Part shown: piece after piece, positions 1-64,000 of the stretch | How positions within the stretch are numbered: position 1 is the stretch's first letter | Layout: every line of letters starts with the position of its first letter | Assembly: GCF_902459465.1 (NCBI RefSeq) | Contig: NC_047062.1 | Location: 13,702,001-13,766,000, forward strand | Source of the DNA: Asterias rubens | Lineage: Eukaryota | Reading direction: 5' to 3' | DNA length: 64,000 nt | The notes under the pieces: model-generated | Told to the model about the DNA's origin: nothing | The model's input: only the letters and a program-made list of their open reading frames with translations | Database searches by the model: none | Position numbers and translations under genes: made by a program

Positions 1-710
1 TAGATATTAGTAGAATACCAACTTCTGCTTTGTACATCGTATATCGTACTGTAACACGCATGACCCAAATGGAAACAAGTTTATTTTACTGATTTTTGGT
101 CACCCTGGGGTAATTAAAGGCAACAACTAAATAAACACAATAAAGATTTGTAATATTCAAAAATAAAGCCACGGGTCACAGCTCGTTTCCTCAGAAGACC
201 GTCCCCAGAAATCCTTCCTGAGAGAGGGCAGTGTTCTTTTGCATGGATGTCACTGTCTCGGTCAGTCATTATCAATCCAACAATACCTTCGGCGGCATGC
301 AATTAAAAGGTTTTCCGGTTGCAAATTTTGAACACTTTGCATGATATCTGAATATACGTAATTAAATAAGTTTCCGGTTGCATGTTTTAGTTTGAACACT
401 TTGCATGATATGTTAGATTGTACAACTCTAAAAAAAAAATAAATAAATAAATGTTTGCTCTGAAAATCCGATGTTTCGATAAATCGCTCTGATCACTTAT
501 TGAAAATTCGAGCTGTCTCACCAATGACTAGTAACATAGCGTGATAACCCAGTAACCCCCCCCCCTTGTCGGTCTCTCCCCCACCGTGCAAAGATACTCA
601 AGATGTCTTTATTTATGCCTACTTGCTTCTGTATCTCTCCTGTGCCAGATTTGTCTTCCAGACAGACATTAAATGGACACTAGTAGTATTTTGGTTTGTT
701 TTTTGCTTAC

Positions 711-1000
711 CATTTCCATTCCCCTGCATCTGTGGTCTGTAGAGTGAATATCATCTCACCAGGCATCAGGGCCACCGGCATCAACATGAGATAGTAAGCA
801 GCACTGCCCTTTACGCTCGCCACACGCCACACCGTAACGATACCGTGAATTGCGAAGAGTAACCGGGCCGCTAAGGCCTTCGTGATAGACATCATGAATA
901 AGGCCATATTCACCCAGGATTTCCTGGATGGGACCAACACAGATTGAAGACTCTTCTTTCTTGGTGGTCGGGTTTTCGTAGATTTTCCAGTTGCATTCAT
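711..1000 (-). CDS. TMEM26: TMEM26-like copy A, first coding exon only (rest of gene lies left of the window)
   Basis: Encodes KALAARLLFAIHGIVTVWRV...GEWKW, the TMEM26 N-terminal signature shared with the other copies. Ends at the same phase-2 donor (TG|GTAAG at 711/710). ATGs at 1000 and 907, in-frame stop at 1019-1021, acceptor ttttacatag at 1033. No exon 2/3 homology in 1-706. Confidence 0.8.
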
Positions 1001-3285
1001 TTGGTTCACTTCCTCGAGTCAATAAAAATGGCCTATGTAAAATAAATTTACGCGTATTTTAGTTTCTTTGTTCTTTTAAATTTCACATTTGTCATTCGTA
1101 TTTTCCATTGATTAACCGAACACATCCAAGGAAAGTCTTAAGTCGGCCTTCACTACATTAAGAACGCAGCATTTTGGACGGTTCGATACAATCGTCAACT
1201 TCTCTGTCCATGATTAAGTTAGAGTGCATCGATAAAATAACCAGTTTCAGAGTCATGTTTTGTAACCCACAATTTACAGCACACCAACGATAGAAAACGA
1301 TGTTATAGATGCAACTGAGACGACACGACTTTCCGTTTCCCAAGGGACTGTCGAAGCAGCAAACGTTGGGGGCCTGGGTCCAAAACGGACCACTGTCTAA
1401 ATACCATTTACTCCCAAACTGTCACCGTTTAAATCCGAAGTCCGGCTCAGTTTCTTCAGTTGCTCATTAAAACGGGACGTACATATTTGGATTGGTCAAA
1501 AATGTGATGTCAACACTTTTTTGCAGAGATGAAACTTTAATATAAAGTGACACAATCCATAACTCGCTTTTGTCGCAAACAAAAAAACAGTCGCCAAATT
1601 CATCTCATCTTAAAATGTCAATCTGTATTGATATTTACACGTCGTCCTGCATCAATGGAAAGTGCCCAAAGCCTCCGCAGCAGACCGTGTGAATGAACAT
1701 GACGAGCGCCGTGAAAATGGTACAGTTCCTCCCGCGTACCTCCAAAGATCGTCCACGGTAAATTCAAATTCCCGGTCTACAAGAAAGTTAATATTTCAGA
1801 CGTAATGTACACGATGGCCAAATGGGTGAATTCTGAAGCTTATTGGTGCTAAAATAACCACCACACACCGTGGTCTTGAAAATAAAGCTATAGCATCCGA
1901 TAGCAATCTTCCAATATAAATGATAAGCAATCTAGTTATCCCAGCCTCACCGAGTCGTTTTGTACCTTCCGTGTGCTGTGTGTGTATCGTCTTCTTTGTG
2001 GACAGCACAGTTCGCCCGCCAGGGATACCAAGTTGTGACGTCATCTCATCGGATCATCTCCAGAAGTGGAGAGTGATTCTTGAAAAGACTTTAAAGAGAT
2101 GTTCGTTGGTACAGGGGGATGTTTCATCAAACTTGATTTAGGGGAGTCTTCCAAATCGTGTGCATTGGAGCATGATAATGGTGTGGATTGTGGTGTTTTT
2201 TTAGTGCGTTAGCGGGTCATTGTAAATTAGGTCAAATCGTATCCGTTGTCGTATTAAAACAAAAAGGTTAAAACTTGTTTCATTTGGGGTTGAACATCGT
2301 TGAAAAATGACACAAGTTCTCCGTCATATAATAATAAATGTGCTCTTTTAATAATTGTGTGCAATCTGCGAAGACAAATACAAAAAAGTGTAAGCCTACT
2401 ACATGTACATGTGTACCATACAAACGTAAAACCTGTATTTAATGATGAAAGTAAGGTTTTTATAGATAACGAAGCAAGTACTACAAAATCGTGACATTTG
2501 TACTTTCTTCTCAAAATATCATAAAAAAAAATTATTTACTTCATCCGCCCTTTTGGACCAACTGTGTTTTTAACACTTGTACTATTGGTTGAAGTACGAA
2601 TTGTGAAGGTAAAATTGAATACGGAATAAAATGTCATCAAGGTGGTGAGCACAAAAACAAAATTGCTTAGTACCAAAATATTGTTACACAGAAATTAGGA
2701 TTAGATTATCAGACAAAATGTCATGTCATTTCATATTGTAATAGGTCACAGTGGCACCCGTTAGTCAGCCATTTCTATTGTTCTCACCTAAATCATTTGC
2801 TAAGCTTATTGACTGATAATACGTATAAGCATAATCATATAGCTGTTTAGGCGCTGTGAGTGCTTTCACAATTCGAATCGAAATAATAATATAGGACATA
2901 ACGTTGGCCCACAGCTTCCGTATCTACCTTTGCCCCACACCCGGGTTTCAGAAATATTGATTACCAAAAAATTAACAGGACCGGCATATACATTTATAAA
3001 ATTACCCCTGAACACCAACCTTAGCCATTTTGAGGTATGGTGGACACAATACAACAACACTAAGGTTTTAGTTTATGCATGGAGGATGTCTGTATGTACC
3101 CGGCAACCACACAGTGCACTCCTGATAGCACTCCTGATCATGATAGTGCCACCGTACTTCAAAAGGCTATACGAACTACCAACGATACAGATACATATAA
3201 GAAGGTGGCCTTGAAAGGACATCGCACATTAAAAAGTATAGTAGTGCGTAAAGTGGTGCGTATCGTACATCAAGCATAGCCTTAA

Positions 3286-3664
3286 AGACAGTGGACACTA
3301 TTGGTAATTGTCAAAGACCAGTCTTCTCACTTGGTGTATCTCAACATACACATAGAATAACCAACCTGTGAAAACGTGAGCTATATCGGTTGTCAAAGTT
3401 GCGAGGTAATAGTGAAAGAAAAAACACCCTTGTCACACGAATTTGTGTGCTTTCAGATGCTTGATTTCGAGACCTCAAATTATAAACTTGAGGTCTCGAA
3501 ATCAAATTCGTAGAAAATTACTCCTTTCTCGAAAACTTACGTCAATTCAGAAGGAGCCGTTTCTCACAATGTTTTATACTATCAACCACTCCCCGTTACT
3601 CGTTACCAAGTAAGGTTTTATGCTAATAATTATTTTGAGTAACTACCATTAGTGTCTACTGCCT
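3286..3664. mobile_element. TTAA-flanked MITE, main family (Kolobok-like)
   Basis: TIR AG(G/A)CAGTGGACACTATTGGTAATT...; TTAA on both sides; RR...YY termini as in Kolobok elements; many copies in the window. Confidence 0.85.
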
Positions 3665-5222
3665 TTAATAGCATTCACACCAACGTGTATAACGAATGGT
3701 GCTGTCGGTGTCATATCAGAAACTCATGACCGGGCCGGGGCCGCCGCAGCGCACACCGTACACAAGTTATAATTCAGTCAGCGAACAGGGGAAACCTTTA
3801 ACCCAATTAACACAAACAGGTCTGAAAATGAGCACGTGTTAACCGTTTCGTGTCATCTCCCAATAAACTCATTATTATGCAAATTAATATGTAAATCAAA
3901 TCGGCCGAAATTCACCGTCAATTAGTGTTTCGGACCAGATGGTGCGTTACATAGGCTTGTGTCTGATGTCTATTTTTACGGAATATTATATTATATACAA
4001 TCATAATGATATTCTTACCAAAAAGTCACACTTTTGGAACAACAACAAAATGTACCCGCATTACGAACTTGACCGCATGAATGTTTTAAACAGATAACAA
4101 CAAGTTCCACACAGTCCCGGCAGGTTGTCTACCAAGGCAAGATAGTTCTTTTCAGAACTGAGTCCCGAATTACGAAAATAAAGCAAGACAAGTTCTCAAA
4201 AGAACATAATCTACCAAGCAGGTAGGTACACAAACAGTGTTACTGCAAACCACACAAAAATTGATACAGATCATGCAATGCCTAAAATCCCTTAATGCTC
4301 CGTGTTATGGCAGGACGAGGCCCCTACATGTATAGTGTGCCATTTTATCATGACTGTTAAGCAAAATTGGTGGCTAACAAACCATGTGTCGACTTCACGA
4401 AGAGTTCAGACATAGTCTTAACCCCTAGGGGTGGGTTTCAAAGAGTAAGACTAGTCTTATCTCGAGTTAGTACGAGTAACTCGTCCTGACTTTAGGACTA
4501 GCCTTATATCACCTATTATGGCTAGTTGAAGACTTTAAGTCTTATAAGGAAAGAAGGCGAAGAACGTTTTTATTGAACTGCAAGCCTAAAGGTTTAAGCA
4601 CATTTTGCCCATTGTAGTCACGAGAACACCAGTGGAAAAACCCTTCAACGTTTTAACTGTTTATAAACATTGAGTTTTGGAGTTGCGTGATCTACTTTTT
4701 TTTTACTGATTTGTTTTATAAACTATATGCATTTCAAGCAAAACGTGATATGTCAAGGGAGTTTGCCACCATAACCATCTGTATATCATGTAGGGCCTAT
4801 AAATACGTTTTGTGTAGGCCTAAATCAGTGAACATTAACACTTGTTTACTCTTACCTAATGTTATTGCACACTCGTTAAACATCGGTCGGAATTGAACTT
4901 CATTACATACCAATCATTAAAGATGAGGAGTATGATTTGGCCGTATAGGTATTGTAAAAAAGACAAAGTCTTTTACTTCAAAAAATCAAATCGAAACGGA
5001 GGTTGATCTTGTCACCAGAGCTATATATAGATGGTGCCCTAGTCGGTGCATGCATGTAATCCTTACACATCATAAACGACAGCATCTCACTTTCACAACT
5101 ATTAACAACCAATGTTAAATATCTTATTTTATACTCAAAATGTCATCCTTTTAATTGTAACATGAATATTGCCAGTTCTTAACTGGCTCTTATTGTACAA
5201 ATTGACAGTATGGAAATGCATT

Positions 5223-8200
5223 TTATGGTTGGCCTAAATCTTCTTCGTAATGGTCTTTTCCCAAAATTTCTTCAGCTTCCGTGCCGACTTTGTTATCATC
5301 GGCACAGCAAACAATAGCCATGCGGTACAACTGCAGCATGATGACCAGGAAGTTCTTGAAAAGAAAGAACAACATCATCTGGTTTCTTATATTGAACTCA
5401 ATCAAAAGGTAAAGTCTCATAGCCAAGAATGGCCCGTCTTGCATTAAGATAGTGATCCAGAGAGCCCAGATTTCATTCTCGCAACATCCTAAGCATCCCG
5501 TGCAAGATTTGCCCCCAGAGATCTTAGCTGGCATGGCTCTCGGGGCAGACACCATGGTGAGGACCAGGGTGAACTGAAGCAAGCTCCAGCTCCATATGCC
5601 CAGCATCAAAATAATCAAGAAAAGGTTACAGGTAACCGCTTGCTCCAGCAATGTCTCAAAGGAGAACTCCAAGATGTCAGCCGCCATACCGATGTACACC
5701 AGGAGGAGTTGTGAGAGCTGGTCACGTGTGAGGGCGCCCTTGGGGAGGAGCCATCTTCCCAGGAGAAGAACAGCAAGAAGGAATTGCTCCAAGGCCAAGC
5801 TCCAAGAGTCGTCTGTTAGAGTAACTGGTATGTTAATCTGCATCTGCAGTCACAACAATACACAAATAATTATTAGAGAAGTTTACACACCGTGCTGCGT
5901 TAAAGTATCCTACACTTTATTATAAACTCTCCGGTCAGAATATTGGTTGTGTAATTGAGTGTATTTTTGGTCCGGATCTCTAAATCATTCCCTGGCATCT
6001 TATTGTTTAATACCACGCTTCCCTTTTATTCACCCCTTTCAAGCTGAGCCAGTCTGTTTTTGCCACGTCCGTTCTACAACCTTGTCATTATAAAGTATCA
6101 AAGTTTTCCTCCTGAGCTCATCTTCGCAATTTTCTGAACATCAAATTGTGCTGTCAACATTGCCATGTTCGTGGTGTCATCACACTCTTTGATTACCACG
6201 TAATATTGAAAACCACCTTAGTATCAGAAAATTATTGAAAGGTACATCGATCCTATAAGCCTTATTTCTATACCATCCGCCCGGGTAATAGTTAAAGGCA
6301 GTGGTCACTATTGGTAATTACTCAAAATAATTATTGTCATAAAAACCTTTCTTGATTACGAGTATAAAACATTGTGAGAAACAGCTCCCTCTGAAGTGAC
6401 GTAGTTTTCGAGAAAAGAGGTTATTTCCACGAATTTTATTTCGAGACCTCAAAATAAGATTTCGATGTCTCAAAATCAAGTATCTGAAAGCCCACAACTT
6501 CGTGTGACAAGGGTGTTTTTTTCTTTCATAGTTATCTCGCAACTTTGACGACTAATTGAGCACAAATTTTCACAGGTTTTTTATTTTATGCATAAGTTGA
6601 AATACACCAAGTGGGAAGACTGGTTTTTGACAATTACCAATAGTGTCAAGTGTCTTTAACCATTGCTTCGTCCTTCGGATGGGACGTAAACCCTTTGGTT
6701 CCATGTGTTGTGTAACCTATGTAAAATAACCCAGTGCACTTTATCGAAGAGAAGGGGGTTCGCCCCGGTGTTCCTGGCTGTGGCTGCTGTATACGCCGTA
6801 GCACCTTGTAAAACATTATGAGGGCCCAATTTCATGGCTCTGCTTACCGCCGAATTTGGCGCTTACGATCGCGATTCCCTGCTTACGTGCAAGCGCAGAA
6901 TTTCTGCGCTAGCCTTGTAAGCGTAGAATGCCTAGTAATGTGAAGTACGGACGCGCAGAAGCCAAAATTCGCCGCTAACCCGTGAAATACGCTTGCCGTA
7001 AGCACAGAATTCCATGCTTCCGTACGTGTCGATTCTGTGCTTACGGTAAGCAGAGCCATGAAATTGGGCCCAGGTGCTATGGTCTCGGAATTCATCATTG
7101 CAGTAACCTATCTTCTGAAAGTTTGTATATACTCAGCGCATTGAATACCTGTACCTTGTTTGATAGATACGTGCGCTATAAAAGATATTATAGTTATTAT
7201 TAATATTATGTGTAGGATTTCTCAAGACTTTGATACAAATGTTTCACAGTACATTTAAGGAAAATAACTATGTCTTACCCCTGATACATCGTGGAAACTC
7301 AGTGAAGATGAATTGTACACTGTTTCAGATGAACAATCTTCTAGGTTCATGTTATCTCGGTAGTCGATCCGTTTTCCATAAAGGTCAAAGTTGAGAAGCC
7401 ACAGCCCGGGCACAACACTGGCGAGGTACAGGAACACACTTGGGCAAAACCTACCAGGAGAGTTGAGAATTACACCTTCAAAAATGTGTCTAATTATTTG
7501 CATTGAACGGACAGATAACCAGGCCTGTATGCTTGGTTTTTGAAAGGGCAAGGGCAGCAAGGCATTTTCTCCTTGGTAAAGAGCATAACGTGATGAAGGT
7601 TAACATTTATATTTTATGCAAAAAATGCAATTAATTGAATTGAATTTAAATTAATTGATGTAAGGAAAGACTGGTTACGTCGTCATTGTGATTCTTCTCT
7701 CTCATCCTGGTTCGGGACTGGCAAATGTTTATATTTATTTACGTAATTCTTTGTTCAACCCCAAATGATTTCATTCAATGTTTGATTTTTGTATCTGTAG
7801 GCTATAATTATTTCCTTCATGTAGGTGTAATTAAACAATCTAGGAACAAACATCAATAAAGGATTTATTAATTATCTTCCTTTCACATATAAATCTGTAG
7901 TTTATCTTTCATTAGTGTCCAAACATTTTATACCACCGCAATCGACGGCCGGACAGAAATATGTAAGCCTTTCTTTGAAAAAAATTCGGTCTATTAATAA
8001 AAGGCGTACATGTTGAATATCGTATGCATACAAAATAAAGATCGGCATTCGACAAAACAAAAGTTCTCCAAAGTCACAAAACCTAGTCCTAAACCAACTG
8101 GGTTTGTTTTTAGGGGGAACAAAAATCATTGTGAATTTTATATTTGAGGTTTTATCAAGTTTACAGGCGTTTCGTCACCAGGAATTTTGTCTCACCAATA

Positions 8201-8484
8201 TTGGACAATCAAAGAAAGAAAATAGACATTGTAGTCAAGATTGTAGTAAATAAACGGTTATTATAGAGTTCCACTCTGTTCCAGCTTTCTTACCATTTCC
8301 ACTCTCCGTTTTTCGTCACTTTCAGCGTAAGCATCATCTCAAATGGTAGAAGACAAACCGGAATGATCAGCAAATAGAACAAGGGGTTCGAGTTGACGTC
8401 TGTAACTCGCCACACGGTGAGGATGCCGTGGATTGCAAAGAGAGAACGGGCCAGGATGGCCTTTATGACAGATACCAGCCCCAT
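5223..8484 (-). CDS. TMEM26: TMEM26-like copy B, intact, 3 exons (8484-8294, 7450-7279, 5843-5223), 327 aa
   Basis: Exons of 191+172+621 nt = 984 nt in frame with GT-AG boundaries (TG|GTAAG, tag|G TTT TGC, GGG|GTAAGA, tgcag|ATG). Motifs [42 protein letters not shown] and QDGPFLAMRL are typical of TMEM26 (Pfam Tmem26). Confidence 0.92.
6296..6655. mobile_element. TTAA-flanked MITE, main family, in intron 2 of copy B
   Basis: Same TIRs and TTAA duplication; absent from the paralogous intron of copy C. Confidence 0.85.
6660..6820 (+). mobile_element. SINE body fragment
   Basis: cttcggatgggacgtaaa...aacccagtgcact...ggttcgccccggtgttcctggc resembles the central/3' part of invertebrate tRNA-derived SINEs (recall, not searched). 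Confidence 0.45.
6822..7071. mobile_element. PIF/Harbinger-like MITE
   Basis: Perfect 27-bp TIR GGGCCCAATTTCATGGCTCTGCTTACC; TSD not clean. Confidence 0.75.
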
Positions 8485-8920
8485 CGCAAGTGCTGGTTAT
8501 TCGGTTCTCGCAACTAACTCTAAAACACAATAATTTGCGTTCTCAGACACGTCTCCTGCAAACAGTTTTCCAATTATTGAAATGGTGGCTGTGATGTATA
8601 TCGTCTGTTGTGTATGATAATTTAATGTGATTTTAAGTCGGTGGTTGATTTGTTGTACTAACCACGATTAAACAAATCGATTGACCAATGCGCCTCCAAC
8701 TTCTACTTCACACATCTGTTGCAACTTAATTTGTTAATCTCTGCTTTTCAACCTTTTAACTCTCGTCGTCAGTGCTTGGTCTACTAGTATTGGTATTAAT
8801 ACATCTGTATAATCGGTTAAAGTTATCGTTTGTTTGCGATCCCACTTTTGTACAGAGGTTCCAACTTTCACTCACTAGCATCTAAATACCCCATCCAGAA
8901 TATAAGCCAGTAGGGTACCG

Positions 8921-9016
8921 GTCAACTCGGTCTGAAGTCAACTCGGTCCGAAGCCAACTCGGTCCGAAGTCAACGCGGTCCAAAGTCAACTCGGTGCAAA
9001 GTCAACTCGGTCAGAA
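8921..9016 (+). repeat. 16-bp tandem repeat x6 (GTCAACTCGGTCCGAA)
   Basis: Six consecutive units with 0-2 substitutions each. Confidence 0.95.
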
Positions 9017-9458
9017 TCTTGCTACAATTACACTAGTGTCGAAGATGCGGGTTACGTGAATTTGGACTCAATAAATCTCTCTGGAATGATGACATCAAGT
9101 TCAAGTGCAAATCATTTATTATCCATACTGTTTTCATTTTTTTTTAAAACAGAAAAATTGAAAATATCCATTTTATATTGAGGGCTAAAAACTTGCTAAT
9201 GCTAGGCTAAGCCCGAAAAGTCTTTATCTCATAAAACATAATTATAGTGCATGGAGAAAGGTGCCAACATAATACACCTGGCAAGTAGATACACAAATGG
9301 TGTTACCCTAAATCAAATAAGATAAACATAAGGTTTGATAAAAAGAAACATTTTGAACAAAATTGCAATAATATAAGGCACCGTATAATGCAGGACGTAC
9401 ATAGTGTGCCATTCTATCATGACTGCACGTGCGGCAACATTGGTGGCTTACAAACCAT

Positions 9459-9649
9459 GGGTCGATTTCACGAAGATTTCAGACTAGTCTAAACTCCCAG
9501 TGGTGTATTTCAAAGAGTGAAGACTAGTCTTATCTCGAATTAGGACGAGTTACTCGTCCTGACTTAGGATTGGCCTTAAGTGTTGAATATCTCCTAGGAC
9601 TAGTCCTAAGTTACAGTCCTAGTTAGGACTACCTTTGTGAAATCGACTC
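9459..9649. mobile_element. Palindromic ACTAGT-rich Harbinger-like MITE (degenerate paralog at about 4388-4510)
   Basis: GGGTCGATTTCAC...GTGAAATCGACTC termini; same family as 48633-48780 and 56164-56310. Confidence 0.7.
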
Positions 9650-10572
9650 CGGGTAGGGCTTATCGTCTTTATCAAAGACAATACATTAATTTTCCTGGAT
9701 GGTACAAAACACTTCCGGTCAGAATTGACTGATGGGTAATGTGACTCCGAGAACCCGAGTTAAAATCACATCTTTTTTATAACTTTCCTCGGCCGGAATT
9801 GGCTCAGTCAATCTGGGACGCGGAGTTCGGATCAATTCGGACCCGGAAGTTAAGGCACTGTACACTACTACATTGGTAACTACATGTACTCCAAATAATT
9901 ACTTCGTATGAGCAATGGAGAACTTGTTGTAGGTAAAACATTTTGAGAAAACGGCTTCCTCTGAAGTAACGTATAGTTTTTGTGAAACTGAAAATTTCTC
10001 ACTCGAATAATGAAAGACTGCAGCTGAATCCTTTTGTTATGCATGTGAACGCACACAACGTAATGCAACAAGGGTGTTTCTAATCTTTTTATATTCTCTT
10101 GCAAGTTCAATGACCAAATGAGTTCGAATTCAATGACCAAATGAGTTCGAATTTACGCACACCCAATGGTATCACACACCTTTAAAACATCGGTCGGAAG
10201 TGAACATCATTACATTACAATAACTAAAGATGAGGAGTATGATTTGGCCATAAGTATTGTACAAAAAAAGACAAGGTCTAAATGACTCTCTACTTATACT
10301 TAAAAATCTAATCGAAACGGAGGTTGATCACGTCATCACAGCTATAGATGGCGCCCTAGTCGGTGCATGCATGCAATTCTAACACATCCTAAACGGCAGC
10401 ATCTCACTGCATTCCACAACCATTAACAACCAATGTTAAATATCTTATTTGATACTTAAAATTTAATAATTTTAATATTTAAAAAAAAATTATCAATGTA
10501 TTGCTTTACTTGGGGAATAGGGCAACTCTTAACTGACTCTTCATAGAAAATGACAGTTAATGAAAATGCATT

Positions 10573-13500
10573 TTATGGTTGGCCTACTTCGACAGCTTGC
10601 TGGGAATCTTCTTCGTTATTGTCTTTTCCCACAATTTCTTCAACGTCGGTGCCGACTTTGTTATCGTCGGCACAGCACACAATAGCCATGCGGTACAACT
10701 GCAGCATGATGACCAGGAAGTTCTTAAGAGTAAAGAACAACATCATCTGATTGATGATATTGTAGTCAATCAAAAGATAGAGCCTCATAGCCAAGAAAGG
10801 CCCGTCTTGCATTACGATGGTGATCCATAAAGCCCAGATTTCATTCTCGCAACATCCGAAACATCCCTTGCAAGATTTGCCCCCAGAGATCTTAGCTGCT
10901 CTAGCTCTCGGGGCAGAAACCGAGGTGAGGACCAGGGTGAACTGAAGCAAGCTCCAGCTCCATAGGCCCAGGATCAAAATAATCAAGAAAAGGTTACAGA
11001 TGACCGCTTGCTCCTTCAATGTCTCCAAGGAAAACTCCAAGATGTCCGCCGCCATACCGATGTACACCAGGAGGAGTTGTGAGAGCTGGTCACGTGTGAG
11101 CGATCCCTTGGGGAGGAGCCATCTTCCCAGGAGAAGAAGAGCAAGAAGGAATTGCTCCAAGGCCAAGCTCCAAGAATCGTCCGTCAGAGCAACTGGTATG
11201 TTTATCTGCAACTGCAGTCACAACAATACACAAATAATTATTAGAGAAGTTTATACACCGTGCTGGGTCAATGTATAGCCTACACTATACTCTCCGGTCA
11301 GAATTGAGAGTTTGAAATTGTTATTTTTGGTCCGGATCTACTATTTATACTATTTCCCGGACATCTTATTGTTTAATACCACGCTTCCCTTTTCTTCACC
11401 CCTTTCAAGCCGAGCCAGTCTGTTTTTGCTCCGTCCGTCTTACAATCTTGTCTTTATAATGTATACAGGTTTTCCTCCTAAGCTCATCTTCAAAATATTC
11501 TGAACATCAAGAAGAGCTGTCAACATTGTAAAATTCTTTGTGTCATCACTCAACGATTAAAAGTGGTAAATCAATCTTAGATTTTGTGAAATGTTATCTT
11601 ATTCCCTGTCCTGTGCCATATACATGTATATATGAAGGCTTTCTCAAGATGTGGGTAAAAATCTTTCACGGTACATTTAAAATAAATGATTGTGTCTTAC
11701 CCCTGATATAGCGTCGGAGCTCAGTGAAGATGAATTGTACACTGTTTCAGATGAACAATCTTCTAGGTTCATCGAATCTCGGTAGTCGATCCGTTTTCCA
11801 TAAAGGTCAAAGTTGAGGAGCCACAGCCCGGGCACAACACTGGCGAGGTACAGGAACACACTCGGGCAAAACCTACCAGGAGAGTTGAGAATTACATCTT
11901 CAAAAATGTGTCTAAATTTACACAATTCTAATTCCATTTTGAACACATGGACAACTATTTATGAGATAAAGGAGCACAATTTTAAGTGTATACCGGCGTT
12001 GCATAACGTGATGGTGATTTACATTTTTGTTTTATGGGGGGAAAAATACAATTATTTAAATTGAATTTAAATTAATTTATGTAAGGAAAGACCGGTTACG
12101 TCGTCATCGTGGAGTCGTGTCTATCATCCTAGCTCGGGAGTGGCAAAGTTTATATTCTTGTTCAACCCATAAATATTTCATTCAACGTATGATTTCTGTA
12201 TAATTGTAGGCTTTTATTTGCTTCGTGTAGTTTTATTTACACTCTCTAGATAAACAAAGAACAACCATCAAATAAAGGTTTATTGATTATCTTCTGTTCA
12301 TCTATACATCTGTATTCTATCTTTCATTTTTTACAAACATTTTACACCAACGCAAACGACGGCTAGACAGAAAAATTTGAGACTTTCTTAAAACTTTGTC
12401 TATAACCCTTTAAACCCTGCACCGCCCGAGTTTGCTGAAATCCAATTTCTCAAGATTCTTGCAGTAAATTACTGGAATCTTAGTTCAAATTTTAAAAGAT
12501 GGCCATGGCTTAATGTGTATGCACAATTTTTTACCCTTTCGGTAATATTTGTATAAAAGTACAAGTTCTCATGGGAACAATAAATGCCTCTCGTTAAACG
12601 GCTACGATAATTTTTATGGCAAATATTTTTGTGCACGGATAAAATGGACACAATAGCTTGTTAAGGCTTTTGTCTGGCTCGATGCTCATACTGATTAAAT
12701 GCGAAGGCGTTAATTTTCGACAATATCATCATAAATGATGAACAGTTTCCTGGTTACTAATGAGCGTTTTATTTTTCGTAAGAGCTATTTCATCATCATT
12801 AGCTTCGACAAGTCAACTGTGAAGGGAGAATTAATAACGATCTATAACAACTAGATATATTAACAAATGCGTAGACCTACTAATGACTATCGAGTTTTCT
12901 TGTGATGTTCCTTTTTTCTACAAACACAAGCTAGCGAGGTTTCCTCGTACCGCATACAGTGTATCGCTATATGCGGCTGGGCGGTACAGTGGCTAAATGG
13001 TTATTGATTATCTTCTGTTCATCTATACATCTGTATTCTATCTTTCATTTTTTCCAAACATTTTACACCAACGCAAACGACGGCTAGACAGAAAAATTTG
13101 AGACTTTCTTAAAATTTTGTCTATAAAACTAAAAGGCGTATACATATTGAATTACGTATGCAATCAAAGTAATGGATTGCATTCGAAAAATTCCGAAAAG
13201 CAACAAGACCTAGTCCAAAACCAATTGGGTTGGTTGTTAAAAAAAACAAATCATTGTGAAATTATTGTGGATTTTATATTCGAGGTTTTATCCAATTTAC
13301 AGAGTCTCGTCACCAGGAACGTTGTCTTACAAATTTGATAATCAAAGAAATAAAGTGGGCATTGTAGTAAACCAACAGAGTACACTTTGTTCCAGCTATC
13401 TTACCATTTCCACTCTCCGTTTTTCGTCACTTTCAACGTTAGTATCATCTCCAATGGTAGAAGACAAATCGGAATGATCAGCAAATAGAACAAGGGGTTC

Positions 13501-13595
13501 GAGTTGACGTCTGTAACTCGCCACACGGTGAGCATGCCGTGGATTGCAAAGAGAGAACGGGCCAGGATGGCCTTTATGACAGATATCATCCCCAT
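10573..13595 (-). CDS. TMEM26: TMEM26-like copy C, intact, 3 exons (13595-13405, 11872-11701, 11211-10573), 333 aa
   Basis: 191+172+639 = 1002 nt in frame, canonical splice sites at the same positions and phases as copy B, same family motifs. Confidence 0.92.
12406..13000. mobile_element. piggyBac-like non-autonomous element in intron 1 of copy C
   Basis: Imperfect TIRs CCCTTTAAACCCTGCACCGCCC / CCATTTAGCCACTGTACCGCCC (reverse complement of right end); absent in copy B; flanked by a 126-bp direct repeat. Confidence 0.65.
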
Positions 13596-14439
13596 CGCAC
13601 TTGTCGGGTCGCAACTAACTCCAATATCGCGTTCTCAAACACGTATCCTGCAAGCAATTTTCCAATAACTGAAATGGTGGCTGTGGTGCAGATCGTCTGT
13701 TGTGTATGATAATTTAGTGTGATTTTAAGTCAGTGGTTGATTTGTTGTACTAACCACGAGTAAACAAAATCGATTGACCAATGCGCCTCCAACTTCTACT
13801 TCACACATCTGTTGCAACTTAGTTTGCTAGTCTCTGCTTTTCAACCTTGTAAACCGTCGGCGTCAACGCTTGATCTACTACGTATATATTTGTATATCCG
13901 GTTGTAGTTCTCGTTTTATTTGCGATACCACTTTTGAACAGAGGTTCAAACTTTCACTCACAGGCATCTAAAAGTTCCATCCGAAAAATTGATGTCTGTT
14001 CAGTAAATACCTCGGGGCAGCCAGTAGAGCATTAAGTTTGAAGGATGAGATTACGTCATTGTGTCTTTTGTAAGAGAGGGATCATGGAGTTACGCATGTT
14101 CTAGGTATTGAGCAGTCTGGTATTGAGGTTATGGTTTTTTATTGAAAGTCCGACCACTTTGGGTTGCAATCGATTTTCAATGGGCCGCTCCACAATAAAG
14201 GGGCAACAACGGTAAATAATACGGTCGCTATGCGACAGTGCCCACCACTGCATGCCCGTCCCACTGCCCGGGCCATTTGTTGACCCATGGAGGTAGAATG
14301 CCATTGCGGACAGCAGACAACACTTTAGAAAATCCGTTGGGGCCAACTTACCCTTTCAAAGTTTCAGTTCGATAGTAAAACCATTTTGGGGCTGATAATC
14401 TGATCATTGCAAAATGTTGTCCCTGTTATCATAGGATCA

Positions 14440-14964
14440 GTGTTGTCCTGTTATCAAGGGACGAGTGTAGATTGGTGTTGTCATGTTATCATGGGACGAG
14501 TGTAGAGTGGTGTTGTCCTGTTATCAAGGGACGAGTGTAGAGTGGTGTTGTCATGTTATCATGGGACGAGTGTAGAGTGGTGTTGTCATGTTATCATGGG
14601 ACGAGTGTAGAGTGGTGTTGTCATGTTATCATGGGACGAGTGTAGAGTGGTGTTGTCATGTTATCATGGGACGAGTGTAGAGTGGTGTTGTCATGTTATC
14701 ATGGGACGAGTGTAGAGTGGTGTTGTCTTGTTATCATGGGACGAGTGTAGAGTGGTGTTGTCCTGTTATCATGGGACGAGTGTAGGGTGGTGTTGTCCTG
14801 TTATCATGGGACGAGTGTAGATTGGTGTTGTCCTGTTATCATGGGACGAGTGTAGAGTGGTGTTGTCCTGTTATCATGGGACGAGTGTAGAGTGGTGTTG
14901 TCTTGTTATCATGGGACGAGTGTAGAGTGGTGTTGTCCTGTTATCATGGGACGAGTGTTGAGTG
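14440..14964 (+). repeat. 35-bp minisatellite x15 (GTGTTGTCCTGTTATCATGGGACGAGTGTAGAGTG)
   Basis: Fifteen head-to-tail near-identical units, no spacers. Confidence 0.97.
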
Positions 14965-15516
14965 GTGACGCAATTTTCTAATGGGCTCCATTTTTTGACT
15001 GGTCCGATGTCGAATGGCACGCATTGAGGGCATATTTTACACGACCTTTTTTCCGTAAATTACTACGTTTTGCTCTTTTAAAAAACTCTTCTTGAAGGTG
15101 ATTGTCTCATTTACTGATAACCAGTGCTGATAATGAAAACGAATCCCCAACTTCGGACTGAAAAAAAATTCAATTTTTTTCCTCCTTCTCAACAATTTCG
15201 TTCAAAAATAATTTGTTTGTACATTCATTATGGTTTGCTTTTGTTGTACACATAATTTTACAATAATCTAAAACACAAATAAGTTACCTTGAAATGGCGA
15301 CGATTTGTCGCACAGGAAGGTTACCACAATTATTTATATATACAACAAAAATTCACGATTAAAGTCAAACATCGATACCACCAGCTCACTCAAACGATCA
15401 GAGCAGACGCACGCTTTCAAATAACCCTAATCTGTAAAATACGATTATCGCAATAGAAGAATATCTCTATAACATTAATACGATTAGTAAACGGGGTGTA
15501 TGCAAGCAACACTTAC

Positions 15517-15980
15517 AGGAACACTTTGCCTTTAAAAGCGTTTGTAACCGTTTGTTATCAAATGCATATGATTGGAAAGATGTTTTAAAATTAGAATACA
15601 ATGATCCACACAAATTTGCTTCGAAATTGAGTGGTTCATATTTCATGCGAATGCGAATGCGAAGCGAATTTGACGTGAATTGACGTCACAACCATCGTTT
15701 CGCAGCAATATTCGCAAGTGAGTCGAGCAGAGGGCAACTGCTGCGAGTTGTTCGTTGCGAATTTGTGACGTTAACATTCGTATCACATTCGCATTCGCAA
15801 GAAGTATGAACCGGGCTTCAGTCGACGAGGTAAAAGGAAAACCACGCAATTTCGAGGCATGTTTGTGTGGATCATTGTATTCTACTTTACAACATCTTTC
15901 TAACCATATGCATTTTATAACAAACGTTTACAAACGCTGCTCACAAGACCAACTCGACCGATCCAAGGCAACGTGTTCCT
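15517..15980. mobile_element. AGGAACACG-type TTAA MITE carrying a nested GCGAAT-repeat MITE (about 15633-15816)
   Basis: Outer sequence matches the 288-bp element at 33623-33910. The inner element has inverted ends GGTTCATATTTCATGCGAATGCGAAT / ATTCGCATTCGCAAGAAGTATGAACC. Confidence 0.75.
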
Positions 15981-16466
15981 TTAATTCAAGCTCGTACTTT
16001 TCAATCGTGGCGACTGCCCTGAAAAGAAACAGATTAATAGAGCGCCTTTAAAACGACATTAATATCTACAAACAAAAAATGATAAAAACAACCGTGCTGG
16101 ACGTCCACGGGTCCAAGGTTTTGTCTAATGCACTGTTTTAGCTGCGGCTGCTGCTTAGGTACTATCCTCCTCGAAACTGCATTTCAAAAGAGCACATTCT
16201 CATTAAAGACACTGTACACATTTGATAATATTGTCAAAGACCAGTCTCTCACTTGGTGTAACTAACATATGCATAAAATAACAAACCTGTGAAAAATTTG
16301 AACTCAATTGGCCGTTGAGGTTGCGAGAGAATAGTGAAAGAAAAAACACCCTTGTCGCACGAAGTGGTGTGCTTTCAGATGCTTGATTTCGGTTGAACAA
16401 TTTCAAATGAACTTTATCGGAATTTAATTCCGTTTATTGGGAAAACATTAATTTAAAAAAAAAACA

Positions 16467-18800
<2,334 letters not shown>

Positions 18801-19109
18801 TGTAAATGTGCTTGGTAATGGTAGTTGAAGTTAGAACGCAATGCTGTTTTGTCTCATGATACATTTTTGAGCATGCAAAAGTTGTGAGTCGAAACGTAGC
18901 CCCCTCCTCACCCTTTTTGTTCCCTTTTCTCAGATACGAAGCATAATTTGTAGGCCTACTCTTAATTTCTTTCTCAGTATATTTCGGCCTTTTTATATAT
19001 TTATTTCTGTGTTTCTGGCGTGTATTTTGTCTTGTTGTTTCTCTGTTTGTGGGCGTATTAGGCTAGTTTTGCTATTTCCTCCTTGATTAGAGTGTAAGAG
19101 CCTATTTAA

Positions 19110-19440
19110 AGTCACCTGGAAGTGGTATTTTTTCAAAATAAAGCTTTTGTCACTAATATAATGTGTTTTGATGAGTGGAATGTGAATAAACAGTTAACTA
19201 AGGTTTTAAAAAATCAGTTCTTATGTTGTTTACAAATTTAAGAGTAGACCCCGACCCGAGAGGGCGCTGTTCTGCCTCGATTGACGTCACAAAAGGGGTA
19301 GGCGGAGTCAGCCCCCCAAACAACTTTATATATTTTTTAAACATATAAATCGTGACAAACAATTACTAAAAAAATTGTTTTATTGTTCGTAAGCATATAC
19401 TCTTAGGTTTGAAAGAAAAAAATTCTATTTCCAGGTGACT
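19110..19440. mobile_element. AGTCACCTGGAA-type TTAA MITE
   Basis: TIR AGTCACCTGGAA...TTCCAGGTGACT; inverted copy at 36501-36800. Confidence 0.8.
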
Positions 19441-20224
19441 TTATATTGTTTGTCTTGATATTCGACCCCATAATTAAAGTAGAACAGAGGAGTCACCGAA
19501 CTTGAAGGGCGCCATGAGGGAAAATCACCACATTCTACCATCAAACATCAATTACACAATTCGGCGGAGGTTTTCTGTTTTAGTTTTTTTGTTTTCTTGT
19601 AACTTCTAGCACCCTCATCGACCCGACGATTACGGGCTACATTACCGGAGTCACTCGACCAAAAGGTCGCGGGTCAGAAGGCAAAGGGCAAGGAGTGAAC
19701 CAATCCAGGGAACCGTCTGCAATCACATCAGGGGACCGCACCGGAGAAAGAATGGAAGTCGGCGCACCAAAAACCGAGATGGCGGACGTTCTTATCTGAA
19801 ACTTTTGCGTTTGTAATCCAAGATGTCGCAGGTTTACGGTTTCAATAGTACAACTTGTTGCGCAATGTTGTAACAACACTCTGGTTCCCTGCTGTATATA
19901 ATTGACAAGGCATGTTAAACCAGCCTGTATATAAAACACACATAAGTCCGATTTACACAAAACTTATGGATATATTTCGTGCGACTAAGGTCTGATGCCA
20001 TGGAGAACGTTCCAAAGAACGTCCCCCAACTGCGTACATTAAAATATAAAAGATCTAAAATCTAAAAATAATTATTATTGTAAAATACAAAGAAAAAAAT
20101 TCACTTCACAACATGGTATCCTAAGGCGATACCACTGTAACTACGGAAAGCTTTGTCCCAATGGATACAGTCACCATCTGCCAATTATAATAAAAAATAA
20201 AATTTAAAAACACAGTCCAGTTAA

Positions 20225-20590
20225 AGACAATGATGGACACTATTGGTTATTGTCAAAGACCAGTCTTCTATCTTGGTGTATCTCAACATTTTGCATGAAA
20301 TATCAAACCTGTGTACATAACTCCATCGAAGTTGCGAGATAATAGTGAAAGAAAAAACACCCTTGTCACACGAAGTTGTGTGCTGTCAGATGCTTGATTT
20401 CGAGACCTCTTATTCTGAGGTTTCGAAATCAAATTCGTAGAAAATTACTTCTTTCTCGAAAACTACGTCACTTCAGAGGGAGCCGTTTCTCACAATGTTT
20501 TAAACTATTAACCGCTCCCCATCACTCATTACCAAGTAAGGTTTTATGCTAATAAGTATTTTGAGTAATTACCAATAGTGTCCACTGCCT
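20225..20590. mobile_element. TTAA MITE, main family (a further partial copy at about 20650-20945)
   Basis: Family TIRs and internal sequence; right TSD mutated to CTAA. Confidence 0.8.
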
Positions 20591-21259
20591 CTAAATCTTG
20601 TTTTGTCTTATTCCTTCATTTTAATGCAAAATCTTAATTTCCATTGTGTCGACCATAAGGCAATGAACACTATAACTCAAAATAATTGTTGGCATAACTT
20701 ATTTTGGAAACAAGCAATGGAGATCCGATGACAGTATAAAACTTATGAGAAACGGCTCCCTCTGAATTGAAACAGTTTATCAGAAAAAGTTCTCTCTCAA
20801 ATATCAAAGACTTCAGACCTGAAGCTTTTTTTGAGGCATCTAAAAGCACATACAATTTGAGAAACAAGGGTGGTTTTTCTTTCACTGTTCTCTTGCAACT
20901 TCGATGACCAATGAGTCCGAATTTACGAAAACAAATTACAAAATACTTACCCCCCCCCCACATGCATTAATAAGATGTTAGGTGTTAAACACAACTTTAA
21001 TCTCATTGGCTATTTTGTGAAAACAAGTCTAGTTATATTGTATGATTCACAAGGCAAAACAAGTTTTTCTCGACACAGTCAAGTCACATATGTGTTGGAA
21101 TAAAGCATTGAGTTCAGTTTAATTTGGGAAGTTATATCATCACTGGGCCTTTATAGTAACTTCGCGGTATTCTGTGTCAGCACTCAGCGCCAGTTTTAAA
21201 TTGAATTATGTTCGTTTGAGAAAAAGAGCTATCGAAACCAACTGGATTGAAACATGGTT

Positions 21260-23008
21260 CTATGCAGGTGCGACACGGTTTGTGTCTCCGAATAGCACGA
21301 TGATCATTCGGTAAAACATAAACATGAGTACTAAGATGTTCTTGATAGTAAAGAACACCATCATCTGATTGAAGACCTTGATTTTAATTAACAGATAGAG
21401 CCTCATAGCCAAGCACGGCCCGTCTTGCATAAGGAGGGTAACACATAACGCCCAGATTTCATTCTCGCAACATCCAAAACATCCGTCGCCAGGTTTGCCC
21501 CCTGGATCATTCCTAACTGCCCTGGCCCTCGGGGCAGACACCGATGTGAGGACCAGGGTGAACTGAACTTAGCTCCAGCTCCATATGCCCAGGATCAATT
21601 TGATCAAGAAAAGATTACAGATGACTTTTTCCTCCTTCAATGTCTCCAAGGAAAACTCCAAGATGTCAGTCGCCATACCGATGTACACCAGGAGGAGTTG
21701 TGAGAGCTGGTCACGTGTGAGGGCGCCCTTCGGGAGAATCCATCTTCCCATGAGAAGCAGAATAAGAAGAATTTGCTCCGGGGCTAGGCCCCAAAAATAG
21801 TTAAACTGAGGTGCAATCTAGAACAGCAGAAAGGAAACATATCACACTTGTGTGCGGCACCTAAATGAAAAACCCAAAGATGTACCTAAATACCACCCTG
21901 AAATTATGTAGCCCAAATTTGCACCCCCAAAATTGTACCTACATGTCACCTGTGCGGCACCTAAATAGAGCCGAGCCCTAAATGTCGCCCGACCAAAATG
22001 TATGCCACAAAGTTGAATGTCGCCCGACACATTAATGTATAATGTTTCACCCTGTACACCCCCGCCAACTCCCCCCCCCCCCCCCTCTCACCACCACCAC
22101 CCTAGTGCCCCCGTTGTTGATATACAAAAAATACAATTTATTATCAGCTTATATTTGGCAGTTTCAATGTTTTCTATTTTTATGTAGACACTGTGGCATA
22201 ACAAATGGGATAGAACGGGGAATGGCGTAAACAAAAACTGCAGTTTTCAGTGGCCACACAAGTCACCCAATATCATGATCCATAAAACATTACCCTACCA
22301 TAAATTGCTCAGTTCAAATTTACAAAAATTTAATGTTATAAAAGTTCGCCTACATGCAACGCAGCCCTCTCTTGTTGAACTAAACAAACTACGTTTGTAA
22401 AGCTTACCCCAGCTATGCCCATTGAACAATTATCCCAGCCCATCGAGTCTCTAAACGCAATCCTCTGTTGGTACATGTCGATGTTCAGAAACCAAATTCC
22501 AGGCACAACGCTGCTGAGATACAGGAACACGCTTGGACAAAACCTTGGAAGAAAAAAAATAATGTTAACTTCGTAGAACACTTTTAATCACAGTTAGTTT
22601 TAATAGTTTGGGAAAGTGTCGTCAAAAAAGGGTTCTCGACGTTAATATCATGTTTATTAGTAAACAAAATATTAATGTTTCTTGTTTGTTTATCAAGCCT
22701 ACAAGGAAACCAACATTTGATGTATTTTTCCATTCTGTTTCCGTGCTTCAGCTAGGGTAAATTATTTTATGAGAAGAGTAGCCTCACATAAACTGCTGAA
22801 TCTATGTATTGTCTTACCATTTCCACTCTCCGTACTTCGTTAAACATAGCGTCAGTATCGTCTCAAATGGTAGAAGAATGACCGGAAGGTTTAACAGAAA
22901 TCTTTTCCAAGGGTCGACGACGTTCCTTACTCGCAATACGGTGACGATGCCGTGTATTGCGAACACTAAACGGACCAGCACGGCCTTGAACAGGGACGCC
23001 CATCCCAT
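21260..23008 (-). pseudogene. TMEM26: TMEM26-like copy E with in-frame premature stop (exons 23008-22818, 22543-22408, 21817-21260)
   Basis: 191+136+558 = 885 nt in frame, but codon TTG (Leu in WSWSLLQ of paralogs) is TAA at 21571-21569. Exon 2 is 33 nt shorter than in D and F. Splice sites are intact. Confidence 0.82.
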
Positions 23009-24346
23009 GGCCGGTGTTTTTGGTGTGTTTTTTGTTTGCAATTAGCGTTCAGCCAATGCAGACAATCATCTTCTGGTGGGTTCAGCCGCAATACCAACAT
23101 TATGGTGAATGGCGTATAATGTGATGCCCGCCTTTTCGTATGTTATTCAATTTCACAGACGAAATACCCCCTGGACTTCGTAGCACAAATACGTCGATGA
23201 TGAAAGTATAGCTCTGACAAAACAAATATTTCTTAGTGAACATTATAGAGGTGAATGATGATTTGTAAAGGGTTTCATTGTGTATCGCGTACCGATATTG
23301 AACTTATTTCTACTTTGGCTGTAAACAAGTTCCGTTTCTTAGCAACATATGCCACGTGATCAGTAGCACATTTAGAGAGTACCTTGGTAACTCGTACGCT
23401 GACGGTAAACACCTTATTCACTAATCAATTCATGCATTCAACCAAGACCATAAGCCCATCCAAGTTGACTGAACGATGTTTGATTTATTGAAATGCTTGT
23501 GATGAAAGGGAAAGTCCCTATTTAAAGGAGCATTCCGGTTTAGCATGTGATTGTGTGATGTAGAATCATGTGCAATGAAGTTGCTTTTTAAAATTATCAG
23601 CAACATGTCACGTAGGCCTATATAACGAACAAGAAACGTTACAAAAAGACAAAAAACCTGTTTAGGTCAGTGTATATACGTTTAATCAACCGAAGCAACT
23701 GTCGAATTAATGTGACATCGTTGAGCAAGCTGTTTCAAGTAGACTGGTGCTCTGCTGTATGTAAATAAATAATCATGCTATAACTAGGCACATTAAACAA
23801 AAAAAATACCCACACCCTTTAATATCAATGTGATGTAATGTCTTCAACAGCTACTTGAGATAAAACTTTGTTAACAGAAAATTCTATTTTGGCTTGCTTA
23901 TAATGTGTGTATTTATCATTTATTGATCATTTGACATGTCTGATTTGTTCGTAATGTCCGTTAAAAAATAGCCCCAACCTAACACACTAAATGCCATTGA
24001 TGCGAGCGTCAAAATGATATAAATATAGTCTAATATTTGACGTCATTGGTGGGCGTTTGCTTTGTTACACCTCGCTGATGCAACAGAGCGACTATACCGT
24101 AAAATGGAGCTCCAACGAATTGCGTAACATGAGTGATAACGTAAATGTAACAGAGCTTTTCGTGAGTCTTTCTGTAAAGCTCAGAAAAAATAGTTTTTTA
24201 AAATTATTGTTTTTCTTACAACTAGAATCTGTTTAAAAACCTCTTGTGAACTTAATTTCCACTCATACTGATTGAAAACACTTCAAATGATACGAATAAC
24301 ACTTAACCTCATTCAATGTGAGTGTTCAGCACTTATTTTATCTAAT

Positions 24347-24488
24347 GGGAGACTTTGGAACGCTAGGTGGCAGCAGACCTACCAGGTAAATTTCCATTGT
24401 TTACGTAGCTCTGAGCATGCGCACATTACCGAGAACAATGGAATTTACCTGGTAGGGCTGCTGCCACCAAGCGTCCCAAAAGTCTCCT
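24347..24488. mobile_element. 142-bp MITE with AT target duplication (ISL2EU-like)
   Basis: TIR GGGAGACTTT...AAAGTCTCCT flanked by AT; inverted copy at 34714-34855. Confidence 0.75.
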
Positions 24489-24571
24489 ATTGGGTAAAGT
24501 TGTGAGGAGGTAACTGAGCGTCAGTTTTAAATTGAATTCCATGCATTGGGGAAACATGAGCTGAACACTCA

Positions 24572-26203
24572 TTAAAGTTCATTTTGCAGTGGTTCTACAG
24601 CGTTAGTGTCTCCACATCGTACGATGATCATTCGATACAACTGCAAAATAATTACTAAGATGTTCTTGAGGGTAAAGAACAACATCATCTGATTGATGAT
24701 ATTGAACTCAATCAAAAGGTAGAGCCTCATAGCCAAGAACGGCCCGTCTTGCATTAAGATGGTGATCCATAGAGCCCAGATTTCATTCTCGCAACATCCC
24801 AAGCATCCCTTGCAAGATTTGCCCCCAGAGATCTTAGCTGCCCTGGCTCTCGGGGCAGACACAGAGGTGAGGACCAGGGTGAACTGAAGCAAGCTCCAGC
24901 TCCATAGACCCAGGATCAAAATAATCAAGAAAAGGTTACAGATGACCGCTTGCTCCTTCAATGTCTCCAAGGAAAACTCCAAAATGTCAGCCGCCATGCC
25001 GATGTACACAAGGAGGAGTTGTGAGAGCTGGTCACGTGTGAGGGCGCCCTTGGGGAGGAGCCATCTTCCCAGGAGAAGAAGAGCAAGAAGGAATTGCTCC
25101 AGGGCCAAGCTCCATGAATCGTCTGACAAGGCAAGTGGAACTACAACCTGGAACTGAGAGGATACACCGTCAAAAACAAAAATCCATATGATTGCAGTTC
25201 ACACTGTTGTACTCAATATAGTAAATTTTAAAATTATAATTCTCTTCGCAACTCAAAGTACAAAGTTTAAAAACATCTTGGATAGTAGTGCTCCCCTTTA
25301 AAATATAGAGAACACAATGTTACGGTGATAAGCTTTCTGTGGTAACTTCATGCTTAAGTGTCTTAATTAGTAAGTCAAAACGTATATACACTTTGGGGAA
25401 TGCAAAGAGGAACTGGTTTGAATTTGCCAGGAAAGTGCACCCCAAGAAAAGGATGGAGCACCCAATGTGACCGCCCTTGTGGCCCTTTCGTCGCTGCTAA
25501 ACGTTTCTAAAGTACCGTACATGCAACGAAAGGTTTCTTGTTGAACTAAAAAAGTTTAAGTTCCATATGTAAACTTACCCCAGCTACGTCAGCACTGACT
25601 AAAGATTCATTATAAGCGGTGTCCGTTGAACAATCTTCCCAGCCCATCGAGTCTCTATACTCAATCCTCTTTTCGTAAATGTCGAAGTTCAGAAACCAAA
25701 TTCCAGGCACAACGCTGCTCAGATACAGGAACACACTTGGACAAAACCTTGGAACATTAATTAGAAAACGTACAATACAGTTTTACTGGGGGTTTGGAGA
25801 AAATTAATACACGATACCGCGTCACTGAGTCGCATAACTTTGAGGAACAATTACAGTTTGTTTTAACAGTTCTGGGAAACTATTTAAATCATGACCACTA
25901 CGATGACAAAATGTATGTTTTGATTGAATCAATTTGTATAAATTGTACATTATCTCATGCTTCATCTATTATTTATATATGACAAGGGTAGTAAACATAG
26001 AAACGTTCTTACCATTTCCACTCTCCGTCGTCCGTTAATTTTAGCGTCAGTATCATCTCCAATGGTAGAAGACAAACCGGAATGATCAGCAAATAGTACA
26101 AGGGGTCCAAATTGATGTCCGTAACTCGCCACACGGTGATGATGCCGTGGATTGCGAAGAGAGACCGGGCCAGAAGGGCCTTGAAAAGGGACACCCATCC
26201 CAT
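24572..26203 (-). CDS. TMEM26: TMEM26-like copy F, intact, 3 exons (26203-26013, 25747-25579, 25153-24572), 313 aa
   Basis: 191+169+582 = 942 nt in frame, canonical GT-AG sites, same family motifs. Confidence 0.92.
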
Positions 26204-27017
26204 TATCGGAGTTCCGCAATGTGAAATCCTCTCATCAGTTCAGCAGCCGCAATTAGGCCTAGTCGCTTATGGTGTCGGCGTATAACAATGTGCAATGCCT
26301 TTTTGTGTTGTACTGTTATTCAACTTATCACAGACAAAAAATACCCCCCATAAACCTTATACTAGAGCCGCTTTTAAAAACGTTGATTTTGTATGGGTTT
26401 TAGTCTGTACGCGTACCGGTATTGAACTTGTCTCACTTCGAGTGGCATGGCCGTAAACAAGTCCCGTTTCTTAGCAATAAGTAGTAAAAACCAGTAGTAC
26501 AATAAGAGAGTAACTTGGTAACACGTACAATGACGGTAAACACCCTATTCACCCAAACAAATCAAGTATTCAACCGTGACCGTGAACTTGCTAACCACAT
26601 GAAACCATGAAGCTGATTGAATATTATTTGATTTATTTGTATCTTATCATTGTGAGAAAAGTGATGAAAGGGAAAATTGCAATTTAAAGGCAGAGGACAC
26701 TATTGGTAACTACTCAACGAAAGTCCACGTTCACCATTGTTAGCATAAAAACTTAATTGGTAATCAAGAATCTGAAAGCACACAACTTCGTGTGACAAGG
26801 GTGTTACGTGAATCAATAATTACAATCATAAGCCATGAATTTGTTTTCTAAATTATCAGCAAAATGTCTCGTAATTAATGAGAAACGTTTTGACAATAGA
26901 TGCAGACGATCCGTCCATGAAACTGTGCTCCTGGGCGCACAACAATTTAAGAAATTATCGTTTGCAGTACCCGCTGCTAAACAATAGGATTCGAACTGCC
27001 TCTAGCTACCGGGCAAT

Positions 27018-27160
27018 CTCGGTGGTCTAGTTGGTATGACACTGCTCTAGAATTGCAAGGGTCGTGGGTTCGAATCCCACCCGAGTAAAATGCCTGTGAT
27101 TTTTTCACAGGACTCGGGGAAAGGACATCAGTGTATATGGGTAAAACCAAAAATTAATAT
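27018..27160 (+). mobile_element. tRNA-derived SINE
   Basis: A box TGGTCTAGTTGG, B box GGTTCGAATCC, CTCGG/CCGAG stem, non-canonical anticodon arm, and a tail (tgcctgtgattttt...actcggg...) shared with the inverted copy at 37285-37423. Confidence 0.8.
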
Positions 27161-27849
27161 AATTTAAGAAATATTACAAATTTATAAGAAAATACAGTTA
27201 GAAAGTATAGGCCTAGTCGGTACCTGTACACTTAACCAAGTGAACCGAAACCACCATTAATTATTTAATTTCAATGAATTAAGTACACATAAAGAGACCC
27301 ATTACACAGCAAATCTGTTCAAGCGAATAGTGGAGCAGTTTTGGGAAATATTTGGGGAAGTACCATTAGTTTATCGTGACTTTGCATCTGGTATTATATG
27401 CTAAGTTCAAAGGACAAATACCTATTCCCCGCCACACTCTTTACACTGTGTGCCAAATTGCATATACCTGTGTCATCCTATGTCGTGCGCAAAGAGCTAT
27501 TATTTATGTCTGCGGTGGTGCTTGGGGAAACCCCACCACTGTAGGGAATTTCCATAGAATCCCTTGAATTGGATAAATACAATGGGTTGGCCATGCGGTT
27601 TGTCACAACGATTTCAACACAAATTGCAACACCATTATTACAGCACTGGGTCTGGTTCTCCTCAATGTGTGGCTCATATGGGATAATTTGATATGAATAT
27701 TTCATTTGTTAATTAGTGCCTATACTCTTTTTGTTTGTACCTGTTTCCAAGCAACCGTTGGGCCTAAAATGACGTACATTCTACCAAAACATTTACACGG
27801 ACGACACTGAAAAAGCAGCTTCCGGGATCCACACAGTATATTAATTAAG

Positions 27850-30800
27850 ATGGCGCGGCGGGAGATTCGTGAATGCACTCCGGTGCAGGAGAGCAAAACC
27901 CAACACATCTCAGCTTTTGTCAGATCAAATGGCTTTTATGCAACTACCGATCTACCGTTCAGAGTCACGAAAGAGACCAACTGGGACTGTCTAAGCGATG
28001 AGGTAATATCAAAATAAATAAATATAATACTGTTTGTGTTTTAAGCCTATCCACGTGTGCATTTTCCTAGTGTATTTTTTTATTATCAGATATACACCCA
28101 AAAGACTTGCCGTTGCGCACAAAAACAGATTGATTTTATTTTGCGAGGTGTTTGCACTCTCTTAGAATTTAGTATGGAAATATTAACTGCTATGCGGGGC
28201 ACAGTTAAAATTATAGGCCCAAGGTGATGTAAACACCATGAGGGCGAAGCTGAGGGAATAGCCATGGTTGTGAAATCACCGAGGGCCTATAATTTTAACT
28301 GTGCCCCGATTACTAAGCAGTCAATATTTATTTTGTATACCGAATAAAGATTCCTGTAATCAACAAAACTGACAAAGGTGAAAGGTCGTCTGCGAAGAAA
28401 GGAGTCGCGACGTGACACGGAACGTCGTATGTACCATAATCATTATCAGTACACACGAACAACCTATTTGCGACCGTTGTTTTCAGGGCGGGCATAGTAT
28501 AGTCGATTGACTATGCCTTGGGCATAGTCAACTATGACGTCATCTTAATAGAAAAGCGGGCATAGACTCCATTTTTAACCAATCGGATTAGAGGATTCTA
28601 TAAATGAGGTATATTTTAAATTATATTGTTTAACTAGGCAACGTCGACTATTTTATTGTAGAGAGTTGAGCAACCTCGTTAAATGTGATGGGAGTGAACA
28701 CGATTTCTGGGTTGTGCGGTCATTGATGAAGAATGTGATAGGCTTACCGCACTGTAGCGGTGGAATGAAGATGGCTGTCCATTATAAGAAAAAAACATTA
28801 TCTCATTTTTTTTTGATAAAAAAAATTGCCGGATACTTCCCCAGGTGAGGCTCGAACTCACAACCTTTGCATATCCTCACAGCAACGCGTTTGGTTACTG
28901 TCTATAAGTACAACGCGCTAACCGATTGTGCTACCGGGGACGACATGGATGTGAACCACCACTCTTGAGTCTTGAGTCAAGTAATCCCTGTAGCAGTTCT
29001 CGAAGGAAACTTAAATGGGATGGTGCATCAGGTTCCGTCACTGGTCAAAATGTGCAAGTGAAGGTGAACTAATGTTTAATGGATGTGCAAGTAAACAGCA
29101 CAAGTGATTTACAGGAGCCTTGAAAACCATTCACATGTTATTTATGGACTTTCATATTTTTTTTGTGTATTCTATGGGATTCTTCTATGGGGGGGCCCGT
29201 TTGTTTGAAGTGGGCGTGGCTGACACGAACAAGAATGGGCGTTATAGGGCCTGCGCCAAACACTGGCACGTCGAGCTGTGTCATTCATTAATGACAAAAT
29301 CATAACGATAATATTCCGAATTATTCGACAATAATGTCCAATATGTCCAATGGTGTTAAATGGCGTTATTTGTTTTGTTTTTAAGCCGGAGCCATGCCAA
29401 AGTTGGGTTTCGAAAACGGCCAGTCAGGAATGACGTCAGAATGAATTTGGCTAATTGTGGTAGTGGGAATATTGTGGTGATAACGGTGTTTGGAATTGTG
29501 AGTGAACGGGACTGAATGAAGACGTGAAAACACTTCATTTCTTTATCACAAGGTTTTTCCCTCTGTGTTTATATAAAGATCTTCAAGACAATTCATGACA
29601 TCTCTCTGTCCGATTGCAAGCTGTCGACAGTTCCTCTTGCGGTTGCATCCATGACGCAACTAACCCGGCTCTACCTGACGTACAACGATATGTCCAAGCT
29701 ACCTAAAGAATTCGCTGACCTGATCAATCTTCAAATCTTGAATCTTGGATTTAATTCATTCAAGGAAATCCCAGATGTGGTGTTTGAGTTGAGGGAGCTG
29801 AAAGTGTTGTACTTGAAGAACAACTCAATCACATCTGATGGAGTAGGTGAGGACGTGGAGACCAAACTGAAAACGGAATTGTTTGTAGGTCTTACTCAAA
29901 TCCCCACCATTTTTCGAATTCACATGGGATACATGTAGATTTAAAGGCAGTGGACACTATTGGTAATTATACTCAAAATAATTATTAGCATAAAACCTTT
30001 CTTGGTGATGAGTAATGGAGAGAGGTTGATGGTATAAAACATTGTGAGAAACGGCTCCCTCTGAAAAGTCATAGTTTTCGAGAAAGAAGTAATTTTCCAC
30101 GAATTTGATTTCGAGACCTCAGATTTAGAACTTGAGGTGTCGAAATCAACCATCTAAACGCACACAACTTCGTCTGACAAGGGTGTTTTTTCTTTCACTA
30201 TTATCTCGCAAGTTCGATGACCGATTGAGCTCAAATTTTCACAGGTTTGTTATTTTATGCATATGTTGAGATACACCAACTGTGAAGGCTAGTCTTTGAC
30301 AATTACCAATAGTGTTCACTGCCTTTAATATAAATAAGTGTAAACATGAACATTTTCTCAAACTGTGGCGCCCTCTTTTGAAATGTTGAACTGACGTGCA
30401 CATGTGCCCTTTTGGACACATCGCTAGTGTTTGTCGCAGTGGTAGCGCATTCTAACAGCTCTTCTGCAACTCTCGCGATACTGCCGTTGTCTTTGGAGAC
30501 TTCTCTCTCGTAAGACTACTGCTCTCGTGCGAAAACTACTGCCCCATTTAAAGGAAATGGACACTTGGTAATTTTCCAAAATAATTGTTAGCATAAAACT
30601 TACTGGACGGGCAATGGAAAGCTGTTGATTGTATAATACATTGTAAGTAACGTCTACCTCTGAAATAACGTTTTTTGAGGAAAAGGTAATTTCTCACTCA
30701 AATTACAAGGCTTGAAGCCTCTTTTTAGATATCTGGAAGCATATACACAAATGGCAACCAGGCAGCTTCAACTTCGATGACTAATTGAGCCACAATTTTC

Positions 30801-33800
30801 ACAGGTTTGTTGTTTGAATGCATGTGTTGGGATACACCAAGTGAGGGTATACTGGTCTTTGACAATTACCCAAAGTGTCCGTGGTTAAGAGAGCCGTAGT
30901 CGCGATCTCTCCGGAGAGCAGTCTCGCGAGACCACCGTCGTGAAATTCGCGGAGAGGGTCGATTCGGTACGCTATCGCCGCCACTTTTCCACCAATCTAA
31001 CGTTCTCTTAAAATAGCCTTGTTTCAGGGTATCATTTTTGTTGATGCATTTCAGGTCCTCATTTACAGAATTTGATAAATCTTGAAGAACTATATCTTGG
31101 AAACAACCAACTGAAAACGTTTCCTGAGTCAGCCTGCAAATTGAAGGAAATTCGCCTTCTCTCTCTCTCCAGCAATAGGATAAGGGAGGTTCCACCCACT
31201 ATCAAGGAAATGAAGGTATGACTAAACCGGTATTCGTCGATGAGCCCTTTTCATAGCATTTGCTGTAAAACAAAACAAAAACAGGTTTCCTACCAACCCA
31301 TGAGGCACCCTTTTTGACTGATCTGCAGTTTCCGTGCGCGTCACTTGATTGTCAAGGTTATCATTCGGCCATTAAAAAGCCTGTTTTATTCCGTGCCGTC
31401 TCTCAGCCAAGGTACAGTGTGTTACCTGCAATTGTGCTGTACTGGACAAGTGTCATGATCTGGATTTGAACCAAAACCCTGCTAACTTGCCGAACAAAAC
31501 TGTCGTCCAGTTTACTGAACACTCGACAATTCTCAGTCATGAGAAGGTACACTTTATTTGACGCACTGAACCTTTCGACTGAGAAAATCGCAATTGAGGT
31601 TTATTTGGTATAGTTATATGCGCACCTTTCCTTCGTTGAAATAATTATTGGTTTTTATTCCATCGATACTCAGACGTTTTGTTTAGGTATTTGCTGCACG
31701 TATATTTGCTGGCAACTTATAGGGCAACGAAAATCAACAAGGAGCACTTTTGATAGCAAACTCTATACATCCCTTCAGAAAATTGATGTGAAAACGTTGA
31801 AATGTGGATGGCTTTTCATCATAGAGATTGCCTGAAACATTTTTTGCATGTTAGATTTGAATAATGTCCGGTACAATGACGTGCTTGATCACCCCGGTTA
31901 AACTTGAATTCATCAGACTGTATAAGAGACAGTTGCTATGTCACACGATTCGGTGCAAGATTTGCGTAGTTACGTAAGAGACGATGAAGATCCAGTACAC
32001 AATTCTGAATGGGTGTGTATTGGACAATGGTACCAGGGTTGGCTCATCTGGAGGTTGATATACAAAAGCTTGCCAGGAACCATTTTTAAATGCATACTTA
32101 TTTTGCTTTAGTCTGAGGAATTCAAATGTAGCGGTAGGTGTGACTATTAAAAACAAGTCATTGTACCAGACATTTTCAAATCTAACTGGCAAATGACTTA
32201 TTACCTCGTGGGTTATGGCCGCACTCCTTCCTCCTCATTGTTTTTTCACTTGAAAAGAATCTGACGGTCCTAACCATGCGCTCCAATCGACTGCAACGTG
32301 TTCCCGGTGTGATCGGTGGCCTAACATCTTTGGAATCGTTATGCTTTGCTCAAAACATGATCACGGTTTTTCCATTTGAAAAGGTACGTTGTCTCAAAGC
32401 ACTGGACACGCTTGGTAACTCAAAATATGATTTATTTGGTAACGAGCAACGAAGAGCTATATTGCTATGAAACATTGTGAGAAACAACTTCCTTTGAAGT
32501 TTTTGAGAGAGGGGTAATTTCTCACTCAAAAATTTGGTTCTGAAAAAGACTTCAGGCTTGAAGCCTTTCTCGAGCATCTGAAAGCACATAATGGGTGTTT
32601 TCTTTTCCCGTTTGTCACATTTTTTAAAATTGAATTCGCAGGTTGGGATACACTAAGTGAAAATACTGGTATTTGAGATTTTATTTTACCAAACGTTTCC
32701 AGTGCGTTTAATATGTTCTCTCTTTTAGCAAATTTTCGTTTCGAAACAGATATTATTACAGGAACCTTGGGTGATGCTTGATGTTCGCTTTGCTTTATAT
32801 AACTTCTTACATTATGAGATGTTCGTATATTTTCATGGGTATTATGGTATTATTGTTACCATTACCGTCTACTGAATAGAATATCGGATACAGTTACACT
32901 TTTTGTATGATATTACCAAATTCTGGCCCAACCTATAAGCCTAAATGGTATTTTTTGTCAACTTGGACACAGTGATCATCTTTTTATCACATTTTTTAAC
33001 AGCTTAACAAACTCCAAAAGCTGCGTGATTTATGTTTGCATGGCAATCGACTTGACGATGGAGAAATCCTTGAAAACATGAGTACGAAACTCGCTGAGCG
33101 TGAATGCATGCTACGAGCCGAAGAAAATAGAGTTGCCCTGCCCAGACGAGGTGGTGAGTGAATTGTTTATCGTCCCATCCCTTCTCTCAGAACCGAATCT
33201 CCTAAAAGTTGTCAACACCTACTTGTTTACAAACTACAAAGAACGAAAACGTGTCTGCAAACAAGTAGTCTTGGCCCAAGACCTCAGTAATTGATTTGGG
33301 CCACTGTACTTACTGCGCTCGGTTGTAAATCGTTACAGCGCGCCCTCTTGCGGCAAAATTTAACCAGCTTGATTGGCTCTCCAGTCGAGTCTGTTGCAGT
33401 ACATAACACTATCCACTATCGATCACTAACTTCTTGGTCCAAGACTAACATTTATCGAGCTCTGAAATTATTAAATAATTATATTTCCCTTTTCAACTAC
33501 CTGAGAGACCTTGCAATCCATTTTGAGGTAAATAAATAAATACAAATACAGCTGATTTTTTATTTTTTTCCAAAATTGAGAATTCCTAGATCACAATCAC
33601 TTCTTCTCTTCGAAAAGATTAAAGGAACACGTTGCCTTGGATCGGTCGAGTTGGTCTTTAAAAAGCGTTTGTAACCGTTTGTTACATAGAATGCATATGA
33701 TGAGAAATATATTTTAAAAGTAGAACATAATGATCCACACAAATATGCCTCGAAATGGCTGTCGACCGTGTTAGTTTGCAAAGCAAAAGGAAAACCACGC

Positions 33801-35352
33801 AGTTTCAAAGCATATTCTACTTTTAAAACATCTTTCCAACCATATGAATTTCATAACAAACGGTTACAAACGCTTAGACCAACTCGTCCGATCCAAGGCA
33901 ACGTGTTCCTTTAACTTATTTGTTTTTTCCTCAGTGGTTTTATCAAGTTTGGGTTTTGTATTCGTTCGTTCCAGGTGTTTGTGACGGCGTTTTCAAGGTG
34001 TGGCATAAAGACTTTTTGTGGATTCATGATGGTGGTAAATCAGTGACTACGTGGATTGGTGAAGTGTCAGAACTACTGAAAACGAAACAACTCTCGTCAA
34101 AGGTAAACCAATTGTTTCGACTATTGTAACAAGACTTTGGAATTGTATCTGTTTTTGAAATAAGCTTGGCGCATGAATATTTTGTGGATGAACATTGATC
34201 CAATGAAATCGTTGTATCAAATGAAACTCTGGGGACAGTCTAGGGTGTGTATAGCCCGATGCAGGCACTGGCGTTTTGCGTGGCTGATGCAGACAATAAC
34301 CGCGATCTCAAGTCCAATCTCAATTTAAATCAACAGCCAATCGGAATATGTTTAGTTATTAAAGGCAGTCGGCACTATTGGTAATTAATCAAAATAATTA
34401 TCAGCATAAAACCTTACTTGGTAACAATTAATGGGGAGAGGTTGATAGTATGAACATTGTGAGAAACGGCTCCCTCTGGACGTAGTTTTTGAGAAAGAAG
34501 TAATTTTCCACGAATTTGATTTCGAGACCTGAAGTTTAGAATTTGAGGTCTCAAAATCAAGCATCTGAAAGCACACAACTTCGTGTGACAAGGGTGTTTT
34601 TTCTTTCATAGTTATCTCGCAACTCCGACGACCAATCAAGCTCAAATTTTCCCAGGTTTGTTATTTGTGCATAATGTAGAGATACACAAGTGCGAAGACT
34701 AGTCTTTGACAATGGGAGACTTTCTGGGACGATAGAGGGCAGCAGACTTACCGGGTAAATCCATTGTTCTCAGAATTATGCGCATGTTCAGAACTACGTA
34801 AACAATGAAAATTTACCCGGTATGTCTGCTGCCACCTAGCGTTGGAAAGTCTCCTATTACCAATAGTGTCCACTGTCTTTAATAGCAAATTAATTGTACA
34901 TAACACAATCTGTGTCGTTATAAGGACACAATGTTTTTAAACAAGACCTAGGGTTTTATGTTCCCTTGTTTATGTTTTCTTTCTCTTGAAAGGATTGCAA
35001 TGTAGGTCTCTCATCTCAAGACATGACCAGCGCAAAAGATTATTCCAACACCAGTCGTGTGGTGTGTGTGGTCTGCACTCAGGAAATGTGTGACCTTCTC
35101 AAAGATGAGACGAATAGTACAGCCAAGATAGTTAAAAGTGTGATAGAATATCGTGCGTCTTCCTCCGTTTCAGTCATTTTTGACAAAACATGTTATATAG
35201 CCCAGATGCTTTTTCGTCTCACAAACCGTGATAACATCATTTGCAGACATGAGAGCAATAACAAGAACGACACGTTTTGTAAAGAGCTTATCAAACTGAT
35301 GGTTCAAATCATTGGACAAAGGATGGGACCGTTATGCCATGGCAGGCATTAA
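27850..35352 (+). CDS. Leucine-rich-repeat protein with C-terminal TIR-like domain, about 448 aa, 7 exons (27850-28002, 29579-29846, 31055-31215, 32258-32383, 33003-33153, 33975-34102, 34993-35352)
   Basis: Exon lengths 153+268+161+126+151+128+360 = 1347 nt. All six junctions are GT-AG and phase-matched (0,1,0,0,1,0). Start context AAGATGGCG. About 9 LxxLxLxxNxLxxLP repeats (e.g. LTRLYLTYNDMSKLP, LQILNLGFNSFKEIP, LEELYLGNNQLKTFP, IRLLSLSSNRIREVP). The LRR exons are secure; exon 1 and the last two exons are inferred from frame and splice compatibility. Confidence 0.78.
28178..28329. repeat. Long inverted repeat (probable DNA-transposon end or MITE)
   Basis: Perfect 26-bp arms 28195-28220 / 28283-28308 plus outer arms 28178-28191 / 28316-28329. 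Confidence 0.75.
28837..28940 (-). tRNA. tRNA-Ile(TAT): tRNA-Ile(TAT) with 30-nt intron (28873-28902)
   Basis: Acceptor stem TCCCCGG/CTGGGGA, A box TAGCACAATCGG, anticodon arm TTGTA-CTTATA[intron]A-TGCAA, T arm GTGAG-TTCGAGC-CTCAC, intron after position 37, oligo-T terminator about 12 nt downstream. One A-C mismatch in the D stem. Confidence 0.88.
29945..30324. mobile_element. TTAA MITE, main family, LRR gene intron 2
   Basis: Full TIRs, TTAA on both sides, 380 bp. Confidence 0.88.
30552..31007. mobile_element. Two abutting TTAA elements (30552-30884 main-family variant; 30889-31007 GAGA...TCTC type)
   Basis: TTAA at 30548, 30885 and 31008; second element has GAGAGCCGTAG / CTAACGTTCTC ends. 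Confidence 0.6.
32396..32711. mobile_element. Degenerate main-family MITE, LRR gene intron 4
   Basis: actggacacgcttggtaa...aaacgtttccagtgcgtttaa with family internal motifs. Confidence 0.65.
33623..33910. mobile_element. AGGAACACG-type TTAA MITE
   Basis: About 35-bp TIR AGGAACACGTTGCCTTGGATCGGTCGAGTTGGTCT with one mismatch; TTAA on both sides. Confidence 0.88.
34363..34878. mobile_element. Main-family TTAA MITE with nested 142-bp AT-TSD MITE (34714-34855)
   Basis: Host empty site GACAATTACC appears as GACAAT-[GGGAGAC...GTCTCCT]-ATTACC. Confidence 0.85.
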
Positions 35353-35967
35353 AGACAGCGAACCAGCGCGTGTAGATTTAAGTATTTTGGGTGTACCGCT
35401 GACACGTTTGTTGAGGGGAACTGGACAATAAATACTTCTACTTTAAGGGGAGGATGGGGGTCAATGAGGGGGTCAAACAATTTTTTACTCAACAGCAGTT
35501 TTTTTTAGTTGTAACTTTACCCCTTCAGTGCCTAATCATGTTCAACAATTTTTAGTATTTGTATATCTTTACATATTTTTGTATAAGAAATTGGTTTTAA
35601 AGTAATAATAATAGAATGGCATTTCCATGAACCAGAGAGTATACAATATCTCGGGGTACATCGTCTTTTGCTGCAAAACCGGAAAGGTCCCGGACTTAAA
35701 AACAGCAGCATTTGTCACACACTCTTACTAACATTATACTGTTGGTACTGGTACTATAGGTGGGTCGGCGCACTTTTGGGTTACCCGCTCACTTTTATTT
35801 TGGTGAAAAGGGAGAAGACTATTAACATCAATTTCATAAAGTTGCAAATGATTGCTTACAATTGTTCTGTTTGCCGAAATGAGCAGGCCACCAGTCACAC
35901 ATTGGACATTATTGTGACATGCAATAATTTTTTCATTATAGCCTGCCTTCGTTTTGAGTAGCTTTAA

Positions 35968-36335
35968 AGGCAGTGGACACTCAAAATAGTTATTAGCATA
36001 AAACCTTTCTCGGTAACAGGTAATTGGGAGCTGTTTATAGTATAACACATTGTGAGAAAGGACACCCTCTGAAGTGACGTAGTTTTCGAGAAAGAAGTAA
36101 TTTTCCACGAAGTTGATTTCGAGACCTCAGATTTAGAATTTGAGGTCTCGAAATCAAGCATCTGAAAGCACACAACTTCGTGCGACAAGGGTGTTTTTTC
36201 TTTCATTATCTCGCAATTTCGACGACCGATTCAGCTCAAATTTTCACAGGTTTGTTATTTTATGTATAATTTTCATGTTAAAATACACCAACTGTAGAGA
36301 CTGGTTTTTGACAATTACCAACTGTGTCCAGTGTT
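35968..36335. mobile_element. Main-family TTAA MITE
   Basis: Left TIR after TTAA; family internal sequence; right end degraded. Confidence 0.78.
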
Positions 36336-36500
36336 AGCAACTCTACGAAATTATTAAGGTTATGTAACGTATGGTGGCAAAAATAACAAAAATCACTAAT
36401 ATCAATTTTGGAAGAGTTATCTGTAGGATTTTGGTTGCTTTTTATAATAGCATAGTTTGTTTAAACTAATGATGTTCCCAAAATGCAACACTGCAGTTAA

Positions 36501-36800
36501 AGTCACCTGGAAATAGAATTTTTTTTTCTTTCAAACATAAGAGTATATGCTTATGAACAATAAAACAATTTTTTTTAGTAATTGTTTGTCACGATTTATA
36601 TGTTTAAAAAACATATAAGTCTACCTCGATTGACGTCACGAACAGCGCCCTCTCGGGTCGGGGTCTACTCTTAAATTGTAAATAACATAAGAACTGATTT
36701 TTTTAAACCTTAGTTAACTGTTTATTCACATTCCACTCATCAAAACACATATATTAGTGACAAAAGCTTTATTTTGAAAAAATACCACTTCCAGGTGACT
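36501..36800. mobile_element. AGTCACCTGGAA-type TTAA MITE
   Basis: TIRs and TTAA on both sides; inverse of 19110-19440. Confidence 0.85.
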
Positions 36801-37284
36801 TTAAAGTTTGTTGGAGTGTTTTACGTAGTTTTTAATTGCACTTTTTCTGTTCTTCTTCTCACTCGTATTCTTAATGGAAGAAATTGTTCACAACTTCCTT
36901 CATGGTGAGCATTTGTTTCTGGTATTAACCTACCTAATAGTGGGTTTGTGTAGTGATTAAGAATGTAATAAGAAAGTAGAGATAATTATACAAATACTTA
37001 ATGTTATTTAACTTAAATACCACACAAATTTATATACTTTCAAAGCTTGTTTTATGAACTTTATATTAAGTTGATAAACAGTGTGTGTTATTTCGGTTTG
37101 TGGGTTGGGGTGGCGTTGTTGTATAACTGATTAAACGTCGAAGGGCGTGTCCGACTTGACCTGGCTTCAGCAGTGTACGATTAGAATGCTGAAAAAACAT
37201 AAGGGGCTTACTCAATAAGAGTGTCGCTGCAGCCAATAGCCGTAGCCGAAGCAAACTTATTCGGACGTATACTAATGTATTTCA

Positions 37285-37423
37285 TTTTGGGGTTTCTACC
37301 CATCGATGTGTGTTAGTACTGATAGTACTTTCCTGAGTTCTGCGATAAAATCATAGGCATATTACTGAGGTGTGATTCGAACCCACGACCTTTGCAATTC
37401 CAGAGCAGTGTCATACCATCTAG
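37285..37423 (-). mobile_element. tRNA-derived SINE (degenerate)
   Basis: Reverse complement of the 27018 SINE head and tail (gattcgaacccacgacctttgcaattccagagcagtgtcatacc). Confidence 0.72.
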
Positions 37424-37579
37424 ATGCTACATCTTATGTATTTCATTTTGTAGATACGCCATCTTCATTTTAAACTGGATGTGCAAAACACTTTTCTTAA
37501 ACTTTATAAAAACAAAAACTATTGCTTTAAAAAAAAAAAAAAAAAAAAATTGTTTGCTAAGTATAGTTTTAACACTTAA

Positions 37580-37966
37580 AGGCACTGGACACTATTGGTA
37601 CACTCATTGAATCTTTGTTAGCATAAAAACTTACTTGGTAACAAGCAATGGGAGGCTGTTGATAGTATTATATTAAACATTTTGAGAAACGGCTCCTTCT
37701 AAAGTAGCGTATAGTTTTCGAGAAAGAAGTAATTTTCCGAGAATTTTTATTTCGAGACCCCAGAATTGATTTTGAGGTCCCGAAATCAAGCATCTAAAAA
37801 GTACACAACTTCGTGTGACGAGGGTGTTTTTTCCCCATTATTATCTCGCACCTTCGACGACCAATTCAGTTCAAATTTTACATGTTTGTTATTTTGTGCA
37901 TTTGTTGAGGAGTTACATCAAGTGAGAATACTGGTCTGTGACAATTACCAAAGGTGTCCAGTGTCT
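37580..37966. mobile_element. Main-family TTAA MITE
   Basis: TIRs and TTAA on both sides. Confidence 0.82.
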
Positions 37967-39040
37967 TTAAAAGTCGTACAAATGAGTGTAATTTGATTAA
38001 TAATATTTTCTAGAATTAGCCTTTAGGTCTACTACTCCGTGTCAATACAGGTAAACTCTGTCAACTGGCCTGTACTGAAGTTTTGTTTGCCTTTTAAGTT
38101 CAGATCGGTTTTGGATGCAAAAGTGCTAGCGGTTGGCGTGTGATGTTTTCGTTTTTCGAGTAGCTATTATTTTTGTACCTTTTTTTTAAATAAAAGCTTG
38201 AAACACCAGTTATGGATTCATAATCCGTGTCATTTGCCAATGTTGCTGTGCACTGGTGTTTTCTTTCACTTATTTTCTACTTTCTCCTCATTTAGGTGTG
38301 GGTTTACCATTGGGAGTCAAAAGAGGGCGCTACCAGAAAAGATTTCTACGTGACCAAAATCTCCCGTGGCGGTCAGCAGACAAACACTGTGAAAAAAGAA
38401 CCGATGGGGAAAATGGTTGATTGTGAGAAGATTAGTCGAAAACAAATATAAAGGTTAAAAAGACTCATGCTTGCCTTGTTCGTTTTGGGGAATACGGAAG
38501 AGTGATCAATAATCCCACCCCCTCTCAATAATTGATATCAGATTGTATCAATGCATTCATTGTTGAAAACGGCATATACTTTCAAACAGCGCCCTCTTTT
38601 GGAATCTGAGAGATTCTTGACCTATGGAGATGAAGATTAGGCCCTAAAATGACACATGCATTTTTCAACCTATACAACTATTTTCAGTTGATGAAAACAA
38701 TCAGAGATGAAATATGTATAAAGTATTTTCTACAATTGTATTGTAAATAATATAGCCAGGTTGGATGATGTTCGTACTGAATTGAAAGTCTTCCTCCATA
38801 CTCCAACCTCAAATCATAGAGTAAGGATCTCAAATTTACTGATTGGGGTTTCATTTCCTTCCTCAAATACCGGATACTATAATGTCATAATATAAAATAA
38901 TACAAATCGTCGCTCCAGCTGTAAATTATGATAATACCAAAGTGCTGGTGGCAGGAATACTAATGAATACTTGAGCAGTAAGCATGAATGAACTTGGCTC
39001 GAGTCCAAATCAATTAACTTGCAACGTCATAGCTATATAT

Positions 39041-39227
39041 ACCCCGCCTTGCTACGTCACTCAAGCGGGTACACACATTCTCGTAGATTCTCGGACACAC
39101 ACGTGATTGGTTCTCCGAAAAGAGATGACAACAAACACATAACATTAGCTTCCGATCGGAAAGGCGGAATTTTCTGGACATTGACGGCGAACAAACCTTA
39201 TCTAACGTTGGATTTCGGCATTAAAAG
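39041..39227 (+). promoter_or_regulatory. Candidate promoter and non-coding first exon of the downstream plus-strand gene
   Basis: CpG-richer patch with GC box CCCCGCC (39042-39048), CRE-like TACGTCAC (39053-39060), E-box CACGTG (39100-39105) and inverted CCAAT (39106-39110), followed by a strong donor AAG|GTAGGT at 39227/39228. Confidence 0.4.
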
Positions 39228-40744
39228 GTAGGTGAATGAAACTTCCATATGAAGAAGAAGGTTGTCTATCTTGCTGACAGAAAGTAATGATTATGGAATA
39301 TTCAGGGTGGTTTATTCTAGTGGAAATATCAGTGTTTATAGTGGTTAAATTTAGCAAGAGGTTGTTTTCATTTTGTATACCCACGTGTGTACGTCCGGTC
39401 GTGTGTATCCCATGTTTTCACCGGTACCCGCACGATGAGTGCCGTGTGTGGGCGCGGTGTAAAACAAGACCGTCCGTGGGCGAGTTGTGTATTATTATTA
39501 TTGTACACAATTTAATGTAGATCTTTTTGGTAATATTGTGGCATCCAATATGGCATCCAATATTGTTGTTATTTATCGTCGTCTAATAATAACCTGTCGA
39601 ACATTTGTTTTCACCTTTTTTTACAACTTTCCTGTAAATTATTTAATCCAATCTGAAACCATGAGACACACTGGCACTGCTCTGAGTAATTTCCTTTTTT
39701 TAAAGACACTTCTCACTTGGTGTATCCTCCTCCTCTTACCAGTTTTCACGGTATGATGCCTTTTTTTTTTTTAATTGGGAAAAAAGTAATGATGCCATAT
39801 ATATCAATCAATGCCCTAATTATCTTCATTTGTTTACATTTACTATGCAAACATAAATTAAAACTTGATGGACATTGTCATTGAAACTTTCACACCACAC
39901 ACCGATCTTCAATGACTTCAACTGGTCCCATTTGTTTTGAGTTTTTCCTGTTTTCAAGGCAAACGAGAAAGAATGGTTTCCCGGTGAAACCATACGTGGA
40001 AGAATATCTGCAGTGACTGCAATTGTTCTGTGAGACTCTGTGTATGACTCTATAGCCAGCAGTTGTCTTCATTTTATTCACAATATTATATGTTATGACA
40101 TTTTAAAAATTACCATGTAATTTGCAAAAAATATAAAAAAAATAGAAATTAAATAAAAAGTGTGAATAATTATTGGCTTTTAAATCTGATGTTTATTTAT
40201 TTTTGATAAAAAAAATTCCCCTCAATATTTATAATAAAGCGTAAAAATAAAAAGTGACAATTGAATCACCAAGCTGATGTTAAAATTTTAGTACTTATAA
40301 TAATATTGATACGAGGGTTAAAAAAAAAACTAAAAAAGTATTAGAAAATATTATAAGGCACATGGCTTCTGCCTCTGTACTTTTTTTCCAGAATGCTCAG
40401 CAGAATGTTCAGTCTCATGATTTGATCCTCGTGAATTGTGAGTTAAATAGTGTTTGATGAAACTTTTTCGGTGGGGAATTTTTTTTATGGCCCCAACATT
40501 ATGACATATTTTTGTACCTTGTAGACTTGCCTAAAATACCAAACTTTTTGCATTTACAAGTGAGAAATAACCAGTGGAGCCTTACGTGTTTCTAAGTTTT
40601 GGTCAAGGGAGCTGAAACTCTTTGATTGGCAAATAAAACACACAAAAATTGTATCTCGGGACTATTTACATCGCGCACAGAGAGGTAAAAGATTTGCCAC
40701 GATTTTAAGGACACCTTGAAAACAGGACCTCCTACGATATACGT

Positions 40745-41243
40745 ACATCTCAACATATGATATGCACAAAATAACAAACCTGTGAAAATTTGAACTCAAT
40801 TGGTCGTCAAAGTAGTGCAAGATAATTATTCATAATGAAAGAAAAAACACCCTTGTCACACGAAGTTGTATGCTTTCAGATGCTTGATTTCGAGACCTCA
40901 AAATCTAATTCTGAGGTCTCGAAATCACATTCGAGGAAAACTATACTTCTTTCTCGAAAATTACTTTACTTCAGAGGGAGCCGTTTCTGACAATGTTTTA
41001 TACCTTCAACAGCTCCCCATTACTCGTTGCTTTTAGATGGTTGATTTCGAGACCTCAAATTCTAAATCTGAGGTCCCGAAATCAAATTCGTGGAAAATTA
41101 CTTCTTTCTCAAAAACTATGTCACTTCAGAGGGAGCTGTTTTTCACAATGTTTTATACTATCAACCTCTTCCCATTACTTGTGACAAAGTAAGGTTTTAT
41201 GCTAATAATTATTTTGAGTGATTACCAATAGTGTCCACTGCCT
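40745..41243. mobile_element. Main-family MITE with internally duplicated about 155-bp core
   Basis: Two diverged consecutive copies of agatgcttgatttcgagacctc...ccattact; right TIR intact. Confidence 0.72.
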
Positions 41244-43406
41244 TTGAAAAAATATATTTATTGTAGTTACTTATCAAATCCTTCATTTATCAGAAGACTA
41301 CACTGTGCAGCACACCGTGACACACACACGCGTTTGGCTCTAACTTGAGTGTTCTTATAAGTTATAAGCTGTACGTTTTGCATACAGCTTAATAAAAGCG
41401 TAATGATGGAGTTAAACACAATAAGCTGGGTGTGATATGGGCTATGCAGTATTATACAAATAATGAATGTTTATGAGTGCAATGGTGCGAATATTTTCAT
41501 CTTTCAACGAATGAAAAGATTCTCACCATTGCACTCATAAACATTCATTATTTGTTTCGAATAACATCTAATCTTTGTCCTTTTGAATGGAGGATACAAC
41601 TTTCAAAACAATCAAAGCATACCATACTTAATTGTGACATTACACCACTTTGTTTTTGGTTCGCCTTGTTTTGATTTAACAGTGACTAATGGACTAAGTA
41701 TGTTCTGTACTGCTGCGTATTTTGAGGCACTGTAGCCTTGTAGTAACTACTGAGTACATTATCAAAGACATACGCACACTGTGATGTGGTACGCACGGTA
41801 CAAAATAACGAATCGGATAGAACGAACTGTTGAATTTTAGTGGATCAAGTTGAGACTTGGCAGGCGTTGTCAGTTGTCAACTTTTGTTGTGACCTACATG
41901 TACAATAAGCAGTCAGTGGTCAAAGAAAATGGACTTGAGGCTCTTTTTTTTTTCTTCAAAAAATAATACAAAATTTGTAATAATCAGATATTAGTCTGGC
42001 ATAATCATTGATTCTTGTCTGGATTTGTCAATTTAACTTAATTGCTTTTTTCTTAATTCAGGGTTCACAAAGAATGCAACGTTTAAACAGAGTGTGCCTG
42101 ATTTGGGGAATCTTGAAGCATTGCCAAATATTCATTACGTTATTAGCCTAGGAGGTTGTGATTAATATCAGTACTACAGGCATTATTAGACATCCTACAT
42201 TCAGTGCCTAAAGCCCTGCCCACACCACCCCAGGGAATGTGTCTGGCAGCCAGCCATTTCACACCATGATCAATTCACCCTTGATATACCCCGGCAAATG
42301 GATACTACCCCGGGAATAGCCACCCTTACTCCGGACCAAGGGTAAAACCCTGGGATATTCTTAAAACGTGCGCAGCCAGAACCCTGTGGAAAGGGGACCT
42401 AGGTGGTTACAGTGTGACATTCTCTTGGGTAACCATGGGGTAAACATGAGAAAAGGGCTAAATACTGATAAGGTCAGTCAATTGAATACTCTCCTAGGGA
42501 ATCAGTTAGGTTCCTGATTGTTTTGCTGACGAAATGGTGATATCTGAATTTTGAAACCAAAGCTGAAACCAGTACTTGATAACCTGACCTCCCTCCCTTC
42601 CTTCCTTCCATACACCCCGCCCCCTCCCCCTACCTCCCACAACCCCTCATCCCCCTAGAACTTTGATCTACCATTAATTTGTACTGCACACCACTTCACG
42701 GGATCAGATAATCACTTAAATCTACTTGAACAGGAAATTGATATTTATTTTACAGGGTAGCTCACCTCTAAAACTCTGCAGTTCAAACATCTGGGTGGAA
42801 TTTGTGGGTCCTTTTTCTGCAGTTCAAAGAACTGCCAATAACCCACTGTTAGATTAGGGCTATACTTTGTTACCTTATCAAGGATCAGAAGTCTTGTTGG
42901 TCATCTTTTTTGACCAATTAGTCCAGAGTAAATTTGTGTAAATGCTAACCCCACTTTGACCCTGAGAGACATTATCAAGGTTTATGCGTGCTATCAACTT
43001 TTTGATAAAATTGCTCAAAGTTCATGGCAGAACAGCTTGTTTAAAAAACGTCTTTTGTGAAGGTTTGTGATTAATTATTAAAAACACACTACTTTGCATT
43101 ATCATAAAGAGTGTGTACCTAGTTCAGTGGTACTTTATAAGGGACATTACAGTAGCAATCACTTGAATTGAAACTTCTCTCGGAGATCTTCCTGTAGGTT
43201 CTTGTTTTTATTTTCACTTTTGCCAGCGGATGTAAGTAACAACGAAACTTGATATTTGTTTGGGTAATTATTTCAGATTAGACAGACAGTTTTTAAAGTG
43301 TGCGTAATTGATTGTATAACTATTTCCTTGGTCTCTACAGGAAGTACAAAGCAGCTACCATCAGTGAGTGAACGACCGTCCAACACGCAGCTTCCGCTGT
43401 AGTCAC

Positions 43407-46400
43407 ATGACATCTACAATGTCCTATCCTGCAGCAATCCAGCCCCTGCCACCACCAGCCCATCAGAACTACAAACAGCAGAAGACACATCAGCAGCAGC
43501 CCACGTCGTCTCCGTACTCCGAAGGGATTGAAATGAGACCTAGGACTGGGTTTGCTAGACTTCCACAGGACCCACCATTACAGCAACACGTTGGCAGTCA
43601 CCAGATGGAAACTACCATGTCAAATGGTAAGTTTGTTTTGGGTCGCACTATAAAGTGGAAATGCAAGAATTTGGAAACAATGATTGGAATGTTTTATGGT
43701 CTGCAAAGAGCTAAATACCAGGAAGTATTTGTCTTATAGATGGTATAATATGTTTCTGTCGTTACCTTGTTTAAAACAAACCAGTTTGTGTGTCAACAAC
43801 TGTTTGATGTAGGTGAGGGACCAGAGTCTGTTTATTTGAAGTTTATTATTTGAAACAGTTCTCACCAAACCCTGACTAAAAAGCAAAAAACTGTACCAAA
43901 ACTGGAACATGTCTAGTTTTACTTATGTTCAACAAAAAGTAGGCTGTCTGAAATTAATGAAATTAAAATAAGTGCTTTCAAACATAACTCAAAAGACTGT
44001 TTTAACTGTTTAATACCAGGACGTGATTTAAGGCCTTTTAAAGGAACTGGACACTATTGGTATTTACTCAAAATAATTATCATCATAAAACCTTTCTTGA
44101 TTACGAGTAATGGGGAGAGGTTGATTGTATAAAACATTGTGAGAAACAGCTCCTTCTGAAGTGACGTAGTTTTCGAGAAAGAAGTAATTTTCCACGAATT
44201 TGATTTCGAGACCTTAAGTTTAGAATTTGAGGTCTCAAAATCAAGCATCAGAATTTTCACATGTTTGTTATTTCATGCATATTTTGAGATACACCAAGTA
44301 AGAAGACTGGTCTTTGACAACCCAATAGTGTCCACTGTCTTTAATGGAATTGATGTTGGGCATGATTTGGGGATTGGATTAATGTGGTTATCCACTGGTG
44401 TTGTTTTTGTTGTTGTTGACATTGTGGGGTTTTTCTCAGTGTGTTTTGAACATCTTGCCCTTTCCTAAGAATCATCCAATCCTTGGAGGTTGAGAGTTTA
44501 CGCAGTACGTTTACACCACAAGCAAACACAAAGCAATATTGTTTAGAACAACAAAGTGTTCTGAGGTAGTCTGTCGACTCCATTGATCATTTTGTGAGGC
44601 AGTACGTGACTTTTCTGTCTATGGAACCACTTTTCCACCAGGAAGGGCAACGTGGTACTTTATTCAATTCTTACATTCAACCTTAAACTCATTCAGAAAG
44701 TGGGTCCATTTACACCAGGATTATGACTCTGAAAATCAAACCTGTTCAGAAATTTGTTTCCAAGTGCTCTTTTTGTGAGTTGCCACCAAGTTCCTTAAAA
44801 AAAACCATGCCACCATTTTACTAGGCAATAGCAATTGCACACAGCCGTCACAATGTGAATGGAGTTTCACTACGAGTTGTCAAGCTTCTTCTCAGAACCA
44901 CCACTTTACACATGATGTCACTGCAAACCTCACCTGAAGTTTCACTACGGTTTTACTTTGTCAGGATTTGGGGGTAACATGTACATGATGAGCAACTAGT
45001 TTTTGTTAGCTTTTCAAAAGGCCGGTTTGATCAAGAAAAATGAAACAAATGTTAACATAAAACACTTAATCATGAGGAGTCAAGAGTTCCCAAGCTGAAA
45101 ATGTTCACTCCCTTTTTACTGCCTATGCAGGCCCGTTTCTATTGACAACTGTAGTTTGGAAAATAAGTATCTTTTACTTCCTGTTATAAAGTCATAGTGA
45201 GTCTGGTTTTTAAAAAAGTTTTCTGTTTCTATCAAAGTTTCATTTTCTTATTCAACATGTTACCGGACACATCTTAAACCAGTAGCATTCCAGGAAGCTC
45301 ATAAACCACCCCAGTGGCCTTTTTATCTACTCATTAAATGTTGGAAGTTTAAGTTTATTTCAAGTTTAGAATTGTCGAAAGTGAAAGTTAAAGTTAAGAT
45401 CATAAACACAATTGTCTGAAGTGATTGCTTCCTGGAAGGAAAGTCCCTGTCTTGGACCCAAATCTATGGAAAGTCCAAACTCTAGACTGGAAGCTATGGA
45501 AAGTTCCCACCCTACGACCCTACAAAACACTTTGTGTTGACTCAGCTGCTTGCTGAGCGATTTTTATGAAAGAGAAACTGAAATGGGCCTTTTGTATGTT
45601 GCATTAAAAATTGGAGGGAAAAAAAAAATCAAAAGTACATTTCCAATATTTGTATCAGCACAGTAGAGTCCCTGAGATTATATAGTCCCTTGAGAGTCCT
45701 TACATTGTATTTATGTATCGAGAACCAATCACCCCTCTGATGGTCTATTTCTCTCAATCTGTCACTTTGTCACAGAGATCTCTGTTTCAAACCTTTTCTC
45801 TTAGTCTTAGTTTTTACTTTATCGTGTATCAGAATTAAAACACTGGTAATGCAGCATTAAATGAATTGCATTTTAGTATACAGCTGTATGCTTGAAAGGC
45901 GTCATTTGGTATAAAATTGGGTTGTGGTTTGGAGGGGATGTGTCCAATTGGTTTGCCCTCAGCACCAGTTTAGACCAGTTATTCAACCAATCTCTCATGC
46001 ATGAATTGCTAACATGCGATCCTGCTGCTTTTCATGTTGACCCTGTATGGTGTGGCGCAGTATTAAAATAGACCAAATCTGCCTTATGGATCCATGAGGC
46101 ATGGTGGGCCACAGGGCCTTGGTCTTTGCTTCCAGCTTGGACGGTATCTTTGACTACAGAAACCAAATATAACCTTTTGCCCTTGTGTTGTATATTATGG
46201 AGACGCTGTATGGGTTCCAAGTTGTGGTTGAAATATATCCACCTACTGACCTTGAAGACCTCATTTCACCTCTTGAGTTATGAAGAGAACCTTTGAGAAA
46301 GGTAGACTTTAAAGGTGTTCTAAAGTATGTGTGTAAGTAATGTATGTACAATATAAACAGTACAAGTTTTTTTCATAGGTGTCAACAGATTTTTAAAATG

Positions 46401-49400
46401 TGAAGTTGATTCAAAGACAGACTTTTCTTTCTTTTCCTTGATCTCATCAAAGAAGACCACAACATGATGAGAATACATCAATACATGTTTGATGAGAAAA
46501 TGTTAAAATGTAGGAGGCCTAGTAAAATGTAGTAATGACAATCAGAGTTTTCTAAATTCTTGTTAAAACTTCTCATGTCAGCGGATCGAAATAAATTGTC
46601 AAATTAGAGGGTATACTATAATATTATATTTATTATTATCATCCATTGTAACTTATTCTTTTCTAAGGACTCGCCCTATGCCCGTTTATCTCTTCAAGTA
46701 CATTCCCCACTACCTTTTTTATCCTTGGTTGCCTTCACAAACCCCTATTTTCCAAATCCATTGTAGGTGATTTTCAATTTCCTCCCCACAATTGTTCTCA
46801 TAGTCCTGTGAAAATGTTCACAGGAGGGCTCCAAAGCTATGACTTGTTATTTCCATTTCCAAGGAAAGCTGAGCTCCCTTCATTCTTGTCTGACATCATT
46901 ATGCTGCATTGACATAATAACCTTTAGGATTATCATGGTTGGGTAGTTTCATTTAAAGGCCTCTAGTTTGCTTTACTCAGTGCATAGACAGCTCAGTCTA
47001 TCAAGGTTTGGTGGGAAGCTTACAAGTTATTGCATGATATGAACATTTTACATGTACTTCAATTTGTGTAGGAAGAAGAATGTTTTAAAAACACTGCTCC
47101 CAAAGTTCCTCCATGTCCCAAGCAAGAAGCGCAGACTGTGGGTGGGGGGGGGGGGGGGGGGGGGGGGTACTGAACGATGAAAACCTATGGATCACCCATG
47201 GAAGAAGTGTATGGCCTAACAGACCTTGTGTGTGTACAGTACTTGACATAATGAGTGTGGTGGGATCTTTTTGTACATAAATGTACACGTCATGAAAAAT
47301 ACTATTATAGACCCAACCATTTGGGGTTTTTTTGTACGATAACATGTGGTTTTACATCATATTTAGGCCCTAAATCATGCCATAGATCATGCCAACATCA
47401 AACTTAGAGAGACTTGTTTTGAAGGGTGATATCCAGAAAGATTTACACATGTCCCTTGTATGTAGGTGAGCTCTAGTAGAAATTATATGTACATGTATGT
47501 AGGCCTATAACCATGGAGGTAGAACTAATTTTACCTTCATGGTACAATTTTCCTTCCTGCATGGTACAACCACAACCACAAAGCAACTTACTGGCATGCA
47601 CTTGTTAAGATTGTAGACCATTTTTGTCTGTGATTACAAGTTCTGTACTTCACTTTATGGCCAGCTTCAGTCCTTCAGGATGTTTGTTATGCAAACCATT
47701 TCCCTCCATTGTGGTTACCTATTGTTGACTGTGCACTGGGTGGCGGTTGAATAATAAACCGGATAAATGCGATAAACTTAGAGGCTGGAAGTGTTTTTAA
47801 AGGCATTTTTGAGCATGCTTGGCTTTCTAATGTGGGTTTCTGGTAAGGACCTACATGACATAAAGTTACGTTTTTAACATAGAGGAAGAAATAAAACCTA
47901 AGGGTCCTGCTGAATTGTGTTATTTTACACACCTCAATGGGTTGAGAGGTAAATGATGTATGTTGCTGTGAATTGGGCTTTAATTAGAAGGTTTACACTG
48001 TGCGTTTGGTAATCACTATTAAAATTAGGGGTACCGGTAATTAACAACTTTTGGTTAAAACCTACAACAACTTTTGATAGTATTTAAAGCATTTTGAGAA
48101 AACAATTCACTGCCAGGTCCCTTTACAGATCGTAGTGGCTGCGGCTACAAGATCAAAATGCTCATAGCAGCAGCCACAAACAGGATTTTGACATGCTTCT
48201 GCTCAAACAAGATCTGGTCAAAGAGAAGATAATGTACCAAATTGACTTTTTCCCATATTTCCTGTGATTTTATTCAAAAAAGTCAACATTGAAGTTTTTT
48301 TTCTTTTCAAATTGCACACATAAATGAAGGAATTTTCAAATTGTACTGGAATTTTTTTTAAATAAAAATGCACCATGACAATGGCCTCCACAGTCATTAC
48401 AATAAAACTACAATCAATGGTCTTTTTATCAATGTCATAAACCTATCGGTATGGACCTTAAGCCCGATACTTAATGCGTCCAATATTTTGGGAATCGATT
48501 CCTCTGTGTACATTTTGGCTCCCAAAATGGCAGACAAATGGGCGTGTCAAGTGTTGCACATCATGAAAAGGGTCAGTATGTTGTCCTAGGTTTACTATTC
48601 TTGTAAACTGACTGCATGAAATAGGGATCCAGGGGTGGATTTCACAAAGAGTTAGGACTAGTCCTAAGTTAGGACTAGTCCTAGGAGATATCAAAAACGT
48701 ATAGCTAGTCCTAAGTTAGGAAGAGTAACTCCTCCTAACTCAAGATAAGACTAGTCTTAACTCTTTGTGAAATCTGACCCCAGAATCTCTAAGATTGTTG
48801 CAAGGACACATCTTGATTTGACAACAACAACCCTGGGCAGTGTATCATCACATCCCTGGATTCTCAAGCATGTGATGACATCATGTGTTATTCAGAGCTT
48901 ACTAACTGCTTACTTAGAGAGAGGATCATAGGCAGTCTGATGACTGGGTGCCGTAGTAACGCATCTTATGCTAAGTGGGTCTTCATAATTCAGCATAGGC
49001 CAAGACTGTTGACCGAATGTACACGCATACTTTGAGAGAAGAGTCATCAAGGAAACGTGCAGAGATGCTTTTTCGCTGCTTCCTTTTTACTCATTGCTGA
49101 GTTCATTGCCACAAATTACAAAATACATGGCCTCCGACGAACACCCAAAGTCAGTTTTCTGTTCCAACTTTTAACAGTTTCAGAATTTGTTATATTGACA
49201 TAAATTACATTGAATTCATTGCAAACTATAATGTCAAACAGTCAAACAAATCATGACCTCCGACAAATTTGATATTTTTTATTAGAATTGTTCCCTCAAG
49301 AACACCAAAGTCAGTTTTCTGTTCCAACTTTAAACAGTATCTGAATTTGTTATTTTGCCATTAATTATTTATTTAATTTTATATTAATCTCTTCTGACAG

Positions 49401-52400
49401 GAAATCCTTCATTCCTCCCACTTTTAAAATTTTTTTATCAACTTTATACTCCCACATCTTTCAGTAATTGTATCTAATGATGTCATATAGAGTGGCATTA
49501 AGAGGGCATCGCTACACATTTGTACTGAATGTTCTCTCATGTGAAACGGATTTAACAAGTCTGCAATGTTAATTATATAATGCATTACCAGTCGAGACTG
49601 ACAAAATGCCAATATAGAAGGGATTTTGTACAATTAAAACTGTGAATGATAGTTTGTGCCAGCCGTACACATTTAATGCATTGAGCAGCCTCTTAATAAC
49701 ACATGCTGTATACAGTGCATAGTATTTCCTAGTTTGTAGAATAGGAAATGAGCTGTCTCACGAACCCGTCAATGCATAATGCATGGGTGACTAGATTTCT
49801 GTGTCGTACACAGTCACTGTGAAGGCGACCAATCGAAGGGCTCTGTCAGTTTCCCGCCGTCTCGGTTATGTAAACAACTGAGCTGCGACGGCATCACACC
49901 ATACACGTAGCCGTTTACGTCAGCATGCATGCATCTTTCAATGGTCCGGGATGTTAGTTGAGGGGCTAACAACCACATAAAAGAACAACTTCCACTTTGC
50001 CCTTTTGGCTTTGCCTCATTTTAGAACGTGTCCTCTAATTTTTGACATGAGCAAGTTGTTTGTTTATAATAAAGCCAATTAATTAATTTTCTGAGTTTGA
50101 AGGACTGTTTTGGGGGTCTTGGTTTGTGGTTAATACAGTACGTTTTCTACATCATGTAGGGACTTTTGACCATGAGGAAGAAAAATATTGGCTTGAACTA
50201 CATGTAAAACAGTTTGGCTTGGGATTGTACCAAAAAATGGTATTTTACATGATTGGTGATGATGCCAACCAAAAGAACAAATAGATTGAGTGTTTTTAAA
50301 TCAAAGAGCTTCCCTGTTTTTCTAGTGGCAGAATTTGTTTCATTTACATTGACGAAAACACATCCACCAGATATTGAATCCATTTTCCCTCCCGAAATAA
50401 AAATAAACATGTATTGACTTTAATGAAGCTTTCCCATAGTTCCCATCAGGGACTTTATAACAACTGCTTTTAAAGGATTTGTGTACTTTTTCAAAATGTC
50501 CATAGATTTACATTAAACTTACAGGGTTTATAGATAATGATAGTGGAAAGCTTCCCTTCAAATATTACTAACTAAGGTTGTGTAGTTTTTGAGAAATGAG
50601 TAAAACAAGTCATAAAATAATTTTGGTCTCATGAGACCAAAATTATTTTAGCATGTAAAATCCCCTTAACCAGTTATGATATTATACCAAAACCATAGCA
50701 TAACTGGTTGGATACGTTTTTACATGCTAAAACTGAGACCAAAATTATTACTTTTACTCATTTCTCAAAAACTACAACACCTCAGTAAGTAAAATTTCAA
50801 GGGAAGCTTTCTACTATCATAATCTTCAAACTGTGTAAGTTTAATGTTAATCTGTGGACATTGTGTTTTTTGTTAGGAAAAAGTACACCCTTTAAAAGCA
50901 GAAAATATTACTTTAAAATGTTCTGCAGAACAGAAATGAGCAGGACAACAGTCATAGGTTGTCTGTGTATTATGTGTTTTCTTGAATGGCAACCATATTC
51001 TGTTAAGCATAATTTGGTTGTGCTTAGCAGTGTTTTTATATGAAAGTGTGCCTTGTTTTTTACTGTGGAATATGAATTGTCTATCTAAACTATAAAAATG
51101 ACATACATGTACTGTTGCAAAAAAAGTGATGTGTCATCTCTTTAAAAACGACAAGTCACAAATAACCAGGAAACGACAAGTCATTATGCCCCAGTTACTA
51201 CATAACTTGAAGTTAACTAAACTATGAAGTTAGTGCAAGAGAGAACCCCATGAAAACAATTTCAAACTAATCCGAACATATAAATTCATGATATAATTTT
51301 TTGTTACGTAATAAATCTGTAAAAAAATGTAGTCTAGCTAGTTTAGGTAATTAATACATCTACACCACAGTTCGTGTCCAAATTTCCATCACACTGCCTA
51401 CGCAAGACCACTTTCCTAAGAAAAGGGCACCCTCTCATTTGTGGAAAAAATGTTAATGGCAACATTTTTGCGCCAAGACCAAGAAGGTGGGGGTGGGGCA
51501 ACGGCTTCCGTAGCCTTAGTGATATTCCTTACCGTGTTCGTCCTCTTACTTCATTACTCTTACTGCATCTTGTGTTGTGTAGTGGTGTCTTACCTTGCCT
51601 TCCGGCTTAGGGACCCCGTTTCGAATCCCACTTGGGACACTCTGTGTATTGAGTTTTCAGTCCCTACTTGACTGCGTGGGTTTTCCCTTGAATAATTCTC
51701 TATAGGGTTTTCCTCCCACATCTAAAACTGAAAATTGTTCATGGTCTTCTTTTTTCGTTCGGCTCTAATAAGAGCATTGAGAATATAATATTCAAAGCTG
51801 AATCTACAATCAATCTACCTCTCTATATTTCTGACTGTTGGTCTTTGCATCGTTCATCTGTGAATTTATGTATGAGACGTTTGATGAAGACCCTTAGGGG
51901 TCCTTTAGGACTGAATCTTGTGATAAGAATATGGACTAAATCAGTCCGCAGCAAATCGGTTGGTCATCAAATTCTTCTTAAGTTTATGTCAGAAATGAAC
52001 TTTTAAAGTCTTGAACATTTTGAATTTGTGAGTTGAACAAAGCAAAAAATGACCAAAGCTATGTATCGTAATTTTCGGATTATAAACCGCGCGGCGTATA
52101 AACCGCACTTCCTCAAAATATACAAAAAATATTTAGATGTCGGCGTATATGCCGCGCGGCGTATAAACCGCGATCAAAATAAAAAAAAGACATGAAAAAA
52201 CTAACCTCAAAACACGGAAGTGAAGTACTCAAACCTGCCGCGTTACGGGTGATTTTTTATCTCACACTATCAGTCCTGAGTTATATTTTGTTTCCATCAA
52301 CAACCCTTTTCAAGAATTTGCGATTTGATGATCGGTTGTGTTGACCATATGTTTTGTGAACTTCTTTGGCAACAATCTCCGTGAATCAAAGATCGGTCTA

Positions 52401-55400
52401 CAACGCACACCGAGAAATAGTTGAACTTTGCCCTGCATCGCATCGCCCTCTGTTGACAAAAGTTGTTCACGTTTGATTAGACTGGGCCCCGAGCCTCAAA
52501 GCGTGGGTCAGACGTTCAAGCTCCCCGTTGTACAATGGGCAGCCGCTGTACTCGATCCGTCCGAAGTCTAGCCAAGATTTTATGAATGGAACTATCACCG
52601 GCCAATCAACAACGGCCAATCATCAAACGGCCAATCACCGCATGCGTGAACACATAGGGGCCGTGCTTGTTTGCGGTCCCCTTGTGGCGATGTGCAGTGA
52701 CAGGCTGGCGGCACATCACTCAGTCTTGTATAGTTGGCCGCAATGTGGAGTTGCGTCGTAATTAAAGTGGAAATGTATTAAAGTTTACACTATTGATCGT
52801 AATTGAAATGATCTATTATAGGATAGCATTCTTTTTGGTTTTTTTTTTTTTGGGTTGGCCGGTGTTTCTCCCTCCCTTTTATTGTAGTCCCACAACGAGG
52901 ATCCACACAACAGATTATTGCAACGACGGACGGGCGGACGGACGTAGCGTGTGTGTATGCAGTAATGTATCATGCAGAGGCACATTAAGCACATGTACAC
53001 ACATGCGAGTTCGTAAAGCTAGCAATCTGTTAATTGCGCTGCTCAATCTCGAGATTGCACAACAGATGTTGGCTGCACCGTACTGAGCGATGTTCGCTGA
53101 CGGGTTGCGCTACGCCCTCGCATTTGCGCCGCCTGGAAATAAAATTCCCAATGTTACTGGACTCAACAATCAGGGCAGGTTGGAAACGTTTTGTTTGATC
53201 CCCCGGAGCGGCATAGCTCTTTGCGTACGTCCGTTCACCATTCTGCTGTTGCGGTGTGCGTGGTTGAGCTGAAGAAACCGCTGGCTGACACGAGTGTAGC
53301 GGATGTCTGACGTCAGTATATAAAGATCGTGGGAAAAATAGACAGGGGACGAGTTTATTTCGCCGAGACACGAGTATAGCTTGAATTGAATGTCTGACGC
53401 CAGCATGTAGAGATCGCTAGGATAAATAGACGGGCACCAGTCTAGTCTAACCCGAGTTGCGCTGAGCGGGGGGAGCTAGCTAGCTGAGGGCGGCTGTTAA
53501 ACGTTTTACAAAGGAAACATGGAATACAATTGTGGTGGGATTTTCAACAGGTTTTTGTCATCACACAGGCAGGTTTTTGTTCTCGTTTAAGAAAAAAAAA
53601 ACATTATTTAGAATATTTTACAAACGATCTTTCTTTTTAAAAATGCCGTTTTTCCTTAAATATTTATACGTCGGCTTACAAGCCGCCCTGAGAATAAACC
53701 GCAGGAGTTCAAAAAAATGTCAAAATCAACATATAAACCGCGGTTTATAATCCGAAAATTACGGTAGTGAACTACACCTTTTATCAAATTGGGCTTGTAC
53801 AAATAAATTATATTTGCAGCGCTTCATGATCTTTGATATCATTCTTAATTTGATTTATTTGATTTGTCTTCTGAGGAGAGAACGAAATTGCTCTCAGAAA
53901 TTAAACTAGGCTTAAAATAACCTACAGTCTATAGCCATGTGGTCATGTATGTACGTTCCCCATCCCCCATGCTGATCAACATGGTTTTCCTTCCATTTTT
54001 TTGAAAGGTCAATTTACAGTGGCCATCGAGGACTTGACCTCTGTTGCCCCTGTTCTTGCCCTTGGTTCCCCTTCAAACAATTCCCCATAGATGTTAAGAA
54101 TTGCCCTTTGCAAACTGAAAATGGGCTTCCCACCTCTAGTCATATTCCTGTTTATATATTTTTTATTTTTTATGTTTTATTTATATAAAATAATTTAATT
54201 ATTAAATAATTTATATAAAATAATTTATATAAAATAATTTTTTTCAAACTTTTGAAGCCTCGCATGTTCGTACAGGACCTTTGCCCCATTTTATTGTTCT
54301 GCTTTCTACAGCATTCTGCGCTTAAAATAAATACCACAAAGTCACAAACGCTTTACTTTGTTTACAGGGCGATATTTGTGTACATGTATGTGGTTTTTTT
54401 TTTCAAATTGCTATTAAGCAATGCCATGAAATTGGGTGATGTATGGTGTAATAATATGTTAGGTGTGTGTGCCTGACGCTACATATAATGCATGGTGTAC
54501 AAGTGAATGTTGGTGCAATGTAAAGATCTACAATATGTGCATGTATCATGTATCATGTTTTCTTGAAAGGTACATGTACATGTGCTGTACCTGTTCGCTC
54601 AAGTTTACATTACATGTAACTAAGGTGTTGGTAACTTTTTACTGTATATGATTACAGTGAATGGTTTTTACAGTGACTGTACATTGAATGGTTTTGAACA
54701 GTGCCCATAATATTTGCATTGCATCCTGGACCATCTTTTTACAGTGACTGTACATTGAATGGTTTTGAACAGTGCCCATATATTTGCATTGCATCCTGGA
54801 ATCATCTCACAGCTATTGTGCTAAAAAGAACAGAGGAATGTACAATATTCAATGAACAATATGATTTCTCATAACCACAACAGGCCAGATGTATTTATAT
54901 AATTCAATAGACAATTTGCAAACGTCACTTCAAGGACTTGTATGGATCCAGTTGGCCTTCACTAACTCCAAAGTTGTGTTTACTGAACAGGATCAAAGTA
55001 GCTCCTATAGTATCTATTGTACATGTGAAGTGTTTATTACTGCACTTTTATTATTACATGGTACTGGTAGGTGTTGGTATGTTGATGTTGACTTTCCTTC
55101 TCTAGCTCTCCAAGTTTTATAAATTGTGACAAATCTGTATACAGAAATTGTCAAATTTACTTAAGTTTGTAAGTTTTACCCATTAGCAACAAAACACTTC
55201 TTAATCTTGTCCTTTGCAGCTGGCTAATGTCTTCACATTTTCTCCTCAGGTGTGCCGAGTGTTCCCGTGAACACATCACACAATTTTGCGTACCCTCAGC
55301 CCCCTAGCTATACCATGGAGGACAGAGTTAACTTCAGCAATGGGACGGTGCCAGGTGCCAATCCACATCATTTCCCTCAATATGAGGAACTTCCCATACA

Positions 55401-55565
55401 AGGAACGATGGAGACCAGCACAGATCACATCAGCCTGGAGGAAGGGAATGATTTACAGAGGCAGGAATCGCACACCGAAGTGGACCAGTACTACAACCCA
55501 CCGGTCCACTCTATATCATCTACCGCAAGGCTGACTATCACAGAGCCCAATGAGAAGAGACCAAG
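43407..55565 (+). CDS. N-terminal part of an unidentified large gene (coding exons 43407-43626 and 55250-55565; continues beyond, no further exon identified)
   Basis: Exon 43341-43626 has acceptor ctctacag, an in-frame stop at 43365, ATG at 43407/43419 and donor G|GTAAGT (phase 1). Exon 55250-55565 has acceptor tctcctcag, matching phase 1 (G|GT = Gly), and donor AG|GTAGGT. Product is a low-complexity Pro/Gln/Ser/Thr-rich region with no recognisable domain. Confidence 0.7.
44042..44340. mobile_element. Main-family TTAA MITE, internally deleted
   Basis: TIRs and TTAA on both sides. Confidence 0.82.
48633..48780. mobile_element. Palindromic Harbinger-like MITE, CAG TSD
   Basis: GGGTGGATTTCACAAAGAGTT...AACTCTTTGTGAAATCTGACCC flanked by CAG. 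Confidence 0.85.
50474..50891. mobile_element. Largely palindromic TTAA MITE (Kolobok-like)
   Basis: AGGATTTGTGTACTTTT...AAAAGTACACCCT between TTAA sites; long internal inverted arms. Confidence 0.78.
51570..51735 (+). mobile_element. tRNA-derived SINE with ttcctcccacatctaaaa core
   Basis: A-box-like tgtgtagtgg, B-box-like GTTTCGAATCC, followed by a SINE central-domain-like stretch (recall). Confidence 0.6.
52066..53764. mobile_element. 1.7-kb pogo/Tc1-mariner-like non-autonomous DNA element
   Basis: TIR (C/T)CGTAATTTTCGGATTATAAACCGCG at both ends, TA on both sides, subterminal TATAAACCGC repeats; no intact transposase. Confidence 0.78.
54665..54805 (+). repeat. 71-bp direct tandem duplication
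   Basis: tttttacagtgactgtacattgaatgg...gcatcctgga twice, near-identical. Confidence 0.9.
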
Positions 55566-56163
55566 GTAGGTATTTATTAAAGGAACACAGACAAATCAAA
55601 AAATGAAATGGTGACTTCCGAGTGCTCTAAATTCCAACACCCTTATGTTCAGGCAACTCCTGTAGTTTACATGTTAGGGTGAGAGTTAGGAATTTTGAAA
55701 AAATCACTACGCGTGTCAGATTATTATAAGGGATGTCGAACATAGGGATATTGAAACATAGATGTGTAACCGAAGAAATATACTGCAGGGTACATTGTAT
55801 GCAGTTATTTTTTTAGTTTCCAGACAGCATGACCAGATTCAGTTTGTCATTTCACTAGTCCGTCAGTTTTCTCACTAGTCAATATTTCTAATGAAATAGA
55901 GATACTGCCACGGTTATCCAAACACTGAACTAGCCAAATAATTTTGACTGGTACTCATGAGTTTTAAGTGGTCAGCGGACCACTGTTACGTGTACCAAGC
56001 AGTATTTTGTTTAGACATTCCATTTAAACAAACCTTTCTCTCTACTCTCTATGTTGTCGTATTTTGTGCATTTGAATTGAATGGCGAAAGGAACAATGAC
56101 AAAAGTCTATTCTAGAAAAATTCACTGCTGTGAATTAAGAAAACAGTAACTCCATAGTACCTG

Positions 56164-56310
56164 GGGTCGATTTCATAAAGAGTTAGGACTAGTCCTAACT
56201 TACAACTAGACCTCAGAGATATTAAAAATGCATAGCTAGTCCTAAGTTAGGACGAGTAACTTGTCTTAACTCGAGATAAGACTAGTCCTAACTCTTTGTG
56301 AAATCCACCC
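56164..56310. mobile_element. Palindromic Harbinger-like MITE, CTG TSD
   Basis: GGGTCGATTTC...GAAATCCACCC flanked by CTG; with the 48633 copy implies a CWG target. Confidence 0.85.
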
Positions 56311-56699
56311 CTGTTCAGTTAACTCTAGTAAATCATTGCAGCAAGTGTGAAATGAACGTGACATGGCAGTGGGGTTAAGATGTGGAAAATGTGTTTTGAA
56401 TTCAGCTTATTCAAGTCCCCCCCCCCCCCCCACCCCCCAATATACTTGGAGAGTTTCCCAATATTTCTCTCCACACTGAGCAAATGGGAAAGTTTACACC
56501 AGTGCAAAGGTGTTCTGAAGGGCAACGCTGTACTGGTAGAAAAGTTTGCTTGAAGTTTAAGCTTTGTATGCTAATCACCCTGTTGTGTTATGATGTTTAA
56601 AATCCAGTCTGGGTGCAGCTCGGAGGAAATAGGGGTGGGCTGATTGTGTTGAAATGCAACTCAGTAGACTTCCTCTGGATCGGAGTGCTTTATTTTCAT

Positions 56700-56975
56700 G
56701 CAACAGGCTATTGTTACTTAGGTGTTATCACATCTTATGATAAGTGGCCTGATCGTGGATTTCTACATTTTCTTGATGTTTATTGGAATGTACTCTCCGT
56801 AGATCAGGTTTCAATATCCCTTCCCTAAGAGTGCTTTTTCATGCAATCTGTTTAACAAGCTATTGTTACTGGGGTGTTCTTATGATAAGTGGCCGGATCG
56901 TGGATTTCTGAAAGGGAACATTTTCTTGATGTTTATGGGAATGTACTCCAGTAGATCTGACTTCAATATCCCTTG
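56700..56975 (+). repeat. Diverged about 150-bp tandem duplication
   Basis: gctattgttact...tatgataagtggcc...ttcaatatccctt occurs twice. Confidence 0.8.
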
Positions 56976-57862
56976 GAGCATAGGATTTCACTGTAATGGT
57001 TCATTCTTTATTGTGCTTGTGGGTGTGTTTTGTTGTTATTTAAGATTACATTTATGGTTAAGTTATCACATGTTTTCATTTGCCAGACAATCAACTTATT
57101 CATTTTTGCTCATTATAACCAATGAATGCATACTACACAATTTTGCATTGTGTGCAATTTCACATTCCATTTTTCACTTGATGTTGACAGAGTGTTTTGT
57201 CAATGTAAATCAACCACCCCTTGCATGCTGCCATTGCTGAGGGTCCAACAATTGAAGTATGTACATGCGGCGCACAACTCCCAGCCAATGATGAAAGGTC
57301 TTCATAGACCGCAGTGAGGGCGCTGTTTTGGACTTGCCATATCTATTACACTGTACATGTTGTACCATGATAGACCTATGCAAAATCAAGTTGTCTGAAG
57401 TGAGTTTTTCATTTTATTTTGGTACTTTTCCTGTCCACGAGCCAATCTTCCAACCAACACAGACTTGCAACCCTTCATACATGTCATCATCACACTCACA
57501 TGTAGCGCTATGTGTGTTTATTTATTTAGCCATGAGCTATATAGCATTATAACACATCACATTTTACAGTCCCAAAAGGCGCCAATTGTCATAGACAGGT
57601 GCAAGCTACAGGCTGCTCTGATGTTGTACCAAATGTAGTTCTGGAAATACCATTACAGGTGTACTGTATATTGATTATGGAACTTAGTAATCAACTATAA
57701 ATGCATCACAACAATCCCACTCAACAGCAAGGTCATTGTATCACAGTTTAGTCCAAAGCAGGTGTACGAAGGCTAAATTGGACCAATTCCAAATTCATAG
57801 GGTATAAACTTTGGTAAATAAATACATGGGGTCTGTCAGTGCTTTTGAATAGCCAACATTAA

Positions 57863-58213
57863 AGGCACTGGACACATTTGGTAATTACTCAAAATATATA
57901 GCATCATAACTTACTTGGTAACGACCAATGAAGAGCTGTTGATAGTTTAACTACATGTATAAAACATTGTGAGAAACAACTCCCTCTGAAGTAACGTAGT
58001 TTCTGAGACAGCGGTACTTTAAATAATTGAGTTTGAGAAAGGCATCTGAAAGCACACACATTTGTGCAACAAGGGTGTTTTTCTGTCATTATTTCTTGTA
58101 CCTTAGATGACCAATTGAGCAATTTTCACAGATTTGTTATTTTATGCATATATGTTGGGATACACCAAGTGAAAATACTAGTCTTTGACCATTACCAAAT
58201 GTGTCTGGTGCCT
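57863..58213. mobile_element. Main-family TTAA MITE
   Basis: TIRs and TTAA on both sides. Confidence 0.82.
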
Positions 58214-59583
58214 TTAAAACTACCCTCAGGTTACCTGGTGCAGTGTTTGCTAATAGTTTAGCACAGTTACATGTCCTATGTGGCTATTTTGCATATACCG
58301 TGAAATTCTGGCCATGGGCCCATTGGTGTCTCGATTACAGTCCAGATAATTGGTTGTAAGATGGGAGCTGCCAGGTCTTGTGTACCACCCCCCTGTCAAG
58401 ATGGATTGATGATGCTTGGCCTTTCTAAAATTGTAATCTTCAAGAATTTCTTGTGGTTTGGGTTTGTAAGATTAAGATTTAGGTTAACAGAGATGCTCCA
58501 TTGTTGTCCTTATTTGGAAATGTGTATTATTGTATGTCACTCTTGAAGTTATTGCTGGAGTTTAAATGACAATAATGGATTGTGAAATTGTCAGTTATTA
58601 CTTTATACGGCCAGGAATCAAGGTTGGAAATTTATGTGGTTTGATGACAGTTTTTTTCTCTTAAAATGATAAAATGAAAGCATTCAGGGAAGAAATGTTG
58701 TTATTATGGTTTTGTCAAACATGTTGTGTCCTACATACATGTTGTTCTTTCAAGTTACATAGCCTACACATGATCCTCGGAAAACAAACTAAATTGCTTG
58801 CGTGCAGTGAACTTATAGACTTTCAGTGACCTGTAAAATGGCTAAGCACAAGTTGAAGTGAGAATCTTGAGTATTTCCATGAGATGTCAAGGGCACATAT
58901 TTATTAAGCATCGACATATCTTGCTTAGCAGAAGCAGATTACCATCCCAAAATGATGTGAAGATAGAGCTGGAATAACATCACTGTACATACTACTTGTG
59001 GGTCATTCCCCAAATCCAAATTACGTTAGCTAAGCAGGTTTGGTAAGCAATATTGTGCAAACGAAATTAGTTCAAGTCGAAGTGTACCATGTGTGAAGTA
59101 AATTTTGCTTTAAACTTGTTTGTTTTTAATGTACATGTAGGGTTATGCAGCAGCTGGTACAGGATGGTCCGTTGGAACATTGAGGTAGATGGAAGGGTCC
59201 ATAACGTGCGATGCTGGCACAATGTCAGACCACTGTCACAGACACTTGAGATCCACACCAACCTTGTTGATCACATGCTCTGATTGTATTCAGATCAGAA
59301 GATAGAAAAATACAGACTTTGTAGAATCAAAACACTTAGTCAAGTTTCAACACGTAGATTAAATGTGTTCTAGAAGCCTGTGTACTCTGTACAGTGCGTT
59401 AAATGTCAGAACAATGACTCCCCCCCCCCCCCCCCCCCTCAGTTTATTGTTACTTGAAATCTGATTTGATACCTGGAAATTATTAGAATGTTTATGTTTT
59501 CCTGCCATTTTGTAAAATGGCATGAGGGGAAAACAAATATACATTTTATATATTATGTTCAGTGTATTTGAAATTCATCGAAA

Positions 59584-59763
59584 CCAAGACTGTATGCTTC
59601 CTTTTTGAAAGGGCAAGGGCACCAAGGCATTTTCTCCCTAGTGAAGGACAACTTATGAGGAAATTGTAAATTTCTACTGGAGCATTAAAGGGCACCAATG
59701 CAATGACCAAAGGGCATGGAGGCATTTGCCTTAATTCATTGCCTCTGTGAAGTTTCAGGCTTG
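59584..59763. mobile_element. CAGGCCTG-ended MITE (inverted copy 62626-62802; fragment at about 7520-7575)
   Basis: Shared gaaagggcaagggcaccaaggcattttctcc core in three places; CAG...CTG-like ends. Confidence 0.65.
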
Positions 59764-61097
59764 GTAAACTCGGTCACATTATGCATCCAAGGAATCGGTC
59801 ATTGCGCAAATTATGCCATCTGGCAGACCGTATAGTGTGACAAACTACGTAAATGTATGCAAACTCGTTCTGTTGACATTGGAGACCTAAATAAAGTTAT
59901 TGATCCCTGATGCCAGATCGATGTTAGTAAAGACTGGATAAAGAGAAAATGCTGATTGATTCGTAACCATGGTGAAGAGGAAGTAACAGATAGACAGGAT
60001 CAGTGAGCGTGAATGGGTCGTGTCTGTAATGCTGTTTGTTTGACGATAATTACCCAACACCTACATCAATCTCTTTACACTTTTGCCAAAAATAGTTTTG
60101 AATATCGTGATAAAAGTAATGTCTTGTTTTTTTACAGAGGTTTTGGCTTTGAAAATTTCTCAGTCACCTTGAAACTATTTTGTTTAAAACTTTGACGCAA
60201 CTCTGATGACTTGCTTGCAAAACGATTTACTTTGTTTACAAAATGCAATATGCAGATATGAAAACAATAGAATTCGTTCGGTACACCTCTACTTTGTCAA
60301 TAATTGCAGTGTTTAACATCATCAGACTGGAGAAACGTGACCTGTGTGTGTCCCATAAGGAAAAGCAATCTACTGAAAGTCCAGGGTCAAACAACACAGA
60401 TTTTGGGGGAGGACTAGCACTGTAATGATATATCCGTCTCTAACTTCTAAGCATTTTGGATTACAGTTTAAAACATTAAAATATGAATCATGATCAAGTT
60501 GAGTTAAAATGGAAAGTACACTGAACTTCACAGTATTCGTTGCATTCTTCAGATGAGTCCATGAGTCTTGAATTGTTTTTTAATGCAATTGTAATGCACC
60601 CGCTCCCCCCTCCTCCCAAAAAAAGAACATATAAGCAAGTATAATTGCAAGTATTATTTTCTAAACTCAATCTATGAATGTTAACTTTGCAGATTCATAA
60701 AATGCTGGTTTAAATATTTAAGGGATTGGACATTGCTGCTCTAAATTTACTTAAGAGTAGGCCTATGCTTCCTGCTTGAATGCCAAGAAAAGATTGCAAT
60801 GTCTTAAAACTTGTGACTTTATTATTTTGTTGAAAAGGCTGGAACCGTGATTTATTTAACCTTAAATACGTTCAACTAGAAACAAGTTGAAATCTGTAGT
60901 TGTTGACAGATTTGACTAATTGACCAATTGACCGGCCGTCAATGAAACCTTTGAGTTGGGCACCGGTCAAAAGCAGCCAACTCTATCATCAATTCAAATA
61001 TGGTTCACTTATCGCTGGGAAAAAGATGAAAAGACAACATTGGGGCTCTAGATAAAAATCTACTCCAAGGAAGGGGTCAAGGTGACACGTACATCAA

Positions 61098-61995
61098 CCC
61101 TTCATGTTGTATGGGTACTGTGCCCAGACCTAGACACACCTCTCTGGGACCATTGGGGTAAGGGGGTCAAAAGGGTCATTGCCACCCGAATTATCCCAAT
61201 TGGGACATTTGATGGAACCCTTTTACCAGTGAGGTATCAGTGGATCCGAACAGAGGCACACTTAATAAAGCAGGGTCTTCCCTTCATGTTGTATGGGTAC
61301 TGTGCCTAGACCTAGACACACCTCTCTGGGACCATTGGGGTAAGGGGGTCAAAAGGGTCATTGCCACCCGAATTATCCCAATTGGGACATTTGATGGAAC
61401 CCTTTTACCAGTGAGGTATCAGTGGATCCTAACAGAGGCACACTTAATAAAGCAGGGTCTTCCCTTCATGTTGTATGGGTACTGTGCCTAGACCTAGACA
61501 CACCTCTCTGGGACCATTGGGGTAAGGGGGTCAAAAGGGTCATTGCCACCCGAATTATCCCAATTGGGACATTTGATGGAACCCTTTTACCAGTGAGGTA
61601 TCAGTGGATCCTAACAGAGGCACACTTAATAAAGCAGGGTCTTCCCTTCATGTTGTATGGGTACTGTGCCCAGAGCTAGACACACCTCTCTGGGACCATT
61701 GGGGTAAGGGGGTCAAAAGGGTCATTGCCACCCGAATTATCCCAATTGGGACATTTGATGGAACCCTTTTACCAGTGAGGTATCAGTGGATCCTAATGGA
61801 GGCACACTTAATAAAGCAGGGTCTTCCCTTCATGTTGTATGGGTACTGTGCCCAGAGCTAGACACACCTCTTTTGGGACCATGGGGGTAGGGGGGTCAAA
61901 AGGGTAATTGCCACCCACATTATCCCAATTGGGACATTTGATGGTACCCTTTTACCAGTGAGGTATCAGTGGATCCTAATGGTGGCACACTTAAA
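61098..61995 (+). repeat. 182-bp tandem repeat, about 4.9 units
   Basis: Units start at 61098, 61280, 61462, 61644 and 61826; few substitutions between them. Confidence 0.97.
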
Positions 61996-62090
61996 AGCAT
62001 CAAAAAGCACTCTCACTTGAAATATATGTATATATTTGTCTACTTTGTTATTTCCTACCTTGTTATTTCCTACCTTCATGGCCTGTTTAA

Positions 62091-62415
62091 AGCCATCATA
62101 CACTTTCGGTAAACGGTATTGTCCAAGTCCCACACTTCGTGTATCACAACTTATATATAAAACAACAAACCTGTGAAAATTTAGGCTCAATCGGTCATCG
62201 GAGTCGGGAGAAAATAACGGGAAAACCCACTCTTGTTTCGCCGTGTCATGACATGTGTTTAAAAGAAATCCGTAGTTCTCGCTAACGAGAATTTATATTT
62301 TACCGTTTTCTCAAAAAGTAAAGCATTTCATGGACTATATTTCAAGAGAAGTCTTTCACCATTACCTTCTGTAAACCCTTTTTTTTTTCTGTACCGAAAG
62401 GGTCCAATGGTTCAA
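62091..62415. mobile_element. AGCCAT-type TTAA MITE related to the main family
   Basis: TTAA-AGCCATCATACACTTTCGGTAAAC; shares aacaaacctgtgaaaattt...ctcaatcggtcatcg with the main family. Confidence 0.65.
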
Positions 62416-64000
62416 GGTATGAACAAAAATGTATGTGGGGAAAAATTAAGTTAGACACAGCTCCTCGGGAGGTTGGTCTTACCCTGACTTCTAGGGAGGA
62501 TGGTCGTGGGTTTAATTGCACCATAGAGAAAGTACCACGTTTACACTTGTTGCAAAAAAGGGCTGATTTGGTGTGGTGCAATGTGAGCACAGAAAGGATT
62601 TTGAAGTCAACAAGGATTGGAACCACAGACCTGATACTTCACGGAGGCAACAAAGGCGATAGCCTCCATGCCCCCATGTCATAGCCTTCAGGCCCTTGAA
62701 ATGCCCCTGGTAGAAACTTAGAATTTCCTCATAGGGTGGGCTTTACCAAGGAGAAAATGCCTTGGTGCCCTTGCTATTTTAAAAACGAAGCATACAGGGC
62801 TGGAACCATGCAGGAACCAAGACAGGGACAGTATGAAAGTGCGTCAGGGGAAACCATGGGGGTAAAAGACTGCTGGTCTTTCCCAGGGCTGTATTCCACA
62901 GGGATTAGAGATACAGTGTGAAAGCGCGTGAGTTTTTCATCAGGATATTTTCAAACTTGTACCCAAACTCCAGAAGTTAGTCATTCATAACATAAGATTA
63001 CAATGTTTAGAATTGAACTTACCAGTGCGATAATTGTGTGTACTTGTTTTGTTTGTGGTTTTGTGAGTCAAGGCTAAACTTTTTAAAAATTAACATATTT
63101 GTGTTGGGCGGAAGGGATTACAATGTGTATGTTTGTGTTGTGTATTTGTTCAACAAGGTTTGGTCTGAAGAGAAAGAAAACAAAAAAAGCTGATCAGAAT
63201 TGACTGACGACCTGAATAATCAAACAGGGTCACAAAATTTTAGTATATTCCCATGGGAATATTATCAACGTATCTTGTATTTCTTGTTTCTTGGTTTGTT
63301 TTGGGGGGAGTATTTTTTCGTTTGTTCGTTTGTTTGTTTGTTTAAAAAGCTTTTACTATGGACATGTTATTGTTTCAAAAGTGATTAATGACCCACCAGA
63401 GATTGTACCTAATTTTTTTTTACCGCAGGAAGAAAGAGATTTTGAAAGAGGTTATAACCATCATTGTGATTTTATCAGTATTCAGGGAGTACTTATTATA
63501 CATTACAGATGAGTGAAAATTTTACTTGGTATCTACAGAGACTTACATGCTTTGATTTTAACCCATGGCACCCACAATAGTTGCAGAGGTGCCCTGTGCC
63601 TGTAGTGCAATGGTGCCCTGGGCTTTATTTGCTGTGGTGCCCTTTGCAGAGTTCCAAAACATACTGTCATTTGCCTCACAGAAAACCTTCTTACCTGAGG
63701 GAAATTCCATTGCACCTTCAAGTGAGATTCTAGGCCTGGACGTTATTCAGATTTCAGGACATTGCAATCTTTTTCTTGAGAATTGTAATGGCCCTGACCT
63801 GAAGAGAATTGGGGTGTAACGACTCAGCCGATTCCCTCCTTTTTCTTAAAGATCGTAATAGTAACAAAGAAAACTTAATTTTCCTATTGGTTTTCTTTTT
63901 TTGAAATAAAATTATTTGCGTGTCTGTTATGCTCTGATAAACCCTGAAGATTACTGCAGCCAATTTCACGAAACGCTAGGATTAATCCTATCTCGAGTAA

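What the first reader, a model, noticed from the sequence alone, without database searches (positions are those of the whole stretch)
27850..35352. Hidden cytosolic LRR + TIR-like protein with no signal peptide or transmembrane segment
Seen: seven exons join in frame to about 448 aa with a charged N-terminus (MARREIRECTPVQESK), about 9 LRRs, and no hydrophobic span anywhere. The last two exons give DFLWIH-(VTTWIGEVSELLKTK)-...-(SAKDYSNT)-RVVCVVCT-(QEMCDLL...KIVKSVIEY)-SVSVIF-(YIAQMLFRL)-NIICRH-(DTFCKELIKLMVQII), an alternating 5-strand/5-helix pattern. Known: this is the TIR/SEFIR flavodoxin-like topology, and by recall it parallels the BCAP/BANK1-type TIR (DILIxYS...EEWCQYL...SAEDL...RCVVVLLSAEL). 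Inference: a TLR-like sensor lacking its membrane anchor, or an NLR-like receptor lacking NACHT, i.e. an unusual intracellular immune or signalling architecture. I could not place a catalytic NADase glutamate.
Basis: partly seen in the sequence, partly recalled or inferred. Interest (0 to 1): 0.82.

Follow-up and report, generated by a model that had tools for sequence, protein, structure and literature searches.

The report
Soluble starfish LRR protein, orphan tail
This is a real, transcribed starfish gene for a soluble 448-residue protein with nine SHOC2-type leucine-rich repeats and a roughly 160-residue tail domain that matches nothing known; the proposed TIR identity of the tail found no support in any sequence test and could not be tested by structure.

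Summary
Seven GT-AG exons (27850-35352, + strand) join in frame to 448 aa. There are nine 23-25-residue LRRs and no hydrophobic span (maximum Kyte-Doolittle 19-residue mean 1.03). A 2005-nt RNA contig of the same species joins exons 2-7 exactly as proposed, and a sister species does the same for exons 3-7. So transcripts do not stop at the TGA after exon 5.

In a more distant relative (L001), exons 4-6 form one open frame, and dN/dS is 0.22 for the LRRs and 0.37 for the tail.

The TIR reading is not supported so far:
- The LRRs are of the cytoplasmic SHOC2/LRRD1/RSU1 type, not the TLR or NLR type.
- Exons 6 and 7 hit no TIR, SEFIR, DBB or GTPase model at E<=10 in Pfam, PADLOC or NCBIfam, and nothing in the PDB.
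- A TcpC-family TIR profile scores the joined tail at -0.4 bits, and hhalign gives 0.4 %.
- Among 1.84 billion representative proteins, exon 7 finds only two fragments of the same gene.

AlphaFold on the two referenceable pieces was unusable (pLDDT 37-40). The joined domain could not be submitted, so the fold is still open.

The parts
27715..27849 (+). probable 5' UTR
   Evidence: RNA contig X2/record 8 has 288 nt ahead of exon 2. All sampled words of 27715-28002 are held by RNA runs X1 and X2. There is an in-frame stop upstream of the ATG. Colinearity is inferred.
27850..28002 (+). exon 1: ATG and 51 charged or polar N-terminal residues, no Pfam match
   Evidence: donor GAG|gtaata
29579..29846 (+). 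exon 2: LRR 1-4 (residues 52-140)
   Evidence: Pfam LRR_8 at 2.5e-14. The best PDB relatives are SHOC2 at 3.7e-50, with LRRD1 and RSU1 further down the list. RNA contig pieces cover 29577-29844.
31055..31215 (+). exon 3: LRR 5-6
   Evidence: Pfam LRR_4 at 5e-12; joined to exons 2 and 4 in X2/record 8 and X3/record 13
32258..32383 (+). exon 4: LRR 7-8
   Evidence: fused to exons 5 and 6 in one open frame in relative L001:226-630
33003..33153 (+). exon 5: LRR 9 and a charged helical linker; donor GTG|gtgagt lies just ahead of the in-frame TGA
33975..34102 (+). exon 6: start of the C-terminal domain (residues 287-329), with the first hydrophobic strand-like run DFLWIH and a helix-like segment
   Evidence: Joined to exons 5 and 7 in RNA contigs of two species. 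83 % identical to L001, with dN/dS 0.34. No family hit.
34993..35352 (+). exon 7: rest of the C-terminal domain (residues 330-448) and the TAA stop
   Evidence: Among 1.84e9 representatives only P0001 and P0002 are relatives. No Pfam, PADLOC, NCBIfam or PDB hit. dN/dS versus L001 is 0.27-0.41.
35353..35873 (+). 3' UTR (the end is approximate)
   Evidence: X2/record 8 runs 473 nt beyond 35400. The 3' end is inferred by assuming colinearity. The only AATAAA is at 35427.

Best explanation
This is an expressed, spliced, lineage-restricted starfish gene for a soluble cytoplasmic protein of 448 residues. It has a short polar N-terminus and nine SHOC2-type LRRs, which would form a curved solenoid used as a protein-binding surface. 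A charged linker helix follows, then a compact domain of about 160 residues that has no detectable relative outside this gene.

The most likely mode of action is that of other cytoplasmic 'Ras-group' LRR proteins such as SHOC2, RSU1 and LRRD1. The LRR arc would hold a partner protein. The C-terminal domain would add a second, lineage-specific interaction or assembly surface.

Shown: the gene model, its transcription, the LRR type, the absence of a membrane span, conservation of the tail as coding sequence, and the lack of any sequence-level TIR signal. Inferred: cytoplasmic location, the scaffold function, and the alpha/beta nature of the tail.
For: - Gene model and reading frame.
- Spliced RNA contigs in two species joining exons 2-7 and 3-7.
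- Exon 1 region held by the same RNA runs.
- Nine LRRs, closest to SHOC2, LRRD1, RSU1 and LRRC8.
- Maximum hydropathy 1.03.
- In relative L001, exons 4-6 are one open frame, with the same intron 6 position.
- dN/dS is 0.22 for the LRRs and 0.37 for the tail at dS about 0.44.
- The hydrophobic strand-like runs are conserved between the two species: DFLWIH/DVLWIH, CNVGL/CSVGL, VVCVVCT in both, SVSVIF/SISVIF, NIICRH/NIIIRY.
- The tail has no relatives in 1.84e9 representative proteins other than two fragments of this same gene, in a collection whose sources include nr and UniRef.
- No TIR, SEFIR, DBB, Roc or Ras hit.
Against: No function was tested, and no partner or expression context is known.

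The tail's fold is unknown. AlphaFold on the pieces failed, with pLDDT 39.8 and 36.5. The LRR part of the second model was also poor, so the failure says nothing either way.

Between the window species and its sister species, the listed coding differences are 15 nonsynonymous against 5 synonymous codons. The L001 contig has a 1-nt frameshift in exon 7. Constraint on the tail may therefore be weak or changing.

The sequence tests for TIR used split pieces, a narrow bacterial profile and a two-sequence query. A cryptic TIR would escape them.
Confidence: 0.55

Rival explanations
1. One reading: the C-terminal domain is a cryptic TIR-like (flavodoxin-like) signalling domain. The protein would then be a soluble LRR-TIR sensor or adaptor that signals by TIR-TIR assembly, probably without NADase activity.
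For: The order of conserved hydrophobic runs and helix-like segments fits strand-helix repeated five times in about 160 residues.

By eye, DFLWIH sits where TIR box 1 would be. S-RVVCVVCT followed by ..MC.. resembles the strand C/helix C region. F-C-K-E-L lies eight residues after the last strand, where box 3 (FW..L) would be. That comparison is from memory and is a lead, not a test.

TIR proteins are greatly expanded and shuffled into new architectures in echinoderms and amphioxus (PMC2858798, PMC2575513). Another window of this genome holds multi-TIR genes (earlier finding s1-150100).
Against: - No TIR, TIR_2, TIR_3, TIR-like, SEFIR or DBB match at E<=10 on exon 6 or on exon 7, which holds about 75 % of the domain.
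- No match to PADLOC TIR models.
- No PDB hit.
- The TcpC-family HMM scores -0.4 bits on the joined domain, and hhalign gives 0.4 %.
- There is no RD..PG-type BB-loop motif and no placeable catalytic Glu.
- The LRRs are not of the TLR type.
Confidence: 0.22
2. The tail is a degenerate, truncated Ras/Roc-like G domain, that is, a pseudo-GTPase. The gene would be a cut-down relative of the LRR-Roc (ROCO/MFHAS1-type) architecture, the one known case where this LRR type is directly followed by an alpha/beta domain.
For: In the window sequence a hydrophobic strand is followed by D-G-G-K-S and a helix, which is P-loop-like. N-K-N-D lies 112 residues later, after the last strand, which is close to the G1-G4 spacing of Ras. 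VVCVVCT-QE lies where hhhhDTAGQE would be. All three are read from the sequence.
Against: The motifs are not conserved. L001 has GGES and lacks the NK. The sister species has N418E and K420N. There is no Pfam Ras, Roc, Arf or COR hit at E<=10. One strand-helix unit (strand 6 and helix 5) would be missing. No GTPase profile was run against the joined domain.
Confidence: 0.1
3. The tail is a young or decaying lineage-specific extension without a stable fold or specific function, and the protein works as an LRR-only scaffold.
For: It is an orphan in 1.84e9 representatives. The window versus sister-species differences are about neutral, at 15 nonsynonymous to 5 synonymous. There is a frameshift in L001 exon 7. 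Both AlphaFold models have low confidence.
Against: dN/dS is 0.37 over 138 codons against L001, with the hydrophobic runs kept. The downstream frame in L001 is still 67 % identical after the 1-nt shift, which points to an assembly error or a very recent change. Exons 6 and 7 are retained and spliced in two species. AlphaFold also failed on the undoubted LRR part, so low pLDDT is uninformative here.
Confidence: 0.1

Closest known systems
SHOC2 and other cytoplasmic 'Ras-group' LRR proteins (RSU1, LRRD1, the LRRC8 C-terminal LRR)
   Same: Same repeat type (23-24 residues, LxxLxLxxNxLxxLP). SHOC2 chains are the best PDB matches to exon 2 (E 3.7e-50), followed by LRRD1, RSU1 and LRRC8. All are soluble or cytoplasmic, with no signal peptide.
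   Different: There are only nine repeats, against about 20 in SHOC2. Orthology was not tested. None of these proteins carries this C-terminal domain.
TIR-domain proteins (TLRs; the cryptic N-terminal TIR of BCAP/BANK1; TcpC)
   Same: Domain size and a plausible strand-helix alternation. LRR plus TIR is the TLR combination.
   Different: No signal peptide, LRR caps or membrane span. No sequence match to any TIR model or to a TcpC-family profile. The LRR type differs from TLRs. The fold was not established.
ROCO proteins (MFHAS1, LRRK1/2): LRR directly followed by a Roc GTPase
   Same: A cytoplasmic LRR of the same general type is followed at once by an alpha/beta domain. The window sequence has P-loop-like and NKxD-like strings at Ras-like spacing.
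   Different: The motifs are not conserved in relatives. There is no COR domain and no Pfam Roc or Ras match. The domain is one strand-helix unit too short.
PIDD1 / LRRD1 (LRR plus death-fold domains)
   Same: A soluble LRR followed by a signalling or assembly module. LRRD1 is among the best LRR matches.
   Different: No ZU5, UPA or Death match. The tail looks alpha/beta, not all-helical.

Membership tests
TIR domain superfamily (Pfam TIR, TIR_2, TIR_3, TIR-like, SEFIR; DBB-associated TIR) | Significant match to a TIR-family profile | tested here: not met
   Pfam at E<=10 gave no hit for exon 6 (42 aa) or exon 7 (119 aa). PADLOC and NCBIfam gave none. An HMM of 120 TcpC-family TIR domains scored the joined residues 287-448 at -0.4 bits, and hhalign gave 0.4 %. 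Caveats: the pieces were split at the intron, the bacterial profile is narrow, and the query alignment has only two sequences.
TIR domain superfamily | Flavodoxin-like fold with a five-stranded parallel sheet (strand order 2-1-3-4-5) flanked by helices | tested here: inconclusive
   AlphaFold on exon 7 alone gave pLDDT 39.8. On the L001 exon 4-6 piece it gave pLDDT 36.5. Both models are unusable. The joined domain has no reference and was not submitted.
TIR domain superfamily | Box 1, box 2 (BB loop, RD..PG) and box 3 (FW) motifs; a catalytic Glu for NADase members | tested here: inconclusive
   By eye there are box-1-like DFLWIH and box-3-like FCKEL strings, both conserved in L001. There is no BB-loop motif and no placeable Glu. 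The motif definitions come from memory.
Toll-like receptors | Signal peptide, capped ectodomain LRRs, and one membrane span ahead of the TIR | tested here: not met
   Maximum 19-residue hydropathy is 1.03. The N-terminus is charged, with an in-frame stop upstream. The LRRs match SHOC2-type repeats.
NLR / NACHT-LRR receptors | NACHT or NB-ARC NTPase domain with RI-type LRRs | tested here: not met
   No NACHT or NB-ARC hit in any exon. The repeats are 23-25 residues and of SHOC2 type.
Cytoplasmic SHOC2/RSU1-type LRR proteins | Tandem 23-24-residue LxxLxLxxNxLxxLP repeats in a protein without a secretion signal | tested here: met
   Nine repeats. Pfam LRR_8, LRR_4 and LRR_1 hits. SHOC2 is the best PDB match at E 3.7e-50. 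No hydrophobic span.
ROCO (LRR-Roc-COR) | Roc G domain with conserved G1, G3 and G4 motifs, followed by COR | tested here: not met
   No Roc, Ras or COR hit. GGKS becomes GGES and NKND is lost in L001. K420N in the sister species. The protein ends 27 residues after the NKND string.

The most novel reading that the evidence does not exclude
The tail is a cryptic TIR-like or other flavodoxin-like assembly domain found only in sea stars, fused to a SHOC2-type LRR arc. That would make a soluble LRR-plus-signalling-domain receptor or adaptor with no counterpart in vertebrates. Two surface codons (397 and 418) vary within and between species, which could point to host-pathogen conflict.
Probability: 0.2. 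Interest if true: 0.65.

Novelty: new variant of a known kind. Interest (0 to 1): 0.35.

Why it matters
Echinoderms have very large, shuffled innate-immune gene sets, and soluble LRR proteins with new effector modules are candidates for unknown sensing or signalling routes. This gene is real and expressed. Its tail was absent from a protein collection that includes nr and UniRef, so it may be missing from, or truncated in, public annotation. If the tail proved to be a TIR-like module, it would add a membrane-free LRR-TIR design to animal immunity. If not, it is a lineage-specific domain of unknown fold on an ordinary scaffold, of modest interest.

Tried and rejected
1. **Folding pieces.** AlphaFold on exon 7 with its three available relatives gave pLDDT 39.8. 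AlphaFold on the L001 exon 4-6 piece gave pLDDT 36.5. Neither was passed to fold search, because matches to such models are meaningless.

2. **Looking for a spliced cDNA or an annotated protein, to get a reference for the joined domain.**
   - The representative search found only two genomic-ORF fragments.
   - Their clusters have one member each.
   - The contig encoding P0001 is genomic eDNA.
   - The metagenome scan gave one genomic contig, L001, which keeps intron 6.
   - The joined exon 6+7 protein was therefore never given to Pfam, AlphaFold or Atlas.

3. **ESM Atlas feature search on exon 7.** The best score was 0.66, which is uninformative.

4. **P-loop GTPase idea** (DGGKS, NKND). Rejected as a functional reading because neither Lys is conserved.

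5. **P0003**, a plant glycosyltransferase-like repeat protein (E 8e-4 over four repeated stretches). Treated as a chance hit.

6. **Paralogues.** There is none in the window. Neighbouring ORFs are TMEM26-like or unassigned, so there is no immune-gene cluster context.

7. **Earlier notes of this scan.** None at this place, and none describing a similar LRR gene.
Full report
**What is there**

Reading 27500-35800 and joining the proposed exons in a script gives seven exons with canonical GT-AG borders: 27850-28002, 29579-29846, 31055-31215, 32258-32383, 33003-33153, 33975-34102 and 34993-35352. They total 1347 nt, or 448 codons and a TAA stop.

A pattern scan finds nine LRR units of 23-25 residues starting at residues 56 to 243. 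Pfam LRR_8, LRR_4 and LRR_1 hit exons 2-4. The highest 19-residue Kyte-Doolittle mean is 1.03 and lies inside an LRR. The N-terminus is charged, and an in-frame stop lies 14 codons upstream of the ATG. By these measures there is no signal peptide or membrane span.

**Is the model transcribed as proposed?**

Yes. Contigs of four RNA-labelled runs were laid on 29500-35400. One 2005-nt contig of the window's species (X2, record 8) lies on exons 2, 3, 4, 5, 6 and 7 with consecutive record coordinates: 289-556, 557-716, 717-843, 844-995, 996-1120 and 1121-1532. A 1064-nt contig of a sister species (X3, record 13, about 3 % diverged) does the same for exons 3-7.

Record 8 has 288 nt ahead of exon 2. 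The 288 nt at 27715-28002 (exon 1 plus a presumed 5' UTR) are held 100 % by the same RNA runs. The exon 1-2 junction is therefore well supported but not directly seen.

**Relatives**

A phmmer search with exon 7 against 1.84 billion representative proteins found three hits:
- P0001: the same exon from an environmental DNA contig of the same species (L002, genomic).
- P0002: the same exon from contig JACSEG010017374.1 (L001, 65-68 % identity).
- A repeated plant glycosyltransferase-like protein, which I treat as chance.

The underlying collection includes nr and UniRef (the sources column). The tail therefore seems absent from annotated proteins in that collection.

L001 is informative. There, exons 4, 5 and 6 are one uninterrupted open frame (L001:226-630), which independently confirms the exon 5-6 join. 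Intron 6 is at the same place, and exon 7 has a 1-nt frameshift near L001:1573-1576, after which the other frame stays 67 % identical.

Nei-Gojobori dN/dS between the window and L001 is 0.22 for exons 4-5 (LRRs and linker) and 0.37 for exons 6-7, at dS about 0.44. The tail is coding sequence under moderate constraint, and its hydrophobic runs are kept.

**What the LRRs are**

Exon 2 matches SHOC2 best in the PDB (E 3.7e-50), then Leptospira LRR proteins, LRRD1, plant receptor kinases, LRRC8 and RSU1. These are the 23-24-residue repeats typical of cytoplasmic scaffolds. They are not the capped ectodomain repeats of TLRs or the RI-type repeats of NLRs. 'A TLR without its anchor or an NLR without NACHT' is therefore not a good description.

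**What the tail is**

Every sequence test was negative:
- Pfam at E<=10 gave nothing for exons 1, 5, 6 or 7. That covers TIR, TIR_2, TIR_3, SEFIR, DBB, Ras and Roc.
- PADLOC and NCBIfam gave only noise.
- PDB searches with the sequence and with a small profile gave nothing.
- ESM Atlas features peaked at 0.66.

To test the joined domain, which the tools cannot take by reference, I built a TIR profile inside the script sandbox. TcpC was located in E. coli CFT073, and 120 homologues of its TIR domain were fetched. An HMM of these scored the joined residues 287-448 at -0.4 bits, and hhalign gave 0.4 % probability. This is a narrow bacterial profile against a two-sequence query. It argues against an ordinary TIR but not against a cryptic one.

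**Structure**

AlphaFold on exon 7 with its few relatives gave pLDDT 39.8. On the L001 exon 4-6 piece it gave pLDDT 36.5, poor even over the LRRs. The failures therefore say nothing about the fold. The joined exon 6+7 chain was not submitted because it has no reference, and I followed the rule against typing long sequences.

A simple hydrophobicity analysis shows three clear buried-strand-like runs (FLWIH, VVCVVC, VSVIF) and modest helical amphipathicity, with z 1.2-1.9. This is compatible with an alpha/beta sandwich but does not prove one.

**A rival noticed on the way**

The window sequence has a strand followed by DGGKS and a helix. It also has NKND 112 residues later, after the last strand, which resembles the G1 and G4 motifs of Ras/Roc at about the right spacing. 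LRR-Roc is a known architecture. However, L001 has GGES and lacks the NK, the sister species has K420N, nothing matches Ras or Roc in Pfam, and one strand-helix unit would be missing. At most this is a dead, truncated G-domain remnant.

**Evolutionary rate**

Twenty-one of the 29 differences in the sister-species contig are listed. They fall in 15 nonsynonymous and 5 synonymous codons, which is roughly neutral.

Codons 397 and 418 differ within the species (Y/N and N/V: window versus L002 and X2) and again between species (D and E in the sister species, Q at 397 in L001). This may be diversifying selection or simply loose loops, and the counts are small.

**Context**

Four TMEM26-like ORFs lie upstream on the minus strand. 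No family was found downstream, and there is no paralogue in the window. Papers PMC2858798 and PMC2575513 document the expansion and domain shuffling of TIR proteins in sea urchin and amphioxus. That keeps the TIR reading plausible a priori.

**Verdict**

The gene is a real, expressed, soluble SHOC2-type LRR protein with an orphan C-terminal domain. The TIR label is untested at the level of fold and unsupported at the level of sequence. My estimates are about 0.2 for TIR-like, 0.1 for a Ras/Roc remnant, 0.1 for a non-domain, and the remainder for an unclassified lineage-specific alpha/beta domain acting as a second interaction module.

Noticed in passing
window 32384-33002 and 33154-33974, compared with L001:226-630: Introns 4 and 5 of the window gene are absent from the related species' contig, where exons 4-6 are one open frame. 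Intron 6 is shared. With two species, loss and gain cannot be told apart.
   Followed up: partly
window 33619-33914 (inside intron 5): A 296-nt near-palindromic MITE-like element begins and ends with TTAA. Its arms are 39 nt (97 % complementary), with nested arms of 22 and 39 nt. It has very high depth and many contig ends at 33619 in the RNA runs. It lies in one of the two introns missing from L001.
   Followed up: partly
window 29945-30330, 30550-30870, 32400-32670, 34345-34880: Copies of one dispersed repeat family lie in introns 2, 4 and 6, with summed word depth of 1e5-4e6 in RNA-labelled runs of two species. This looks like an abundant, transcribed SINE-like element.
   Followed up: no
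window codons 397 (35193-35195) and 418 (35256-35258): Two codons of the tail carry different amino acids in nearly every sample. Codon 397 is Y/N within the species, D in the sister species and Q in L001. Codon 418 is N/V within the species and E in the sister species.
   Followed up: partly
L001:1573-1576: There is a one-base frameshift in exon 7 of the relative, and the downstream frame is still 67 % identical. It is either an assembly error or a very recent inactivation.
   Followed up: no
window 5223-5843, 10573-11211, 16467-16835, 24572-25129 (minus strand): Four tandem ORFs match the C-terminal half of Pfam Tmem26 (E 1e-29 to 4e-61). This is a local TMEM26-like gene array just upstream of the LRR gene.
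   Followed up: no
window 27016-27088 and 28195-28308: A tRNA-Ser(AGA) gene lies about 760 bp upstream of the start codon. A 46-nt inverted repeat (87 % complementary, 22-nt loop) lies in intron 1.
   Followed up: no
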